From NCBI GenBank assembly GCA_944392265.1, contig CALXWC010000001.1:32237-96236 (forward strand): a stretch of DNA of 64,000 nucleotides, given 5' to 3'. Positions 1 through 64,000 of this stretch are shown here, piece after piece (the stretch's first letter is position 1; every line of letters begins with the position of its first letter). This DNA is from an uncultured Alphaproteobacteria bacterium (GTDB lineage Bacteria; Pseudomonadota; Alphaproteobacteria; RF32; CAG-239). The position numbers and the translations under genes are program-made. The notes beneath the pieces were generated by a model. It saw only the letters and a list, made by a program, of their open reading frames with translations. It did not search any database and was not told the DNA's origin.

Positions 1-143
1 TCATTTTCCTTAGAATCTGAAGCGGAAGAAACCTGAGAAGGATTGCTTTCTTTAGTATTTTCTTCGTCATTGTTCAATATGTCTTTGATTGAAGATAAGA
101 TATCTTCCATAGACATGTCTTCTTGTTGATTTTCACCGTTCAT
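1..143 (-). CDS. popZ: PopZ (DUF2497) pole-organizing protein, 5' part; runs off the window start
   Basis: ATG at 143 translates MNGENQQEDMSMEDILSSIKDILNNDEE, matching the PopZ N-terminal helix SMEEILASIRRII. It lies directly downstream of tolC as in alphaproteobacteria. Not in the ORF track. Confidence 0.85.
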   Translation of the reverse strand, partial: MNGENQQEDMSMEDILSSIKDILNNDEENTKESNPSQVSSASDSKEN

Positions 144-193
144 TATAAATAATCCACCAATATTTTGTTTTTTATAAGATTAACAAATTTATT

Positions 194-1573
194 TTATTTA
201 TCAATAGATAAAGAAAGCCATTTGCCTTTTGTATCTTGATAATATTTGTTTGCATCATATAATTCAACATCAAGTTTTAAGTTTTCCGCGGTTAATTTAC
301 CCATTGCCAACAAAAGATTCAAACTTGATACATAGTAGTTTCTTCTGGCTTTTACCTCTTCAACATTAGAGTTCAAAAGTTCTTGGTAAGCATCCAACAC
401 ATCCAAAATCGTACGGTTACCCAATGCTTCTTCTTTTTGAACACCGTCAAGAGCAATTTCGTTTGCTTTAACTTGTTCTTTAATTGATTTGATTTTAGAA
501 TCGTTAGAGACCATATATTCCCAAGCACTTGAAACCAAAGATGTTACGGAACGTTCTGTTTCAAGTAATTTTTCTTGAGATTGCCATTTTAAATATTTGC
601 TTTGGCGAATCTCTGCTCTGTTTTTGCCTGCTTCATAAAGAGGAACTGTTAAGTTAACGCCAACCTCAACATTATCTGTTTTGATTTTGCCTTGGTTTGC
701 ATCTAAATCATTTTCAACATTGGTTGCAGATGCATCTAAAGAAACAGACGGCAACAATGCACCTGTGTTGTATGAAACATTATAATTAGCAGCATCAAAA
801 GAGTGTTGTGCCGTTTTGATGGTGTAGTTGTTTTCCAAAGCATAGTTCATTGCCTCATCAATTGTTTTAGGCAACATTCCGGAAATATCTTTCGGCTCGG
901 TTAAATCTTCTGGTTCAGAACCGATAATTTCTTTGTATACGGCTTTAGAGGCGGCCAAAGTACCCTCTGAAGAAATTCTGTCTGAAACAGCTTGAGCATG
1001 ACGTGCTCTTGCTTGGGAAACGTCTGTTCTTGTTACTTCACCGACATTAAAACGTTGAATGGTTTCATCAAGACGTTTTTTTAACAACTTCTCGTTATTT
1101 TTTTGCAATTTAACAATAGCTTGGTTTTGCAAAACATCCATATAGGCGGTTGCAGCTTCCAAGAAAACATTTTGCTCAACACTGTACAAATTATTTTGTT
1201 CTGCCTTAACGGAACTATCAGCTTTTTTTACGGCATTTACCGTTTGGAATCCGTTAAATATCGGCTGAGATAGGGTTGCACCGTAAGAAGTTGTGTTGCC
1301 ATCATTTTCAGTATCAGGCACGCCGACTTTTCCTCCCGGATTTTCTGTTGAACCGCTGGCTTCAGTATAACCGGCCGTCAAAGCAATGGTTGGACGGTAT
1401 CCTGATTTTGCGATTGCAACATTTTCATCTACGGAACGTAAATATGCTCTTTGAGATTGCAAGGTCGGATTAGATCTGTAAGTTTCGCTCAAAGCATCAA
1501 AAATTGTAGCTGCTTTAGCCGGCATTACAATAGAGCTGGCCATAAGCAATCCTGCGACAAAATTTTTTTTCAT
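194..1573 (-). CDS. tolC: TolC family outer membrane channel
   Basis: Signal peptide MKKNFVAGLL..AKA, OEP motifs (RFNVGEVTRTDVSQA, GNRTILDVLDAYQEL). SD GAGGAAG precedes ATG 1573. Confidence 0.93.
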   Translation of the reverse strand: MKKNFVAGLLMASSIVMPAKAATIFDALSETYRSNPTLQSQRAYLRSVDENVAIAKSGYRPTIALTAGYTEASGSTENPGGKVGVPDTENDGNTTSYGATLSQPIFNGFQTVNAVKKADSSVKAEQNNLYSVEQNVFLEAATAYMDVLQNQAIVKLQKNNEKLLKKRLDETIQRFNVGEVTRTDVSQARARHAQAVSDRISSEGTLAASKAVYKEIIGSEPEDLTEPKDISGMLPKTIDEAMNYALENNYTIKTAQHSFDAANYNVSYNTGALLPSVSLDASATNVENDLDANQGKIKTDNVEVGVNLTVPLYEAGKNRAEIRQSKYLKWQSQEKLLETERSVTSLVSSAWEYMVSNDSKIKSIKEQVKANEIALDGVQKEEALGNRTILDVLDAYQELLNSNVEEVKARRNYYVSSLNLLLAMGKLTAENLKLDVELYDANKYYQDTKGKWLSLSIDK

Positions 1574-1769
1574 GAAAACTTCCTCTAAATTCTTTATTTT
1601 AACTTTTAGTCTGATTATATTAATTAATATCAATTATGCAACGAAATTTATTAAAAAAATGTTCATTTCATCCTTTTAGAAACTTATAACGCTCTTATTA
1701 ACCATATTTCAAACTTTTTATAATAATCATTAGGATAAATTAGTATGTAAGCTTAAGGAGGACAGTACA

Positions 1770-4232
1770 TTGACTAAAAAAAGCACCAATGTTATCAATG
1801 AGCGAGACAAAGAAAAGTTAAAGCTTTCCATTGAACATTATATCAAATATTTTATTGGCAAACGAACCAGTGAAATCAATAAAGATGAGGCTTTGGAAGC
1901 CATTGCTTTGGCCGTTAGAGAATTTGCCATGGATAAAATGTATGAGACAATGGCTCGCTACAACAAAGTCAATACAAAAAGAATCTATTATCTTTCCGTT
2001 GAATACCTCATCGGCAGATCTTTGGAAAACAACCTTCACAGCCTTGGCTTGTTTGATGTTATGAAAGAAATCAAAATTGACGGCATGCCAGATTTCAGCT
2101 TGCAAGAGATTTTTGATACTGAATATGACCCCGCTTTAGGTAACGGCGGTTTGGGTCGCTTGGCCGCTTGTTATTTGGATTCAATGGCCTCTCTTGGAAT
2201 CCCCGGATTTGGTTATGGTATTAACTATCAATTTGGTCTTTTCAAACAAAAATTTGAAAATGGATATCAAGTTGAACAAGCAGACAGCTGGCTTGGTGAA
2301 AATTCTCCTTGGCAGTTTTCTCGTCCGGACAGAACCGTCAAAATTCCTATTAAAGGTGAAGTAGAGGTGATTGATGACGGCGCCGGAAACAAAAACTTTA
2401 TCTGGATGAACACTCAAAGTATTTACGGCGTTCCGTATGACTTCCCTATTGTCGGATATAATGGTAAATCAGTTAACTATTTGAGACTTTTCTCTGCAAA
2501 AACAGACGATGAGTTGGATATTAATATCTTTAATGAAGGCGGTTATATTGATGCTGTTAAAGATAAAATTGCAACAGAAACCATTTCTAAAGTTTTGTAT
2601 CCGTCAGATGCACTTGAATCCGGTAAAAAATTGCGTTTAACCCAACAATACTTCTTTGTTTCTTGCGCTATCCAAGATATCATCCGTCGTTTTTTGGAAA
2701 AATGCGATGACTTCAAAAAGCTTCCTGATATGGTTTGTATCCAACTCAACGATACTCACCCATCCATTGCCATTGCAGAAATGATGCGCTTGCTTGTGGA
2801 TATTCATGGTCAAGAATGGGATGATGCTTGGGATATTGTTACCAGAACATTTGCTTACACAAACCATACTTTATTGCCGGAAGCTCTTGAAACATGGCCG
2901 GCTCGTATTTTCCAAGAATTATTACCTCGCCACTTGCAAATCATTTACGAAATTAACCGTCGTTTTATGAACTTTGCTCGTGAAAGATTTGGTGATAATA
3001 ATGAAAAACTAGCTAAAGTTTCTATTGTTTCTGGCGAAGGTGACCGTCAAATTATCAGAATGGCAAATCTTTCTATTGTCGGTTCATTCTCCGTTAACGG
3101 CGTAGCTCAAATTCACTCTAACTTGATTAAGACCAAACTTGTTCCTGAATTTTATGAACTTTGGCCGGAAAAATTCTGCAATGTTACAAACGGTATCACC
3201 CCTCGCCGTTGGCTCTTGCATGCCAACACCGCTTTAGCTGAATTGATTTCTTCTAAAATCGGTGAAAATTGGGTCACTCGTTTGGATGAACTCAGCAAAA
3301 TTGAAGCTTTTGCCGATGATGCAAAATTTGTAAAACAATTCTCCGACATCAAACGTGCAAACAAAGAAAAATTGGCTAAAATTATATTCAAGACTACCGG
3401 TGTTATGGTTAGTCCGGACAGCATGTTTATTGTTCATGCTAAACGTATTCATGAATATAAACGCCAATTGATGACTATTTTACAAGTTATCGGTGAATAT
3501 TTGGCTATTGTAAAAGACAACTACAAACCTACTCAGGCAAAAACCTATATTTTTGCAGGAAAGGCCGCCCCGTCTTATACATTTGCCAAACTTATCATCA
3601 AGTTGATTAACAACGTTGCAGATGTTGTTAATAATGACCCGATGGTTAAAGATATGCTTAAGGTTGTCTTTATTCCTGATTATAAAGTTTCTTTGGCTGA
3701 ATCTTTGATGCCGGCTGCTGACTTGAGTGTTCAATCTTCTACCGCCGGATTTGAAGCAAGCGGTACCGGAAATATGAAGTTTGCTTTGAACGGTGCTCTT
3801 ACAATCGGTACTTTAGACGGTGCCAATATTGAAATCAGAGATGCCGTCGGTGAAGAAAACTTCTACCTTTTCGGCCTCAAAGAAGAAGATATTCAAGCGC
3901 AAAGATCAACTTATAATCCTCGCGAAATTTATGAGAAAAACAGTTATATTAAACGCATTTTGAATGCTATTAACTCCAATATGTTTTGCGAAAAAGATTA
4001 TCTCTTGCTCTTTAAGCCTATTTTTGAAGAATTGGTCAACAGAGATTATTACTTTGTTTTGGCTGATTTACCATCCTTTGATGAAACTATCAAAAAGGCT
4101 GAAAAAGACTTTGGTGATAAAAAACTTTGGGCTAAAAAAGCCATTATTAATGTGGCCAATATGGGATATTTCACCAGTGACAGAGCTGTTGAAGAATATG
4201 CTAAAAATATTTGGCACATCAAACCATGCTAA
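1770..4232 (+). CDS. glgP: Glycogen/maltodextrin phosphorylase
   Basis: LGNGGLGRLAAC, QLNDTHP, KRIHEYKRQ and EASGTGNMKF (PLP lysine) motifs. SD AAGGAGG precedes a TTG start. Confidence 0.97.
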   Translation: MTKKSTNVINERDKEKLKLSIEHYIKYFIGKRTSEINKDEALEAIALAVREFAMDKMYETMARYNKVNTKRIYYLSVEYLIGRSLENNLHSLGLFDVMKEIKIDGMPDFSLQEIFDTEYDPALGNGGLGRLAACYLDSMASLGIPGFGYGINYQFGLFKQKFENGYQVEQADSWLGENSPWQFSRPDRTVKIPIKGEVEVIDDGAGNKNFIWMNTQSIYGVPYDFPIVGYNGKSVNYLRLFSAKTDDELDINIFNEGGYIDAVKDKIATETISKVLYPSDALESGKKLRLTQQYFFVSCAIQDIIRRFLEKCDDFKKLPDMVCIQLNDTHPSIAIAEMMRLLVDIHGQEWDDAWDIVTRTFAYTNHTLLPEALETWPARIFQELLPRHLQIIYEINRRFMNFARERFGDNNEKLAKVSIVSGEGDRQIIRMANLSIVGSFSVNGVAQIHSNLIKTKLVPEFYELWPEKFCNVTNGITPRRWLLHANTALAELISSKIGENWVTRLDELSKIEAFADDAKFVKQFSDIKRANKEKLAKIIFKTTGVMVSPDSMFIVHAKRIHEYKRQLMTILQVIGEYLAIVKDNYKPTQAKTYIFAGKAAPSYTFAKLIIKLINNVADVVNNDPMVKDMLKVVFIPDYKVSLAESLMPAADLSVQSSTAGFEASGTGNMKFALNGALTIGTLDGANIEIRDAVGEENFYLFGLKEEDIQAQRSTYNPREIYEKNSYIKRILNAINSNMFCEKDYLLLFKPIFEELVNRDYYFVLADLPSFDETIKKAEKDFGDKKLWAKKAIINVANMGYFTSDRAVEEYAKNIWHIKPC

Positions 4233-4248
4233 CTCTTTCTTAAAGGAC

Positions 4249-4283
4249 AAAAAAATCCCTCTCCAAAAGAGAGGGATTTTTTT
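4249..4283. terminator. Bidirectional intrinsic terminator
   Basis: A7-TCCCTCTC-caaaa-GAGAGGGA-T7 between convergent genes. Confidence 0.85.
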
Positions 4284-4294
4284 ATGTTTATTAA

Positions 4295-6016
4295 TTAACG
4301 GCCTTGATTTTGCATCTGTAATTGCGCTTGCATTATTGCATTTTTTTCTGCCAGATGCAAATCTCTTCCTTTGCGTAAACGATTTATCATATAGGCTTCT
4401 TGACGAGCCACATCATAATATGGGAATTTACGCAATCTCGGAACATTAAGCTTATCAAAACCTTCATTCGATACCAAGGCTTGAATAGACTGAATACTAC
4501 TTTGTACTTCTTCATACTTGCTGGCAATAATTTCTTTTTTCTCTTTTTCTGAGCCGTTTGGTCCGAGTTTTTTGAAGTCTGAACGCAACTCTGTATGAAT
4601 TTCATACAAATTCTTATTGTATAATTTCATATATTCTTGATGCAATTCTTCTTTTGACATTTTTGCATATCGCGGATCTTCCGTATATAAAGACAACAAA
4701 TCAACATAAGCCATTCCGGTTGCGAGCTCTTTGGCAACATTGGTTTTGTCTTCTTTTTTCTGAACTTGGAACGTATTAAGCGGCACATCGCTTGTATCTG
4801 TGTATACTTTGGCCATAATACTGCTCTCATAAAACTTATTAAAGTTTTTATACTTACTGTCAGCTTGTTCCAAAGCAATTTGAGTATCTAAATCTTTTAT
4901 CATATTAAAATATGGATGTGTTATTTCTTTAATGCCTTTTGCAATAAGTTCGTCTCTTAAATGAGCTCTTAATCTTTTATAATAAGCTACCCTTTTATCC
5001 AAATCGAAAACATTTTCTTTGGTAACCTTCATCATATTGGCAAAATCTTTGGGACCTAATGAAACACCGGTCGGAACAATCATTTTTTTAGCACAAGAAA
5101 CAAGGAACTTTCCTTTCATTCCTACGGGGCCGTTATAACACATGTGTGTTACTTTACATGTGGCGGCAAGAGTTAACGCCTCATCCATCATTCCATCCGT
5201 AGCATCAGCATACTTTGGTGTTAATAAGGTGACATTTAATGTAGGCTTATCATTTTTATATTCAATCTCGCCTCTTAAGCCATATTCAAAATTAGGGTTA
5301 ACTTTACCATTTTTATCTGCTTTTGGACCTTCTTTCTTTTGATCCTCATCCTTATACCACATCATTTTATAACCGTTGAAACACGGTGTTTTCTTGTAAT
5401 TTCTTGTTTTATATTTTTGGTTTAAGGAAACATGGTCATCCATATATTTAGAAATATCTTCTACACTTGGATGAACTTCTTTTGGAGATGATTTTTCTGC
5501 CTTTTCGGCTCTTTCTGCTTTAACCTTTTTTATAGAGGCAATCTTGCTTTTTAGGCTTGAATCCGAAGGTGTATGTGCATTAGACAGGTCTAAAGATATT
5601 TGCTGAGAATCTTCATTCGTACCACGACCGATAGAAACTTCATCATAATCATTTTCAGCAACATATTCTCTATGTGCTTCAATGACATTTCTTTTAAAGT
5701 CGTTGTCTTTTTCATCTTCTGGAAAGCTAAAATTGCTTAACCCTAATTGATTTAAGGTCATATAAACTTGTTTGATTTCGTCTTTTGTCATGCCAAAATG
5801 GCTAAAACGAACAACTCCGTTTTCCAATCTAAAATCTACGCCGCTCGGCAAATGAATATTATAGCCGAGTTTTCCGTCAATAGTTTGTTCTTGAGATGTA
5901 ACATTTTCTCCGGATAAACGATTTATACGGTTAGCAATCTCATCCATATTGATTTCTTGTTCTTGTCCATTTTCTGAAATTGATGAAAACAAAAGTTTAT
6001 TAGCGTTATATTCCAT
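4295..6016 (-). CDS. Hypothetical protein, 573 aa, hydrophilic
   Basis: Long ORF with SD AAGGA. No family recognised. Ends ...QAQLQMQNQGR. Confidence 0.8.
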   Translation of the reverse strand: MEYNANKLLFSSISENGQEQEINMDEIANRINRLSGENVTSQEQTIDGKLGYNIHLPSGVDFRLENGVVRFSHFGMTKDEIKQVYMTLNQLGLSNFSFPEDEKDNDFKRNVIEAHREYVAENDYDEVSIGRGTNEDSQQISLDLSNAHTPSDSSLKSKIASIKKVKAERAEKAEKSSPKEVHPSVEDISKYMDDHVSLNQKYKTRNYKKTPCFNGYKMMWYKDEDQKKEGPKADKNGKVNPNFEYGLRGEIEYKNDKPTLNVTLLTPKYADATDGMMDEALTLAATCKVTHMCYNGPVGMKGKFLVSCAKKMIVPTGVSLGPKDFANMMKVTKENVFDLDKRVAYYKRLRAHLRDELIAKGIKEITHPYFNMIKDLDTQIALEQADSKYKNFNKFYESSIMAKVYTDTSDVPLNTFQVQKKEDKTNVAKELATGMAYVDLLSLYTEDPRYAKMSKEELHQEYMKLYNKNLYEIHTELRSDFKKLGPNGSEKEKKEIIASKYEEVQSSIQSIQALVSNEGFDKLNVPRLRKFPYYDVARQEAYMINRLRKGRDLHLAEKNAIMQAQLQMQNQGR

Positions 6017-6089
6017 GACTTTGTCCTTATTATTCTATTGTTTACATCCTAGCACAAAACAAATTTGAAATCAATAACATTTGACAAAA

Positions 6090-6671
6090 TTATTTCACAT
6101 ATCCTTTTGCCAGAAATGCCTTTGTAATATTAGTGTCTATTGGCTTAAAAGTACCATATTTATTTGCTTTATAGTTCACATTTTGTCTATTTTTTGTTTG
6201 CAAACTTAAGATATCATTACGGAAAGATACTTTTTCTATCACATCATCTTCCGCCATTCTATCAATAATTTTTGTGGCTTCTCCGTTATTAATTTCTTGA
6301 AGAAGCACATTATCACCGCCAACTTCTTTATGCCAGATAATTTCATTATCAAGAATATTTTCTTCAATACAATTATCTTTATCGTACTCATGATTAATAT
6401 CTCTTAAAACTCTATAATTGCCTTTTTCATCTTGATGATATGCCGTTTTGCTTCCATCATTAAATTTTACAAACAAGCTCTTGCCATTTTGGTGTGCTTC
6501 AACAATATCTGTATCATTGTCATATTTATCTATCAGACGGATAGCTTCTCCACCGTTAATATATTGGACAAGCCAATTATCCCCGTCTTTTTCTTTTTGC
6601 CAAGCGACCTTATTTTCAATGATTTCAATGTCTAAGCAACCATCTTCATCTAATCTTGGATCTACCTTCAT
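6090..6671 (-). CDS. Hypothetical protein made of two tandem ~80-aa homologous domains
   Basis: SD GAAAGGAAAG precedes ATG 6671. Internal repeat WQKEKDGDNWLVQYINGGEAIRLIDK versus WHKEVGGDNVLLQEINNGEATKIIDR. Confidence 0.75.
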   Translation of the reverse strand: MKVDPRLDEDGCLDIEIIENKVAWQKEKDGDNWLVQYINGGEAIRLIDKYDNDTDIVEAHQNGKSLFVKFNDGSKTAYHQDEKGNYRVLRDINHEYDKDNCIEENILDNEIIWHKEVGGDNVLLQEINNGEATKIIDRMAEDDVIEKVSFRNDILSLQTKNRQNVNYKANKYGTFKPIDTNITKAFLAKGYVK

Positions 6672-6687
6672 TATTCTTTCCTTTCGC

Positions 6688-6722
6688 AAAAAAAAGCCCG
6701 CAACAAAGCGGGCTTCATTTTA
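6688..6722 (-). terminator. Intrinsic terminator of gapA-pgk
   Basis: AAGCCCGC/GCGGGCTT stem followed by a T-run on the minus strand. Confidence 0.75.
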
Positions 6723-6723
6723 A

Positions 6724-7935
6724 CTATTTTTTCAAAACAACAACTCCGGGAAGTTCTTTTCCTTCCATCCATTCGAGGAAAGCTCCTCCTGCTGTTGAAA
6801 TGTAGCTGAACTTTTTCTCAACTCCGGCATTAGCCAAAGCAGAAACAGTATCGCCACCTCCGGCAACGGTTAACAACTTACCGGCTTGAGTTAATTCTGC
6901 AGCATGAGCAGCAACTTCATTGGTTGCTTTGTCAAACGGTTTTAACTCAAACACACCCAAAGGTCCGTTCCAAACTAAAGTTTTGCATTCATCTAATTTG
7001 GCATTGATAGCTGCAATGGTTTTTGCTCCAACATCCATCAAGATCCAACCTTCAGCAGGAATGTGTTCCAAATCAACGGTTTTGTGTTCAGCTTCAGCTT
7101 TGAACTCTTTTGAAACAACAACATCTTGAGGCAAAATGATTTCGCAACCATTGGCTTTTGCTGTTGCCATAATTTCTTTTGCGGTTTCAATCATGTCCAT
7201 TTGAACAAGAGAGTTAGCTTCATTAACTGTGTCTACGCCGCTGGCTTTCATAAATGTATGAGCCATACCGCCTGAGATAACCAATTTATCTACTTTTTTA
7301 ACCAAGTTGTTCAATAAATCTAACTTTGTAGAAACTTTTGAACCACCAACAACAGCCATCAACGGACGTTCAGGATTGTTCAAACCTTTAGACAAAGCGT
7401 TAACTTCTTCTTCCATCAACAAGCCCATAGCAGCTGGCAAATCTTTAGCTGCTGCAACCATGGAAGCGTGAGCGCGGTGAGCGGTTGAAAAAGCATCTGA
7501 TACATAAACATCGGCAACTTTAACCAACTCTTTAGCAAAAGCTTCGTCACCTTTTTTCTCTTCATTGTAGAAACGAAGATTTTCAAGCAACAAAACTTCA
7601 TCTGCTTTCATATTTTTAACGGCTTGCTCAACTTTTTCACCGATGCAGTCATCGACAAAAACAACATGTTTGCCCAAAGATTTTTCCAAATCAGCAACGA
7701 TATGGCACAAAGAGTTGCGCATATCACCTTTGCCTTCAGGACGACCAAAGTGAGAAATTACAACAACTTTAGCGCCTTTTTCCATCAACAATTTGATGGT
7801 CGGAACCGTACGGTCAATACGTGCGGTGTTGGTTACTTTCAAGTTTTCATCAACAGGAACGTTCAAGTCTGCACGGAGCATAACAACTTTACCGTTCAAA
7901 TCACCTAAATCTTTAATTGTTTTATATTCGGTCAT
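6724..7935 (-). CDS. pgk: Phosphoglycerate kinase
   Basis: RADLNVP, SHFGRP, LLENLRF, WNGPLG and STAGGAFLE motifs. Confidence 0.98.
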   Translation of the reverse strand: MTEYKTIKDLGDLNGKVVMLRADLNVPVDENLKVTNTARIDRTVPTIKLLMEKGAKVVVISHFGRPEGKGDMRNSLCHIVADLEKSLGKHVVFVDDCIGEKVEQAVKNMKADEVLLLENLRFYNEEKKGDEAFAKELVKVADVYVSDAFSTAHRAHASMVAAAKDLPAAMGLLMEEEVNALSKGLNNPERPLMAVVGGSKVSTKLDLLNNLVKKVDKLVISGGMAHTFMKASGVDTVNEANSLVQMDMIETAKEIMATAKANGCEIILPQDVVVSKEFKAEAEHKTVDLEHIPAEGWILMDVGAKTIAAINAKLDECKTLVWNGPLGVFELKPFDKATNEVAAHAAELTQAGKLLTVAGGGDTVSALANAGVEKKFSYISTAGGAFLEWMEGKELPGVVVLKK

Positions 7936-7950
7936 TTTTTTATCCTTAAT

Positions 7951-8024
7951 AAAAAAAATCCCCGCCGTGCAACACCAACCCAGTATTGTTCAATAACTGA
8001 TTGTGACATCGCACCAACGGGGAT
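7951..8024 (-). promoter_or_regulatory. Long G-U-rich stem-loop plus U8 tract between gapA and pgk (attenuator or stability element)
   Basis: 67-nt imperfect hairpin ATCCCCGTTGGTGCGATGTCA...TGGTGTTGCACGGCGGGGAT followed by T8, just before the pgk SD. Confidence 0.7.
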
Positions 8025-8032
8025 ATTTAATC

Positions 8033-9055
<1,023 letters not shown>

Positions 9056-9265
9056 TTATATATTATGCGGACAGCCCCGCACTGGCTTTTATTAAAAATT
9101 ATCGTCGTTAATGTAGCATTAATTCTTTTTTTTTCAAGACAAATATTATCTTCTATTTTTTTTCCTGCAAAACTGTGTATAAAAGTTTGACTTCAATATC
9201 CGAAGACTTATTATTCTTTTTCTCTTTTTTATTATTTTTTTATTATTAACTAAAATTATCAAATT

Positions 9266-9691
9266 ATGGAAAAGAATTTTTTAGTACTTGCATTTTTGTT
9301 GTGTTCTTCTTTTATGAGTGCACAGAACAATTATGAGATTAAAAAGAACTCTATTGTTTGGAATGGCACAGAAATCCTTGTTAATTCAAAGGAAAGTGTG
9401 TTTCAAGTCAACCTTTCCGAGGCAAAAAAAGCTAAACTTTTTTGTGTCGGTAAAGTTCAAGGAGCCGGAGATTTTGCCGAAGTTTATACTGATGAAAAAA
9501 ATAATATTTTCATCAGTTACGGAAAAAAATATGCTGTTTTGCCTTCCGGATTAAAGGAAATAGAGCATATTCCGGCAAATGCTTCTTATGATGAAACTTG
9601 TGCCGCTTATGATGAAAAAGCCACAAAAAACAAGTATATTTTTGGTTATGACAATGAAAGAAATTTGTATCTGATTGTTTTTAGTGTATAA
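9266..9691 (+). CDS. Hypothetical exported protein (signal peptide ending ..MSA-Q)
   Basis: 141-aa ORF with a hydrophobic N-terminus and its own terminator at 9713-9739. Confidence 0.7.
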   Translation: MEKNFLVLAFLLCSSFMSAQNNYEIKKNSIVWNGTEILVNSKESVFQVNLSEAKKAKLFCVGKVQGAGDFAEVYTDEKNNIFISYGKKYAVLPSGLKEIEHIPANASYDETCAAYDEKATKNKYIFGYDNERNLYLIVFSV

Positions 9692-9712
9692 ATTTTCTTT
9701 CGACCAAACTTC

Positions 9713-9739
9713 AAAAAAGGCGATTTATCGCCTTTTTTT
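9713..9739 (+). terminator. Intrinsic terminator
   Basis: AAAAAAGGCGA-ttta-TCGCCTTTTTTT. Confidence 0.8.
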
Positions 9740-9847
9740 GTTTTTAAAGCAGAAAAAAACTCTTGCATTTTATCTGATTCAAGATTAGATACTAATCAGA
9801 TTTTGTATTATGAGTTTTTATATTATTTAACTTAAAAATTATTTATT

Positions 9848-10225
9848 ATGAAAAATTTTGCTTTATTAAACAAAAATTGTGAAGGTTTTTCTCCTGCGGC
9901 TGTGATTTCTTACATACAAAAATGTAACCATCCGCAGCACACTGAAAAAATGTTTGCCGGCATGCTCAAGTACGCAATTGCAAAGGTTGCCGAAACAGCT
10001 CATTCAGGAAGCCGTGTTTATCTGTATCATCAAGAAAAAAAGAACTGGCCTCAAGAGATGCTTGATGCCTTTGATTTTGCTGAGCAACTTTACAAAGATG
10101 ACTTAGGTCGCGAAGCCAAAATCAAGCTACATCAATTCAGAGCCGATGATAGAATTTATTATTTCATCAAGGCAGAGCAACTCGGTGAGAAATTTGAACT
10201 TTTGTTTATTGAAGAGAAAAAGTAA
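9848..10225 (+). CDS. Hypothetical protein, 125 aa
   Basis: ORF filling the space between two terminators, with protein-like composition. Confidence 0.7.
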   Translation: MKNFALLNKNCEGFSPAAVISYIQKCNHPQHTEKMFAGMLKYAIAKVAETAHSGSRVYLYHQEKKNWPQEMLDAFDFAEQLYKDDLGREAKIKLHQFRADDRIYYFIKAEQLGEKFELLFIEEKK

Positions 10226-10240
10226 TGGAACAAATCTTTA

Positions 10241-10284
10241 GAAAAAGGCGAGACATCTTATATATTTAGTGTCTCGCCTTTTTC
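10241..10284. terminator. Bidirectional terminator
   Basis: GAAAAAGGCGAGAC...GTCTCGCCTTTTTC between convergent genes. Confidence 0.75.
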
Positions 10285-10286
10285 GT

Positions 10287-10817
10287 TTACCATTTTTCCC
10301 AGTGGATTTTGCTTTCTTGATATCTGCCTTCAGGCTGTTTTGGGGTTTCTTGCGGGTAACCCAAAACAACTATTGAAAAAGGTTTGATATTTTCAGGAAG
10401 ATTAAAATATTCTTTTACACTTGCCATCGGTCCTGTCATCGGAGATGCTCCGCACCAACAAGCGCCCAACCCTAAAGCATGTGCAGCCAAAATCAAATTT
10501 TGAGTTGCGGCCGAACAGTCTATATCAACATAGCTCCAACCTTCTTTTTCTCTACTGAAAGCTTTGTCTGTGTTTCCGCAAACCAAAACAACGGCTGTGG
10601 CATTTTCTGCAAACAAAGCCGAACGTTGCATATGGCGAAATTGTTTTAAGACTTCGGGATTTTCAATAACCAAAAATTCCCAAGGTTGGGTATTGTGTGC
10701 TGAAGGTGCGTATTGCGCAGCCTTAATTAATTGTTCCATAGTTTCTTTGGAAATTTTTTTCGATGTATCAAATTTTCTAACCGAACGTCTGGTCAATAGA
10801 CCTTCCATCAATTCCAT
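10287..10817 (-). CDS. Nitroreductase family protein
   Basis: TRRSVRKF, APSAHNTQPWEF, NLILAAHALGLGACW and C-terminal KIHWEKW. Confidence 0.93.
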   Translation of the reverse strand: MELMEGLLTRRSVRKFDTSKKISKETMEQLIKAAQYAPSAHNTQPWEFLVIENPEVLKQFRHMQRSALFAENATAVVLVCGNTDKAFSREKEGWSYVDIDCSAATQNLILAAHALGLGACWCGASPMTGPMASVKEYFNLPENIKPFSIVVLGYPQETPKQPEGRYQESKIHWEKW

Positions 10818-10843
10818 CGTTTTCTCCTTTTGTTTTAATCTGA

Positions 10844-11446
10844 TTAATTTACAACACGATGTATATTTTCTATTCTTGGTAAAACAGAATTTTCAATAAT
10901 AAAAGATATTGATTTTTCTACCATTTTATCGGTATGTTCTAAAGTTTTTATTAATTCTGCGCTATTAAAGTTTTTATCTACCTGATTTTGCAGTGTATTA
11001 TACACGCCTGCCAAGTCTGATAAAGAATCGATAACCTCTGCCAAATAGTTTGCAAGTTTTAAGTCTTGTTTTCCACCCCAGAAACCTTCAACAAAGCCCC
11101 ACTCTACTTCATTATATCTGCAGATGCAAAAGTCTTTTAAATTTGCTTCATCTCTTTTGACAAACGGAAGCTTGACTTTGTTTTCTCTTACTTGTTCAAA
11201 CAATTCATCCCACAAGCCCATAAAAAATTTGAAAAACAAATCTGCCTCATCTTTGGTTTGTAAACGAGGTTCTTGTCCTTGCGGCCAAAAAGAAGATATA
11301 ACGTCCGTTGGTCTTAACTCCATATTCGGAGAGCAAATTGCGCCTAAAAAGCGCATTTTAACAACATCTAACGGCGTCACACATTTATAGTGTGCTAACA
11401 TTTTTTCAAAGGCTTCATCACCAATATATTTATTTTCGCTTTTCAT
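10844..11446 (-). CDS. Conserved hypothetical protein, UPF0149/YecA-like
   Basis: RFLGAICSP...MGLWDEL...GFVEGFWGG pattern resembles the YecA/UPF0149 helical fold. Confidence 0.55.
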   Translation of the reverse strand: MKSENKYIGDEAFEKMLAHYKCVTPLDVVKMRFLGAICSPNMELRPTDVISSFWPQGQEPRLQTKDEADLFFKFFMGLWDELFEQVRENKVKLPFVKRDEANLKDFCICRYNEVEWGFVEGFWGGKQDLKLANYLAEVIDSLSDLAGVYNTLQNQVDKNFNSAELIKTLEHTDKMVEKSISFIIENSVLPRIENIHRVVN

Positions 11447-11505
11447 TTTATTCTTCTTCGTTTATATATTAAGAAATTATATGTAATTTAGTGGAGTTTT
11501 GAGAA

Positions 11506-11865
11506 TTGTCCAGTAGAAAAATTTGTTTAATTTTATTCTTTTGTCTTTTTTTTGCTTCTTGTTCCATTACTAAGCCGTTTGTTGACCGCAGACGTGAAGC
11601 CGGCGCTCAAACGGAAGCAAGTTTATATGTCGGCGCATCTAAGCCAAAAGAGCCAGCCATCTGCTATAATGCTTTAACCACACCATATAAAGATGTGTTG
11701 GCCTTGGCTACGCAAGAATGTATCAAACAAAAAACCGGCGCTTATGCCGTTCCGGTTAAGCAAACCTCATTTACTTGCCGTTTGCTTATTCCAAACCATT
11801 TTTATTTTAGATGCGAAGGCACCCCGCCTACACAAAATGAACAAACTCAATCTAAAGCACAATAA
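11506..11865 (+). CDS. Putative lipoprotein
   Basis: Lipobox FAS-C and four further Cys. SD GGAG precedes a TTG start. Confidence 0.7.
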   Translation: MSSRKICLILFFCLFFASCSITKPFVDRRREAGAQTEASLYVGASKPKEPAICYNALTTPYKDVLALATQECIKQKTGAYAVPVKQTSFTCRLLIPNHFYFRCEGTPPTQNEQTQSKAQ

Positions 11866-11932
11866 TTTTGTTGTGTTTATAAATGTTATTATATAAATTA
11901 GCCTTAATTTGAACACTTATAGGAATTTTATA

Positions 11933-13678
11933 ATGAATTTATCTCTTGAACATTTAATTAATCAAAAATTGATTGCTATATTTTCTTTGCTTAATTTAGA
12001 CACCAAATTTGCCGCTGTTAAAGTTTCTGACCGTCCGGATTTGAGCGATTTTCAATGCAACGGTGCTTTGGCTTTGGCTAAAATTGAGCGTAAAAATCCT
12101 CGTGAAATTGCAAACCTTATTGCACAAGAATTGCAAAAAGATGAAGATTTTGCCAAAATCTCAATTGATGGTCCGGGCTTTATCAATATTTCATTATCTG
12201 ATAAATTTTTGGCTCATAATATTGATAAAATGGCCGAAGATAAAAACTTTGGCTGCGCAAAAGTTGAAAATCCAAGTCGCGTGGTGATGGATTTTGGAGG
12301 CCCGAACGTAGCAAAAGCTTTGCATGTTGGTCACTTGCGTTCTGCCGTTGTTGGCGAATCTATCAGACGTATTGAAACATTTGTCGGTAATACGGTTATT
12401 TCTGATGTTCACTTTGGCGATTGGGGAACCCCGATGGGTATGATTTTATCTGAAATCATTCGTCAAGACGGAGACCTTTCTAAAGTTGATACTTATGACA
12501 TCAAACAAATTTCTGCTTTCTACAAACAAGCCAACATCCGTTGCAAAGAAGATGAAAGCGCTAAAGAACAAGCTCGATTAATTACAACTAAAATTCAAGA
12601 CAAAGAACCCGAATTTTATAAAGCTTGGGAACATTTGCGTAAAGTTTCAGTAGATGACGTTAAGAAAAATTATAATGAATTGGATGCTCACTTTGATCTC
12701 TGGCTCGGTGAAAGCGATGCTCATGAATCTTGCAAAGAAATTGTGATGATTGCTCAAGAAAAAGGCATCTCTGAAGTTGATGACGGTGCAACAATCATTC
12801 GTTTGGATGAAACAAAGAGCCAACGTCCGCCCGTTATTTTGGTTAAAAGCGACGGTGGTTTTGGATATCAGCTCACCGACATTGCCACAATCAAAATGCG
12901 CTATGATGACTTAAAAGCAGATGAAATTATCTATGTCGTGGACAAGCGCCAATCTTTGCACTTTGAACAAGTTTTTGAAGTGGCAGAAAAGCTCAACATA
13001 GCACCTAACGTTAAATTCTTGCACATTGGTTTTGGTACGGTAAACGGTGCTGACGGCAAGCCTTTCAAAACCAGAGACGGCGGTGTGATGAACTTGGAAG
13101 ACCTTATCAAACTTTCTAAAGATAAAGTTCGTGAATCTTTGCCTTTGCCAAATGAAGTTGAAGGATATGGCGAAAAAGAAATTGAAAAAATGGTTACTCA
13201 AATTGCCATGGCTGCCATTAAATTCCAAGACTTAAAAAATAATATTGCTTCAGGCTATATTTTTGAATTGGATGATTTTGCTAAATTTGAAGGCAAAACC
13301 GGCCCATATATTCAATATGCCATTGCCAGAATAAACTCTATCATCCGTAAAGCTCAGGCAAATAACATTAAAGAAGGTAATGTTATTATCTCTAACCAAG
13401 AAGAGAAAGATTTGGCTCTTAAGATTTCTCAAATCAGCAATGTGATTATGCGTGCGCATACAGAGCATGAACCTAGCATTATTTCTGATTATGCTTATTC
13501 TTTGGCTCAAGCATTCAGTACGTTTTATAATGTTTCTTCCATTATGAATGCCGAATCTGAAGAGTTAGCATCTTCTCGATTGAAAATCTCTCGTTTGGTC
13601 AGAGATATTTTGGTTCAGCTTCTCTACCTTTTGGGAATTGAATCTCCTGAAGTTATGCTCAAAAAACAAAACGCATAA
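11933..13678 (+). CDS. argS: Arginine--tRNA ligase
   Basis: PNVAKALHVGHLRS (HIGH motif), HFGDWGT, KPFKTRDG and GPYIQYA. Confidence 0.97.
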   Translation: MNLSLEHLINQKLIAIFSLLNLDTKFAAVKVSDRPDLSDFQCNGALALAKIERKNPREIANLIAQELQKDEDFAKISIDGPGFINISLSDKFLAHNIDKMAEDKNFGCAKVENPSRVVMDFGGPNVAKALHVGHLRSAVVGESIRRIETFVGNTVISDVHFGDWGTPMGMILSEIIRQDGDLSKVDTYDIKQISAFYKQANIRCKEDESAKEQARLITTKIQDKEPEFYKAWEHLRKVSVDDVKKNYNELDAHFDLWLGESDAHESCKEIVMIAQEKGISEVDDGATIIRLDETKSQRPPVILVKSDGGFGYQLTDIATIKMRYDDLKADEIIYVVDKRQSLHFEQVFEVAEKLNIAPNVKFLHIGFGTVNGADGKPFKTRDGGVMNLEDLIKLSKDKVRESLPLPNEVEGYGEKEIEKMVTQIAMAAIKFQDLKNNIASGYIFELDDFAKFEGKTGPYIQYAIARINSIIRKAQANNIKEGNVIISNQEEKDLALKISQISNVIMRAHTEHEPSIISDYAYSLAQAFSTFYNVSSIMNAESEELASSRLKISRLVRDILVQLLYLLGIESPEVMLKKQNA

Positions 13679-13688
13679 AATATGGCAC

Positions 13689-13722
13689 AAAAAAACTCTC
13701 CTGAATTCAGGAGAGTTTTTTT
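13689..13722. terminator. Bidirectional terminator
   Basis: A7-CTCTCCTG-aatt-CAGGAGAG-T7. Confidence 0.85.
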
Positions 13723-13735
13723 AATTTAGCTTAAA

Positions 13736-14188
13736 TTATTTATCAGCAATCATAGCTGTGAATTCTGCTTCACTAACAACTTGACCGTCTACCAAAGATT
13801 GAGCTTTGAAAACAAAGATGTTGCGACGTTCTTTAATCTTTTCTACATGCATTTCAAGTTGATCGCCCGGTTTAACCATCTTGCGGAATTTAACACCGTC
13901 AATAGACATGAAGTAAACACCTCTTTTATCTTCTTCATAATTTTCAAAAGAAGAAATTACAACGGCACCGGCGGTTTGAGCCATAGCTTCAATTTGCAAA
14001 ACACCAGGCATTACCGGATTATTTGGAAAGTGACCTTGGAAAAATTCTTCATTCATGGTCACGTTTTTAATACCATAGCCTTTTGTTCCCGGTTCTTCAA
14101 CAAACAATCTGTCTACCAACAAAAACGGATAGCGGTGTGGTAACATTTTCATAATTTCTTCAATCGGATACATTTTAACTTCAGACAT
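13736..14188 (-). CDS. fabZ: 3-hydroxyacyl-ACP dehydratase
   Basis: LPHRYPFLLVDR and FFQGHFP..PVMPGVLQIEAMAQ. Confidence 0.97.
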   Translation of the reverse strand: MSEVKMYPIEEIMKMLPHRYPFLLVDRLFVEEPGTKGYGIKNVTMNEEFFQGHFPNNPVMPGVLQIEAMAQTAGAVVISSFENYEEDKRGVYFMSIDGVKFRKMVKPGDQLEMHVEKIKERRNIFVFKAQSLVDGQVVSEAEFTAMIADK

Positions 14189-14218
14189 TTTTCTTTCCTT
14201 ATATCTAATTATTAAAAA

Positions 14219-15232
14219 CTATTTTTTGCCAAGTTTTTGAATATTGGAAACTTGACGCATGAAATCTTTAATCGGTACAGCCGGTGTTCCCATAACAATT
14301 GCGCCTGGTTCAACATCACGCATTAAACCAGATTGAGCACCAATTTGCGCTCCGGCGCCAATATTTAAGTGGTCTGCAAAGCCAGATTGTCCGCCACAAA
14401 CGACATAATCTCCCAAGGTACAGCTACCGGCAATTCCGGTTTGAGAAACAATCACACAACCTCTGCCCAAAACATCATTATGAGCCACTTGAACCAAATT
14501 ATCTATACGGCAGCCGTCTCCGATGACCGTATCATCTAAAGCACCTCTGTCCACACAGGTATTAGCTGCGATTTCGACATCATTACCGATAATCACTCTA
14601 CCTAATTGCGGAATGCGCTCGTGCTTACCGTTAATAACCATAAAGCCAAAGCCATCTTGACCAATGCGAGCACCTGTATAGATATAACAATCATTTCCCA
14701 TAATGGTATAGCTTAAAGATGCGCAAGCCCCAATACGGCAATTGTTTCCGATTTTGCAATTTCTACCAATAACGGCATTATGCTCAATCACACAGTTGGT
14801 ACCGATTTCTACACCTTCTTCAATTACAACATATTCACCGATATATGCATTTTCACCAATCTTTGCTGAAGGAGCAATTTTTGCCGTTCTGGAGATTTCG
14901 GCTCTGTGTTTTTGTTCTTCATAAAAGGCTTTGTTTAATTTCAAAAAAGCTAATTTGGGGTTTGCTGAAATTAACTTGATAACATTTGCTGGAACAAAAG
15001 ATTTTAATTCTTCTGTTGTAACGCAGCATGTTGCTTTAATTTCAGCTGCTTTTTCTTTAGCCTTTTTGTCATAGAAAAAACAAACCTCACCTTCTTTGGC
15101 ATGAAACATTGTAGCAATATCTGAAATCAAGACATCTGCTTGAGCTTTGTCTTCCAAATTTGCTTCACAAATTTCGGCGATTTGAGCCAAGGTTAAAGGG
15201 CCTTTATTTATATAAAATGTCTTATCGACCAT
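14219..15232 (-). CDS. lpxD: UDP-3-O-acylglucosamine N-acyltransferase
   Basis: Hexapeptide repeats, [26 protein letters not shown] and [10 protein letters not shown]. Confidence 0.95.
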
Positions 15233-15246
15233 GGTTAACTCCAATA

Positions 15247-17511
15247 TTATAATCTTGTACCAAAGTTCAGGCGGAATACTTGTGTTTCATCGTAGTCTTC
15301 TTTAACAATCGGGAAGGCAATATCCACATCGATTTGTCCCATCGGAGACAACCATTGGAAACCAAAACCGGCTGCCACACGAGGTGTTGAAGAATATTCA
15401 ACATCATTAGCACCATCAATTCCATCCGGCTTACCTAACATACCCATATCTGCAAATGTACGGCCACGGATACCAACTTCGTCCAAGCCAATTGGGAAGG
15501 ACATTTCAGCACCAGAATAAATCATCCAGTTACCACCCAAGGCGTCTCCTGTGTTTTTATCTCTGGCACCAATACCTGCCGTATCAAAACCTCTTAAGGT
15601 TGATCCGCCTAAATTATAACGGTTGAACAAGCGGACATCTTCTCCTCCTAAACCAGTGATATATCCAGCTTGAGTAAACAGCTTAAAGGTATAGTCATCT
15701 GCAATTGTATAATATTTATAAACTTTTGCATCAAACTTAGCATATTTTTCATCACCACCAGCGCCAGCTACATCATTACCGAAAGATACATAATATCCTT
15801 CTTTTGGATTGATAGCGCTATCTCTCTTATCATAAACGAGGGTTTGACCAACAACAGATGCATCATATTTACCAATTTCTTCTTTAACATATTTAGATGC
15901 GTCTGAAGCAACATTGTTAATTTCATCTTGCTTATATGTATAACGAACATATTGAGAGAATGAATCTGTATATTTCCATCCCAAACGTAAACGTCCGCCC
16001 ATGCTGCTCATATCATAAGAACCGTAATCTTGATAATCTTCTTCGGTTCTGAACAAATCTACACCGGCGCTTAAGTTTCTGTTCATGAAATATGGTTCGG
16101 TAAAGCTGATATCATATTCTTGCGTTCTTTGAGAAATGCCGACATCCAAACCAAGTTGTTGTCCCATACCTCTGAAGTTGTTTTCGGTTACACCTGTTCT
16201 GAACAACATACCGTTCACGGTTGAGTAACCAACACCTACGTTAAAGTATCCGGTTGATTTTTCTTCAACATTAACGTCAATATCTGCTTTGTTTGCCCCT
16301 GCCGGAACAGTCTTAACATCTACTTTGCTAAAGTAATTTAAGTTTTCTACGTTCTTCTTAGATGCTTTAATCTTAGAAGCGTTAAAGGCATCGCCTTCAT
16401 CTATTCTGAATTCTCTTCTGATAACTTCATCGTGAGTTCTGGTGTTGCCCTTGATATTAATACGGTTAACAAAAACACGTTCACCTTCCATAATTTTGAA
16501 GACAACAACTATCTTTGCCGTTTTAGTATCTATTTGCAAGTCAGGTACAACATCTACAAAAGCAAAACCTTGTTTGCCCAATTCTTCGGTAATTTTTTGA
16601 ACAGAAGAATCTATCTTGGTGTCATTGTACCATTCACCAACTTCAAAATCTAAATCTTTTTCTAATGGTTTAAGGTTTACGTCCTTAATTTCAGAATCGA
16701 ATCTGATTGCAGAAATTTTGTATCTTTGTCCTTCATTCAAAACATAGTTCAAAACAAAGGATGTTTTATCGGGGCTCAACTCTGCAATGGCTGAGTTAAC
16801 CTTAAAATCTGCATAACCTCTTTTTAAGTAAAAGCGACGCAATAATTCTTTATCATAATTGCTCTTATCGGCATCATAAGTTTCAGAGCTGGAGAAAATA
16901 CGATACCATCTGCTTTCCTTACTCATAATGGCATTGGCCAAGTCATCATCTGAATAACGTTTGTTTCCGACAAAATTGATTTTGGTAATATTGGCCAAAG
17001 GTCCTTCATTAATCTCATAAATCAAATCTACACGATTTTGATCTCTTTTAATGATTTTTGGAACAACGGTTGTGGCATAACGACCTGTTCTTTTATATAC
17101 GGTGATAATGCGTTGAACATCTTCTTGAACCTTTGAACGGTCATAAATTGAGCCTGAACTCAAGCTCACTTCTTTTGCCAACATATCTTCGCTAACCTTT
17201 TCGTTACCATCAAAATAACGTTGGTTAACAATCGGGTTTTCAATAACTTTAATGGTCAAAAGGCCATCTGATTTTACATCAAAAATAACATCTGTGAATA
17301 AACCCGTGTTATACAGATTTTTTAACGAATCGTCTAAATTTTCTTGAGAAACGGTCTGCCCGGTCGGAATATTTACATATGATAATACGGTATCAACCTC
17401 TACTCTTTTTAAGCCTTCCACATTGACATCTCTGACATAAACATCATTAGCCCATGAAGGTGCAGCCAACAACATGCTTAACCCGAGTGTATAACATCCT
17501 ACTTTTTTCAT
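15247..17511 (-). CDS. bamA: Outer membrane protein assembly factor BamA
   Basis: POTRA domains, LRGF motif, C-terminal FRLNFGTRL. Confidence 0.96.
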
Positions 17512-17536
17512 TTATAGATCCTTATCTATCAACCTT

Positions 17537-18682
17537 TTATGCAAACCATCTTTGTACCAAATGAACAATATCGTTCCATGTGGCAAAAATCATTAATGAA
17601 ATAAGCAAAGCAAAACCTACTCTGAATAATCCATCTTTGACTTTTTGATTTAACTCTCTTCCGAAAGTCATTTCTAACAAATAAATAACAACATGTCCAC
17701 CATCAAGCAATGGTATTGGAAATAAATTAATTAATCCTAAATTTACGGACAACATTGCCATAAATAAAAACAAACTTAAAACACCTTGGTCTTTGGTAAT
17801 GTCTCCGGACATTTCGGCAATGCGCAAAACACCGCCAACATCTTCCGCTCCTCTTTTACCTGTTATCATTTGACCAACGCCACGCAAGGTTACAACCGTG
17901 ATATCCCAAACTTGTTCAGATGCATCGGCAATAGATTCAAAGAATCCCATCTGAATTTTTTTAACATCAAAGGTATTAATTGATTTTACACCTAGCATCG
18001 GGCGTGTTTGTTTTTTGGCATCTTGTGTTTTGTCACCTGTAACTTCTGCCACGCTCAAAGTTTTTAACGGAAAAGATTTTTGAATGATTTTTCCGTTTCT
18101 TTCTACTTCGATACTGATTTTTTCATTGGTATTGAGTTCTATCTCTCTTGAAATATCACCAAAATATTCAATCTTGTGTCCATTGATGCTTACGATTTTA
18201 TCTTTAGGCATAATTCCGGCTTGAGCTGCGGCACTGTTCGGAATAACCTCTCCAACCACGGCCGGAAACTCTATTTTTCCAATAAAAAACAGAACACAAG
18301 CAAAAATCGCAATTGCAAAGATATAGTTTGCGGCAGGACCTGCAACAGAAATCAAAAGTTTTTTTAATGGCGGTTGAAACGGAAATGCCATTTTCTTCTC
18401 TTCTTCAGTCAAATCTTTAACTTCAGAAGTAGAACTTGAAGCGTCTCCATCACCCAAAAACTGACAATATCCGCCCAAAGGAATCGCACTGATTTTCCAT
18501 TTGGTTCCGGATTTATCGGTAAAGCCCCATAATTGCTTACCGAATCCGATAGAGAAAGCCTCAACTTTCACACCAGATAATTTGGCCATTAAATAGTGAC
18601 CAAATTCGTGCACGAAAACCAAAATTCCTAATACAACGATAAACGGAATAACATAATATAATGTATTTATCAGCCAAGACAT
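17537..18682 (-). CDS. rseP: RIP metalloprotease RseP
   Basis: HEFGH, PDZ domain and NLFPIPLLDGGH. Confidence 0.96.
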   Translation of the reverse strand: MSWLINTLYYVIPFIVVLGILVFVHEFGHYLMAKLSGVKVEAFSIGFGKQLWGFTDKSGTKWKISAIPLGGYCQFLGDGDASSSTSEVKDLTEEEKKMAFPFQPPLKKLLISVAGPAANYIFAIAIFACVLFFIGKIEFPAVVGEVIPNSAAAQAGIMPKDKIVSINGHKIEYFGDISREIELNTNEKISIEVERNGKIIQKSFPLKTLSVAEVTGDKTQDAKKQTRPMLGVKSINTFDVKKIQMGFFESIADASEQVWDITVVTLRGVGQMITGKRGAEDVGGVLRIAEMSGDITKDQGVLSLFLFMAMLSVNLGLINLFPIPLLDGGHVVIYLLEMTFGRELNQKVKDGLFRVGFALLISLMIFATWNDIVHLVQRWFA

Positions 18683-18690
18683 ATTTTCAC

Positions 18691-19479
18691 CTATATTCCG
18701 GATGCGATATAACTAAACAAAATAAAAACTAACGGTGCAGAAAAGATTAAGCCGTCTACTCGGTCAAAAATTCCGCCATGTCCGGGAATTAGATTGCTGG
18801 AATCTTTTATGTTCAAAGAGCGTTTGATATAAGATTCAACTAAATCTCCGATTTGGGCAATAATCGCAATAATACCGCCGAGAACTGCATAGAAAACAAC
18901 ATTGTCAGCTACGGTGAAAGCATAACTATAAGCAACACTCACACCCATAGACAACAACGCACCGCCAATTAAGCCGGCCCAAGTTTTATTCGGGCTAATT
19001 TTTGGCGCCAACTTTGGACCTTTGATGGTTGAACCGAAAATATAACCGCCGGTGTCAACACTCCATACCATTAACAAAAACCACATAGTGTCTAAGAAAC
19101 CAACCGTATCATACAACCACATAACAGAACCGAAACCAATGGTTATATAAAACACGCCTAAGGTTAATAAACCTCTGTGAGCCTCATTTTTGGCTTTAAC
19201 CCAAATAAAGACGGCAGATAAGAACATCAGAGCCAAAATTGCTATCAAAGAAGGAAACAAAATTGCAGATACAATGCTCATTGTATATGTGATGCTATAA
19301 ACAACGGCATTTTTATTTGGAACCATATTAGACCATTCCCATGCCATTAAAGCACCGATAACAATTGCCATCATATGCAAATAAGGATAACCTGCATACA
19401 TTGTACCGATGACAATCGGGATTAAAACCAAAGCCGTGACGACTCTTTTGATAATCTTGTTAAGCTTTGATTGCTCCAT
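18691..19479 (-). CDS. cdsA: Phosphatidate cytidylyltransferase
   Basis: ISPNKTWAG and GDLVESYIKR..KDSSNLIPGHGGIFDRVD. Confidence 0.95.
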   Translation of the reverse strand: MEQSKLNKIIKRVVTALVLIPIVIGTMYAGYPYLHMMAIVIGALMAWEWSNMVPNKNAVVYSITYTMSIVSAILFPSLIAILALMFLSAVFIWVKAKNEAHRGLLTLGVFYITIGFGSVMWLYDTVGFLDTMWFLLMVWSVDTGGYIFGSTIKGPKLAPKISPNKTWAGLIGGALLSMGVSVAYSYAFTVADNVVFYAVLGGIIAIIAQIGDLVESYIKRSLNIKDSSNLIPGHGGIFDRVDGLIFSAPLVFILFSYIASGI

Positions 19480-20182
19480 ATCTTCTCTCCCTTTTTTGAT
19501 AATCTTCAATAATTTTTATGAGCTCTTTTTCTGAAAAATCAGGCCATAAAGTCTCTGTAAAGAAGAACTCCGTATAAGCTAACTGCCATAAGAGATAATT
19601 GCTTATTCTTTGTTCTCCGCTAGTGCGAATCAAAATATCCGGATCCGGCATATCATGCGTATACAACATAGCTGAAAATAAGTTTTCATCAATATCTTTG
19701 GGTGCGATATCCCCTCTTTTCACCAATTCGGATACTTTTTGCGCCGCAGATACGATTTCTTGTCTGGAACCGTAACTTAAGGCAATGCACAAGGTCATTT
19801 TTTGATTTTGAAGAGTTTCGGCTTCAAGTTTGTTCATGCTTTCTACAATATCTGCATCAAGCATCTGACGTTCACCGATAAAACGAATGCGAACTCCTTT
19901 TTCTTGAAGTTCTTTCAAATCAGATGCCAGATATTGGCGCAACAAATCCATCAAAGCAGAAACTTCTTCTTTTGAACGTTTCCAGTTCTCTGTTGAAAAA
20001 GCATATAAGGTTAAATATTTTATGCCTGCCTTTTCAACCGCTTTGCAGATTTCTTTGACAACTTCGGCACCTTTTTTATGCCCCATATTTCTGGGCAAAG
20101 CTCTTTTTTTGGCCCAACGGCCGTTGCCGTCCATGATAATGGCGATGTGTTCTATCGGCCTATTTGTACTATCACTACTCAA
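19460..20182 (-). CDS. uppS: Undecaprenyl diphosphate synthase
   Basis: HIAIIMDGNGRWA, FSTENWKR and IRTSGEQRISNYLLWQ. Confidence 0.97.
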   Translation of the reverse strand: MSSDSTNRPIEHIAIIMDGNGRWAKKRALPRNMGHKKGAEVVKEICKAVEKAGIKYLTLYAFSTENWKRSKEEVSALMDLLRQYLASDLKELQEKGVRIRFIGERQMLDADIVESMNKLEAETLQNQKMTLCIALSYGSRQEIVSAAQKVSELVKRGDIAPKDIDENLFSAMLYTHDMPDPDILIRTSGEQRISNYLLWQLAYTEFFFTETLWPDFSEKELIKIIEDYQKRERRYGAIKA

Positions 20183-20236
20183 AACAAAAACCCTTTATGA
20201 GAAACAATACTTTTAACTAAAAAAACGAAACAGAGA

Positions 20237-20800
20237 TTAGACTTGCATAATGTCTTTTTCTTTGCGAGCCAATTCTTCATCAATTTTTTTGATTGTTTCA
20301 TCCGTTAATTTTTGGATTTCATTTTCATATTTCTTTTCTTCATCTTCAGAAATAGCATTATCTTTTTTGAGTTTTTTAATGCCGTCCAAAGCATCTCTTC
20401 TTACGTTGCGAACCGCAATTTTGCCTTGTTCTGCATATTTGCCGGCAACCTTAACCAACTCTTTTCTGCGCTCTTCACTCAATGGCGGAATTGGAATACG
20501 GATTAATTGACCGTCAGATACCGGATTTAAGCCTAAATCAGACTCTCTTATGGCTTTTTCAACAGCTTTGGCCAAGCTTTTATCCCAAACACTAACAGAC
20601 AAAGTTCTGGCATCAGGAACACTAACCGTACCAACTTGAGCCAACGGGGTCGGAGAACCATAAGCCTCAACCATAATGCCGTCTAACAAACTGGCATGTG
20701 CTCTGCCTGCTCTCAAGCCGCCAAAGTCTGATTTCAAGGAATCAAAACTCTTTTCCATACGTGTTTTGGTATCATTTTTAATTTCATTATAATCTGACAT
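20237..20800 (-). CDS. frr: Ribosome recycling factor
   Basis: LRAGRA, DLGLNP and [12 protein letters not shown]. Confidence 0.97.
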
Positions 20801-20815
20801 ATAAACCTCATTTGA

Positions 20816-21526
20816 TTATTTAATTATTGTAAACTTGCCTTCTCCGGAAACCGTTTTTTGCAATCCGTCTGCCTCACTTTGAGAAAAGACAACAATTGGA
20901 ATATGATTTTCTCTTGCCAAGGCAATGGCTGATATATCCATCACCTTCAGTTGTTGTTCGATTACTTCATCAAAAGAGATTTCATCATACCTTTTGGCAT
21001 GCGGATTTGTTTTTGGATCCGAATCATAAACACCGTCAACCTGTGTTGACTTCAAAATAACGTCACATTGCATTTCAGAAGCTCTTAATGCAGCACCGGT
21101 ATCCGTGGTGAAATATGGGTTTCCGGTTCCGGCAGCAAAAATAACCACTCTTTTCTTTTCCAAATGGCGCAAAGCTCTTCTGTATACATAATGTTCACAA
21201 ACTTCAGGGATATTTAATCCGGACAATACTCTTGCCGGAACGCCTATTTTTTCCAAAGCATTTTGAATGTAAAGCGCGTTCATCACTGTTGCCAACATTC
21301 CCACATGGTCTGCAACGGTGCGGTTCATTCCAGATGAGGCTTCTTTCGCGCCTCGGAAAATATTGCCACCGCCGACAACCACGCAAACCTCAACACCTGC
21401 TTCATATACAGACTTTATTTGCTTGGCTAAAGAGTCAATAACCTTGGCAGACATGCCAAACTCTTTTTCTCCCATCAAACCTTCGCCGGAAAGTTTGAGC
21501 ATTATTCTTTTATATATAGGCTTCAT
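20816..21526 (-). CDS. pyrH: UMP kinase
   Basis: LKLSGE, GGGNIFRG, GMLATVMN and GNPYFTTD. Confidence 0.97.
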   Translation of the reverse strand: MKPIYKRIMLKLSGEGLMGEKEFGMSAKVIDSLAKQIKSVYEAGVEVCVVVGGGNIFRGAKEASSGMNRTVADHVGMLATVMNALYIQNALEKIGVPARVLSGLNIPEVCEHYVYRRALRHLEKKRVVIFAAGTGNPYFTTDTGAALRASEMQCDVILKSTQVDGVYDSDPKTNPHAKRYDEISFDEVIEQQLKVMDISAIALARENHIPIVVFSQSEADGLQKTVSGEGKFTIIK

Positions 21527-21720
21527 TTATCCATATCCTCTTATATTTTTTTTCAATATAACGGAATAAATCGCTTTGTCATCAACATTTTTTGTTTTTT
21601 ACCAACAATTCTCTTCATTTATAAGTAAGAAATAAACAAGATGACAAAAATTAAGTTGCAAGATTAAGCTCTTGTGCTAAAACTAGGGAAAATTGGAAAA
21701 ATTTTATAAAGAGAAAAACT

Positions 21721-22368
21721 ATGAGCGTATCTTTGATTTTTGTTTTGTCTGCTTTGGGCGGATATGTTTTGGGTTCTATTCCTTTTGGTCTTGTTTTAAC
21801 CAAAATGGCCGGATTGGGTGATATCAGAAAAATCGGTTCAGGTAACATCGGCGCAACCAATGTTTTGCGCACGGGCAGAAAAGATTTGGCTTTGCTCACT
21901 GTTTTGTTAGATGCGTTTAAGGCCGGTATTGCCGCTTACATTGCCTATAAATTGGTTGCTCCAAAAGCTTATGTATTTATGGGATGGTATACCGAGCTTA
22001 ATGTTGTTGCCGAATTAATTGCCGGCTCTTTTGGCATTATCGGTCATAATTTTCCGGTTTGGCTCAAATTCAAAGGCGGCAAAGGTGTTGCTTCTACTTT
22101 GGGTTTGTTGTTGGTTACAAACTGGCAAATCGGTTGCTTGGCTTTGTTAACGTGGCTTATTGTTGCCTTCACAACCAAATATTCTTCATTATCTGCGCTT
22201 GTGGCCGCATTTATGGTTCCGGTTTATGCTTTCTTTTTAACCTCACCGGTTTATGCCTTCTTTTATTTGCTGATTGCTTTATTGGTTATTGTAAGACATC
22301 ATGCCAATATTGTTCGTTTGATTAAAGGACAAGAGAGCAAAATCAACCTCAAAAAGAAAGAAAAATAA
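21721..22368 (+). CDS. plsY: Glycerol-3-phosphate acyltransferase PlsY
   Basis: GSIPFG, GSGNIGATNVLR, FKGGKGVA and RHHANI. Confidence 0.96.
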   Translation: MSVSLIFVLSALGGYVLGSIPFGLVLTKMAGLGDIRKIGSGNIGATNVLRTGRKDLALLTVLLDAFKAGIAAYIAYKLVAPKAYVFMGWYTELNVVAELIAGSFGIIGHNFPVWLKFKGGKGVASTLGLLLVTNWQIGCLALLTWLIVAFTTKYSSLSALVAAFMVPVYAFFLTSPVYAFFYLLIALLVIVRHHANIVRLIKGQESKINLKKKEK

Positions 22369-22371
22369 TTA

Positions 22372-23481
22372 ATGCAAACAAATAAGCAACTTGTTGATTG
22401 GATCCAGCTTATTAATTGTGAAAATGTCGGACCTGTGACTTTTCATAAATTGCTGGAGACTTTCGGCAGTGCTGAAGCGGCTTTGGCAGAACTTCCTCGT
22501 CTTGCCAAATATAAGCTTTTTCCCAGAAATAAAGCAGAAGAAGAGCTTGAAAAAGCACAAAGAAAAGGTGTGCATATTCTTTCTTTGCAAAGCACGGAAT
22601 ATCCAAAAAATTTGCGTCATATGGCCGATGCTCCGCCGATTTTGTATGCTTTGGGTAATTTAGAGGCTCTAAAAAATCCGGTTTCTTTATCTATTGTGGG
22701 TGCCAGAAACGCCTCTATTAACGGCAGAAAAACCGCATCTAAAATTGCTTATGATTTGACCAATGCCGGGGTGATGATTATTTCCGGCATGGCCAGAGGA
22801 ATTGATTCCGCGGCGCATAAAGGCGCTATGTATGCCAAAGCTCAAAAAGGTGAAACAATTGCCGTTTTAGGCACGGGCGTTGACGTGGTCTACCCATCAG
22901 AAAACAAAGCGCTTTATCAGCAAATTTGCGAACAAGGCTTGGTGTTATCAGAGTTTTTATTGGGCACAGAAGCTCAAACCAGCAATTTTCCGAGAAGGAA
23001 TCGTATTGTTTCAGGCTTAAGCTTGGGAACATTGGTGGTTGAAGCCTCTTTACATTCGGGCTCGTTAATCACATCTCGCTTGGCTTTAGAACAAGGCAAA
23101 GATGTTTTTGCCATTCCGGGGTCTCCGCAAGATGCTCGCGCGGCAGGGCCTAACAAACTCATTAAAGAAGGCGCGGTTTTGGTGGAAAGCGCAGATGATA
23201 TTTTAGAAACCTTAAATCTAAATAATCACCACTGTCTAACACAATATATTGACAATTTGGAAAAAAATGTTGATATTCCATTGCAGCTGAAAAAAGTTGA
23301 AACAACAAGCCAGGAAAAACTTCCGCTTTGCGAATATATTAATCGGGAAGGTATTTATGTGGATGAACTTATTCGTATCAGCGGGCTTTCTGCTTCAGAG
23401 GTTTCTCTTCAGCTACTGGAATTGGAATTAAACGGAAAAATCGAAAGACAACCCGGCAATAAAGTAGCTCTTATTAAATAG
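22372..23481 (+). CDS. dprA: DNA-processing protein DprA
   Basis: IVGARNAS, SGMARGID and FPRRNRIVSG. Confidence 0.96.
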   Translation: MQTNKQLVDWIQLINCENVGPVTFHKLLETFGSAEAALAELPRLAKYKLFPRNKAEEELEKAQRKGVHILSLQSTEYPKNLRHMADAPPILYALGNLEALKNPVSLSIVGARNASINGRKTASKIAYDLTNAGVMIISGMARGIDSAAHKGAMYAKAQKGETIAVLGTGVDVVYPSENKALYQQICEQGLVLSEFLLGTEAQTSNFPRRNRIVSGLSLGTLVVEASLHSGSLITSRLALEQGKDVFAIPGSPQDARAAGPNKLIKEGAVLVESADDILETLNLNNHHCLTQYIDNLEKNVDIPLQLKKVETTSQEKLPLCEYINREGIYVDELIRISGLSASEVSLQLLELELNGKIERQPGNKVALIK

Positions 23482-23496
23482 GCAAAGGTAAAAATT

Positions 23497-25971
23497 ATGA
23501 AATTAGTTATTGTTGAGTCTCCGGCAAAAGCCAAAACGATTAATAAGTATTTGGGCGATGACTATAAGGTATTGGCCAGCTTTGGTCATATCAGAGACTT
23601 ACCGAGTAAAGACGGTTCCGTCCAACCTGACCAAGACTTTGCCATGACTTGGGAACTTAGCTCCGGCGGACAAAAACGCTTAAAAGATATTATTGCTGCC
23701 TTAAAAGATGCTGACACAATCATCCTCGCATCCGACCCGGATAGAGAGGGAGAAGCCATTGCTTGGCATATTTTAGAAGAATTAACCGCCAGAAAGAAAA
23801 TTGCCGGAAAGAAAATTGAACGCGTGGTCTTTCATGAAATTACCAAAAAAGCCGTTACCGAAGCTATTAAAAATCCGCGCCAAATTGATGATAATCTCGT
23901 TTCTGCCTACATGGCTAGACGCGCACTGGACTATTTGGTTGGATTTACACTTTCTCCGGTTTTGTGGCGCAAACTTCCGGGGTCAAAGTCTGCCGGTCGT
24001 GTTCAATCCGTTGCATTGCGTTTGATTTGCGAACGCGAAACCGAAATTGAAAAGTTTAAATCTGAAGAATATTGGACCATTGATGCCGAACTTCTTACCG
24101 CATCTAAAGCTGTTATTAAGTCCAGATTGATTAATTTAGACGGTAAAAAACTTGAGAAGTTTGATTTAAATTGTGAGGCTAAGGCTTTGGAAGCCAAAGC
24201 AAAAATTGAAGCACAAACTTTTGCTGTGGCCAGTGTTGAACGCAAAAAAGCCAACCGTTATCCGGCTCCGCCTTTCACCACATCTACTTTGCAACAAGAA
24301 GCCGCCAGAAAATTAAGATTTGGTGCCAAAAAGACAATGCAGGTTGCCCAAAAGCTTTATGAAGACGGTTATATCACTTATATGCGTACCGATGCGGTTA
24401 ACCTTTCTGAAGAAGCTATCAGCGCTTGCAGAGAAGCTATTGTTAAATATTTCGGTGAGGCATATTTACCTAAAGAACCTAAAGAATATAAAACCAAGTC
24501 TAAAAACGCTCAAGAAGCGCACGAAGCTATTCGTCCGGCTCATGTTTCCGAAACACCGAAAAAATTGGAAGGCAAGCTTGATGCCGATGGCTATAAACTT
24601 TATGAATTGATTTGGAAACGTACGGTTGCCTGCCAAATGAACCCTGCTGTTTTAGACCGCGTGGTTATTGATTCAATTTCTGCAGACAAGCAAATTTTGT
24701 TGCGTGCAAATGGTCAGGTTATTGCCTTTGACGGATTTTTGAAACTCTATCAAGAAAGCAAAGATGATTCTGATGAAGATGATGAAAACAGAATCTTGCC
24801 TAACGTTAACGAGGGAGAAAATCTTGATAAAGGACAAATCACCCCAGAACAACACTTTACCACCCCTCCTCCACGCTTTACCGAAGCAAGCCTCGTGAAA
24901 AAATTGGAAGAATTGGGAATCGGTCGTCCGTCTACTTATGCCAGCATTATTTCCGTATTGCAGGAACGCAAATATGTGCGTGTTGAAAAATTGCGCTTTA
25001 TTCCGGAAGACCGAGGCCGAATCGTGACCGTATTTTTGGAAAACTATTTCAAAAAATATGTGGAATATGACTTTACGGCTCAGTTGGAAGAATTTTTGGA
25101 TGATGTTTCTGCCGGAAAAATGGATTGGAAAAAGCTTTTATCTGGATTTTGGGCAAAATTCATTAAAAACATATCTGCCGTTCAACCTTTGCAAATCAGC
25201 GAGGTTATTCAGACCATTGACGATGTGTTATCATATCACTTGTTCCCGCCTCGTGAAGACGGCTCTGACCCAAGAATTTGTCCTGAATGTGGCAAAGGAA
25301 AATTGAGCATTAAATTAGGTAAATTCGGCGCCTTTATCGGTTGTTCTAATTATCCCGAATGCAAATATACCAAACCTTTGACTGATGCTATGGAAGAAGC
25401 TGCAAATGACACCCCCAAACCGGCTAGTCCGGAAGATAAGACTTTGGGCGAGATTAACGGCTTGAACGTATATTTGAAAAAAGGTCCATATGGTTTTTAT
25501 CTCCAGCTTGGTGAAGATGCCACTGCTTTGACCGAAAAGCCAAAACGCGTGGCCCTGCCCAGAAATATTACTCCGGAGGAAGTAACTTTTGAGCAGGCTT
25601 CAACCTTACTCACCTTGCCCAAACAACTTGGCAACGGTGTGGAAGTGAATATCGGTAAGTTTGGTCCTTATATCAAGCAAGGTAATAAGTCTAAATCTTT
25701 GAGCGGAAACGACACTATCTTTAACATTACCTTGGAGCGTGCCGAACAAATTTTGCAAGGCGTGGCTGAACGTCCGGTCGGAAAAGTTTTGGGTGTACAC
25801 CCCAAAGATAAAAAAGAAATCAGCCTAAACAGCGGACGCTATGGTCCTTATTTGAAATGGGGCAAAAACAACATTGCTCTGCCCAAAGAATTTAAGGACA
25901 AAGAGCCAACTTTGGAAGATGCTTTGAAGATTATTGAAGCCAAATTTAATCCTAAATCAGCTGAAAAATAA
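23497..25971 (+). CDS. topA: DNA topoisomerase I
   Basis: VESPAKAK, DPDREGEAI, SAGRVQS, ITYMRTD, a zinc ribbon and C-terminal GPYG repeats. Confidence 0.98.
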   Translation: MKLVIVESPAKAKTINKYLGDDYKVLASFGHIRDLPSKDGSVQPDQDFAMTWELSSGGQKRLKDIIAALKDADTIILASDPDREGEAIAWHILEELTARKKIAGKKIERVVFHEITKKAVTEAIKNPRQIDDNLVSAYMARRALDYLVGFTLSPVLWRKLPGSKSAGRVQSVALRLICERETEIEKFKSEEYWTIDAELLTASKAVIKSRLINLDGKKLEKFDLNCEAKALEAKAKIEAQTFAVASVERKKANRYPAPPFTTSTLQQEAARKLRFGAKKTMQVAQKLYEDGYITYMRTDAVNLSEEAISACREAIVKYFGEAYLPKEPKEYKTKSKNAQEAHEAIRPAHVSETPKKLEGKLDADGYKLYELIWKRTVACQMNPAVLDRVVIDSISADKQILLRANGQVIAFDGFLKLYQESKDDSDEDDENRILPNVNEGENLDKGQITPEQHFTTPPPRFTEASLVKKLEELGIGRPSTYASIISVLQERKYVRVEKLRFIPEDRGRIVTVFLENYFKKYVEYDFTAQLEEFLDDVSAGKMDWKKLLSGFWAKFIKNISAVQPLQISEVIQTIDDVLSYHLFPPREDGSDPRICPECGKGKLSIKLGKFGAFIGCSNYPECKYTKPLTDAMEEAANDTPKPASPEDKTLGEINGLNVYLKKGPYGFYLQLGEDATALTEKPKRVALPRNITPEEVTFEQASTLLTLPKQLGNGVEVNIGKFGPYIKQGNKSKSLSGNDTIFNITLERAEQILQGVAERPVGKVLGVHPKDKKEISLNSGRYGPYLKWGKNNIALPKEFKDKEPTLEDALKIIEAKFNPKSAEK

Positions 25972-25984
25972 GCTTAGATTGATT

Positions 25985-28168
25985 TTAAGCCTCGTTTTTT
26001 ACCATGGAGGTTGATTTATCTGCCTGATTTTCAGCATAGATTTGTTGTGCCGCAAAAGGAATTAACACGCTCCTTGCTGATTGCGCCGCCAAAGAAAGCG
26101 AATTAATTGCCAAGCTTTGTGCTGTTTGTAAAGATAAGTATTCAGCAGAAACTTCATTCATATCTGCCAAAGTGAGTTTATCCGCACCTTCTTCCAACAC
26201 ATTAATCAAATTTTGCGTAAAGTCTTCTCGGTTGGTGACTATGGCATTATAGTTACCAATCTGACTCATTTGCGTGCGCAATTTATTGGTTGCCTCGGTC
26301 AGCTCTTCCATGGTCTTTTGCACATCTAATATCGTTGACCATTGCGCCTCTTTTAAGCCTAAGCCCTCTAATGTGGAGTTCACGCCTTTTACAGCAACAG
26401 CTGAACCCTCATTGTTGCTGAATTTGATATTAAGCGTGTTTTCTTTCAAAAGATTTACACCTTTATAAGATGAATCATTTGCTACCTTGTCAATCTCGGC
26501 CAAGGTTTGGTTAAAGCTCTTCATATAGCCTTTTTGCTCGTCGGTAAGGTTTTCTTTCAAGTAAGTTTCATAACGGTTAAGGTAACCTTCCACCGAGCCA
26601 AATTCATCATCATCATCAAATTTCTCATCAGCGGGGCGGTTGAGTGCTTCTTCAACTAATTTGGTGACATCCGGCATTGTCAAAGCGGCAACAGTTCCGG
26701 CAGATTGCCAGCCGGCAACTCCGTCTAATGAAGTGATAACTTCTGATGGTACAAAAATTTTATTATATCCCGTAGATACCCAATTCTGCCCATTGAAAGA
26801 CAATTCCGTTCCGGCAAGAATGTTAAGGGTTTCAAAAGTTTCAGAAGGACTATGATTGTCAAATATTTTTCCACCTTCTGCACTTTCAATCCTAATTTTA
26901 GAGTTAAGGATATTAAGAGTACGATCTTTTATTGAAACTCCTTGAAATTTAACACCAGTTGCATTCCTTCCAGTATTTTTAATTTTTATATCTGTATTTT
27001 CAATGTAATAGTTTGTAGAAAATCCCCCTCCAGAATTAAAATATATTCCATAAGCATTGGAATTTATTGTAGAAATATTAATTACAGAATTTTTGAATCT
27101 TGTAGATTGTCCTAAATCTCCTAGAGAACATTGAATTCCATAATTATTAGCCTGAGTATTGATAGTTGAATTTTCAATATTTAATGATGTAACATTTATT
27201 CCATTTGAAACGTTAACAATATTAAGTATTGAATTTTTAAAACTAAATAATCTTCCCAAACCCAAGAAACCAGTACCAGTTCCTCCGCCGTCAATATTAA
27301 TCTCGGCATTCTCAGCAAATACATTGGTATAACCAAAGGCCGATTCCATCACTGTACCAATGTTTTTCACATCAATCTTATTTTCCAAATAAACCGTACC
27401 AGAAATTAATCTCTCTCCTCTACCTTCATTAATCAGCTTAATGTTAGAAAGAGATAAGGCATTTGTAGCTCCATCTTTTGCCTTTATAACATCTGCACTT
27501 GAACTGGTTGAACTGTTTTTATTATAAATATACAAATCTGAAATTGCGGTGTTGGTTTCAGTTACAATCGCTCCTGAGGTGTCAGACTTAGTGAAAGTCA
27601 GTTGTGAGGTGTGATAATTCTCATCTTTGGCATTAGCGTTTTTGTCAGCATAATAGTTGATGCCCCTTAGGTTTTGCCCTTCTTTTAGGTTTAAGGTCAC
27701 ATCACCACAATCAATCTTGCCATAGATGACAATATCGCCTTTTTCTCCGCTGTTTAACACAACTTGGAGCTCATCAACCGTGCTCACCACCGCAATTACG
27801 CCTTCTTGCTCAGAGAGCCAAGCTTTGCTCACGGCCGGCGGGACCTCAACTGAGGGGAATATCTCCACAGCTTTGCTTGCCAAACCCGAGGCTTGCGCAA
27901 TCAATTCCGCTTGCGTTTCCATACCTTCATTGGCGGCTTGAATGGTTTGAATTCCTTGCCCCATAGCATCAAGAAGCGCGTTCAAGTCCGCCGCAGCGTT
28001 ACTTAAACTCTGCGCAGTGTAATAACTTGAGGCATTGTCTATGGCGGAATTAACCTTTTTGCCGGTAGAGAGCATTTCTTGCACTTTGCTCATCTGATTG
28101 CTGATATTGTTTAAGGACAATAAGCTACTGCGCATGGCTAAAGGCAATGTGACGTTATTAACCATCAT
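25985..28168 (-). CDS. Flagellin-like protein with a large central beta-helix-like insert
   Basis: Flagellin N-terminus (LSTGKKVNSAIDNASSY) and C-terminus (DSSYKGVNLL, ADKLTLADMNE..QSLAINSLSLAAQS..SVL). Confidence 0.85.
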   Translation of the reverse strand: MMVNNVTLPLAMRSSLLSLNNISNQMSKVQEMLSTGKKVNSAIDNASSYYTAQSLSNAAADLNALLDAMGQGIQTIQAANEGMETQAELIAQASGLASKAVEIFPSVEVPPAVSKAWLSEQEGVIAVVSTVDELQVVLNSGEKGDIVIYGKIDCGDVTLNLKEGQNLRGINYYADKNANAKDENYHTSQLTFTKSDTSGAIVTETNTAISDLYIYNKNSSTSSSADVIKAKDGATNALSLSNIKLINEGRGERLISGTVYLENKIDVKNIGTVMESAFGYTNVFAENAEINIDGGGTGTGFLGLGRLFSFKNSILNIVNVSNGINVTSLNIENSTINTQANNYGIQCSLGDLGQSTRFKNSVINISTINSNAYGIYFNSGGGFSTNYYIENTDIKIKNTGRNATGVKFQGVSIKDRTLNILNSKIRIESAEGGKIFDNHSPSETFETLNILAGTELSFNGQNWVSTGYNKIFVPSEVITSLDGVAGWQSAGTVAALTMPDVTKLVEEALNRPADEKFDDDDEFGSVEGYLNRYETYLKENLTDEQKGYMKSFNQTLAEIDKVANDSSYKGVNLLKENTLNIKFSNNEGSAVAVKGVNSTLEGLGLKEAQWSTILDVQKTMEELTEATNKLRTQMSQIGNYNAIVTNREDFTQNLINVLEEGADKLTLADMNEVSAEYLSLQTAQSLAINSLSLAAQSARSVLIPFAAQQIYAENQADKSTSMVKNEA

Positions 28169-28245
28169 ACACCCGCCTTGCGCTTATTAACGCTTTGATT
28201 TGTATTGATTTTATAAAACGACAAAGATGTGATAATAATAATTTT

Positions 28246-28400
28246 TGAATTAAACGGCAATGAATCAAACGGCATATATTTAAAAACAACAAAACCGCCG
28301 CAAAACTCTCCATTTTTGCGGTGGGCATAGCGTTTCCTTGCGGAATATGTCTCAGTTCTTGACACATCATTTCTCGCATCCTTGCCGTTAAATTCTCTTA
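28246..28400 (-). ncRNA. Candidate structured cis-regulatory leader RNA of the flagellin-like gene
   Basis: Several stems, a GCAA tetraloop and a terminator-like hairpin with U-tract, located between the promoter and the ATG (see findings). Confidence 0.45.
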
Positions 28401-28412
28401 TAACATAAGCTG

Positions 28413-28441
28413 ATTATATCAATTTTTGGTTAATAGGGCAA
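28413..28441 (-). promoter_or_regulatory. Sigma70-type promoter TTGCCC-N17-TATAAT with extended -10 TG
   Basis: Minus strand: TTGCCC (28441-28436), 17 nt ending in TGA, then TATAAT (28418-28413). Confidence 0.75.
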
Positions 28442-28471
28442 GAATTTTCGGAATCAAAAGATGTTTTACAT

Positions 28472-28507
28472 AAAAAAAATACCGTTGAAAAAATCAACGG
28501 TATTTTT
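28472..28507 (-). terminator. rpsU terminator
   Basis: AAAAATACCGTTGA...TCAACGGTATTTTT inverted repeat. Confidence 0.8.
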
Positions 28508-28522
28508 GAATTGTATTAAGGA

Positions 28523-28729
28523 TTAGAATCCTTCAGTATCTAAGCGTTTTCTCATTTGCTTACGAGCACGTCTAACAGCTTCAGCTTGACGACGAGCTTT
28601 TTTCTCTGAAGCTTTTTCATGACAACGACGCAATTTCATTTCACGGAAGATACCTTCTCTTTGCATCTTTTTCTTCAAAACTTTCAAAGATTGAGCAACA
28701 TCATTACCGATAACAGTAACTTGAACCAC
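28523..28729 (-). CDS. rpsU: 30S ribosomal protein S21
   Basis: [39 protein letters not shown]. Confidence 0.95.
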
Positions 28730-28862
28730 TTAAATCACCCCTTTTCATGTTCATTAAAGGTTATTCCAAATACAGAGTCTTCTCTGTTGCAAACGTTTGT
28801 ATCACAGACTTTTTCTTTTGGCAAGCTTTAATAAGGCTTTGCTTTATAAAAAAAAGAAATTA

Positions 28863-29078
28863 TTATGCGATGATGTTCGGCATGATAGAAGCTTCAACTG
28901 ATTTGATTTTGCTTTTGATGCCGGTACGTTGCGAATTTAATTGTTTTGCTTGAAAAAAATCTATGGTTTTGTTTTGTCTGACTAAATGTCTGATATCTGA
29001 ACAAACACGACGCTCTTCCAACTTTAATTCGCAAAGCTGTTGGTAGAGTTTGTTCATATTATTTTGATTATTCATCAA
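28863..29078 (-). CDS. DUF465/YdcH-like small coiled-coil protein
   Basis: ~70-aa helical protein ending PNIIA, like alphaproteobacterial DUF465 proteins ending PDIIA. Confidence 0.6.
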   Translation of the reverse strand: MMNNQNNMNKLYQQLCELKLEERRVCSDIRHLVRQNKTIDFFQAKQLNSQRTGIKSKIKSVEASIMPNIIA

Positions 29079-29222
29079 AGCTAATTCCCTTATTTATTAA
29101 AAAAAAAGCTGAAAATAAAATTTTTTACTGGAAATCTTTCCATAAAATTTGTATTAGTATACAACAAAATGTGTTTAAATGCAATAAATAAAAGTTCTAA
29201 AACTAAAAATTAGGAGATTTAT

Positions 29223-30299
29223 ATGACAAAAAGAATTGGTATTTTAACCAGTGGCGGCGACTGTGCCGGCCTTAACGCTGTGATTAGCTCCGTTGTTATG
29301 GCCGCTTCTCAAAAAGGTTGGGAAGTTTATGGAATCCATAACGGAACTGACGGTATTACCGAAACACCTCACAGTTATGAAGTGTTAACCGTTCATAATT
29401 TTTCTGATTCTCCTTGGCCCAGATTGAGCGGATCTTATCTTGGTTCTTTGAACAAGGGTGTTAAAATGGAATCTTTGGAAACCATGAGCCAAAAATTTGC
29501 TCAAGGCGTTAAAGATTTAGGCTTGGATGCTATTGTTGTTGTGGGTGGCGACGGTAGTATGAATATTGTTTCTAACTATTGCAAAGGTTTGGATGTTCAT
29601 GTTGTGGGTATTCCTAAAACCATTGATAACGATACTCCGATTACAGAATTTTCCGTTGGTTTCCAAACTGCTGTTCAAGTTTGCACCAAAGCCGTTGATG
29701 ATTTGTATTTGACTGCTCGTTCTCATAACCGCGCAATCATTATGGAAGTTATGGGTCGTGATGCCGGTCACTTGGCTATGCACTCAGCTTTGGCCGGTGC
29801 TGCCGATGTTTGCTTGGTTCCTGAAATTCCTTATACTATTGACGGCATTATCAACAAGCTCAAAGAAGTTAAGGCTAGCGGCCGCAACAACGCTATCATC
29901 GTTGTTTCTGAAGGTATTAAAAACGAAAAAGGCGAACATGTTTCTAACAAGAAAAACTTGGTTGGCGAAGCTGTTTATGGTGGTATCAGCCAATATTTGA
30001 CTGACGAAATCAGCGCTCGCTACAATGAATTCCAAATTCGTTCTACAACCTTAGGACATATTCAACGCTCAGGCACTCCGGTTGCTTTTGACCGTTTGCT
30101 CGCTTATGTTTATGGTGCTAAAGCCGTTGAACTTTTGGATAAAGGTGTTAACCGTCATATGGTTATTTGGAAAGCCGGCCACGTTGAATCTGTTTCTTTT
30201 GACGATGTGGTTAAAGAAGGTACAACCAAACTTGACACAAACAGCGATTATGTTAAAGCTGCTCGTGCTTTGGGTATGTATATCGGTGAATGTAAATAA
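29223..30299 (+). CDS. pfkA: 6-phosphofructokinase, probably ATP-dependent
   Basis: TSGGDCAGLN, GGDGS, PKTIDND, EVMGR and LGHIQRSG. Confidence 0.95.
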   Translation: MTKRIGILTSGGDCAGLNAVISSVVMAASQKGWEVYGIHNGTDGITETPHSYEVLTVHNFSDSPWPRLSGSYLGSLNKGVKMESLETMSQKFAQGVKDLGLDAIVVVGGDGSMNIVSNYCKGLDVHVVGIPKTIDNDTPITEFSVGFQTAVQVCTKAVDDLYLTARSHNRAIIMEVMGRDAGHLAMHSALAGAADVCLVPEIPYTIDGIINKLKEVKASGRNNAIIVVSEGIKNEKGEHVSNKKNLVGEAVYGGISQYLTDEISARYNEFQIRSTTLGHIQRSGTPVAFDRLLAYVYGAKAVELLDKGVNRHMVIWKAGHVESVSFDDVVKEGTTKLDTNSDYVKAARALGMYIGECK

Positions 30300-30315
30300 C
30301 CTGTTATAATCTTAT

Positions 30316-30348
30316 GAAAAGGCAAGTTCTTGTAACTTGCCTTTTTTA
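30316..30348 (+). terminator. pfkA terminator
   Basis: AAAAGGCAAGTT...AACTTGCCTTTTTT. Confidence 0.75.
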
Positions 30349-30373
30349 CACTTCTTAGCAAAAGGATTAGCTT

Positions 30374-31030
30374 ATGACTAAAATAACTTGGAAACCCGGC
30401 ACCCTTTTGGCTCCCGTGCCGCCGGCACTTATTTCTTGCGGAACTGTTGAAAAGCCTAACGTTATGACCGCTGCTTGGACCGGTATTATTGCCTCTGATC
30501 CGGCAATGACCTATGTTTCTATCCGCCCGAGCAGATATTCTCACCAAATTATAAAAGAGAGTAAAGAGTTTGTTATCAACCTTCCTAACCTGCCTTTGGC
30601 TTTTGCTACCGACTGGTGCGGTGTGAAGTCCGGCAAAGATGTTGATAAATTCAAAGAAATGAATTTAACCCCCTCTCCTTGTTCTCAGGTAAAAGCGCCG
30701 CAAATTGAAGAAGCTCCGGTTTCTCTTGAATGCAAAGTTAAAAGCATTACAAATTATGGAACACATGATATGTTTTTAGCTGAAATTGTGGCCGTTAATG
30801 TTGATGATAAATATATTGACGAGGCCGGCAAACTCTGGCTTGAAAAAGCCGGTTTATTGGCTTATGTCCATGGTTTTTATTACACACTCGGACGCAAGCT
30901 CGGAAAATTTGGCTTCTCTGTTGAAAAAAAGCCCAAAAAAGTTAAAGAAAAAGAATTTGAGGTTAAAACAGAAAATAAAAAAACTTATAAAAAAGCCAAG
31001 GCAAATAAAAAACCCTCAAAAAAAGCTTAG
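30374..31030 (+). CDS. Flavin reductase family protein
   Basis: PVPPALISCG, EFVINLP, DWCGVKSG, PVSLECKV..GTHDMF; Lys-rich tail. Confidence 0.9.
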   Translation: MTKITWKPGTLLAPVPPALISCGTVEKPNVMTAAWTGIIASDPAMTYVSIRPSRYSHQIIKESKEFVINLPNLPLAFATDWCGVKSGKDVDKFKEMNLTPSPCSQVKAPQIEEAPVSLECKVKSITNYGTHDMFLAEIVAVNVDDKYIDEAGKLWLEKAGLLAYVHGFYYTLGRKLGKFGFSVEKKPKKVKEKEFEVKTENKKTYKKAKANKKPSKKA

Positions 31031-31036
31031 TAAAAC

Positions 31037-31068
31037 AAAAAAGCACCATTTAACATGGTGCTTTTTTT
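31037..31068. terminator. Bidirectional terminator
   Basis: A6-GCACCAT-ttaac-ATGGTGC-T7. Confidence 0.8.
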
Positions 31069-31094
31069 ATTACAGAATAAAAACGCTTGTAGTT

Positions 31095-31625
31095 TTACAA
31101 GATAACTAAACTTGTTTCAAACCTTTTATTTTGGTTAGTTTGTAAGCTATCTGACGTCTTTTTTTCAATTACTTCACTCGGAGGTGCAATAATTTTTTGT
31201 GTTTCAGGCTCTTTTTCGGCTTTTTTCTTAAAAACAATGCTCAATGCTAATATCTGCTCTTGGCATATTTCTTTAAAACGTACCTTAACACTATCTGTTA
31301 TGGCTATAACATCTTTTTCTGAAATTCCGCCCTGTTTGATAATTTGCTCTTTGGTTAAAACCTTAATTAAATCTTTGGTGTCATCTTCGTTTATTTTTTT
31401 CTGATTTGCTGTTATATATTCAATTTCACACTGCAAATCTTGACTGACATCTGTTTCTACCTTTCCTTTCTGCAATTGTATTTCAGACTTTGGTTCGGTC
31501 TTTGCTTGGGAAGATACCTCTTTTGATGACAGAAAAGAAAAATCAGAAATATTTGCTTTGTAAAAAAAATATAATCCGCCTATGGCAAATGCCAATAAAA
31601 CCAGCGGTAAAAAAACTTTTTGCAT
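31095..31625 (-). CDS. Hypothetical membrane-anchored protein
   Basis: N-terminal hydrophobic segment, charged remainder. Confidence 0.7.
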   Translation of the reverse strand: MQKVFLPLVLLAFAIGGLYFFYKANISDFSFLSSKEVSSQAKTEPKSEIQLQKGKVETDVSQDLQCEIEYITANQKKINEDDTKDLIKVLTKEQIIKQGGISEKDVIAITDSVKVRFKEICQEQILALSIVFKKKAEKEPETQKIIAPPSEVIEKKTSDSLQTNQNKRFETSLVIL

Positions 31626-31721
31626 AATGATAATATTTTAGTTAAACATAAAAATTAATTTGTAATTTTATATTTAACTTTTTTGTATTTTTTTGTCAAT
31701 ATTTTATCTGTGTTGATTTTA

Positions 31722-33662
31722 TTACTTTTTCTCTGCTTCAACTTCTGTTTTTTCTTCAGTTTCTTCTTTTTTGCGACCTCTCAAATTAGCCAAGAATTGG
31801 GCTTCCATCTTCATATATTGTGTTAACAACCAACGAGATTGGAATAAAACAATTACCGTACCGCAAAGCATTAAAAGAATAACCTCAACATTTTCGGTTA
31901 AAAAGTGATGCACAACCGTTACAATGAAAAAGCAGATAATCAACAAGCGCAAGCTTGTCATTACCGCCAAGGGCAAACGATTGCTTTTTTTGGCCATCCA
32001 TAATTTATAATAAATCTTAGCCAACACACTGTTTGAAACAAAGAAGTTGCGCACATTTTCTACATTTGCAGCCCAACCGTTGCAAAAATCAAATTTATCT
32101 TCCAGCTTTTTAACCACGCCTTCTTTTTCTTCCTCTGCCACCGGTTCTTCAGCCTTTGGCTTTTTCCAGAAGAAAAGGTATCTGATGGTACCAATAATAA
32201 AGCTTGGCAAAATGGCTTCCCAACCGATAAGCGCTTTTAAGAACGGAGACATTAACACCAAGGTAATTGCCGTGGTTGTGATGCGTCCCCATAACCCTGG
32301 GAACACAGCATGCATAAAGGGCTGAATATATGAGCCGGAAATAATGATAATGAAATATAAAATCATTGAAAACAGAACCAAGCGCAAGAAATAATTCTTA
32401 AACAACTCGCCCCACATTTTTTCTTCCGATGGTGTTGTGGTTGGAGCTTTTTCTGTTTTGTTAAAATATTCTGCCAACTTTGTCGGCATAATATTTATCA
32501 ACTTTTTATAAAACGGATCTGCCGCTTTTATCATCATCGGCGTAAAGAATGTGGTGATAACACATACTGCCACAATTATCGGATATACTTTTGCATCCAA
32601 AACATTTAAGCTCATGCCCAAAGAGGCTATAATGAAAGCAAACTCACCTACTTGAGCCAAAGAAAATCCACCGGAAATGGCAGTTTTAAGCGGCTGGCCG
32701 GAAATAATAAACCCTAAGCAAGATAAAGTTGTGTTACCAATCATCACAATGGCTGTGATAACCAAAATGGGTTGCGCATATTCAATAAACAATGCCGGAT
32801 TAACCATCATTCCCACTGAAACGAAAAATACCGCGCCAAAAAAGTCTTTTAACGGCTTGATGTTTTTTTCTATCCTATCAATCAGCTCTGTTTCAGATAA
32901 AATGGAACCCATTAAAAATGCACCCAATGCTGAAGAAAAGCCAAATCCGGTTGCAAGTAAGACCATACCAAAACACATACTAATCGTGATTAAGAGTAAC
33001 ATCTCATCATTTAAGTATTTGCTGATTTTTTCCAAAAATGTCGGTACCAAAGATATGCCGATAATAAAGCACAATATTAAGAAGAAAAACAATTTTGCGG
33101 CACTTATCAAAATCTTTCCGCCGTCAATTGAGCTTCCGACTGCCACCATAGGCAACAAAACTAACATCAAAATTCCAACCAAATCTTCAACCACCAAAAC
33201 GCCAAAAACGAGGTCTGTAAACTTTTGTTTTTTAATATTTAAATCTTCAAATGCCTTGATAATAATGGTGGTAGAGGACATGGATATCATACTACCCAAG
33301 AAGAAACTATCCATTGTGGACCAGCCTAACAACAAACCGGTACTATACCCGATAAAGAGCATAAACAAAACATTTGAATTTGCCGTTATCATGGCAGATT
33401 TTCCCACATTCATCATCTTCTTAAAGCTAAACTCCAGCCCTAAGCCAAAGAGCAAAAAGATTACCCCGATATCTGCCCACATTTGCAGATTTTCTTTATC
33501 ACTGACTGTCGGCACAAGGTTAAAGTATGGTCCGGCCAAAATTCCGGCTAAGACATATCCCAAAACAATGGGTTGTTTGAACTTTTTACAAAACAAAGTT
33601 GTCAAACCGGCATAAATTGTAATTAAGGTTAAATCTACAATCAGTGTGTGAATAGAGTGCAT
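31722..33662 (-). CDS. CPA2-family cation:proton antiporter (Kef-like)
   Basis: QPIVLGY, FGLGLEFS, SSTTIIIK, FFVSVGM and QVGEFAF. No C-terminal RCK domain seen. Confidence 0.92.
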   Translation of the reverse strand: MHSIHTLIVDLTLITIYAGLTTLFCKKFKQPIVLGYVLAGILAGPYFNLVPTVSDKENLQMWADIGVIFLLFGLGLEFSFKKMMNVGKSAMITANSNVLFMLFIGYSTGLLLGWSTMDSFFLGSMISMSSTTIIIKAFEDLNIKKQKFTDLVFGVLVVEDLVGILMLVLLPMVAVGSSIDGGKILISAAKLFFFLILCFIIGISLVPTFLEKISKYLNDEMLLLITISMCFGMVLLATGFGFSSALGAFLMGSILSETELIDRIEKNIKPLKDFFGAVFFVSVGMMVNPALFIEYAQPILVITAIVMIGNTTLSCLGFIISGQPLKTAISGGFSLAQVGEFAFIIASLGMSLNVLDAKVYPIIVAVCVITTFFTPMMIKAADPFYKKLINIMPTKLAEYFNKTEKAPTTTPSEEKMWGELFKNYFLRLVLFSMILYFIIIISGSYIQPFMHAVFPGLWGRITTTAITLVLMSPFLKALIGWEAILPSFIIGTIRYLFFWKKPKAEEPVAEEEKEGVVKKLEDKFDFCNGWAANVENVRNFFVSNSVLAKIYYKLWMAKKSNRLPLAVMTSLRLLIICFFIVTVVHHFLTENVEVILLMLCGTVIVLFQSRWLLTQYMKMEAQFLANLRGRKKEETEEKTEVEAEKK

Positions 33663-33761
33663 CTTTTTATCCTGAAAAAATATTATTTTGACGCTTTAGA
33701 AAATAGCTTAGATTGGTTGAAAAATTATTACTTTTTGAAGCTTTTTCAATATTTTTAAAAC

Positions 33762-33789
33762 AAAAAAGCACCCAAACGGGTGCTCTTTT
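33762..33789 (-). terminator. Intrinsic terminator
   Basis: Minus strand GAGCACCC-gttt-GGGTGC-T6. Confidence 0.7.
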
Positions 33790-33796
33790 ATTTTTT

Positions 33797-34918
33797 TCAA
33801 GCAAGTTCTGCCAAAATATTTTCTCTTGCTTGATTTTCCATAAGATTTTGGAAAAATTCGGTTTGGAAAATGTTTTCTCTGTCAATCAAGCTTTGTAGGA
33901 ATGATCGACGTTTTGCCTGATATTCCTCGTTGCTCACTGACTTATACTGGTTGCGAATATTTCGCTGATAAGCTCTTAGGACATTTACGCTGTTGCTTCC
34001 CAAAATGCTTAAGTCTAAATCAGCTATAAGCTTTGCAGCATTACATTCTCCGAAGCGATCGTGCTTGGTTGCCAAGACACATTTTTCAATAACTGACTTA
34101 TCCGCCATTTTGGGCAAATATTCAGCCATTGAGGAAAAAGACATTTCTTCATTATCCCGCCGTGTTTCATCCAGGATATAATCATGAATGAAAATTGAAA
34201 AAATAAGCTCTCTTGAAACACTACTCAAGTTTTTGTACCGAATCGCCAACAACTCTAACATATAGGCGATGTGAGAGAAGTTGTGATAAGCTCTTTTTTC
34301 ATAATTAGCCTTCAAATCAGCCCAGATTTTTGCTAAAATTTCAGGGTCATTCGGCCACCAAATTTGGAATGTCTTTTTGAAAAAAGCTTCCAAGTTTTTG
34401 CTTACCAATGCTTGATACGCAACTTCTGGAACAAAATTTCTGATTTTGAAAAAGCGCAGCTCAGCACATCTGTTTTTAATACGATTGGGAGAAAACATAA
34501 GCTTTGTGCTTTGTATATCATCCAACCCTTCACTAAAGAGCCAATCTTCATACATCGGGCGCAATATTCCGGATTGAGCAACCTTTTCCAGACCTTGACA
34601 ATAACCCGAGATAAAAATGCTATCATCACTATCACTGACAAAGCTGGCTTGCAAAGTTTGGCTATCTGAAATCTCAACCAAACAACGACTTAAATTTAAT
34701 GCCGATGTCGGATTTTTCTGCCGATAATCTTCAACCGCTCTTCTAATCAGATTTTTTCTTTCTTCTACGCTAAACAAATATTCTCGTTCAGGATAGTTAA
34801 TTATCTTAACTATGATTTTTTCACATTCAGCGGACAAAGCATCTATAATGTGCAAATAAACCGATGTGATTGGGTCAAATGCTCCGGCAAAAACCGCAAT
34901 TTTTTCTTTTCTTTCCAT
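33797..34918 (-). CDS. Degenerate CoaD (PPAT)-like domain fused to an HD-superfamily phosphohydrolase
   Basis: AVFAGAFDPIT..LFSVEER (CoaD-like) plus RAYHNFSHI, HD, ATKH and DLDLSILG (HD domain). Confidence 0.8.
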   Translation of the reverse strand: MERKEKIAVFAGAFDPITSVYLHIIDALSAECEKIIVKIINYPEREYLFSVEERKNLIRRAVEDYRQKNPTSALNLSRCLVEISDSQTLQASFVSDSDDSIFISGYCQGLEKVAQSGILRPMYEDWLFSEGLDDIQSTKLMFSPNRIKNRCAELRFFKIRNFVPEVAYQALVSKNLEAFFKKTFQIWWPNDPEILAKIWADLKANYEKRAYHNFSHIAYMLELLAIRYKNLSSVSRELIFSIFIHDYILDETRRDNEEMSFSSMAEYLPKMADKSVIEKCVLATKHDRFGECNAAKLIADLDLSILGSNSVNVLRAYQRNIRNQYKSVSNEEYQAKRRSFLQSLIDRENIFQTEFFQNLMENQARENILAELA

Positions 34919-35151
34919 TTTGCTTACTTTTAGAGTTAATAATATTCGATTCTATATTTTTTGACTATTTTGAGACAAAATATATATTTTTTTCGATTTT
35001 ACATAGGCTTTATAAAATAATTTTTTGTTACTCAACCCTTAGCAAAACTTGACTTTTTTGTCAATAAATATTTTTTATAGACTAAAAATATTGACAAAAC
35101 GCATTTTTTAGCATAATATGCAATTCAGTGTGAATATTGGGAGTTTGATAA

Positions 35152-35763
35152 ATGTATAATTTTGACGACACTAAGACCAAAGAACTGGAACAATTATTTG
35201 AAAAAAAAGATATTGTCAGTCTAGAAAACTTTATTGAAAAAAATATTGAATATAAAAAGATATATAGCTTATTAAAAGGTCGATTTTATTTTGACAGTAA
35301 TAATAAATTCCTTTTTAAGTTATCTCCTTCTTATCAATCTGCTTCTCTTATCTCTTTTCTTCCCGAAAAAAATCCTGTTTCTTCTTTTTCTCAACCAACG
35401 CAATATAATCTTGAAATCTTAATTATCAGACGCGATGTTAACGGTGAATTCCACCGTGCTGAACAAATGCACTTTGATGCTTCTGATAATATTAACTTTG
35501 TAGATTTAGAAGACGATGCTATCTTATTGGCAAACAAGAATAATCCTAAACAGCTCATTCGTCGCTATTTTAGAAATTCTTCTTCTCAAACCATTCCACA
35601 ATTGGAACTTATTTCACAAGATGATATTGATATGAAGAAACAACGTCTGATGCTCATCCGTGACGCTTATAAAAACAGATTTGACCCTTATCAGAGCAAA
35701 CAACCCTTGCGTCAGACATTATCCGTATTGAGCCAAGAAATTAAAAATATTCGAAATGCATAA
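35152..35763 (+). CDS. Hypothetical protein, 203 aa
   Basis: ORF with SD GGGAG, upstream TTGACA at 35091 and a downstream terminator. Confidence 0.75.
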   Translation: MYNFDDTKTKELEQLFEKKDIVSLENFIEKNIEYKKIYSLLKGRFYFDSNNKFLFKLSPSYQSASLISFLPEKNPVSSFSQPTQYNLEILIIRRDVNGEFHRAEQMHFDASDNINFVDLEDDAILLANKNNPKQLIRRYFRNSSSQTIPQLELISQDDIDMKKQRLMLIRDAYKNRFDPYQSKQPLRQTLSVLSQEIKNIRNA

Positions 35764-35791
35764 AAAAAGGCGGAACTTTTCCGCCTTTTTT
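35762..35791. terminator. Bidirectional terminator
   Basis: A7-GGCGGAA-ct-TTTCCGCC followed by a T-run. Confidence 0.8.
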
Positions 35792-35795
35792 ATTT

Positions 35796-37583
35796 TTAAC
35801 CAAAAACTTTTTTATCAAGTTTTTCAAGCTCATCTATATAATCAGATATCAGCTTCAAACCTTTGTTCCAGAATTTTGGATCATTAGGGTTTAAGGCAAA
35901 CGGCTTTAATAACTTATCATAATCGGTAATGGCCGTTTTTTCCAACATCTGTAAATATTTTGCCGGAAAATCTTTAACACTGCCGTCTTGGCTTACTTCA
36001 TACAAAGAGTTTACCAAACAATCTGCAAATGAATAAGCATATACATAAAACGGCAAGAAGAAAAAGTGTCCGACTTGTGACCAGATGTAAGCTGAATTTT
36101 CATCAACCCTAACATAAGGACCCAAGACATCTTTTTGAATCTCTACCCAAATATCGGCCAAACGCTTTTCTGAAAGTTCGCCTGTTTTTCTTTCTTCATG
36201 CGCTTTGGTTTCAAAGAAATGAAACGCAATTTGGCGGAAAGACGTGTTAATCATGTCATTTACTTTTGATGCAATCAGACATAACTTGGTTTTGTCATCT
36301 TTAATGTTTCTTAACATAGATTGAAATGTTATCATTTCACCAAAAACAGATGCCACTTCTTCAGAGGTCATTCTGGAGGTTTCATTCAAATCTCCGTTCT
36401 TTTGTCTTAAGCGCATATGACAACCATGACCAAGCTCATGAGCCAACGTCAACACATCATTTTCTTTGCCGACAAAGTTAAGCAACAAATATGGATGCTT
36501 TACACTGCTTGTTCCAGCTGCAAATGCTCCGCTTCTTTTTCCATCACGCGGAGGAACATCAATCCAGGCATTTTCAAAAAACGGTAATGCCGTTTCATAC
36601 AACTTTGGAGAAAACTCTTTATAAGCGTTTAAGACCGTATCTACGGCTTCTTTCCAGCTATAATGCAAATCTGCCGAAAACGGCAATGGTGCGTTTCTGT
36701 CCCAATATTCAATTTTATCAACGCCCAACCATTTTGCTTTTAATTTATAAAAGCGGTGGCTGATTTTCTTATAATTTGCTTTAACTGTTTCGGCCAAAGC
36801 ATCAACCACTTCGTCTTTAACATTTTCACTTAAATTGCGCTCTGAAACCGGACGTTTGTAGCCGCGTTTGTTATCTTCAATAGCCTTGTCTTTAATGACC
36901 ATATTATAAATAAAGGTAAACAAAGGTGCATTTTCTTTGCAAACACGATTTAATTCTTTGCCGGCCTTTTCTCTGGTTAGAGCATCTTTATCTTGCAACA
37001 ATTTAGAAATTTCGGCATCGTTATATTCTTTGCCATCTATAATAAATTTTAATCTGGAAGAATATTCTTCATACAAACGGACCCAAGCGGCAGATGATGT
37101 GACAGATTTTTCGAGCAACACCTCTTCCACTTCTTCTTTTAACTCGTGTTTCTTAAAACGCAAAACGCGCTCAAACCACGGTTTGTAAAAAGCAACTTTT
37201 TCATCTTTTAACCATGATTTGATTATTGCATCGGGAAGGTTATTAATTTCAAGCGTAAAGAACACTAATGGTTTTGCATATTCGGTTAAGGCTTCTGATG
37301 TATTTTGATAAAAAGCCATCGCCGCACCGTTTTTCATCTGTGTGCACATATTTAGGTAACCAAACTCACCCAAAATTGTGCCCAGAGTATCTAAATGCTC
37401 ATATTCTTGCAAAACTTTATATATTTCTTTTGCATCTAATTTTGCCAAGTTGCCTTTATATTTTTTGGCAAAATCTAAAGCTTTTTTCTTATATTCTGAT
37501 AAATCTTTTTTGATTTTTGGGTCTTCTATACCCTTATATAAATCAGATAAATCCCATGCAGGAAGTTCATTTTTTTTGCTCAT
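35796..37583 (-). CDS. pepF: M3 family oligoendopeptidase F
   Basis: LPAWDLSDLY, GKRSGAF, TLAHELGHGCH and FYVYAYSF. Confidence 0.93.
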   Translation of the reverse strand: MSKKNELPAWDLSDLYKGIEDPKIKKDLSEYKKKALDFAKKYKGNLAKLDAKEIYKVLQEYEHLDTLGTILGEFGYLNMCTQMKNGAAMAFYQNTSEALTEYAKPLVFFTLEINNLPDAIIKSWLKDEKVAFYKPWFERVLRFKKHELKEEVEEVLLEKSVTSSAAWVRLYEEYSSRLKFIIDGKEYNDAEISKLLQDKDALTREKAGKELNRVCKENAPLFTFIYNMVIKDKAIEDNKRGYKRPVSERNLSENVKDEVVDALAETVKANYKKISHRFYKLKAKWLGVDKIEYWDRNAPLPFSADLHYSWKEAVDTVLNAYKEFSPKLYETALPFFENAWIDVPPRDGKRSGAFAAGTSSVKHPYLLLNFVGKENDVLTLAHELGHGCHMRLRQKNGDLNETSRMTSEEVASVFGEMITFQSMLRNIKDDKTKLCLIASKVNDMINTSFRQIAFHFFETKAHEERKTGELSEKRLADIWVEIQKDVLGPYVRVDENSAYIWSQVGHFFFLPFYVYAYSFADCLVNSLYEVSQDGSVKDFPAKYLQMLEKTAITDYDKLLKPFALNPNDPKFWNKGLKLISDYIDELEKLDKKVFG

Positions 37584-38040
37584 TTTCACTTTCCTTTTTT
37601 GGTTGTTCTTTTGTTGTATCAGCTTTTACTTTTGAAAGTTCTTCCAGTTTTTGAATTTTTTCTATATTAGCATCATCATCTGCATTATCAACTTCGTCTT
37701 CAAAGAATTTTTCTTCCGGAATTTCGGGCGTAAAAATATAATTTGCCCAAGGGGTGTTTTGTTTTCCGTCCATCCATAAAGAAAAGCCTTTACCAATTAT
37801 CTTGGCATCACAAATCGTATTTTCTAAAATGTGCTTGATACCGCAGGTAAATTTGCTTTCTTTCGGGCAAGCCATTATATTTTCCGCCATTGCTTCCGTG
37901 CAAGGAATAAAGCCTCTTTTTTGGTAATCATATCTTGGAGAAAGAATGACCAATAAAAAAAACATAAATCCTATAAGCAGAATTAAGCTGATTAAAAATC
38001 CAAACCAGTATTCTTTCATAAAGTAATAAAGTTTTCTCAT
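37567..38040 (-). CDS. Hypothetical membrane protein
   Basis: One TM segment and a Cys-containing domain; overlaps both neighbouring genes in an operon. Confidence 0.75.
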   Translation of the reverse strand: MRKLYYFMKEYWFGFLISLILLIGFMFFLLVILSPRYDYQKRGFIPCTEAMAENIMACPKESKFTCGIKHILENTICDAKIIGKGFSLWMDGKQNTPWANYIFTPEIPEEKFFEDEVDNADDDANIEKIQKLEELSKVKADTTKEQPKKESENEQKK

Positions 38041-38768
38041 TTTTGGTTTCTTTCTTTATAAAGCTTTTCTAAAAGGGCTAATTCTTCTTGGGTATTAGCG
38101 GCAGAAGCTTCATAAACAGAACACTCGATTGCACTGCATTTCCAACCTTTCTTTAAGGCAATGCTGATTGCATCTGTCAGATAATATTCTCCGGCGGCGT
38201 TGTTATCTGAAATTTCATCCAAAATTTCAAACATTTTAGAACCGTCAAAACACATCATGCCTGAATTGCAGAACTTAATGGCTTTTTCTTCTTCCGTAGC
38301 GTCTTTAAATTCGACAATACGTTCAAGTTCACCGTTTTTCATAACCAAGCGGCCATATCTTGCGGCATCTTCCGGAACAAAGCCTACACAAACTACTGCA
38401 TAACCCTCACGGCGTTTTTGCAAAATCTTTTCAATTGTTTCGGTTGTATACAAAGGTTGGTCTCCAAAAATAACCAAAACATCTCCATCGAATCCTTTTA
38501 ATAAATCTCTGGCGCAGTTAACGGCATGTCCGGTTCCTAATTGTTTGTCTTGCACACAGGTTTTGTATGGAGCCACTTCTTTTTTTACCAAGTCTCCTTC
38601 CGGAGAAATAACCGTAATAATTTCGGAAACACCTGATTTTTCTAATGTATCAATAATATGTCTTATCATCGGCTTTCCGCAAACAGGCATCATAACCTTT
38701 GGTAAATCAGATTTCATTCTTGTTCCTTTACCGGCGCCCAAAATAACTGCCGCAACTTTTCTACTCAT
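38037..38768 (-). CDS. glmU: GlmU-like N-acetylglucosamine-1-phosphate uridyltransferase domain only
   Basis: ILGAGKGTRMKSDLPKV, QLGTGHAV, YGRL, IVEFKDA and GEYYLTD. Ends at 243 aa with no hexapeptide acetyltransferase domain. Confidence 0.85.
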   Translation of the reverse strand: MSRKVAAVILGAGKGTRMKSDLPKVMMPVCGKPMIRHIIDTLEKSGVSEIITVISPEGDLVKKEVAPYKTCVQDKQLGTGHAVNCARDLLKGFDGDVLVIFGDQPLYTTETIEKILQKRREGYAVVCVGFVPEDAARYGRLVMKNGELERIVEFKDATEEEKAIKFCNSGMMCFDGSKMFEILDEISDNNAAGEYYLTDAISIALKKGWKCSAIECSVYEASAANTQEELALLEKLYKERNQK

Positions 38769-38854
38769 CCTATTTCCTTTCTTTTATAATATTTTAATGA
38801 ATCTGAGTCTATTCTAGTATATGTATAATTTTTATTAACATTAAAGAGACTTTT

Positions 38855-40975
38855 ATGAGAAAACTTTTTTTTGCAATATGTTTCAGTTTTTATTGCTCTA
38901 CGGCAATTGCTGCTACTCGCGGTGTCTTGGATATTAATCAAGCACAAAATCAGGCTCAAGCTCTTAACTTTGAAGAACAACAAAAAATTAATGAAGAGCG
39001 AAGAAATTTAGCAAAAATGTCTAAAGAAGAAATGGATGATTATCTCCGCGAGCGTTTAGAAAATGTCGTTATTACCTCTCTTGACAATGATGATGGTTTA
39101 GGTGGAAACAGTTCTGTCAGCATACAAAAATCTGAAGAAGCTCTGGCTATGGAAAAAGAATCTCAAAAAGGATTTTTTGAACGCATTTATGATAATGCCA
39201 TGAGCAATCTCAAGAATACATCTAAACCTCGAGAAAAAGCACCTCTTTATACCGATGGAAAACTAATTCTTCCATCTGCAGCAGAACAAGCTCTGTATCG
39301 TCAATACCAAAATATTCAGGATAACAAACCTCAAGGCCCCGTTATTGAAACGAACCTTCCTCCTTTGAATGAAAAAGTTCTTATTCCGGCAATGGAACAT
39401 ATTCCTTATTATTTTTCTAAAATAGAAATTTTACCTGACGCCTTTGGCAAATTTACCGATACTATTGTTGTGGTTGCTAATAACAATAAAGTTAAAAACG
39501 GTATAACACGCGCCTTCCCCAAATATTTGCTTAACCGAGAAGGTCAAAGACAAAAATTATCCTATAACTTGATTGATGTAAAAATAAACGGAAAAGAAAT
39601 CCCTTATAAAATTGTTAATCGAGGAAATTATGTCTTTTTTGAACCGGAAATCGACCTTGGATTAACGCCAGGTGTTTATCAATTTTCTTTTGAATATACT
39701 ATCAATAATATCATCTTGGCTTATGATAATTTTGATGAATTTTACTGGAATATTACCGGAAACGTATGGAATTTGATTATAGCTCGTGCGGGCGCCGTTA
39801 TTGATTTTCCGCCACAGACTCAAATGCTTGGACAAATTGCCTTGACCGGATACCCTGGTGCTTGGAATGAGAATAATGTTGACTTTGTTGCCCATCCTAA
39901 TCAAAAAAATATTTTAGCTTTCAGTGCTAAAAATCCATTGTTTATCGGAGAAAGTGTTAACCTTATTGTTTCTGTTCCTAAAGGTAGTGTCAATATTCAA
40001 TCTTTTAACGGCAAGCTTTTGCAATTTATTAGTGAATACGGCAATATTTTATTTGCATTTTTAGGATTATTGGCCATTCTTGGGTCTTATTTACTTTCTT
40101 GGCGTGATTTTGAAAAAAATCCTCAAAAATATCAAAAAAACAGCACCAGAAACCCTTACTTAATGCGCTATGTGCTTAAAAATCATATCGATAACAAAAA
40201 TTTTGGTATTTTTCTTTTGGAACTATATCGCAAAAATATTATTGATATTGAAAAAAATGATGAAAATATTTTCTTGGTTAAAAAAACAGATAATTATTCA
40301 AGCTTGTCTAAAAATGAAAGAAAAGCCATGACGTACCTGTTTGCTAATCATGAAGCTATTCTTAATGTAAATCAAAACAATATGTTTAAGTTCAAAAAGG
40401 CCATGCAATATATCCTTAAAGAAAGTAAAAAGCAGGCTACATTTTTTAAGTTAAAACTCAATCTCCCTTATATTGCTTTTGGTCTTACTATGCTTATTTT
40501 AACACAGATGGCTATTTCTTTAATAGAAAGCGATTTTTCATATTATTTCTCTTTCTTTATGAGCATAGATGCGCTATTAATATTATTTATTAGCTTGTTA
40601 TTTATTCGCTTCAAAAGAAAATGGCTCAATATTTTATTAAAAACAGAGGCTATTCTTGCCATTGGCGGCACTGTCTTTTTCTTATTGGCAATTGTAAATC
40701 TGTCTTCTGCTTTATTGATTTTGGCATCAATGATTGCAATTTTCTTATTTGCCAATATTTTTTCTCAACCAGACTGTTTGTTAAATTCTGCGTTAATTAA
40801 TGCTCAAGGAATTTCTAAACACCTCAAGGAAAATAGTGATGTTATTGCTCTTGGAAATGAATTTTCTCGTAGTCAGGCAACTATTTTTGCTTTAGACTGT
40901 GAAGATGCTTATATTAAAGCACAACCTCATTCTAAGTTAGAAATGGTTCAAGAAATTATAAAGTTCATTAAATAA
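38855..40975 (+). CDS. DUF2207 family membrane protein
   Basis: GITRAFP and FDEFYWNITGNVW motifs, signal peptide and C-terminal TM segments. Confidence 0.75.
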   Translation: MRKLFFAICFSFYCSTAIAATRGVLDINQAQNQAQALNFEEQQKINEERRNLAKMSKEEMDDYLRERLENVVITSLDNDDGLGGNSSVSIQKSEEALAMEKESQKGFFERIYDNAMSNLKNTSKPREKAPLYTDGKLILPSAAEQALYRQYQNIQDNKPQGPVIETNLPPLNEKVLIPAMEHIPYYFSKIEILPDAFGKFTDTIVVVANNNKVKNGITRAFPKYLLNREGQRQKLSYNLIDVKINGKEIPYKIVNRGNYVFFEPEIDLGLTPGVYQFSFEYTINNIILAYDNFDEFYWNITGNVWNLIIARAGAVIDFPPQTQMLGQIALTGYPGAWNENNVDFVAHPNQKNILAFSAKNPLFIGESVNLIVSVPKGSVNIQSFNGKLLQFISEYGNILFAFLGLLAILGSYLLSWRDFEKNPQKYQKNSTRNPYLMRYVLKNHIDNKNFGIFLLELYRKNIIDIEKNDENIFLVKKTDNYSSLSKNERKAMTYLFANHEAILNVNQNNMFKFKKAMQYILKESKKQATFFKLKLNLPYIAFGLTMLILTQMAISLIESDFSYYFSFFMSIDALLILFISLLFIRFKRKWLNILLKTEAILAIGGTVFFLLAIVNLSSALLILASMIAIFLFANIFSQPDCLLNSALINAQGISKHLKENSDVIALGNEFSRSQATIFALDCEDAYIKAQPHSKLEMVQEIIKFIK

Positions 40976-41004
40976 AAAAAAAAGCCGCTTCCGCGGCTTT
41001 TTTT
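40974..41004. terminator. Bidirectional terminator
   Basis: A-run GCCGC-ttcc-GCGGC T-run. Confidence 0.8.
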
Positions 41005-41773
41005 ATTCCTCTCTTTGTTTATGATAAACATAATTCAAGTATTGATATATATGAGTCATAAAAGAAGCTTTTAAAAAAGCATCAAAAAAACCAACCATAT
41101 TAATTAATAAAGAAAAACAAAACTTAATCATTATACTTTCTGTTCTGAAAGCCAAAAATATTGTTCCTAATAAATTCATTGCAATTGCTGACGGAATAGC
41201 CATAACAATAAAGCCCAGAATAATTTTTACAATATTTCCTTTTGTCATTTCGGTTGAAAGCTTTAGCGTCATTTCTTTATTTTCGCTCGCTGTTGCAGGA
41301 AAAATAAGTATATATCGGCAACAAAATATAAAAGCAATAAGAGCAATTATTATGCCCATTTGAAATGCTATTCCTCTCTGTCCGGTCAATATAGTTACAA
41401 TGATGCCAAAAATTCCTGATAAAAAAGCAACTATTATTAAAAAAGCTAAAGACCATCCCATATATTTACATTCTATTTTTCCAAAACGTAAAGTAGATGG
41501 TAAACTTTCATTTAAAATAATCTTTCTAATCAGTGCAACTGACATAACTATTGAGGTTAAGTATGAAATAATTAAATATTCATACTTCCAAGAATTTTTT
41601 AAGCACTCTACATTATCCACTGTACACAGTGTTTGAAAACCGGCCAAATAATCAAAAACCACAACCAAAACCAACCAAGATAAGCTGAATTTTAACAGTA
41701 TATCTACATGAGCAAATACATATGCAAAACTTCTGCTTATGCACTCATTTAAAGGGAGTTTAATTATTTTCAT
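41003..41773 (-). CDS. Hypothetical multi-pass membrane protein
   Basis: About 6 TM segments; overlaps the upstream gene. Confidence 0.75.
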   Translation of the reverse strand: MKIIKLPLNECISRSFAYVFAHVDILLKFSLSWLVLVVVFDYLAGFQTLCTVDNVECLKNSWKYEYLIISYLTSIVMSVALIRKIILNESLPSTLRFGKIECKYMGWSLAFLIIVAFLSGIFGIIVTILTGQRGIAFQMGIIIALIAFIFCCRYILIFPATASENKEMTLKLSTEMTKGNIVKIILGFIVMAIPSAIAMNLLGTIFLAFRTESIMIKFCFSLLINMVGFFDAFLKASFMTHIYQYLNYVYHKQREE

Positions 41774-42641
41774 TGTCTATTTTATCCTCTTTGATTAAAT
41801 AATCATATTGTAACATAATACTGTTAAACACCATCATGGCAAAAATTACAAAAATCCACTGATACAAAATTTCTGTTGTAACTTCTGTATATAAACCAGC
41901 TACTAAATTACGTGTTTCGCTTAACACACCGCTCAGTAAATATGTGCTTATTGTTAATATAAAGAAATAACTAAACAATATTCTGCTTGTGTTTCCTCTG
42001 GTCTTATACCAAATTTCTTTTAATGTGATGCCTTTTTTATAATTTATCGTACAACCTAGAATCGGATAAAATCTAATTAAAAAGAAAGGCATTACCAATA
42101 CAATAAAATAAAAAAAGAAAACAACTGCTTCTATTCTCCAATCCGGATTGGGAACACGTACATATAATGCCCAAAAACCTAGCAGAGGTAAGATATTTAA
42201 TAATACGATACCTGCAAACTGAGCAAAAAATATCAAGTCTCTTTTTTCTACTCTAAATAATTCGGGTAAAGAAATATTTCTTTTCTGTGTTGTAAATACA
42301 TACCACTTAACACAAGATTGAGACATAATGAAGCACTTGATAATAAAATAAAGAGAGAACAAAAGTATAGAATTTGAACAAAATGTTCCTTCTCCATAAG
42401 AGCATTTCACAGAAAGGCCGAAAACCATTCCAAAGAAAGCCATAATCAGACTTGCAACAATACTTACGCTCATAAAAGGTTTAACATAATCAAAAAGCAT
42501 GCTCAAGGGCATAAATAGAGATTTCAAAACAGGTAACTTTTTGGGTTTAGGTTCCGTAGATGGAGCTAAAAATCCACCTTCCTGAAATAAGCTATTGTCT
42601 CTGAATTTTCCTTGTAGACTTTGTAAGATTTTATTGAGCAT
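41760..42641 (-). CDS. Hypothetical multi-pass membrane protein, probable paralog of 41003..41773
   Basis: Similar layout: KLP near the N-terminus, a paired-Cys loop, and TRGN versus TKGN. Confidence 0.75.
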   Translation of the reverse strand: MLNKILQSLQGKFRDNSLFQEGGFLAPSTEPKPKKLPVLKSLFMPLSMLFDYVKPFMSVSIVASLIMAFFGMVFGLSVKCSYGEGTFCSNSILLFSLYFIIKCFIMSQSCVKWYVFTTQKRNISLPELFRVEKRDLIFFAQFAGIVLLNILPLLGFWALYVRVPNPDWRIEAVVFFFYFIVLVMPFFLIRFYPILGCTINYKKGITLKEIWYKTRGNTSRILFSYFFILTISTYLLSGVLSETRNLVAGLYTEVTTEILYQWIFVIFAMMVFNSIMLQYDYLIKEDKIDNENN

Positions 42642-42642
42642 T

Positions 42643-45600
42643 CTAAATCTCCTTTATGGTTGTAACCCCTGATATTGCCCTTATCTTACTGACAACATCA
42701 TTGGCAAAAGCATATCCTCCGGCCAGTTCTATTCTGACATCCCATTCGGGAATTTCCGGCTTGATATATATTTTATTAACGCCATTTAAATCATGTTTCA
42801 AAACTTCATGAATCGGTTGTATTGCCGTTTTATCATTAACATAAATTATCATTCCGTTTGCCACATTGGCAATTGCTTGATCTAAAGTTTCGACCATATT
42901 AACCATGGTTCTTGGTTTTAATTCTTCATTTTCTTTGGTAATCGAAACACTGACTAAAAGCGGAAAGCCGGAATTAATGACTTCTTCATATTTGGCTAAG
43001 CCGTCAGAAAACATCAGACATTCAAAATTGCTTGTTCCATCAGAAAGCTCCAGAAAAGCATATTTATTGCCTGATTTACTGATGCGTTTTTGGAAAGAAG
43101 TTACGCATCCGGCTAATTTAGCACGAATATTATCTCCTACTCTCACACTGCCATAAACTTCTCCGGCCGGCTTAACTCCTAATTTTTCCATACCTTCTTT
43201 ATAGCTATCTAACGGGTGTGCAGAAATATAAAAACCAATAGCTTCCGCTTCTACTTTCAATTTTTCTAACTCCGGCCAATCCGGCTTATCTGCCAGTTTG
43301 ACCTTGGTGTGCAATTCTTCTGTTCCAAATAATGAAGCTTGCGAACTGGTTTTTAACTCTGTGGAAGAATAAATATGCTGTATAATTGTTTCAATATTTG
43401 CAAAAATCTTTCCTCTGTTCTTTTCCAAACAATCAAACGCTCCGGCTTTGGTTAATTGCTCCAACTGGCGGCGGTTAATCTGTTTGAAATCAGTACGATG
43501 AATAAAATCAGACAGATCTTTATATGGGCCGTTCTTTTTTCTTTCTTCCACAATGCTTTGCATATTAGCTGCACCTACACCTTTAATAGCACCTAAGGCA
43601 TAGCGAATATTATTACCTTCTACAGCAAACTCTGCATGAGAATGATTAATATCAGGTGGCAAAACCTTAAAGCCAAGTTTTTTGCATTCTTCTTTATAAA
43701 TTTGCAATTTATCCACATTGGTCATATCCAATGTCATCACCGCACACATAAACGCCACCGGATAATGTGCCTTTAAAAATGCTGTTTGATATGAAACCAA
43801 AGAATATGCTGCCGCGTGTGATTTGTTAAAACCATAAGACGCAAATTTTTCCATTTGGTCAAAAATTGCCGTTGCGGTGGCTTCCGGAATACCTTTTTTC
43901 AAGGCACCTTCAGTAAACATAGCACGTTGCTTTGGAATTTCATCGCGCATTTTTTTACCCATCACCTTACGGAGTTTATCCGCACCGCCCATGGTGTATC
44001 CGCCCAAAACCTGCGCAATTTTCATAACCTGTTCTTGGTACACCATAATACCATAAGTTTCACCCAAAATCGGCGCTAAATCAGGATGCAAATAGGTAAT
44101 TTCTTCTTCACCGTGCTTGCGCTTAATGTAAGTTGGAATGTTATCCATCGGTCCCGGACGGTACAAAGACACAATAGCGATTAAATCTTCAAAACGGTCA
44201 GGACGAATCTGTTTGTGAACGTCTTTCATACCCGGAGATTCAAATTGGAATACCGCTGAGGTATCACCTCTGGATAACATTTGATAAGTGTCTTTATCAT
44301 CTAGCGGAATATTATCTATATCTAAATCTATTCCCTGACTAGTCTTAATCCAGTCTACTGCTTTTTTAATAACGGTTAGAGTTTTTAAGCCCAAAAAGTC
44401 AAACTTAATTAAGCCGGTTTCTTCCACAAACTTCATATCATATTGGGTTACCGGCATGTCTGCCTTAGGATCTTTGTACAAAGGTACAAGCTCATCTAAC
44501 GGGCGGTCACCAATAACCACGCCGGCCGCATGCATACCAGATTGTCTGTATAGACCCTCAAGCTTCATACCTATATCAAAAAGCTTATTAATCTGCGGGT
44601 CGTTTTGGCGCATTTCTTCTAATTCGGGAACTTGCTCCAATGACTCTTTTAAGGTGGGGTTTTTACCTTGAACCCCCGGTGGGATCATTTTAGAAATTTT
44701 ATCTGCCTGAGAATATGGCATTTGCAACACGCGTGCTACGTCACGAATAACGTTTTTGGCTTGCAATTTACCATAAGTAATAATTTGTGCCACATGGTCA
44801 AAACCATATTTATTTTGCACATATTCAATAGTTTTGTAACGGTTTTCTTGGCAGAAGTCCACGTCAAAGTCAGGCATGTTTACACGTTCTGGGTTTAAGA
44901 AACGCTCAAACAATAAATCTAACTTCAAAGGATCCAAGTCGGTAATTTTTAAAGACCAAGCTACAATTGAGCCCGCACCGGAACCACGCCCCGGCCCTAC
45001 CGGAACACCATGTCCTTTGGACCAACGAATAAAGTCTGACACGATTAAGAAATATCCGGGGAAGCCCATTTTCTTAATCACGTTAAGCTCATATTCCAAA
45101 CGCTGATAATATCTCTTGTCTATCTCTTGTTTTTCTTCTTCGGTCATGCCTTCATAATAAACATGAACTTTCATACGCTCATTTAAGCCTTTATAGGCTT
45201 CTTCGGTAATAAACTCGTCTTGTGTTCTGTTTCCAGGGCATTCAAAAATAGGCAATAACGGCTGAACCTTTTGCGAAATAAAGTTGCAGCGCATGGCAAT
45301 ATTAACCGTATTTTCAATGGCTTCCGGAAGATCTTGGAATAGTTCGACCATTTCTTCCGCGCTACGCAGACGATTATTTGGAGAAAAACGTCTTCTGTTT
45401 TCATTGGCAACATATTCACCTTCGGCAATGCAGATTAAAGCATCGTGCGCTTCATACATCTCCGCATCCATAAAATATGCTTCATTCGTGGCCACAAGAG
45501 GAATATTGTATTTGTAAGCCCAATCAATAAATGTATCTTCGGTTTTCTTCTCTTGTTCCAAACCAATACGAGAAATTTCCATATAAAAACGATTGCCAAA

Positions 45601-46113
45601 AATCTCGTGCAATTTGACAATATTGGCTTCAGCCTCATCTTTACGGTTTTCAAGGAGTAAACGTCCGGCTTGTCCTTCCCAGCCACCGCTTAAGCAGATA
45701 AGACCTTCATTTAGCTCTTCCAAATCGCTCATTTTGAGTTGAGCACGCTCCCCCTTGGGCGGATTGTCCAAATATGAGCGTTTCATTAAATGCATCAGGT
45801 TTTTATAACCTATTTCATTCATCACCAAAATAATAAGCTTGTCCGGCTCTATGATACGTCCTTTAGATTTTAAAACATCATCGGCATCGGGATTTCGTAA
45901 AAAGAATTGTGTTCCCAAAATCGGCTTAACACCTTCGTCTGATGCATATTTTGACAAGGCTTTGCCACAGAACAAATTTGCCGTATCCGTAATGGCTATG
46001 GCCGGAATATTATGATCATGCATATAGTGGATTAATTTGGGCACAAGAATAGCGCCTTCCGATAATGAATATGCGGAATGAACGCGTAAATGAACAAATT
46101 TTGGTGCCGACAT
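42643..46113 (-). CDS. dnaE: DNA polymerase III alpha subunit
   Basis: FVHLRVHSAYSL, GPGRGSGAGS, MPDFDVDF, KFDFLGLKTL and YGFNKSHAAAY. Confidence 0.98.
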   Translation of the reverse strand: MSAPKFVHLRVHSAYSLSEGAILVPKLIHYMHDHNIPAIAITDTANLFCGKALSKYASDEGVKPILGTQFFLRNPDADDVLKSKGRIIEPDKLIILVMNEIGYKNLMHLMKRSYLDNPPKGERAQLKMSDLEELNEGLICLSGGWEGQAGRLLLENRKDEAEANIVKLHEIFGNRFYMEISRIGLEQEKKTEDTFIDWAYKYNIPLVATNEAYFMDAEMYEAHDALICIAEGEYVANENRRRFSPNNRLRSAEEMVELFQDLPEAIENTVNIAMRCNFISQKVQPLLPIFECPGNRTQDEFITEEAYKGLNERMKVHVYYEGMTEEEKQEIDKRYYQRLEYELNVIKKMGFPGYFLIVSDFIRWSKGHGVPVGPGRGSGAGSIVAWSLKITDLDPLKLDLLFERFLNPERVNMPDFDVDFCQENRYKTIEYVQNKYGFDHVAQIITYGKLQAKNVIRDVARVLQMPYSQADKISKMIPPGVQGKNPTLKESLEQVPELEEMRQNDPQINKLFDIGMKLEGLYRQSGMHAAGVVIGDRPLDELVPLYKDPKADMPVTQYDMKFVEETGLIKFDFLGLKTLTVIKKAVDWIKTSQGIDLDIDNIPLDDKDTYQMLSRGDTSAVFQFESPGMKDVHKQIRPDRFEDLIAIVSLYRPGPMDNIPTYIKRKHGEEEITYLHPDLAPILGETYGIMVYQEQVMKIAQVLGGYTMGGADKLRKVMGKKMRDEIPKQRAMFTEGALKKGIPEATATAIFDQMEKFASYGFNKSHAAAYSLVSYQTAFLKAHYPVAFMCAVMTLDMTNVDKLQIYKEECKKLGFKVLPPDINHSHAEFAVEGNNIRYALGAIKGVGAANMQSIVEERKKNGPYKDLSDFIHRTDFKQINRRQLEQLTKAGAFDCLEKNRGKIFANIETIIQHIYSSTELKTSSQASLFGTEELHTKVKLADKPDWPELEKLKVEAEAIGFYISAHPLDSYKEGMEKLGVKPAGEVYGSVRVGDNIRAKLAGCVTSFQKRISKSGNKYAFLELSDGTSNFECLMFSDGLAKYEEVINSGFPLLVSVSITKENEELKPRTMVNMVETLDQAIANVANGMIIYVNDKTAIQPIHEVLKHDLNGVNKIYIKPEIPEWDVRIELAGGYAFANDVVSKIRAISGVTTIKEI

Positions 46114-46226
46114 ATAATCCCTTTTACTTAAAGAAAATTTTCGTTTTCGATTATAACTATTTCAATTTTGCGTACAACTCAAAAATTGCAGATATCACAA
46201 ACCATACACATAATTTTTTACATTTG

Positions 46227-46253
46227 AAAAAAGCTCCTTTACAGGAGCTTTTA
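46227..46253 (-). terminator. Terminator after prfA
   Basis: AAAAGCTCCT/AGGAGCTTTT inverted repeat. Confidence 0.7.
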
Positions 46254-46258
46254 TTCTT

Positions 46259-47332
46259 TTAATCCAACTCAGCCAATTTTTGAGCCTGATCTTCCATAAT
46301 CAAAGCATCAATAATCTCGTTTAAGGCATCACCAGAAACCACTTCATCCAACTTATATAATGTTAAGTTAATGCGGTGGTCGGTTACTCGGCCTTGCGGA
46401 TAGTTATATGTTCTGATTCTTTCAGATCTGTCTCCAGAGCCTACTTGCAATTTTCTTTTTTCAGAATATGCAGAATCAATGCTCTCTTTTTGCATATCAT
46501 ATAACTTTGCACGCAAGTGGTTCATGGCTTTTTCTTTGTTCTTATATTGAGAACGATCATCTTGACATTGAACAACCACACCTGTGGGAATATGTGTGAT
46601 ACGAACAGCTGACTCTGTTCTGTTAACGTGTTGTCCACCGGCGCCTGATGCTCTGTATACATCAATTTTTAAATCTGCCGGATTAATGTACATATCCACT
46701 TCTTCAATCTCTGGCAAAACGGCAACCGTTGCGGCAGAAGTGTGAACTCGGCCTTGAGATTCAGTTACCGGAACACGTTGTACGCGGTGTGCACCTGATT
46801 CAAACTTCAATCTGGCAAAAACGTCTTTACCCGTAATTTTGGCTGTGGCTTCTTTATATCCACCCAACTCATTTTCGGTTACGTCGTTAACCTCAAACTT
46901 CCAACCCATTTTTTGAGAATAGCGTTGATACATTTCAAATAAAACAGCGGCAAATAAAGCAGCTTCATCACCACCTGTTCCGGCTCTGACTTCCAAAATG
47001 GCGTTTTTCTCATCTTCTTCATCTTTTGGCAAGAGTAAGATTTTGACTTGTTTTTCAAGCTCAGGCAATTTTTCTTTTAATTCATAATATTCTGCCTCTG
47101 CCATTTCACGCATTTCTTTATCCAACTCAGAATCTTCCATCATGGCTTTGGCATCAGCCATATTCTGCTCGGCATGGCGCAATTCGTGAACGGCTTCAAC
47201 GACAGGCGTTAATGCGGAAAGCTCTTTGTTTAGCTTTACCAATTCGTCAGAACTGATATTTGGCTCTGACAACAAAGCCTGAATTTCATCATGTCGATTA
47301 ACAACGTTACTTAATTTTTCTGCAAATGCCAT
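46259..47332 (-). CDS. prfA: Peptide chain release factor 1
   Basis: GTGGDEA, RVPVTE (PxT motif), GAGGQHVN and RIRTYN. Confidence 0.97.
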
Positions 47333-47345
47333 TTAATTTTCCTTA

Positions 47346-48419
47346 CTATCCTACTTTTACTTTCTCTTCTACCAAACGAACCAATTCGTCTACAATATCT
47401 GCATTCTTAACCTTATGGTCAGGTTTTCCGCCAATGAAAATCATATTTTCATCGCCTCTGCCACCACAAACGCCAAAGTCTGTGTGTCCGGCTTCTCCGG
47501 GGCCGTTAACCACGCACCCCATTACGGCCAATGACAACGGCTGACTGATATGAGATAATCTTTCTTCCAAAGCCTCAATGGTCTTTTGAACATCATAACC
47601 TCTTCTGGCACAGGTCGGACAAGAAACAATGCGAATACCTCTATGTCTTAAGTCCAGCGCTTTCAAAATTTCATATCCGGCCTTGACCTCTTCTTCAACA
47701 TCTGCCGTTAAAGAAACACGCAATGTATCTCCGATGCCATCCATTAACAAAGCGCCAATTCCCATGGATGACTTAATGGTTCCGGTTCTTAAGCCGCCGG
47801 CTTCGGTCACACCTAAGTGCAACGGATAATCACATGCTTGAGCCAATTTTTTATAAGCATCAATCATCATTAACGTGTTGGAAGATTTAACACTTATTTT
47901 GAACTCGCGAAAATCATTATCTTCTAACATTTTTGCTTGTTCTAAAGCACTTTCGACCAAAGCATCGGCACAAGGTTCGCCATATTTTTCCAACAATCTT
48001 TTATCCAAAGAACCGCCGTTAACACCAATTCTGATTGAGCATCCATGGTCTTTAGCTGCTTGTACAACAGCTTTTACTCTGTCTTGAGAACCAATGTTTC
48101 CCGGATTAATACGCAAGCATGCCGCTCCGTTTTCTGCGGCTAAAATACCTAAACGATAATCAAAATGGATATCTGCCACAACCGGAATTTTAACTTCTTT
48201 GGTGATTATTCTTAATGCTTTGGCAGAATCTTCATCCGGACAAGAACAGCGCGTGATGTCACAGCCGACCGCTTCTTGACGTTGTATCTGTTCAATAGTG
48301 GATTTTGCATCCGATGTCAAGGTATTTGTCATGGATTGGACGGTTATAGGGGCATCTCCGCCTACGGCTACATTTCCAACCATTATCTTACGACTTTTAC
48401 GACGAACTATTTTTTCCAT
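47346..48419 (-). CDS. ispG: HMBPP synthase (GcpE)
   Basis: [31 protein letters not shown] and GCVVNGPGE. Confidence 0.97.
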
Positions 48420-48491
48420 TGTTTATCCTTTTTTGTATAACAAAAGGAAAATAGCAGTTTTCCTGCTATTTTCCTGTCTTCTATCTTTTTT

Positions 48492-49595
48492 CTAATTTTG
48501 CGCGTTGGCAATAATTTCATCTACTGAAATATTCATTTTTTTGTTTGGTGCAACTTCGTATGCTTTTTGACCATTATACAAAATTTCTACACCTTCTGCT
48601 TTACCGACAGACAATCTTAAGTTAGTGTCTTTAGGTAAAGTATAACTATCTCCGGCATATAATACTTTGCTGATGTAAAGTTTTTTATCATTACGAACTT
48701 CAATCCAAGTATCTTTCAAAAGTTTGATTGTTAAGTTACTCTTACCCGGAGCATCTTCAACTTCTGCCTCTTCAGCTTCTGCTTCAACATCTGTTTCTGC
48801 TTTAGGTTCAACAAAGCTTTTTTCTGTCACAACAACTTGTTGTTGCGCAACTTGATTTTCTTCTGAACTCAAATCAACAACGGGAAGTTTTTCTTCTTTT
48901 TTATTTTCTTTCTTCTCTTTCTTTACTTCTTTCTTCTCTTCTTTTTTTACTTCCTTATTTTCTTTTTTTACAGGAGCTTCTTCAACAACTTTTTCTTCTT
49001 GAACAACAGCTTCTTGTGGAGCTTCTTCTTGAATATTATTGCTGTAATCTTCTATTTTTAACGGAAAATCATTTTCCTCAGTAGCAATAACCGTAACTTC
49101 TTGATTGGTCGTATCGACCTTAGCTTGTTCTTTAGCAAATTGATTATACATATTCCATGCAGCATACAAAACCACAAGCAATATCAAGCTTGAAAGAACA
49201 TATTTTTTGCTTGGAACAGTTGCCTCTTGTTGGGGCTCCATAACATAGTAAGGATGTTTTTTTCTGAAATCTGCTTCAGCTTCGCTTTTGTACATCTGAA
49301 CAATTTGATTGCCATCCAAGCCAAGATAATCTGCATAAGAACGAATAAAGCCAATTCCATATGGATATTCCGGAATGTTGTTATAATCACCTTCTTCAAT
49401 TGCAGATAAATAGGCTTTTCTGATGCACAAATCTTGTGAAATTTCTTCAAAGGTCTTTCCTTGTTTGGTGCGCATTTCTTTCAACAAGGTACCAATTTTG
49501 GTTTCAGAAGCTTTTTCTTCTTTGGTTTCTTTGGCCAAAGTTTCATCAACATTATCGATAACTTCTTCATCTTTTTTTGAATTTTCTTTTTTCAC
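48492..49595 (-). CDS. rodZ: RodZ family cell-shape protein (HTH, TM, DUF4115)
   Basis: N-terminal HTH with YGIGFIRSYADYLGLD, one TM segment and a C-terminal TWIEVR domain. Sits upstream of ispG. Confidence 0.88.
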   Translation of the reverse strand: MKKENSKKDEEVIDNVDETLAKETKEEKASETKIGTLLKEMRTKQGKTFEEISQDLCIRKAYLSAIEEGDYNNIPEYPYGIGFIRSYADYLGLDGNQIVQMYKSEAEADFRKKHPYYVMEPQQEATVPSKKYVLSSLILLVVLYAAWNMYNQFAKEQAKVDTTNQEVTVIATEENDFPLKIEDYSNNIQEEAPQEAVVQEEKVVEEAPVKKENKEVKKEEKKEVKKEKKENKKEEKLPVVDLSSEENQVAQQQVVVTEKSFVEPKAETDVEAEAEEAEVEDAPGKSNLTIKLLKDTWIEVRNDKKLYISKVLYAGDSYTLPKDTNLRLSVGKAEGVEILYNGQKAYEVAPNKKMNISVDEIIANAQN

Positions 49596-49640
49596 TTTAG
49601 GATCCCCTTTTATTAATTTTGGATGATTGTTGCATAGTTT

Positions 49641-51905
49641 TTAATAAATTTCAATACCATGATCATTGGCGTAGGATATTAATTGTGGTCGGAATGTTTT
49701 CTGACTGGACTTTAACAATGTATTCACATAATCAGCCATTGCTAAAGCATCCATACTTCTAACCATACTTTTTACTCTGCCGAATGATGAACCTGACATG
49801 GATAAGTTTCTAAAACCTAATCCTACCAAGGCCATTGCCTCAATCGGATTAGAGGCCATTTCACCACATACGGAACAATAAACACCATATTTGTTGGCCT
49901 TATCTATAATTAATTTCATCACACTCAAAAACGGCCCTGACAAAACATCGTATCTTTCCGTTAATCTTGGATTTCCTCTGTCACAGGCAAATATAAATTG
50001 TGCCAAATCGTTGGTGCCGATAGATATAAAGTCTGCCAAGGGCAAAATTTCATCTAATTGGAAAACAATGGACGGAACTTCAATCATCAAGCCGACATTT
50101 ATTTTTTTAGGAATTTCTCCGCCACGGCGTTTTTCTTTTTCCACTTCCATCATCAAAGTTTCTTTGGCATCTTTGAACTCAGAGACATTGGTTATCATCG
50201 GAAACATAACATTGAGCTCTTTGCCTACTGCCGCACGCAAAAATGCGCGCATCTGCTTTCTTAAAATGGCTCTTCTGTCCAACGTAATTCTTATTGAGCG
50301 CCAGCCAATGGCCGGATTTTCTTCACCAACATTTCCCCAATATGGCAAAAGCTTATCTGAGCCCACATCCAAGCTTCTGAATATGACTTTTTTATCTTCA
50401 GCTTTATCCATAAGCTCACGATAATATGAAATTTGTCTATCTACATCAGGCATAATATCTGATGCCATAAACGGAATTTCTGTTCTATATAAGCCGATAC
50501 CGTCACAGTTGGTGGTCTTGATATAATCTAAGTCGAAAGCCAAACCGATGTTCAGATATAAATTTACATGCTCTCCGTCTTTGGTTTGTGCCGGTAAATC
50601 AATCAGCTCGGCAAGTTTGGCCTGAAGTCTTTCTTTTTCGGCAATTTTGTGTTTGAACTTTTCTTGAACAACCGAAGACGGACGTATATAAACATAACCA
50701 TCCGTTCCGTCAACACCGATTAATTCTCCGGTTTTAACCTCTGAAAAAATGCCTCTGATTTTGGCTACAACCGGAATACTTAATGCCTTGGCCACAATTG
50801 CCACATGCATTGTGGGTGTGCCATCTTCAATAATCAATCCTTTGATGCGGCTGTAATCATAATCCATTAAATCAGCAGGACCCATGGTTTGAGCTACAAC
50901 CACAATATCTTGGTTTTCTATTTTTTGTGCGGTTCCGAAATCTCCGCTTAAATATGAAGATAACCTGTCAGAAACATCTCTTAAGTCATGCAACCTTTCT
51001 CTTAAATAGGTATCTGTGGTTCCAGACAAGCGGTTCCACATATCTTCATAAGCTCTTTCAACTGCCGCTTCCGCTGTTAAACCACTCAAAATATTATTTT
51101 CAAGCTTTTTATACCAGCCTTTATCACTGGCAAACATTCTATACGCATCTAAAATATCAACATGTTCACCAATGCCTAATTTAGTGGCATTTAACTTTTC
51201 ATCCAAATCTGCATTCATTTGATCAAAGGCTATTTTTAAGCGGCTTAATTCTTTTTCCTTATCTTCGGCAAAGATTTTGGTTACAACTTGTCTTCGTCTG
51301 TGAACAACCGCCAAACCTAAGCCATAGCCTTTGCTTAAGCTAACGCCTTTGAGTTTTTCTCTATCATTAATATGATTATTTTTATCAAAATTATTTTTGA
51401 TTTCATTCATCTCTTCTGAAGAAACAATCTCACTTAAAACCATGGCCACCGTTTCTAATATTTCGGTTTCCATTGGGCTATATTCATGAGTTTCTTTATT
51501 TTGAAGAGTCAACACTCCGATTGAGCGACGCCAACGGATTAACGGAATTCCGATAAAGGACTTAAAATCATCTAAATATATGGAAGATTTTTTCTCTAAT
51601 TTCGGGTCTGATTGAACATCTGCAACAAATGTGGTTCGGCTGTTTTGCGCAACTTCTCCGGTTATACCTTCTCCAAAACGGAAGACAACCTTATTTAAGT
51701 ATTCCGGATTTAGATGATATCCGGCGCACAAAGCCAAGCGATTGCCCTCTACCGTAATAAAGCAAGCTGCTGAATCTGCAGACATTTCCTCTGCTATCAT
51801 TTGCACAATTTGAGATAGCTTAACATCTATTGCGACATCATCTTCTCTTATCATGCGCAATTTTTGTAAAATGTCCCTTGCTTTGTTAACCGTCGGTAAA
51901 GGCAT
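49641..51905 (-). CDS. ptsP: Phosphoenolpyruvate-protein phosphotransferase EI-Ntr (GAF plus EI)
   Basis: N-terminal GAF domain, TMHVAIVA phospho-His, GLYRTE and SIGTNDL. Confidence 0.95.
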   Translation of the reverse strand: MPLPTVNKARDILQKLRMIREDDVAIDVKLSQIVQMIAEEMSADSAACFITVEGNRLALCAGYHLNPEYLNKVVFRFGEGITGEVAQNSRTTFVADVQSDPKLEKKSSIYLDDFKSFIGIPLIRWRRSIGVLTLQNKETHEYSPMETEILETVAMVLSEIVSSEEMNEIKNNFDKNNHINDREKLKGVSLSKGYGLGLAVVHRRRQVVTKIFAEDKEKELSRLKIAFDQMNADLDEKLNATKLGIGEHVDILDAYRMFASDKGWYKKLENNILSGLTAEAAVERAYEDMWNRLSGTTDTYLRERLHDLRDVSDRLSSYLSGDFGTAQKIENQDIVVVAQTMGPADLMDYDYSRIKGLIIEDGTPTMHVAIVAKALSIPVVAKIRGIFSEVKTGELIGVDGTDGYVYIRPSSVVQEKFKHKIAEKERLQAKLAELIDLPAQTKDGEHVNLYLNIGLAFDLDYIKTTNCDGIGLYRTEIPFMASDIMPDVDRQISYYRELMDKAEDKKVIFRSLDVGSDKLLPYWGNVGEENPAIGWRSIRITLDRRAILRKQMRAFLRAAVGKELNVMFPMITNVSEFKDAKETLMMEVEKEKRRGGEIPKKINVGLMIEVPSIVFQLDEILPLADFISIGTNDLAQFIFACDRGNPRLTERYDVLSGPFLSVMKLIIDKANKYGVYCSVCGEMASNPIEAMALVGLGFRNLSMSGSSFGRVKSMVRSMDALAMADYVNTLLKSSQKTFRPQLISYANDHGIEIY

Positions 51906-52000
51906 ATTTTATTCAACCCCTAATTTTATCCTTGTGATTTCTGTTATATTATCTATATTACTATTCATCAAGTAATTTTATAGTAAAAGAGGATAATTTT

Positions 52001-52363
52001 ATGGCTAATGCTTATAAAAAAGGAGATAAAGATTCTCGCCCTTGGGGTACTTGGGAAGTTTTGGATGCCGGAAACGGTTTTTGCGTTAAAAGAATTTGTG
52101 TAACACCACACAATATTTTGTCTTTGCAACTCCACCATTTCAGAGCAGAACACTGGATTATTGTTGAAGGTGAAGCTTTGGTTACTTTAGGTGATGAAAA
52201 AATTATTAAAAAAGCAAACGAATCTGTTTATATTCCGGTAGAAACAAAACACCGTATTCAAAACAATTCTGACAAACCGATGACATTTATTGAAATTCAG
52301 ACCGGAGAAACTCTGGATGAAAACGATATCGTCCGCTTTGAAGATAATTACGGTCGCGTATAA
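52001..52363 (+). CDS. Phosphomannose isomerase type II C-terminal cupin domain protein
   Basis: RPWG, LSLQLHHFRAEHW, HRIQN and ENDIVRFEDNYGR. Confidence 0.9.
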   Translation: MANAYKKGDKDSRPWGTWEVLDAGNGFCVKRICVTPHNILSLQLHHFRAEHWIIVEGEALVTLGDEKIIKKANESVYIPVETKHRIQNNSDKPMTFIEIQTGETLDENDIVRFEDNYGRV

Positions 52364-52369
52364 TTTACT

Positions 52370-52400
52370 AAAAAAGCTCTGATTTTGTATCAGAGCTTTT
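52370..52400. terminator. Bidirectional terminator
   Basis: AAAAGCTCTGAT...ATCAGAGCTTTT. Confidence 0.75.
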
Positions 52401-52404
52401 CTTT

Positions 52405-52950
52405 TTAGTTTCTTCTGTCCCAAATTTCTTTGAAGTGTGGTTCTCTTGAATTTTCAAGCCACTCAAAGGTAACCATTTCAACCGTAACGACATCAACCTT
52501 ATTGTGGAGCAATCTTTGCACACCCAATGTGCTTTGAATCTCGCTTCTTGAAGAGCAGGCATCTGCCACTACAAACACATCATATCCGTCATCTTTCAAA
52601 TCTAACGCGGTTTGCAATACGCAAATATGTGTTTCCAATCCCGCTATAACAATTTGTTTTTTACCTGATTTTTTGATGATTTCGCGAATCGTATCATTTT
52701 TATAACAAGAGAAGGTATCTTTTTCACAATATAAGGTATCGTCTTTCATAACACTACGCAAATCTATCATCGTCGGACCAAAATTTTTTCTTTCTTGTTC
52801 CGCTACTATAAACGGAATATCTAATTTTTTAGCCACATCCAACAACGAAGCACAGCCGTTGATTACATCTCTAGGATGTTCCTGAGCCGGAGCTAAATGT
52901 TCTTGCACATCAATTATCAACAGTAAGGAATCATATCGGTTCATCAACAT
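52405..52950 (-). CDS. Isochorismatase family hydrolase
   Basis: LLIIDVQE, EKDTFSC, GLETHICVLQT and DACSSR. Confidence 0.92.
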   Translation of the reverse strand: MLMNRYDSLLLIIDVQEHLAPAQEHPRDVINGCASLLDVAKKLDIPFIVAEQERKNFGPTMIDLRSVMKDDTLYCEKDTFSCYKNDTIREIIKKSGKKQIVIAGLETHICVLQTALDLKDDGYDVFVVADACSSRSEIQSTLGVQRLLHNKVDVVTVEMVTFEWLENSREPHFKEIWDRRN

Positions 52951-53044
52951 TTCTCTTCTCCTGTATAAAATAGGTTATTGACTATATTAACAAAATACAT
53001 AATACTTCGCAATAAGATTTAAACATTTTATGAAGAAGAATATT

Positions 53045-53938
53045 ATGAAATTTATTGATTTAGGTTTAAGTGAAAAAACGGTTCAAGCTATTCAAGAATT
53101 TGGTATTCAGGAAGCAACAACCGTTCAATCTGATGTTATTCCTTCCATTTTACAAGGAAAAGATATTTTCACCATTGCGCCTTCCCGTTGCGGAAAGACC
53201 ATGTCTTATGTTTTTCCTTTAGTTGATATTATCAGCCAAAAAAAGAAACAAAATATTTTAATCATTACACCAAGCTCAGAACAATCTGTTATGGTTTCCG
53301 ATCGCTTGTCTATTTTTAATAAATATCACGAAATTAACGAAAAAGATATTAAAGATACTCAAGAAGATATTGATACGGAAGCCAATGTAGTTATCGGTTC
53401 TCCGGATTTGTTGGTAGACTTAGTAGAAAATGGTAAATTTGATTTTTCTAAAACCAATATTTTGGTTGTTGATGATATTAACCTCATCAAGAAAAACAAA
53501 CAACTTAATAACCTTGAAAAGATTTTGGCTTTGCTCCCTAGTGATAAACAAAATATTGTTTACACTAACCGCAGATCTAAAGAAACACAATCTATTTTGG
53601 AAAAAATCTTAAAAGCTCCACAAGAAATTAAAATTGATAAAGCCAAAGAGCAAGAGATTGAAACTGTTCCAAGCCAAGAAGCTAAAACAGAGGAAAAACC
53701 TGTTGCGCAAGCTTCTCAAACCCAGAAGAAAAAAGAGAAAAACAATTCTGAAAAACCACGTTCTGCCGTTTTGCGTTCTTCTCCACAAAAAGATCGTGAA
53801 GCTTTAGATTTGGCCAGAAAGTATAAATCTTTTAATAATAAAGTTCCTGAGTTTATTCTCAATAAAGGCATTTTAGCAGATGATAAAGACTGTAATTCTT
53901 GTTTAATTTCAGATGCTAAAATATCTTCTTTATACTAA
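53045..53938 (+). CDS. Degenerate DEAD-box helicase, N-terminal RecA domain only
   Basis: Q-motif (F..LGL..T.VQ..IP) and APSRCGKT present. DEAD is replaced by DDIN and there is no second RecA domain. Alternative start at 53030. Confidence 0.75.
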   Translation: MKFIDLGLSEKTVQAIQEFGIQEATTVQSDVIPSILQGKDIFTIAPSRCGKTMSYVFPLVDIISQKKKQNILIITPSSEQSVMVSDRLSIFNKYHEINEKDIKDTQEDIDTEANVVIGSPDLLVDLVENGKFDFSKTNILVVDDINLIKKNKQLNNLEKILALLPSDKQNIVYTNRRSKETQSILEKILKAPQEIKIDKAKEQEIETVPSQEAKTEEKPVAQASQTQKKKEKNNSEKPRSAVLRSSPQKDREALDLARKYKSFNNKVPEFILNKGILADDKDCNSCLISDAKISSLY

Positions 53939-53969
53939 AAAAAAGCTCCTTTCTTAAGGAGCTTTTTTT
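53937..53969. terminator. Bidirectional terminator
   Basis: A8-GCTCCTT-tctt-AAGGAGC-T7. Confidence 0.8.
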
Positions 53970-53972
53970 ATC

Positions 53973-54131
53973 TTACCATGGAATGCCGTTAATGCAACGA
54001 CTGGGATCTTTTTCACAAATGTCATTGCCCATATCATAGAGCTTTTTTCTCTCTGGAGTGAGTTCTCCGACCTTAATTTGACAAGCACTCAACATAGACA
54101 GAAAAAGCATCAATCCAAATATTTTTTTCAT
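53973..54131 (-). CDS. Small lipoprotein
   Basis: MKKIFGLMLFLSMLSA-C lipobox; SD AGGAAG. Confidence 0.7.
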   Translation of the reverse strand: MKKIFGLMLFLSMLSACQIKVGELTPERKKLYDMGNDICEKDPSRCINGIPW

Positions 54132-54139
54132 TTTACTTC

Positions 54140-54508
54140 CTATATAATTGACCAAAAATTAATGGCAATAAACATTAATGTTAAAAATTTTGTAATGAAG
54201 ACTAAAATTTTGCTTCTTTCAAATTTGTCTGAACTTCTTTTAATGCCCAACCAAACAACCAAGGAATAATATGCCAAAAAGGCAATTAACCCCCAATAGC
54301 ATAATGAAGAAAAGATAATTCCGACATTAATATTAATGGGTTTAAAATAGTGTAAGTAATAATCTTTTAAGCTAAGATTGCCTATTTGCTTGAATATTAT
54401 AAAATCAAATATTCTGATAAAAAAATGAAGCGCTAAAATTCCAAAAATTCCAAATTTCCAAAAAGTCTCTCCGAGACTATATTCTCCACCTAAAATCTTT
54501 TGTAACAT
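54140..54508 (-). CDS. Hypothetical membrane protein
   Basis: GEYSLGETFWKFG start and 3 TM segments; SD AAAGGA. Confidence 0.7.
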   Translation of the reverse strand: MLQKILGGEYSLGETFWKFGIFGILALHFFIRIFDFIIFKQIGNLSLKDYYLHYFKPININVGIIFSSLCYWGLIAFLAYYSLVVWLGIKRSSDKFERSKILVFITKFLTLMFIAINFWSII

Positions 54509-54615
54509 TTTAAATCCTTTCTTTTTTATAACTTTGATTGTCTTTCAGAATAAGATTTGATGCAAGCAAAACACAAATGTTTCCCACAAAAAAAGGGGGA
54601 ATCCACCCCCTTTTC

Positions 54616-56328
54616 TTAAAAATGAGAAATAATTTCAATATATGGTTTTAAGCCAAGTTCTTGCAAAGTTTTGGCAATATACTGATGAATATCTGACCAA
54701 TCTGAATATCTATCAATAAATTCTTTGGCTTTGTTTGCTGATTTTGACAATTGAACCTCAATGGTTTCTGCCAAAATCTTATTCATAACATCAGGAAGCT
54801 TTGCAAAATCTATCTCTAATTTATTTTCAGAGTTAAAGCGTATTGCTCCATGATCAAGCAAATAGTTAAAGTGAATTAAATCTCCCAAGCGGTGCGGTTG
54901 AATTAATTGCGGTTTGGCTTTTAAGAATATGCGCACAATCCATGTGGTATAAATTTCTTTAAGCGTTTCTTCCGTAATCACACCTGATTTCACATATTGA
55001 GGCATCATGGCAATTGAAACCACGTCTGCCTTATTTTCTTCAATGGTGTGTTTGTAAACACCCAAAGAATTCTTAAAGCTACTGTCCGGACCTAAAGAGT
55101 GGCCGTTTTCATGACCAATCACAAATATATGTTCAGCCTCAGGATTATAATATTGATGCAACTCTTTTGACACCAAAACATTCAAAAGCTTTTTGGTTCT
55201 TTCTTTGTCTTGGCTCATTCTTACTTGGCGGTGGTATACGTTTCTTCTGCCGCCGCCTGTTTTGATGGACAACTTATCATCATTTGGCAGATTTTGCGCC
55301 GTGGTTATTGCGCCTCTGCATTGAGCATAATCTCCGGTCAAGGCTATCAAATCCACATCGACCATGGTTTGTTTTAAATCATTTGAAGAGGCTATATTTT
55401 GTTGATATCTGTCCGCATAAGGCATTAATCCGGCCAAATTTTTCATTTGTTCTTTAAATGTTAAGAGTAAGTCTGTACCTTGTTTATTAACAACACCTAC
55501 TCTCACACCGAGCATATCTTTTGAATTTACCTCTATGCCCAAAGCATCTAATTTTGCTTTAAGGTTAGCATTTTCACAAATGGTTGGGGTCATTTCATCA
55601 TCATAGTTTTCTCTGCTGATTGTAAATTCAATCGGAGAATCTTGCAAAACTGCCCAATGTTTATCTGCTAACATATCCATATCTTCATTATTTTGGATTA
55701 AGGCTTGTGCCTGCCAACCTAAAAAGTCTTTAAAAGCCTCATCCGTGGTATAATGCGCGGCTACTTCCAGCTCGTTGGCAATGGCAGAAAATTCTTTTTC
55801 AAAATATTTGGTATAGTCAATGCCCCTTAATTCATTTTCAAAACGTCTGACCATGGTTCTGGCGCTTAAAATCTGTTTGACCTCGACAATTTTGCCCTGC
55901 TCTAACATTTTGTTGATGATTTCTTGAAACTCTTCCACGCTCAAATCTTGCGGATAGTAATTGCGTCCTTTCAAGACCCCAACGTTTTTAAAAATTTGAA
56001 TTGGTTCAGGATCTATACCGTTTAAGCCGGCCACACCGTTAAAGCAATTAAACAATCTTAAGGCTTTGGCTGCATGCGAGCTATTTTTGGCTTCTTCTTC
56101 CAGCGCAAGTTTAAAAAATTTATTTTGCGGATGATCCATCTCTAAAGCCACATCGTTCATAATTTTTGCGGCTTGAACCAAATGCGTAATAACTTTTTTC
56201 TCGCTTTTAGGTAAATCCGCATAACCTTTAAAGTCTTTATCAATTAACTCTATCGGACGTCTTTTGTTGGCAAAAATGTCATCCAACTCTTCTTCAGTTA
56301 AATTAAGCTCATATCCTTTAATCTTCAT
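54616..56328 (-). CDS. Peptidase M49 (dipeptidyl peptidase III)-like metallopeptidase
   Basis: AQNLPND, HENGHSLG (HExxH), IEENKAD and NYYP.D motifs. Confidence 0.8.
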   Translation of the reverse strand: MKIKGYELNLTEEELDDIFANKRRPIELIDKDFKGYADLPKSEKKVITHLVQAAKIMNDVALEMDHPQNKFFKLALEEEAKNSSHAAKALRLFNCFNGVAGLNGIDPEPIQIFKNVGVLKGRNYYPQDLSVEEFQEIINKMLEQGKIVEVKQILSARTMVRRFENELRGIDYTKYFEKEFSAIANELEVAAHYTTDEAFKDFLGWQAQALIQNNEDMDMLADKHWAVLQDSPIEFTISRENYDDEMTPTICENANLKAKLDALGIEVNSKDMLGVRVGVVNKQGTDLLLTFKEQMKNLAGLMPYADRYQQNIASSNDLKQTMVDVDLIALTGDYAQCRGAITTAQNLPNDDKLSIKTGGGRRNVYHRQVRMSQDKERTKKLLNVLVSKELHQYYNPEAEHIFVIGHENGHSLGPDSSFKNSLGVYKHTIEENKADVVSIAMMPQYVKSGVITEETLKEIYTTWIVRIFLKAKPQLIQPHRLGDLIHFNYLLDHGAIRFNSENKLEIDFAKLPDVMNKILAETIEVQLSKSANKAKEFIDRYSDWSDIHQYIAKTLQELGLKPYIEIISHF

Positions 56329-57754
56329 TTATTGTGACCTCCACTGTCCTGAATCTGTAAACTTTTATGCGGTTAGACCAATAAGACGGACTTAAACCGG
56401 CGCTTACTTTCAATTGACTTAAAAAATCTCTCTTCTGCGGGAATTCTTGCCATTTTTGCGGTAAGAATATTCCTTGACGGTTTCCGTCTTGTAACAATAT
56501 ACCATCTACGTTTTGATTAATTTTTGCCAGTAATTCCACCTCATTGCGATAGTTTAATTTTTCAAACCCGCTTAATAAATTAATGGAAATTTTAATATCC
56601 GATAATTCATCCTGACTTATTGGCGGATAATCTTTGCTTCCGCTTGCAGCCATGTAGGTGTTGTTAGCCACATCAAAAGCTATGGCTTGCGTTGAAAGTG
56701 TAGAACCTGACATTCCTTTTATTTTGTTTTCTTTATCTTTTAAGATAACGTATGAAACCCCTTTATTAAATAAAGAATCATCCCAATCTGCTCGAGATGG
56801 TTTATAAATTTGTTTGTTGATGACAGCGCTGTCTAATGACAACTTGGCAATTTTCATCAAATCTTGACCATATTTATATGCAAAAGAGCGCAGGCTTTCT
56901 ACTTCTTGCTCTAATGTATTTAACTTTGAAATTTTGCTCTCAACCAAACGATAATTTTGTTCTTCAACATCTTCAAAATTTACCAAATCAAAAACTTTCG
57001 GGTAAAGATGTTGGTGCTGAGCTAATTCTACCACCAAATCCATAACCTCTTGGTTTTTGTTTTTTTCTTTTTCGGTATAATATTCAGACATATCGGCCGC
57101 GCCAATAATCAACGTATTGTTGTTTTCGCCCAATGCCAATAATGACTTTGCCAAATCTTCAGATAACCCCTTGCCTAATTTTATAACAATTAGATTTGTG
57201 GTGTTCAAAAATGTTTTTTTGAGCAAAGGAAGTTGTTCTTGAAGGATTTTTTCTTGAGAAAGATTTTGATATTTGACCGGAACTTTTAAATTGCTAAACA
57301 GAAAAGAATTTATTTCCTGACTATTGGCAAAAGGAGCAATATTTCCTCTGTGCAGAATAATTTCTTCATTTTTTTGCGTTGGCAAAATAAAGAATACGTT
57401 CTTTATTCTATCTCTCCAAGGAAGCAATCTGGCATAAGCCTTGGCAACATTTCCTTGAGAATATAAATATCCATCATAGGGAACGACAAATATTTTGGGA
57501 TTTGTTTGAGAAGATAAGACCTTGCTTTTATGCGACATGCTGTACGGATAAAAGAATCCGGCTGTGACCGGTATTCTGAATTTGTTGATATTGTTATCAA
57601 TCAAAATAAAATTATTTATTCTTTCCGGATTTGAGGATGTATGGCGGGAAAAATATGAATAATTCATCCAGCATAAACAAAAAATTACGGCTCCCCAAAA
57701 AATTCCTTTAAAAATCTTTTGGCGTAAGCTTAGTTCTATATCTTCTTTTCCCAT
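56318..57754 (-). CDS. Membrane-anchored degenerate MEMO1 (AmrB)-AMMECR1 (AmrA) fusion
   Basis: N-terminal TM segment. MEMO1-like TAGFFYP, VVPYDGYLYS, EQLPLL. AMMECR1-like DGILL..GIFLPQKW..AGLSPSYWS..YRF. Confidence 0.8.
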   Translation of the reverse strand: MGKEDIELSLRQKIFKGIFWGAVIFCLCWMNYSYFSRHTSSNPERINNFILIDNNINKFRIPVTAGFFYPYSMSHKSKVLSSQTNPKIFVVPYDGYLYSQGNVAKAYARLLPWRDRIKNVFFILPTQKNEEIILHRGNIAPFANSQEINSFLFSNLKVPVKYQNLSQEKILQEQLPLLKKTFLNTTNLIVIKLGKGLSEDLAKSLLALGENNNTLIIGAADMSEYYTEKEKNKNQEVMDLVVELAQHQHLYPKVFDLVNFEDVEEQNYRLVESKISKLNTLEQEVESLRSFAYKYGQDLMKIAKLSLDSAVINKQIYKPSRADWDDSLFNKGVSYVILKDKENKIKGMSGSTLSTQAIAFDVANNTYMAASGSKDYPPISQDELSDIKISINLLSGFEKLNYRNEVELLAKINQNVDGILLQDGNRQGIFLPQKWQEFPQKRDFLSQLKVSAGLSPSYWSNRIKVYRFRTVEVTINED

Positions 57755-57784
57755 ATTTCACCTTTTTGTTTTGTCTGTTTTTAT

Positions 57785-58462
57785 TTATATATCACTCTTT
57801 ATTAATTCCAAATAAAAATCTTTAAATGTGGGAAAATATTTTATTCCGTCTGCTTCTTTAATATCTGATGCAGATTGCCAAATGGGCTTTCCTACCCTTA
57901 TCGGCAGCGCATTGATTGCTTTGGCACAATCACTATCCATTGCACTATCTCCCACAACCCAAACATTTTCTCGTGTGATATCTTTAGGAGAAATAAAGTT
58001 CCTTAGCGCATACCATGCTTGTTCCGGATAAGGTTTGTCTTTAGGCGCTTCATGTCCGGCAACAATCTCATCAAACAAATTTACGTCATATAGCAATGGC
58101 AGCTCAAAATCCAACAACATTCGGTCTTTGTTGGTTAAAATTATGATTTTGATATTTTTTTGTTTCAAAAACTCAATGGTTTCCAATGTTTTATCAAAAC
58201 GGCTTATTTTGGAAGCAACAGTTTCTTTATATAATTTACGATATTCTTCATAAGCTTTTGCGGCATTCTCTTTGCCGAAAACATTGGGAAAATTATCTCT
58301 AAAAGAAAGATTGGGATCTCTTTTATCCTTTTGTTTATCCCACTCATCTAAATGATATTTTTTTAAAATTATGTTTACTACATATACAAGTGTAGAACGG
58401 CTCTCAGCCAAGGTATTGTCCCAGTCAAACAGAACATATTTTACATCTTTTAAGTTTAACAT
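57785..58462 (-). CDS. HAD family hydrolase (phosphoglycolate phosphatase-like)
   Basis: FDWDNTL, TNK, KPYP and VGDSAMD. Confidence 0.9.
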   Translation of the reverse strand: MLNLKDVKYVLFDWDNTLAESRSTLVYVVNIILKKYHLDEWDKQKDKRDPNLSFRDNFPNVFGKENAAKAYEEYRKLYKETVASKISRFDKTLETIEFLKQKNIKIIILTNKDRMLLDFELPLLYDVNLFDEIVAGHEAPKDKPYPEQAWYALRNFISPKDITRENVWVVGDSAMDSDCAKAINALPIRVGKPIWQSASDIKEADGIKYFPTFKDFYLELIKSDI

Positions 58463-58518
58463 TTTTCCTCCTTGGCAAAAGCATACTTATTTTTATTGAA
58501 ATTGCAAGTGCCGGATAC

Positions 58519-58552
58519 ACAAAAAGCATCTGAAAACTCAGATGCTTTTTGT
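58519..58552 (-). terminator. serS terminator
   Basis: ACAAAAAGCATCTGA...TCAGATGCTTTTTGT. Confidence 0.8.
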
Positions 58553-58569
58553 TTGTTTTTCTTTATGTT

Positions 58570-59856
58570 TTATGCGTTTTTACCAATTTTGGCAACACCA
58601 CCCATATATGGACGGAGTTTTTCAGGAATGTTAACCGTTCCATCTGCGTTTTGGTGGTTTTCAATAAACGGAACCAAGGCTCTTGGTGTGGCAATACCGG
58701 TGTTGTTCAAGGTGTGAACATATCTTACTTTTCCATCGGCATTGTCACGATAACGCAAGTTGGTTCTGCGTGCTTGCCATTCGGTAATGTTAGAGCAAGA
58801 GTGTGTCTCTCTATAACAATTTTGAGACGGAACCCAAGCCTCTAAGTCATATTGACGATATTTCGGGGCACCCATATCTCCGGTGCAAACTTCCAAAACT
58901 TGGTAAGGCAATTCCAAATCTTGCAATACTTCTTCTGAAATTTGCAATAATTTTTTGTGCCATTTTTCACTTTCGGCAACATCATTTTTGCAAATGACAA
59001 ATTGTTCGGTTTTCATAAATTGGTGAACACGAACCAAGCCTCTGGTGTCTTTTCCGGCTGCACCTGCTTCTCTGCGGAAACACGGAGAAAAACCGGCATA
59101 TAAAATCGGCAATTCATTTTCTTGCAAAATTTCATCTGCACGCAAAGAGTTCAAAATTAATTCTGCCGTACCGGATAAGTATAAATCATCTGCCGGCATA
59201 TAGTAAACTTCATCACGAGAGAACGGCAAATAACCTTGACCGTACAATGGTTTTTCCTTAGAAATTGACGGAACGGTAATGACTGTGAAGCCATTAGCGC
59301 GCAATTTATCCAAAACCAACATATGCATAGCCAACTCTAATTTTGCCAAATCATTTTTAATGGCATATGTACGAGAGCCAGAAACTTTGGCAATGCGTTC
59401 CATTTCTGACCAATCATTTAATTCCATTAATTCGATATGATCACGCGGTGTGAAGTCAAATTTTGGCAATTCACCAACCTTACGACGAACCACATTTTCA
59501 GAATCATCTTTTCCAACCGGACTTTCAGGGCTTGGCATATTAGGCATGCGCCACATAACCATATCAAATTTTTCTTGTTCGGCAGCTAATTTTTCTTGTT
59601 CTGCTTTCAACTCTTCGCCAATTTGTTTACTCTTGGCAATAATGGCCGGACGCTCTTCTGCAGAAGCAGATTTAATTGAGTTACTTAATTTGTTTTTTTC
59701 TTCGGACAAAGCTTGGGAGGATGTTTTGAGTTTGTTAATATCTTTATGCAATGCAATCAAGGCATCAATATCTATATCTTCTTTAGTATAACCTTTTTTG
59801 GCTAATCCTTCTTTGATAATCTCAGGATTTTCTACAATATATTTTATATCTAACAT
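58570..59856 (-). CDS. serS: Serine--tRNA ligase
   Basis: MLDIKY, GTAE, CFRREAG, RVHQF and HTLNNTGIATPR. Confidence 0.97.
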   Translation of the reverse strand: MLDIKYIVENPEIIKEGLAKKGYTKEDIDIDALIALHKDINKLKTSSQALSEEKNKLSNSIKSASAEERPAIIAKSKQIGEELKAEQEKLAAEQEKFDMVMWRMPNMPSPESPVGKDDSENVVRRKVGELPKFDFTPRDHIELMELNDWSEMERIAKVSGSRTYAIKNDLAKLELAMHMLVLDKLRANGFTVITVPSISKEKPLYGQGYLPFSRDEVYYMPADDLYLSGTAELILNSLRADEILQENELPILYAGFSPCFRREAGAAGKDTRGLVRVHQFMKTEQFVICKNDVAESEKWHKKLLQISEEVLQDLELPYQVLEVCTGDMGAPKYRQYDLEAWVPSQNCYRETHSCSNITEWQARRTNLRYRDNADGKVRYVHTLNNTGIATPRALVPFIENHQNADGTVNIPEKLRPYMGGVAKIGKNA

Positions 59857-59952
59857 TTCCTTTGTCCTACTTTTCATTATTTTTATTAATTAAACAATGT
59901 GAGTTTACGCATTATTTTTTATAAAAACAATAAAAATTTATCAATTAGAAAC

Positions 59953-59989
59953 AAAAAACCCTTGCAAGATATAACTTACAAGGGTTTTT
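59953..59989 (-). terminator. Terminator of the acidic repeat protein gene
   Basis: AAAAACCCTTG...CAAGGGTTTTT inverted repeat. Confidence 0.7.
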
Positions 59990-59993
59990 AATC

Positions 59994-61079
59994 TTAATAA
60001 TCATCATCGTCTTGATTATCACCATAATCATCATTCTGATAATCATTGTCATCATTCTGATAATCATCGTGATAGTCATCATCGTGATTGTTGTTGTCGT
60101 TGTCTTCATACTCAGAATAACCAGAGAACAAGGAATAATCATCCTTGTTTTCCTCATCATCATTGCCCCAGCTACTTTGACTATTATCATCATCGTCAGC
60201 GCGATTGTCGTCGTTGTCTTCAATCTCGCCGAACAGACTGTAATAACCCCCATTATTGTCATGATCATTATCATCGTCATTTTGAGAAGCATCGTCTTCT
60301 TCTTGAGGTTCGTCATCGTTGTCCTCATTTTGAGAAGCATCGTCTTCTTCTTGAGGCTCCTCATCGTTGTCCTCATTTTGAGAATCATCATCGTCATCTT
60401 GAGGCTCGTCTTCTTGAGGCTCATTATCGTCGTCCTCATTTTGAGAAGCATCGTCTTCTTCTTGAGGCTCCTCGTCTTCTTGAGACTTAACATAGTCATC
60501 AAAAATACTTTGAAGTTCCTCTTCTCGACGACGCTCATCATCATCTTCTTCTTGAGGCTCTTCCTCGTTAACAGGCTGTTGTTCAAAGAAGTCATCCTCT
60601 GTTAAAGAATTGGAGTTATTCTCCTCTTCTCGACGACGCTCATCATCTTCTTCTTGAGGTTCTTCCTCGTTAACAGGCTGTTGTTCAAAGAAGTCATCCT
60701 CTGTTAAAGAATTGGAGTTATTCTCCTCTTCTCGACGACGCTCATCATCTTCTTCTTGAGGCTCTTCCTCGTTAACAGGCTGTTGCTCAAAGAAGTCATC
60801 CTCTGTTAAAGAATTGGAGTTATTCTCCTCTTCTCGGCGAGGTTGTTCAAAGAACACACTTTCTGGCACACCCTGATTTTCAGACTGCTTACCTATATAA
60901 TTGAATTGGTTAGCATAAGAAGATGCATTGTCATTTTCCTCTTCTTTGTTACCATATTCCTCATAGGTATAAGCGAAAGCCTCCGAGCATGGGCATATCT
61001 GCTTCCTTCTTAACGCTGCAACAAGTTCATTATGCAGCATACATCTTCTTCTGAAGATGTGGACACATTTTATCTCCAT
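59994..61079 (-). CDS. Extremely acidic, low-complexity repeat protein (D/E/N/Q-rich)
   Basis: 361-aa ORF with its own promoter (TTGCTT-N16-TATAAT at 61139-61112) and terminator. Repeats are in frame. Confidence 0.7.
   Translation of the reverse strand: MEIKCVHIFRRRCMLHNELVAALRRKQICPCSEAFAYTYEEYGNKEEENDNASSYANQFNYIGKQSENQGVPESVFFEQPRREEENNSNSLTEDDFFEQQPVNEEEPQEEDDERRREEENNSNSLTEDDFFEQQPVNEEEPQEEDDERRREEENNSNSLTEDDFFEQQPVNEEEPQEEDDDERRREEELQSIFDDYVKSQEDEEPQEEDDASQNEDDDNEPQEDEPQDDDDDSQNEDNDEEPQEEDDASQNEDNDDEPQEEDDASQNDDDNDHDNNGGYYSLFGEIEDNDDNRADDDDNSQSSWGNDDEENKDDYSLFSGYSEYEDNDNNNHDDDYHDDYQNDDNDYQNDDYGDNQDDDDY
60270..60485 (-). repeat. Degenerate ~48-bp coding repeats (EEPQEEDDASQNEDND)
   Basis: TTTTGAGAAGCATCGTCTTCTTCTTGAGG recurs at about 60280, 60328 and 60440. 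Confidence 0.8.
60520..60853 (-). repeat. Three near-identical 102-bp coding tandem repeats (34 aa)
   Basis: GTTAAAGAATTGGAGTTATTCTCC occurs at 60601, 60703 and 60805. Confidence 0.92.
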
Positions 61080-61177
61080 AATACATACAAATTTATAATT
61101 TAACGATACAAATTATACCATATTTTCATTAAAAAGCAAAGTATTAAAAAAAATTAATTTATAACATAAAAAAACTC

Positions 61178-61206
61178 TTGCATTTTAAAATAAACTTATA
61201 TATCTT
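61178..61206 (+). promoter_or_regulatory. Sigma70-type promoter for tRNA-Thr
   Basis: TTGCAT-N17-TATCTT, 12 nt upstream of the tRNA. Confidence 0.6.
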
Positions 61207-61218
61207 TGCGATGTTGTC

Positions 61219-61293
61219 GCCGCTGTAGCTCAGTGGTAGAGCACGTCATTGGTAATGACGGGGTCGCAAGTCCGATTCTTGCCAGCGGCACCA
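61219..61293 (+). tRNA. tRNA-Thr(GGT)
   Basis: Cloverleaf: GCCGCTG/CAGCGGC acceptor stem, CGTCA-TTGGTAA-TGACG anticodon arm, GCAAG-TCCGATT-CTTGC T arm and encoded CCA. Confidence 0.96.
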
Positions 61294-61508
61294 TTAAAAA
61301 AAGGCCTCCTTAATGGAGGCTTTTTTTAATGGTAATGTTGCAGGGACGGACTTACGGGGGAAACGCAAGTTCGGAGCGGATAGTTGGTGAAAACGAGTGT
61401 TGAGCTTTAGCAATTAGCTTAGCGAAACACGAAGTTTGAACCTTACGACGCGAAAGGGACCCGTTGGCTCAACGCCAATGGGAATTTACCTTCTTGCCAG
61501 CGGCACCA
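61294..61508 (+). mobile_element. Small tRNA-linked structured element ending in an 18-bp duplication of the tRNA 3' end
   Basis: TTCTTGCCAGCGGCACCA at 61276-61293 and 61491-61508. The interior is GC-rich, palindromic and non-coding. Confidence 0.65.
61295..61330 (+). terminator. tRNA terminator
   Basis: GGCCTCC-ttaat-GGAGGCT followed by a T-run. Confidence 0.85.
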
Positions 61509-61557
61509 TATAATAAAAAAAACACCGCCTTTCTTCAAGCGGTGCTCTTTTTCATAC

Positions 61558-62115
61558 TTAGGCTTTTTTTGATGCTAAAAAGGCTTCAACCTTTTGGATA
61601 TCTGCCTCTTCTTTAGCTTTTTTTTCAGCTTCAAGAATGGCATTCTGGCGCCTTATTTCGTCCTCTCTAGTGTCATCATAATCTTTCTTTATTGCCGACT
61701 TCTTGTTCCTAATTTCTTCTATGTTTTTTGCACCATAGGCTTTCAATAGTTTTGTCACTGCTGGGCTGCAACTAATATCCAGCAAAGTTTTGACCTCATA
61801 ATGAGAACGGCAACAAATCTCTAGCGGATAACTTCGCAATTCTCTCACCCAAACCTGAACTCGTGTATTTGGATCCAGACCTTTTTCAAGAAGCTCTATC
61901 ATCTTACCAATATCTGCATTTTTACATGCTTCTATCAATTCTTTCTTTTCCCGATTTTGGGCTTCAGCCTCTGCTTTTGCTTTTTGTCTCTCGACCTCTT
62001 TTTTCTGTCTTTCGACTTCTTTTCGGGTTCTATATTTTTTCCAATAGAAAAACAAATAGACTAGTAAGCTACTTACCAGAACACACACTACAAAAATAAT
62101 TAAAAATTTTTCCAT
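61558..62115 (-). CDS. Membrane-anchored coiled-coil/ankyrin-like protein, paralog 1
   Basis: TM segment, KEVERQK repeats, LIEACKNADIGKMIELLEKGLDPN and TLLD..VTKLLKAYGAK. Confidence 0.75.
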   Translation of the reverse strand: MEKFLIIFVVCVLVSSLLVYLFFYWKKYRTRKEVERQKKEVERQKAKAEAEAQNREKKELIEACKNADIGKMIELLEKGLDPNTRVQVWVRELRSYPLEICCRSHYEVKTLLDISCSPAVTKLLKAYGAKNIEEIRNKKSAIKKDYDDTREDEIRRQNAILEAEKKAKEEADIQKVEAFLASKKA

Positions 62116-62209
62116 GACTTTTTATTTTAATTGTAAAAATAATATTTTTTATAAAGAAGATGTATCATATTTTGGATAAGAGTGCAACACAAAATTTAGA
62201 CAAAAATTT

Positions 62210-62280
62210 TCAATTTTCCTACTCAAAAGCTTAAAATCATCATAAAAATTAGTCCGATAATTGCACAGTATCGCACACCA
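62210..62280. repeat. Conserved boundary module, copy A (att-like)
   Basis: TCAATTTTCCTACTCAAAAGCTTAAAATCATCATAAAAATTAGTCCGATAATTGCACAGTATCGCACACCA. Confidence 0.7.
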
Positions 62281-62328
62281 TATAATAAAAAAGCACCGCC
62301 TTTCTTCAAGCGGTGCTCTTTTTCATAC

Positions 62329-62871
62329 TTAGGCTTTTTTTGATGCTAAAAAGGCTTCAACCTTTTGCATATCTGCCTCTTCTTTAGCTTTTTTTTCAGC
62401 TTCAAGAATGGCATCCTGGCGCCTTATTTCGGCTACTTCTGCATCATGACGAGCTTTCTCTATTGCGGCCTCTTCTTCCCTAATTGCCTTAATAGTTTTA
62501 GCTCCATAGGATCTCAAGAGCTTTCTCAATGCCGGACCCGAACTAATGTCCAGCAAAGTTCTGGTTTCATAATGAGAACAGTCACAATACTCTGGAGGAC
62601 TACTCCAACACTCATTCACCCAAACCTGAACCGTTATGTTAGGATCAAGACCTTTTTCAAGGAGCTCAATTACCTTGTCGATATCTGCATTTTTACATGC
62701 TTCTATCAATTCTTTCTTTTCCCGACTTCTGGCTCTTGCTTTCTGTCTTTCAACTTCTGCTTTCTGTCTTTCGACTTCTTTTCTGGCGCTGTCTTTTTTC
62801 AAATAGAAAAACAAATACACTAGCAGACCTATAGCCAGAACACACACAGCAAAAATAAATTTTTTTTCCAT
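62329..62871 (-). CDS. Membrane-anchored coiled-coil/ankyrin-like protein, paralog 2
   Basis: Same architecture as paralog 1; identical C-terminus QKVEAFLASKKA. Confidence 0.75.
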   Translation of the reverse strand: MEKKFIFAVCVLAIGLLVYLFFYLKKDSARKEVERQKAEVERQKARARSREKKELIEACKNADIDKVIELLEKGLDPNITVQVWVNECWSSPPEYCDCSHYETRTLLDISSGPALRKLLRSYGAKTIKAIREEEAAIEKARHDAEVAEIRRQDAILEAEKKAKEEADMQKVEAFLASKKA

Positions 62872-62971
62872 AGTTTTTTTATTTTAATTGAATAATAATA
62901 TTTTTTATAAAGAACATGTATCATATTTTGAACAAAAGTGCAACACAAAATTTAGACAAAATTATATTTTT

Positions 62972-63042
62972 TCAATTTTTCTTCTTATTTTATCAAACCC
63001 ATCATAGTTTTTAGTCCGATAATTGCTCAATAAAAGTGCACC
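62972..63042. repeat. Conserved boundary module, copy B
   Basis: ...CATCATAGTTTTTAGTCCGATAATTGCTCAATAAAAGTGCACC. Confidence 0.7.
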
Positions 63043-63260
63043 TTTTTGATATATCCGCATTAATAGTGGATTTATTAAAATGTGTAAAAAATTAGCCCTT
63101 CATGAATTCAATCAATCTGGGCTAAATTTTGAACTTTACCTACTTTCTTACCCTTAAGAGATATTGGTATAATCCATTTATCCTTATACTTCGATAATAT
63201 AAGATTTCTATACCTCTTTTCAGACGTCACTAAGTAAATTACCTATATTTAGACAGCATA

Positions 63261-63743
63261 TCATCGAAGCCATTTATCCAGCATTTCTTTACGCTTTTTA
63301 GTTTCTATGATATTGTTTTTTTCTATTTCTCTCTTGTCATTATTTATAGCACTCACGGTATCCTTCCTTGCTCGTTCTAAAAAAGGCTTTATAGGATTAT
63401 TGTCTAAAATTTTATCAAAAAGCGTTTCTTTCTTCATAGCTTCTTCAAAATTTCGAGCTCCCTTGCTACCGCCGCTACCTCCTGCCATCCACTCATAACT
63501 TCCGACTTTTATACTAGGCAACGTAATTTCATGAGAAAGAATAAACTTGCGTACAGCAGCTTTCATGGTAACTAAGTAATCTTCGTTTTGACAATATGCC
63601 CCATGACAACCTTCTTTGACTTGCCATCCCATAGATATTGTCAAACTCACACCTTTTTCGGTCTTATATTTTACTTCGGCCCCATCTACGCGCCCATATT
63701 TATCCTTCGTTAGTTTTATTTTAGAGTTATTATTTTCAGCCAT
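63261..63743 (-). CDS. Hypothetical protein, ~160 aa
   Basis: SD GGAGG precedes ATG 63743. Unrelated to the two ankyrin-like paralogs. Confidence 0.7.
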   Translation of the reverse strand: MAENNNSKIKLTKDKYGRVDGAEVKYKTEKGVSLTISMGWQVKEGCHGAYCQNEDYLVTMKAAVRKFILSHEITLPSIKVGSYEWMAGGSGGSKGARNFEEAMKKETLFDKILDNNPIKPFLERARKDTVSAINNDKREIEKNNIIETKKRKEMLDKWLR

Positions 63744-63918
63744 GTCAACCTCCATAATTTATTTTGTATTTTATAACAAATTTATAAAAAAATCAATTTA
63801 TAAAAAATTGTCAAAGTGGGTATTATATTTTTTAAGTAATTGTATTTTTAATAAAAAAGCAGTCCCTGCATACCTGGACAGAAAGATAAATTATTTTTTT
63901 ACTAATATAACAAATACC

Positions 63919-63997
63919 TCAATTTTCCGCTCAAAAGCTTAAAGTCATCATAGTTTTTAGCCCGATAATTGCACAGGTAAAGTGCATTATATCACCA
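63919..63997. repeat. Conserved boundary module, copy C
   Basis: TCAATTTTCCGCTCAAAAGCTTAAAGTCATCATAGTTTTTAGCCCGATAATTGCACAGGTAAAGTGCATTATATCACCA. Confidence 0.7.
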
Positions 63998-64000
63998 CGA

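Follow-up and report, generated by a model that had tools for sequence, protein, structure and literature searches.

The boundary module that closes each unit of a small gene array behind tRNA-Thr(GGT) in this genome is very probably a P arm, i.e., the attR junction left by integrative elements that have this tRNA gene's 3' end as their target and a large serine recombinase (LSR) as their predicted mover. The array lies at the end of the window, by which we mean the whole stretch of 64,000 nucleotides that was analysed. The original prediction described three units there, each with one minus-strand gene and an end module; these are real (Table 1), and the idea of an array has been borne out. 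Its view of the modules as att-type boundaries of units inserted site-specifically at the tRNA agrees with the variable gene content, the breakpoints at module cores and the strain polymorphism reported below. The tyrosine integrase that it proposed as the mover is replaced by an LSR, as identified through matches to the Resolvase, Recombinase and zinc-ribbon families.

Layout of the array and distribution of the module

The features of the array are collected in Table 1. Module C adjoins a conserved chromosomal flank, a lipocalin/NlpE lipoprotein gene that begins just beyond the window end, and orthologous last modules adjoin the same flank in two relatives (L030 and L027). The genes of copies A and C had been described as unrelated, with simple gene duplication set aside as an explanation of the module. 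Gene 3 is unrelated to the other two, but genes 1 and 2 are paralogues (70% identity over 180 aa, E 1.5e-75) within a 771-bp tandem repeat formed by units 1 and 2 at 81-83% DNA identity. None of the three genes had a family above cut-off in Pfam, PADLOC or PHROGs; a protein atlas gave no more than a weak ankyrin-like lead for gene 1 and no match for gene 3. An Rfam search at E <= 1 over 60900-64000 placed the tRNA alone above threshold, with the modules and the 150-nt part of mini-element X unmatched, and a scan for terminator-like sites was uninformative (3 sites versus 2.5 +/- 1.5 in shuffles).

Table 1. Features of the array downstream of tRNA-Thr(GGT), in window coordinates
Feature	Position	Strand	Length	Description
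tRNA-Thr(GGT)	61219..61293	+		ARAGORN; Rfam tRNA 70.9 bits
tRNA-Thr(GGT) 3' end				Predicted B arm (half-site on the bacterial side); AGTCCGAT (61269-61276) 17 nt from CCA end
Mini-element X	61294..61508	+		tRNA terminator hairpin, GC-richer stretch (~150 nt) and, at 61491-61508, 18 nt identical to the tRNA 3' end
Unit 1	61509..62280		772 bp	Hairpin and T-run 61523-61552, gene 1, module A
Gene 1	61558..62115	-	185 aa	N-terminal hydrophobic segment and charged repeat region
Module A	62207..62280	+		Predicted P-arm scar; AGTCCGAT (62251-62258) 22 nt from the CCA-like end of the core (62280)
LSR tail remnant	~62149-62280	antisense of module A		Reads WCAILCNYRTNFYDDFKLLSRKIE...
Unit 2	62281..63042		762 bp	Tandem paralogue of unit 1; hairpin 62293-62323, gene 2, module B
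Gene 2	62329..62871	-	180 aa	
Module B	62969..63042	+		Predicted P-arm scar; AGTCCGAT at 63013-63020; core degraded to GCACC
Unit 3	63043..c.63988		~946 bp	Gene 3 and module C
Gene 3	63261..63755	-	164 aa	Without known family
Module C	63915..63997	+		Predicted scar, oldest and most decayed; AGCCCGAT at 63959-63966

The module that closes each of the three units is about 74 bp long (repeat-family coordinates 62207-62270, 62969-63032 and 63915-63978), and its copies are identical at 52/74 (A-B), 57/74 (A-C) and 53/74 (B-C) positions. A profile built from the three, run against the 1.45-Mb genome, returned only these copies (E 4.6e-22 to 5.9e-18; next best E 0.7), and the module is thus confined to this tRNA in its own genome instead of recurring as a genome-wide promoter or operator. 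Weak profile matches on contig C15, together with a copy of AGTCCGAT 0.4-0.5 kb apart, fall in an apparent open coding frame and were taken as chance; AGTCCGAT itself is not enriched in the genome (16 found versus 32 expected). We give next to no credence to a role of the module as promoter or operator for the minus-strand genes, or to its origin in a mere local duplication of genes in tandem. A tandem duplication did produce units 1 and 2, and weak promoter-like hexamers occupy corresponding places between module and gene in the two units (62168-62139 and 62924-62895, each 9/12). Promoter-like sites show no clear enrichment, however (16 versus 9.8 +/- 3.8 in shuffles), the genome holds only the three copies, the genes beside module C and beside the relatives' copies are unrelated and occur on both strands, and the antisense strand of the module codes, as the end of an LSR gene.

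The resemblance of the core of module A to the tRNA 3' end, which had been predicted, is real in that only 1/1000 shuffles reached the local alignment score with the tRNA 3' half. It is weaker for module B (8/1000 shuffles) and not significant for module C (174/1000). The degenerate cores of modules B and C count against the LSR-scar reading. We rejected the possibility that the module is a decayed copy of the whole tRNA, given that the similarity is confined to ~18 nt and the remainder encodes the LSR tail. The inverted repeat reported in copy C is present, yet the arrangement that gives rise to it was seen by eye in only 4/36 aligned copies and is not a family-wide property. The symmetric core around a 7-bp spacer once proposed for the module is not what the family has; the module is instead a single half-site (P arm) joined to the remnant of a recombinase C-terminal tail.

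The recombinase tail and the insertion junctions

The antisense strand of the module encodes the last ~30 residues of an LSR, and its codon-position entropy (0.89/0.65/1.03 over 28 codons in 32 distinct copies) is that of a coding sequence. At one locus (L023) an LSR pseudogene has this tail as its C-terminus, and an intact protein of 514 aa is encoded beside the tRNA, with matches to Resolvase (5.6e-15), Recombinase (3.4e-12) and Zn_ribbon_recom (3.7e-8). In relatives the gene with these three domains belongs to the element. The original prediction had placed a recombinase past the window end or in trans; when the assembly was searched for PF07508, PF00239 and PF00589, contig C1 had no match to any of them, so the gene is not encoded just beyond the end, and PF00589 matched on contigs C5 and C27 only. 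A homologue of this LSR was not found in the organism's own assembly, which is 81.75% complete, and this counts against reading the module as an LSR scar. A partial resolvase at the end of contig C39 was considered as this LSR and dismissed, as it has no significant match to it.

The junctions are of distinct types. In all 14 loci with a close LSR, the 3' end of the LSR gene abuts tRNA-Thr(GGT); the LSR body is fused to the tRNA 3' end in 24 distinct junction contexts, and it is contiguous with the tail, as an attP-like junction, at three distinct loci (L081, L082 and L094). The junction lies ~30 codons before the stop codon, which places attP within the integrase gene. The integrated LSR body keeps all of its Pfam domains and exchanges only the last ~30 residues. 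Precise insertion is documented by a pair of genomes in which positions 9383-14687 of locus L015 (G001) match -5 to 5299 of L016 (G010) at 97.5% over 5308 bp, so that in G001 an LSR element of 9.39 kb fills precisely the interval from the tRNA end to a module core. The flank behind the tRNA in G010 is the flank behind the module in G001, as expected of empty and occupied versions of one site, and the empty site of G010 and the attL and attR of G001 are related as the products of attB x attP recombination with an 8-bp common core, GCACCATT.

The geometry of the left half-sites points in the same direction. In the tRNA, AGTCCGAT and the CCA end are 17 nt apart; in the module the distance is 22 nt. 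PMC3783163 describes a 5-bp shift of the zinc-ribbon-domain motif between the attB and attP of LSRs, with the greater distance in attP, and in a canonical site both half-sites would show it. On the left half-sites the spacing of AGTCCGAT matches this published shift. No recognisable zinc-ribbon-domain motif was seen by eye in the right-hand half-sites at either spacing, which counts against the reading of the module as an LSR scar. Taken together, the junction types, the insertion pair and the 5-bp shift lead us to see the module as, in all likelihood, the P-arm (attR) scar of an LSR element that has its attP within the LSR gene itself.

The proposal that the modules are att sites of a tyrosine integrase with the tRNA 3' half as core has to be weighed here, as such an element does visit this tRNA. 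In one relative (G007) the same tRNA is occupied by a classical island of 7.2 kb that encodes a tyrosine integrase (579 aa; PF00589, 1.5e-16), and in the window 18 nt of the tRNA 3' end recur without mismatch at 61491-61508, a repeat that the original prediction overlooked. The G007 island is bounded by exact 18-nt tRNA copies and not by modules, however, and the modules have in common with the tRNA only AGTCCGAT and the 8-bp stretch at the crossover, are contiguous with an LSR gene and lack the flanking of a classical tyrosine-integrase island (Islander type). A regenerated tRNA end with an exact displaced copy, the Islander-type feature, is found in mini-element X (61294-61508) and in the G007 island. 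Counterparts of mini-element X, 190-226 bp in length, lie behind the tRNA or module cores in L015, L016, L021, L022 and L027. A tyrosine-integrase element explains mini-element X and not the modules, for which we regard this origin as highly improbable.

Cassette shuffling and growth of the array

The relatives are MAGs of gut Alphaproteobacteria in which the module repeats one to four times, always downstream of a tRNA and on the tRNA strand. A further 33 copies were found in 17 of 20 loci of relatives, a biased sample as the loci were picked from matches of the module search. A tRNA is present in 16 of the loci, and each of their 30 copies is downstream of it on the same strand, 28 at tRNA-Thr(GGT) and two at tRNA-Leu(TAA). 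The gene content between tRNA and conserved flank differs in every relative examined and is therefore not fixed, and homology breakpoints between the relatives' loci coincide with module cores. The units are mostly 0.8-4 kb in length with one or two genes, and the cargo includes restriction-modification, Fic/DOC, KAP NTPase, HNH and GIY-YIG genes.

Cassettes have been shuffled between genomes. Positions -5 to 1496 of L020 match 1399-2899 of L031 at 97.5%, although the two belong to different genera; the L020 copy is the first unit at tRNA-Thr and the L031 copy is the second unit at tRNA-Leu. Similarly, L018 from -5 to 798 matches L030 from 2051 to 2854 at 92%. Polymorphism among strains is evident from a contig of run X2 that joins window position 62236 to 63945, two points that correspond in register between modules A and C. 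Units 2-3 are missing from a close strain of another metagenome, where the joint falls within the module. Contigs of run X4 diverge 2 nt past the tRNA CCA and 1 nt past core A. A joint in run X1 that goes back 763 is ambiguous and lies away from the cores, which counts against the LSR explanation of the module. A joint in run X3 (1591->4158) was left out since its shorter side is 25 letters, and stretches of runs X2-X4 without contig cover were also excluded.

Most units carry a second site, a 52-bp inverted repeat found in 26/35 units overall, which is complete, has attP-like spacing and lies 55-81 nt away. It was considered as the crossover site itself and rejected, given that breakpoints fall at the cores and not at its centre and that its central dinucleotide varies. 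The 52-bp sites within LSR genes gave no fit to the cassette-type interior profile in either orientation. The units of the window are without the site, and this too counts against the preferred reading of the module.

Under the mechanism that we propose, the element's attP would lie inside the 3' end of its own LSR gene and crossover would take place within GCACCATT, most likely at CA. Upon integration the LSR body would become joined to the tRNA end read in antisense (attL), with the tRNA itself intact, and the last ~30 LSR codons (the tail) would come to lie at the element's opposite end (attR). Because the tRNA half-site would survive each insertion, later elements could re-insert at the tRNA and push older ones outward into an array. 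An LSR element might exit with or without neighbouring units, as the tRNA junction could pair with any downstream module, and we infer that LSR-less cassettes arise and travel by such accretion and differential excision. Re-insertion at an occupied tRNA amounts to attP x attL-like recombination, which canonical serine integrases do not perform according to PMC3783163, and this weighs against the scheme. The organism's own genome keeps three small recombinase-less leftovers, and the array of the window appears to be a fossil, with no LSR, no 52-bp sites, decayed B and C cores and an old core-bounded duplication of a unit.

The growth of the arrays, as distinct from the identity of the module, might also be integron-like, with each unit a circle that is minimal and non-autonomous, made up of its cargo, a P arm, a terminator and the 52-bp site, and that an LSR in trans inserts and excises singly at the tRNA. 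Several observations fit: 11/35 units are shorter than 1 kb, 26/35 have one common end architecture, identical cassettes occur between different neighbours on both sides, and by eye a short motif just past the core is common to cassette left ends and the 3' end of the LSR gene. We nonetheless consider this mode of growth unlikely. Circles of this kind would at no point bring the tail into line with an LSR body, yet a coding signature is present in the modules of LSR-less units, and excision of an internal cassette would need recombination of two P-type sites, which serine integrases are not known to carry out (see also PMC3783163). No circular or excised form was seen in the assembled contigs, to which this search was confined; this speaks against circles and counts against the LSR-scar explanation as well.

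Significance and comparison with known systems

The growth of islands at tRNA genes through successive integration is already known. We found no description in the literature of a bacterial serine recombinase with attP in its own gene, an arrangement through which the C-terminus of the enzyme changes with the integration state, nor of LSR sites recognisable on one half only or of the 52-bp companion site. LSRs are genome-engineering tools, and a family that targets a tRNA, has asymmetric sites and may carry its own directionality switch is of interest in this connection. The locus also shows very small genomes of gut Alphaproteobacteria gathering and exchanging defence-type genes as exact kilobase-sized cassettes. 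Integrons are ordered arrays of small, promoter-poor cassettes beside a fixed insertion point, with cassettes common across genomes. The present arrays are alike in their order, in their small, promoter-poor cassettes at a fixed point and in the sharing of cassettes between genomes, and unlike in having no IntI (no tyrosine recombinase was found on contig C1) and no apparent attC hairpins, their cassettes ending in an LSR half-site and a coding remnant, with mobility that is putative. Tentatively, and with rather more doubt than conviction, we suggest that this could be a serine-recombinase counterpart of the integron. The tRNA half-site would be a permanent insertion point and the module an attC-like boundary plus a spare recombinase C-terminus; each integration or excision would swap the last ~30 residues, and the tail swap, perhaps with the 52-bp site, would set direction without a directionality factor while single-gene defence cassettes are picked up and dropped.

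Other systems resemble the locus in part. The A118/LI, Bxb1 and phiC31 sites (PMC3783163) are similar in the short common core and the 5-bp motif shift of attP and attB; unlike these canonical sites, the present ones have the motif on the left half-sites only and a separate 52-bp site. The SSV-type ("suicidal") tyrosine integrases of archaea have their site inside the integrase gene so that integration splits it, a process that the review calls exclusively archaeal and in which the split inactivates the enzyme (PMC8371274). The present system has its attP in its own recombinase gene too and works like this family without being a member of it, being, unlike those cases, a bacterial serine recombinase whose body stays complete and which exchanges only the last ~30 residues.

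In the Tycheposon islands of Prochlorococcus (bioRxiv 10.1101/2020.12.28.424599), integration occurs at the proximal tRNA and newcomers push older elements inward, with a build-up of degenerate remnants and of partial att repeats; satellite-like elements occur among them, and an LSR takes the place of the tyrosine recombinase in 27/937. The tRNA-proximal insertion and the accumulating remnants are alike; in those islands the repeats are partial tRNA copies and the remnants "lack clear boundaries", unlike the recombinase-tail boundary and exact core-to-core units seen here. Accretion of ICEs and IMEs with cis-mobilizable elements (CIMEs), as reviewed in PMC5704250, involves decayed elements that retain att sites and tandems that can move together; these cases are mostly driven by tyrosine integrases instead of an LSR, and according to the review site-specific serine-recombinase IMEs integrate within genes and disrupt them, unlike here, where the tRNA stays intact. 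A CIME is an element that keeps both att junctions after loss of its genes for recombinase and transfer; the units of the window retain the right P arm and the left core, the B and C cores are decayed and the 52-bp site is missing.

The composite islands of the staphylococcal cassette chromosome (SCC) have the 3' end of rlmH as their insertion site and Ccr large serine recombinases as their movers. They are alike in LSR-driven insertion at the 3' end of a conserved gene that is not destroyed and in tandem elements, including recombinase-less ones, with repeated att junctions between them. The present arrays differ from them in the tRNA target, in an attP within the coding end of the LSR gene, in units of mostly 0.8-4 kb with one or two genes, in the 52-bp inverted-repeat site that accompanies most units and in their host, a reduced gut alphaproteobacterium.

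Organization of the array and its variation among relatives

The assembly that holds the window amounts to 1.45 Mb in 40 contigs, and the window spans positions 32237-96236 of its contig C1. As originally predicted, the tRNA-Thr(GGT) gene is followed by three consecutive units, each consisting of one minus-strand open reading frame (ORF) and a terminal module of ~74 bp, with the three modules mutually identical at 52-57 of 74 positions. The original prediction needs correction for units 1 and 2, which form a 771-bp tandem repeat with paralogous genes (70% identity over 180 aa) and whose boundary is a 17-nt string beginning at the CCA-like end, or core, of the module. Unequal exchange, whether site-specific or homologous, could account for this duplication, whose boundary falls at the core. 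Genes 1-3 have no family match above the cut-off. A genome-wide search with a profile built from the three modules found these copies at the tRNA and no fourth in the assembly, which is 81.75% complete (next match, E 0.7). Just upstream of the tRNA, an extremely acidic ORF contains three near-identical repeats of ~35 residues, and its opposite strand is also open. The unusual T loop of the tRNA is itself part of the motif that is common to the recombinase sites described below.

Features of the window array and the adjoining tRNA region
Feature	Window positions	Description
Acidic ORF (minus strand)	59994-61079	361 aa
tRNA-Thr(GGT)	61219-61293	
T loop of tRNA-Thr(GGT)	61266-61282	UCCGAUU; C in place of the usual U55
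Mini-element X	61294-61508	215 bp; tRNA terminator, ~150 nt of GC-richer sequence with a 9-bp hairpin, 18-nt copy
Exact 18-nt copy of tRNA 3' end	61491-61508	end of mini-element X
Module A	62207-62280	end of unit 1
Module B	62969-63042	end of unit 2
Module C	63915-63988	end of unit 3

When a 2.9-kb stretch was searched against 40 relatives, 24 from the same family and 16 from outside it, the module region was matched in at least 17 of the 24 and, among the matches listed, in none of the 16. Twenty loci were picked from these similarity matches and fetched, and a profile search detected 33 further modules in 17 of the loci so selected. In the 16 fetched loci that contain a tRNA, all 30 modules lie downstream of it on the same strand, 28 at tRNA-Thr(GGT) and two at a tRNA-Leu(TAA) with a similar 3' end.

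The content of the interval from the tRNA to a conserved flank (a lipocalin/NlpE lipoprotein, a GDSL lipase and a 272-aa protein) differs in every genome of the genus examined, with homology breakpoints at the module cores, as had been anticipated. The module-bounded units (n = 35) range from 762 to 11,739 bp, 11 of them being shorter than 1 kb. At the level of sequence, the cassettes have clearly been shuffled: a two-gene cassette (97.5% identity) occupies first place at tRNA-Thr in one genome (G008) and second place at tRNA-Leu in another (G018), a His_Phos_1 cassette (92%) is first in G023 and third in G004, and homology between such recurring cassettes stops at the cores. Variation also appears among metagenomes, for which contigs only were compared. 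One contig from run X2 links window positions 62236 and 63945, in equal register in modules A and C, and represents a strain without units 2 and 3, while contigs from run X4 diverge 2 nt past the tRNA CCA and 1 nt past core A. A low-depth contig (4.6) from run X1, probably the source sample, jumps back 763 bp, so that sequence immediately preceding module B runs into the start of module A (window 62207/62969; 2608/3370 in locus L003); this joint, which lies away from the cores, reflects a tandem variant or else a circle.

The module as the end of a large serine recombinase gene

In alignment, the module ends with AGTCCGAT, 22 nt and the core; in most copies a T-rich stretch and a hairpin come next. 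Read on the antisense strand, it is an open frame (WCAILCNYRTNFYDDFKLLSRKIE for module A), and across 32 distinct copies the entropy at the three codon positions of this frame is 0.89/0.65/1.03, which is a coding signature. The five codons overlapping AGTCCGAT hardly vary at any of their three positions, a pattern suggesting that the DNA itself is constrained.

The original prediction had assigned the module to a tyrosine integrase. Instead, locus L023 (genome G016) identifies the antisense frame as the tail, or C-terminus, of a large serine recombinase (LSR): there it ends a truncated recombinase gene, and an intact 514-aa gene with Resolvase, Recombinase and Zn_ribbon_recom domains, ~11 kb closer to the tRNA, overlaps the 3' end of that tRNA with its own 3' end. 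All 14 loci with close homologues have tRNA-Thr(GGT) at the LSR 3' end, and removal of duplicates left 24 distinct LSR-to-tRNA and three LSR-to-tail junctions. An LSR 40% identical to the tRNA-Thr family (L053, on G112:C3) likewise abuts the 3' end of a tRNA-Pro(CGG), and the gene-overlapping arrangement may extend beyond a single clade.

Cargo of the relatives' cassettes and LSR elements includes a type IIG restriction-modification enzyme with a specificity subunit, a C5 methylase, Mrr, HNH and GIY-YIG nucleases, KAP NTPases, a helicase-nuclease, Fic/DOC, ankyrin-repeat proteins and Bro-N. In G001, the cargo of a 9.4-kb LSR element includes a head-morphogenesis-like gene (phrog_3517, 5e-52) and a weakly Rep-like (replication-initiator-like) gene (L015, 3734-4513 and 8064-9056), which hints at a phage-satellite-like life style.

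Junctions, site geometry and a second element type

The observed contacts among tRNA, LSR and tail define four junction types: tRNA adjoining the LSR body (attL), tail adjoining other sequence (attR, the module), tail adjoining the LSR body (attP-like) and tRNA adjoining the terminator (attB). Two genomes of the same genus, G001 and G010, share a 97.5% collinear flank, which begins 5 nt ahead of the tRNA end in G010 and, in G001, 5-6 nt ahead of the first module core, so that what follows the tRNA in one follows the module in the other. This comparison places a 9.39-kb LSR element of G001 exactly between tRNA end and module core, a precise insertion as read from the sequences. The only sequence common to all four junction types is GCACCATT, and the crossover must therefore fall inside it; by analogy with the 52-bp site considered below, we infer CA as its central dinucleotide. 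The distance from AGTCCGAT to the CCA end is 17 nt in the tRNA, against 22 nt in the module. Rutherford et al. 2013 (PMC3783163) report that the zinc-ribbon-domain motif of serine integrases is 5 bp closer to the site centre in attB sequences than it is in attP, which accounts for the tRNA resemblance noticed in the original prediction. Unlike canonical serine-integrase sites, the right half-sites here have no recognizable motif of the zinc-ribbon type.

Relatives also carry a 52-bp site composed of AGTCCGAT, 36 nt and an inverted 8-mer, its 8-bp arms being identical to the tRNA/module motif. It is found in 26 of the 35 units, in none of the three window units and nowhere else in the window. 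Most cores have the site 55-60 nt to their right (e.g., 59-110 nt past the tRNA end in L020), the distance being ~250-290 nt where mini-element X intervenes, and it also occurs at +81, within the coding part of the LSR gene; the loci concerned span L015-L032. Of 121 family genomes, 69 contain the exact pattern (reversed control, 0). The arm spacing of the site is that of the P arm (the element-side half-site), its centre is variable and the homology breakpoints lie elsewhere, features consistent with a putative accessory binding site for the LSR.

The original prediction overlooked mini-element X, the segment separating the tRNA from unit 1. Five relatives have counterparts of it, 190-226 bp long, placed after the tRNA or after module cores; portions of the segment match other contigs of relatives, and no Rfam family was found for it. 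In G007 (L032, contig C17), two exact 18-nt tRNA copies enclose a 7.2-kb island (0-7235 nt past the tRNA end) encoding a 579-aa tyrosine integrase, Mrr, a small resolvase and a KAP/STAND-type NTPase, which indicates that a second, classical element type, with its own recombinase system, uses the same tRNA. Mini-element X would most simply be a miniature or remnant of a tyrosine-integrase-type element; no homology links its 150-nt body with the G007 island end.

Array growth and known systems

We envisage that an array grows as elements insert again and again at the tRNA half-site, which survives each time, and that units lacking an LSR would move by accretion and differential excision, in which any module could, when used in excision, serve as an LSR C-terminus. 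The coding signature in tails of LSR-less units fits accretion and differential excision, and the window array is probably a fossil of this process. In the full text of the literature, supplements aside, we found no description of an LSR with attP in its own coding end, a tail module or the 52-bp site, and a 2021 review (PMC8371274) gives recombinases that split their own gene as known solely from archaea. The general process of island accretion is already known: the growth proposed here corresponds to the models outlined for CIMEs (PMC5704250) and for tycheposon islands, and composite SCC islands are a related case.
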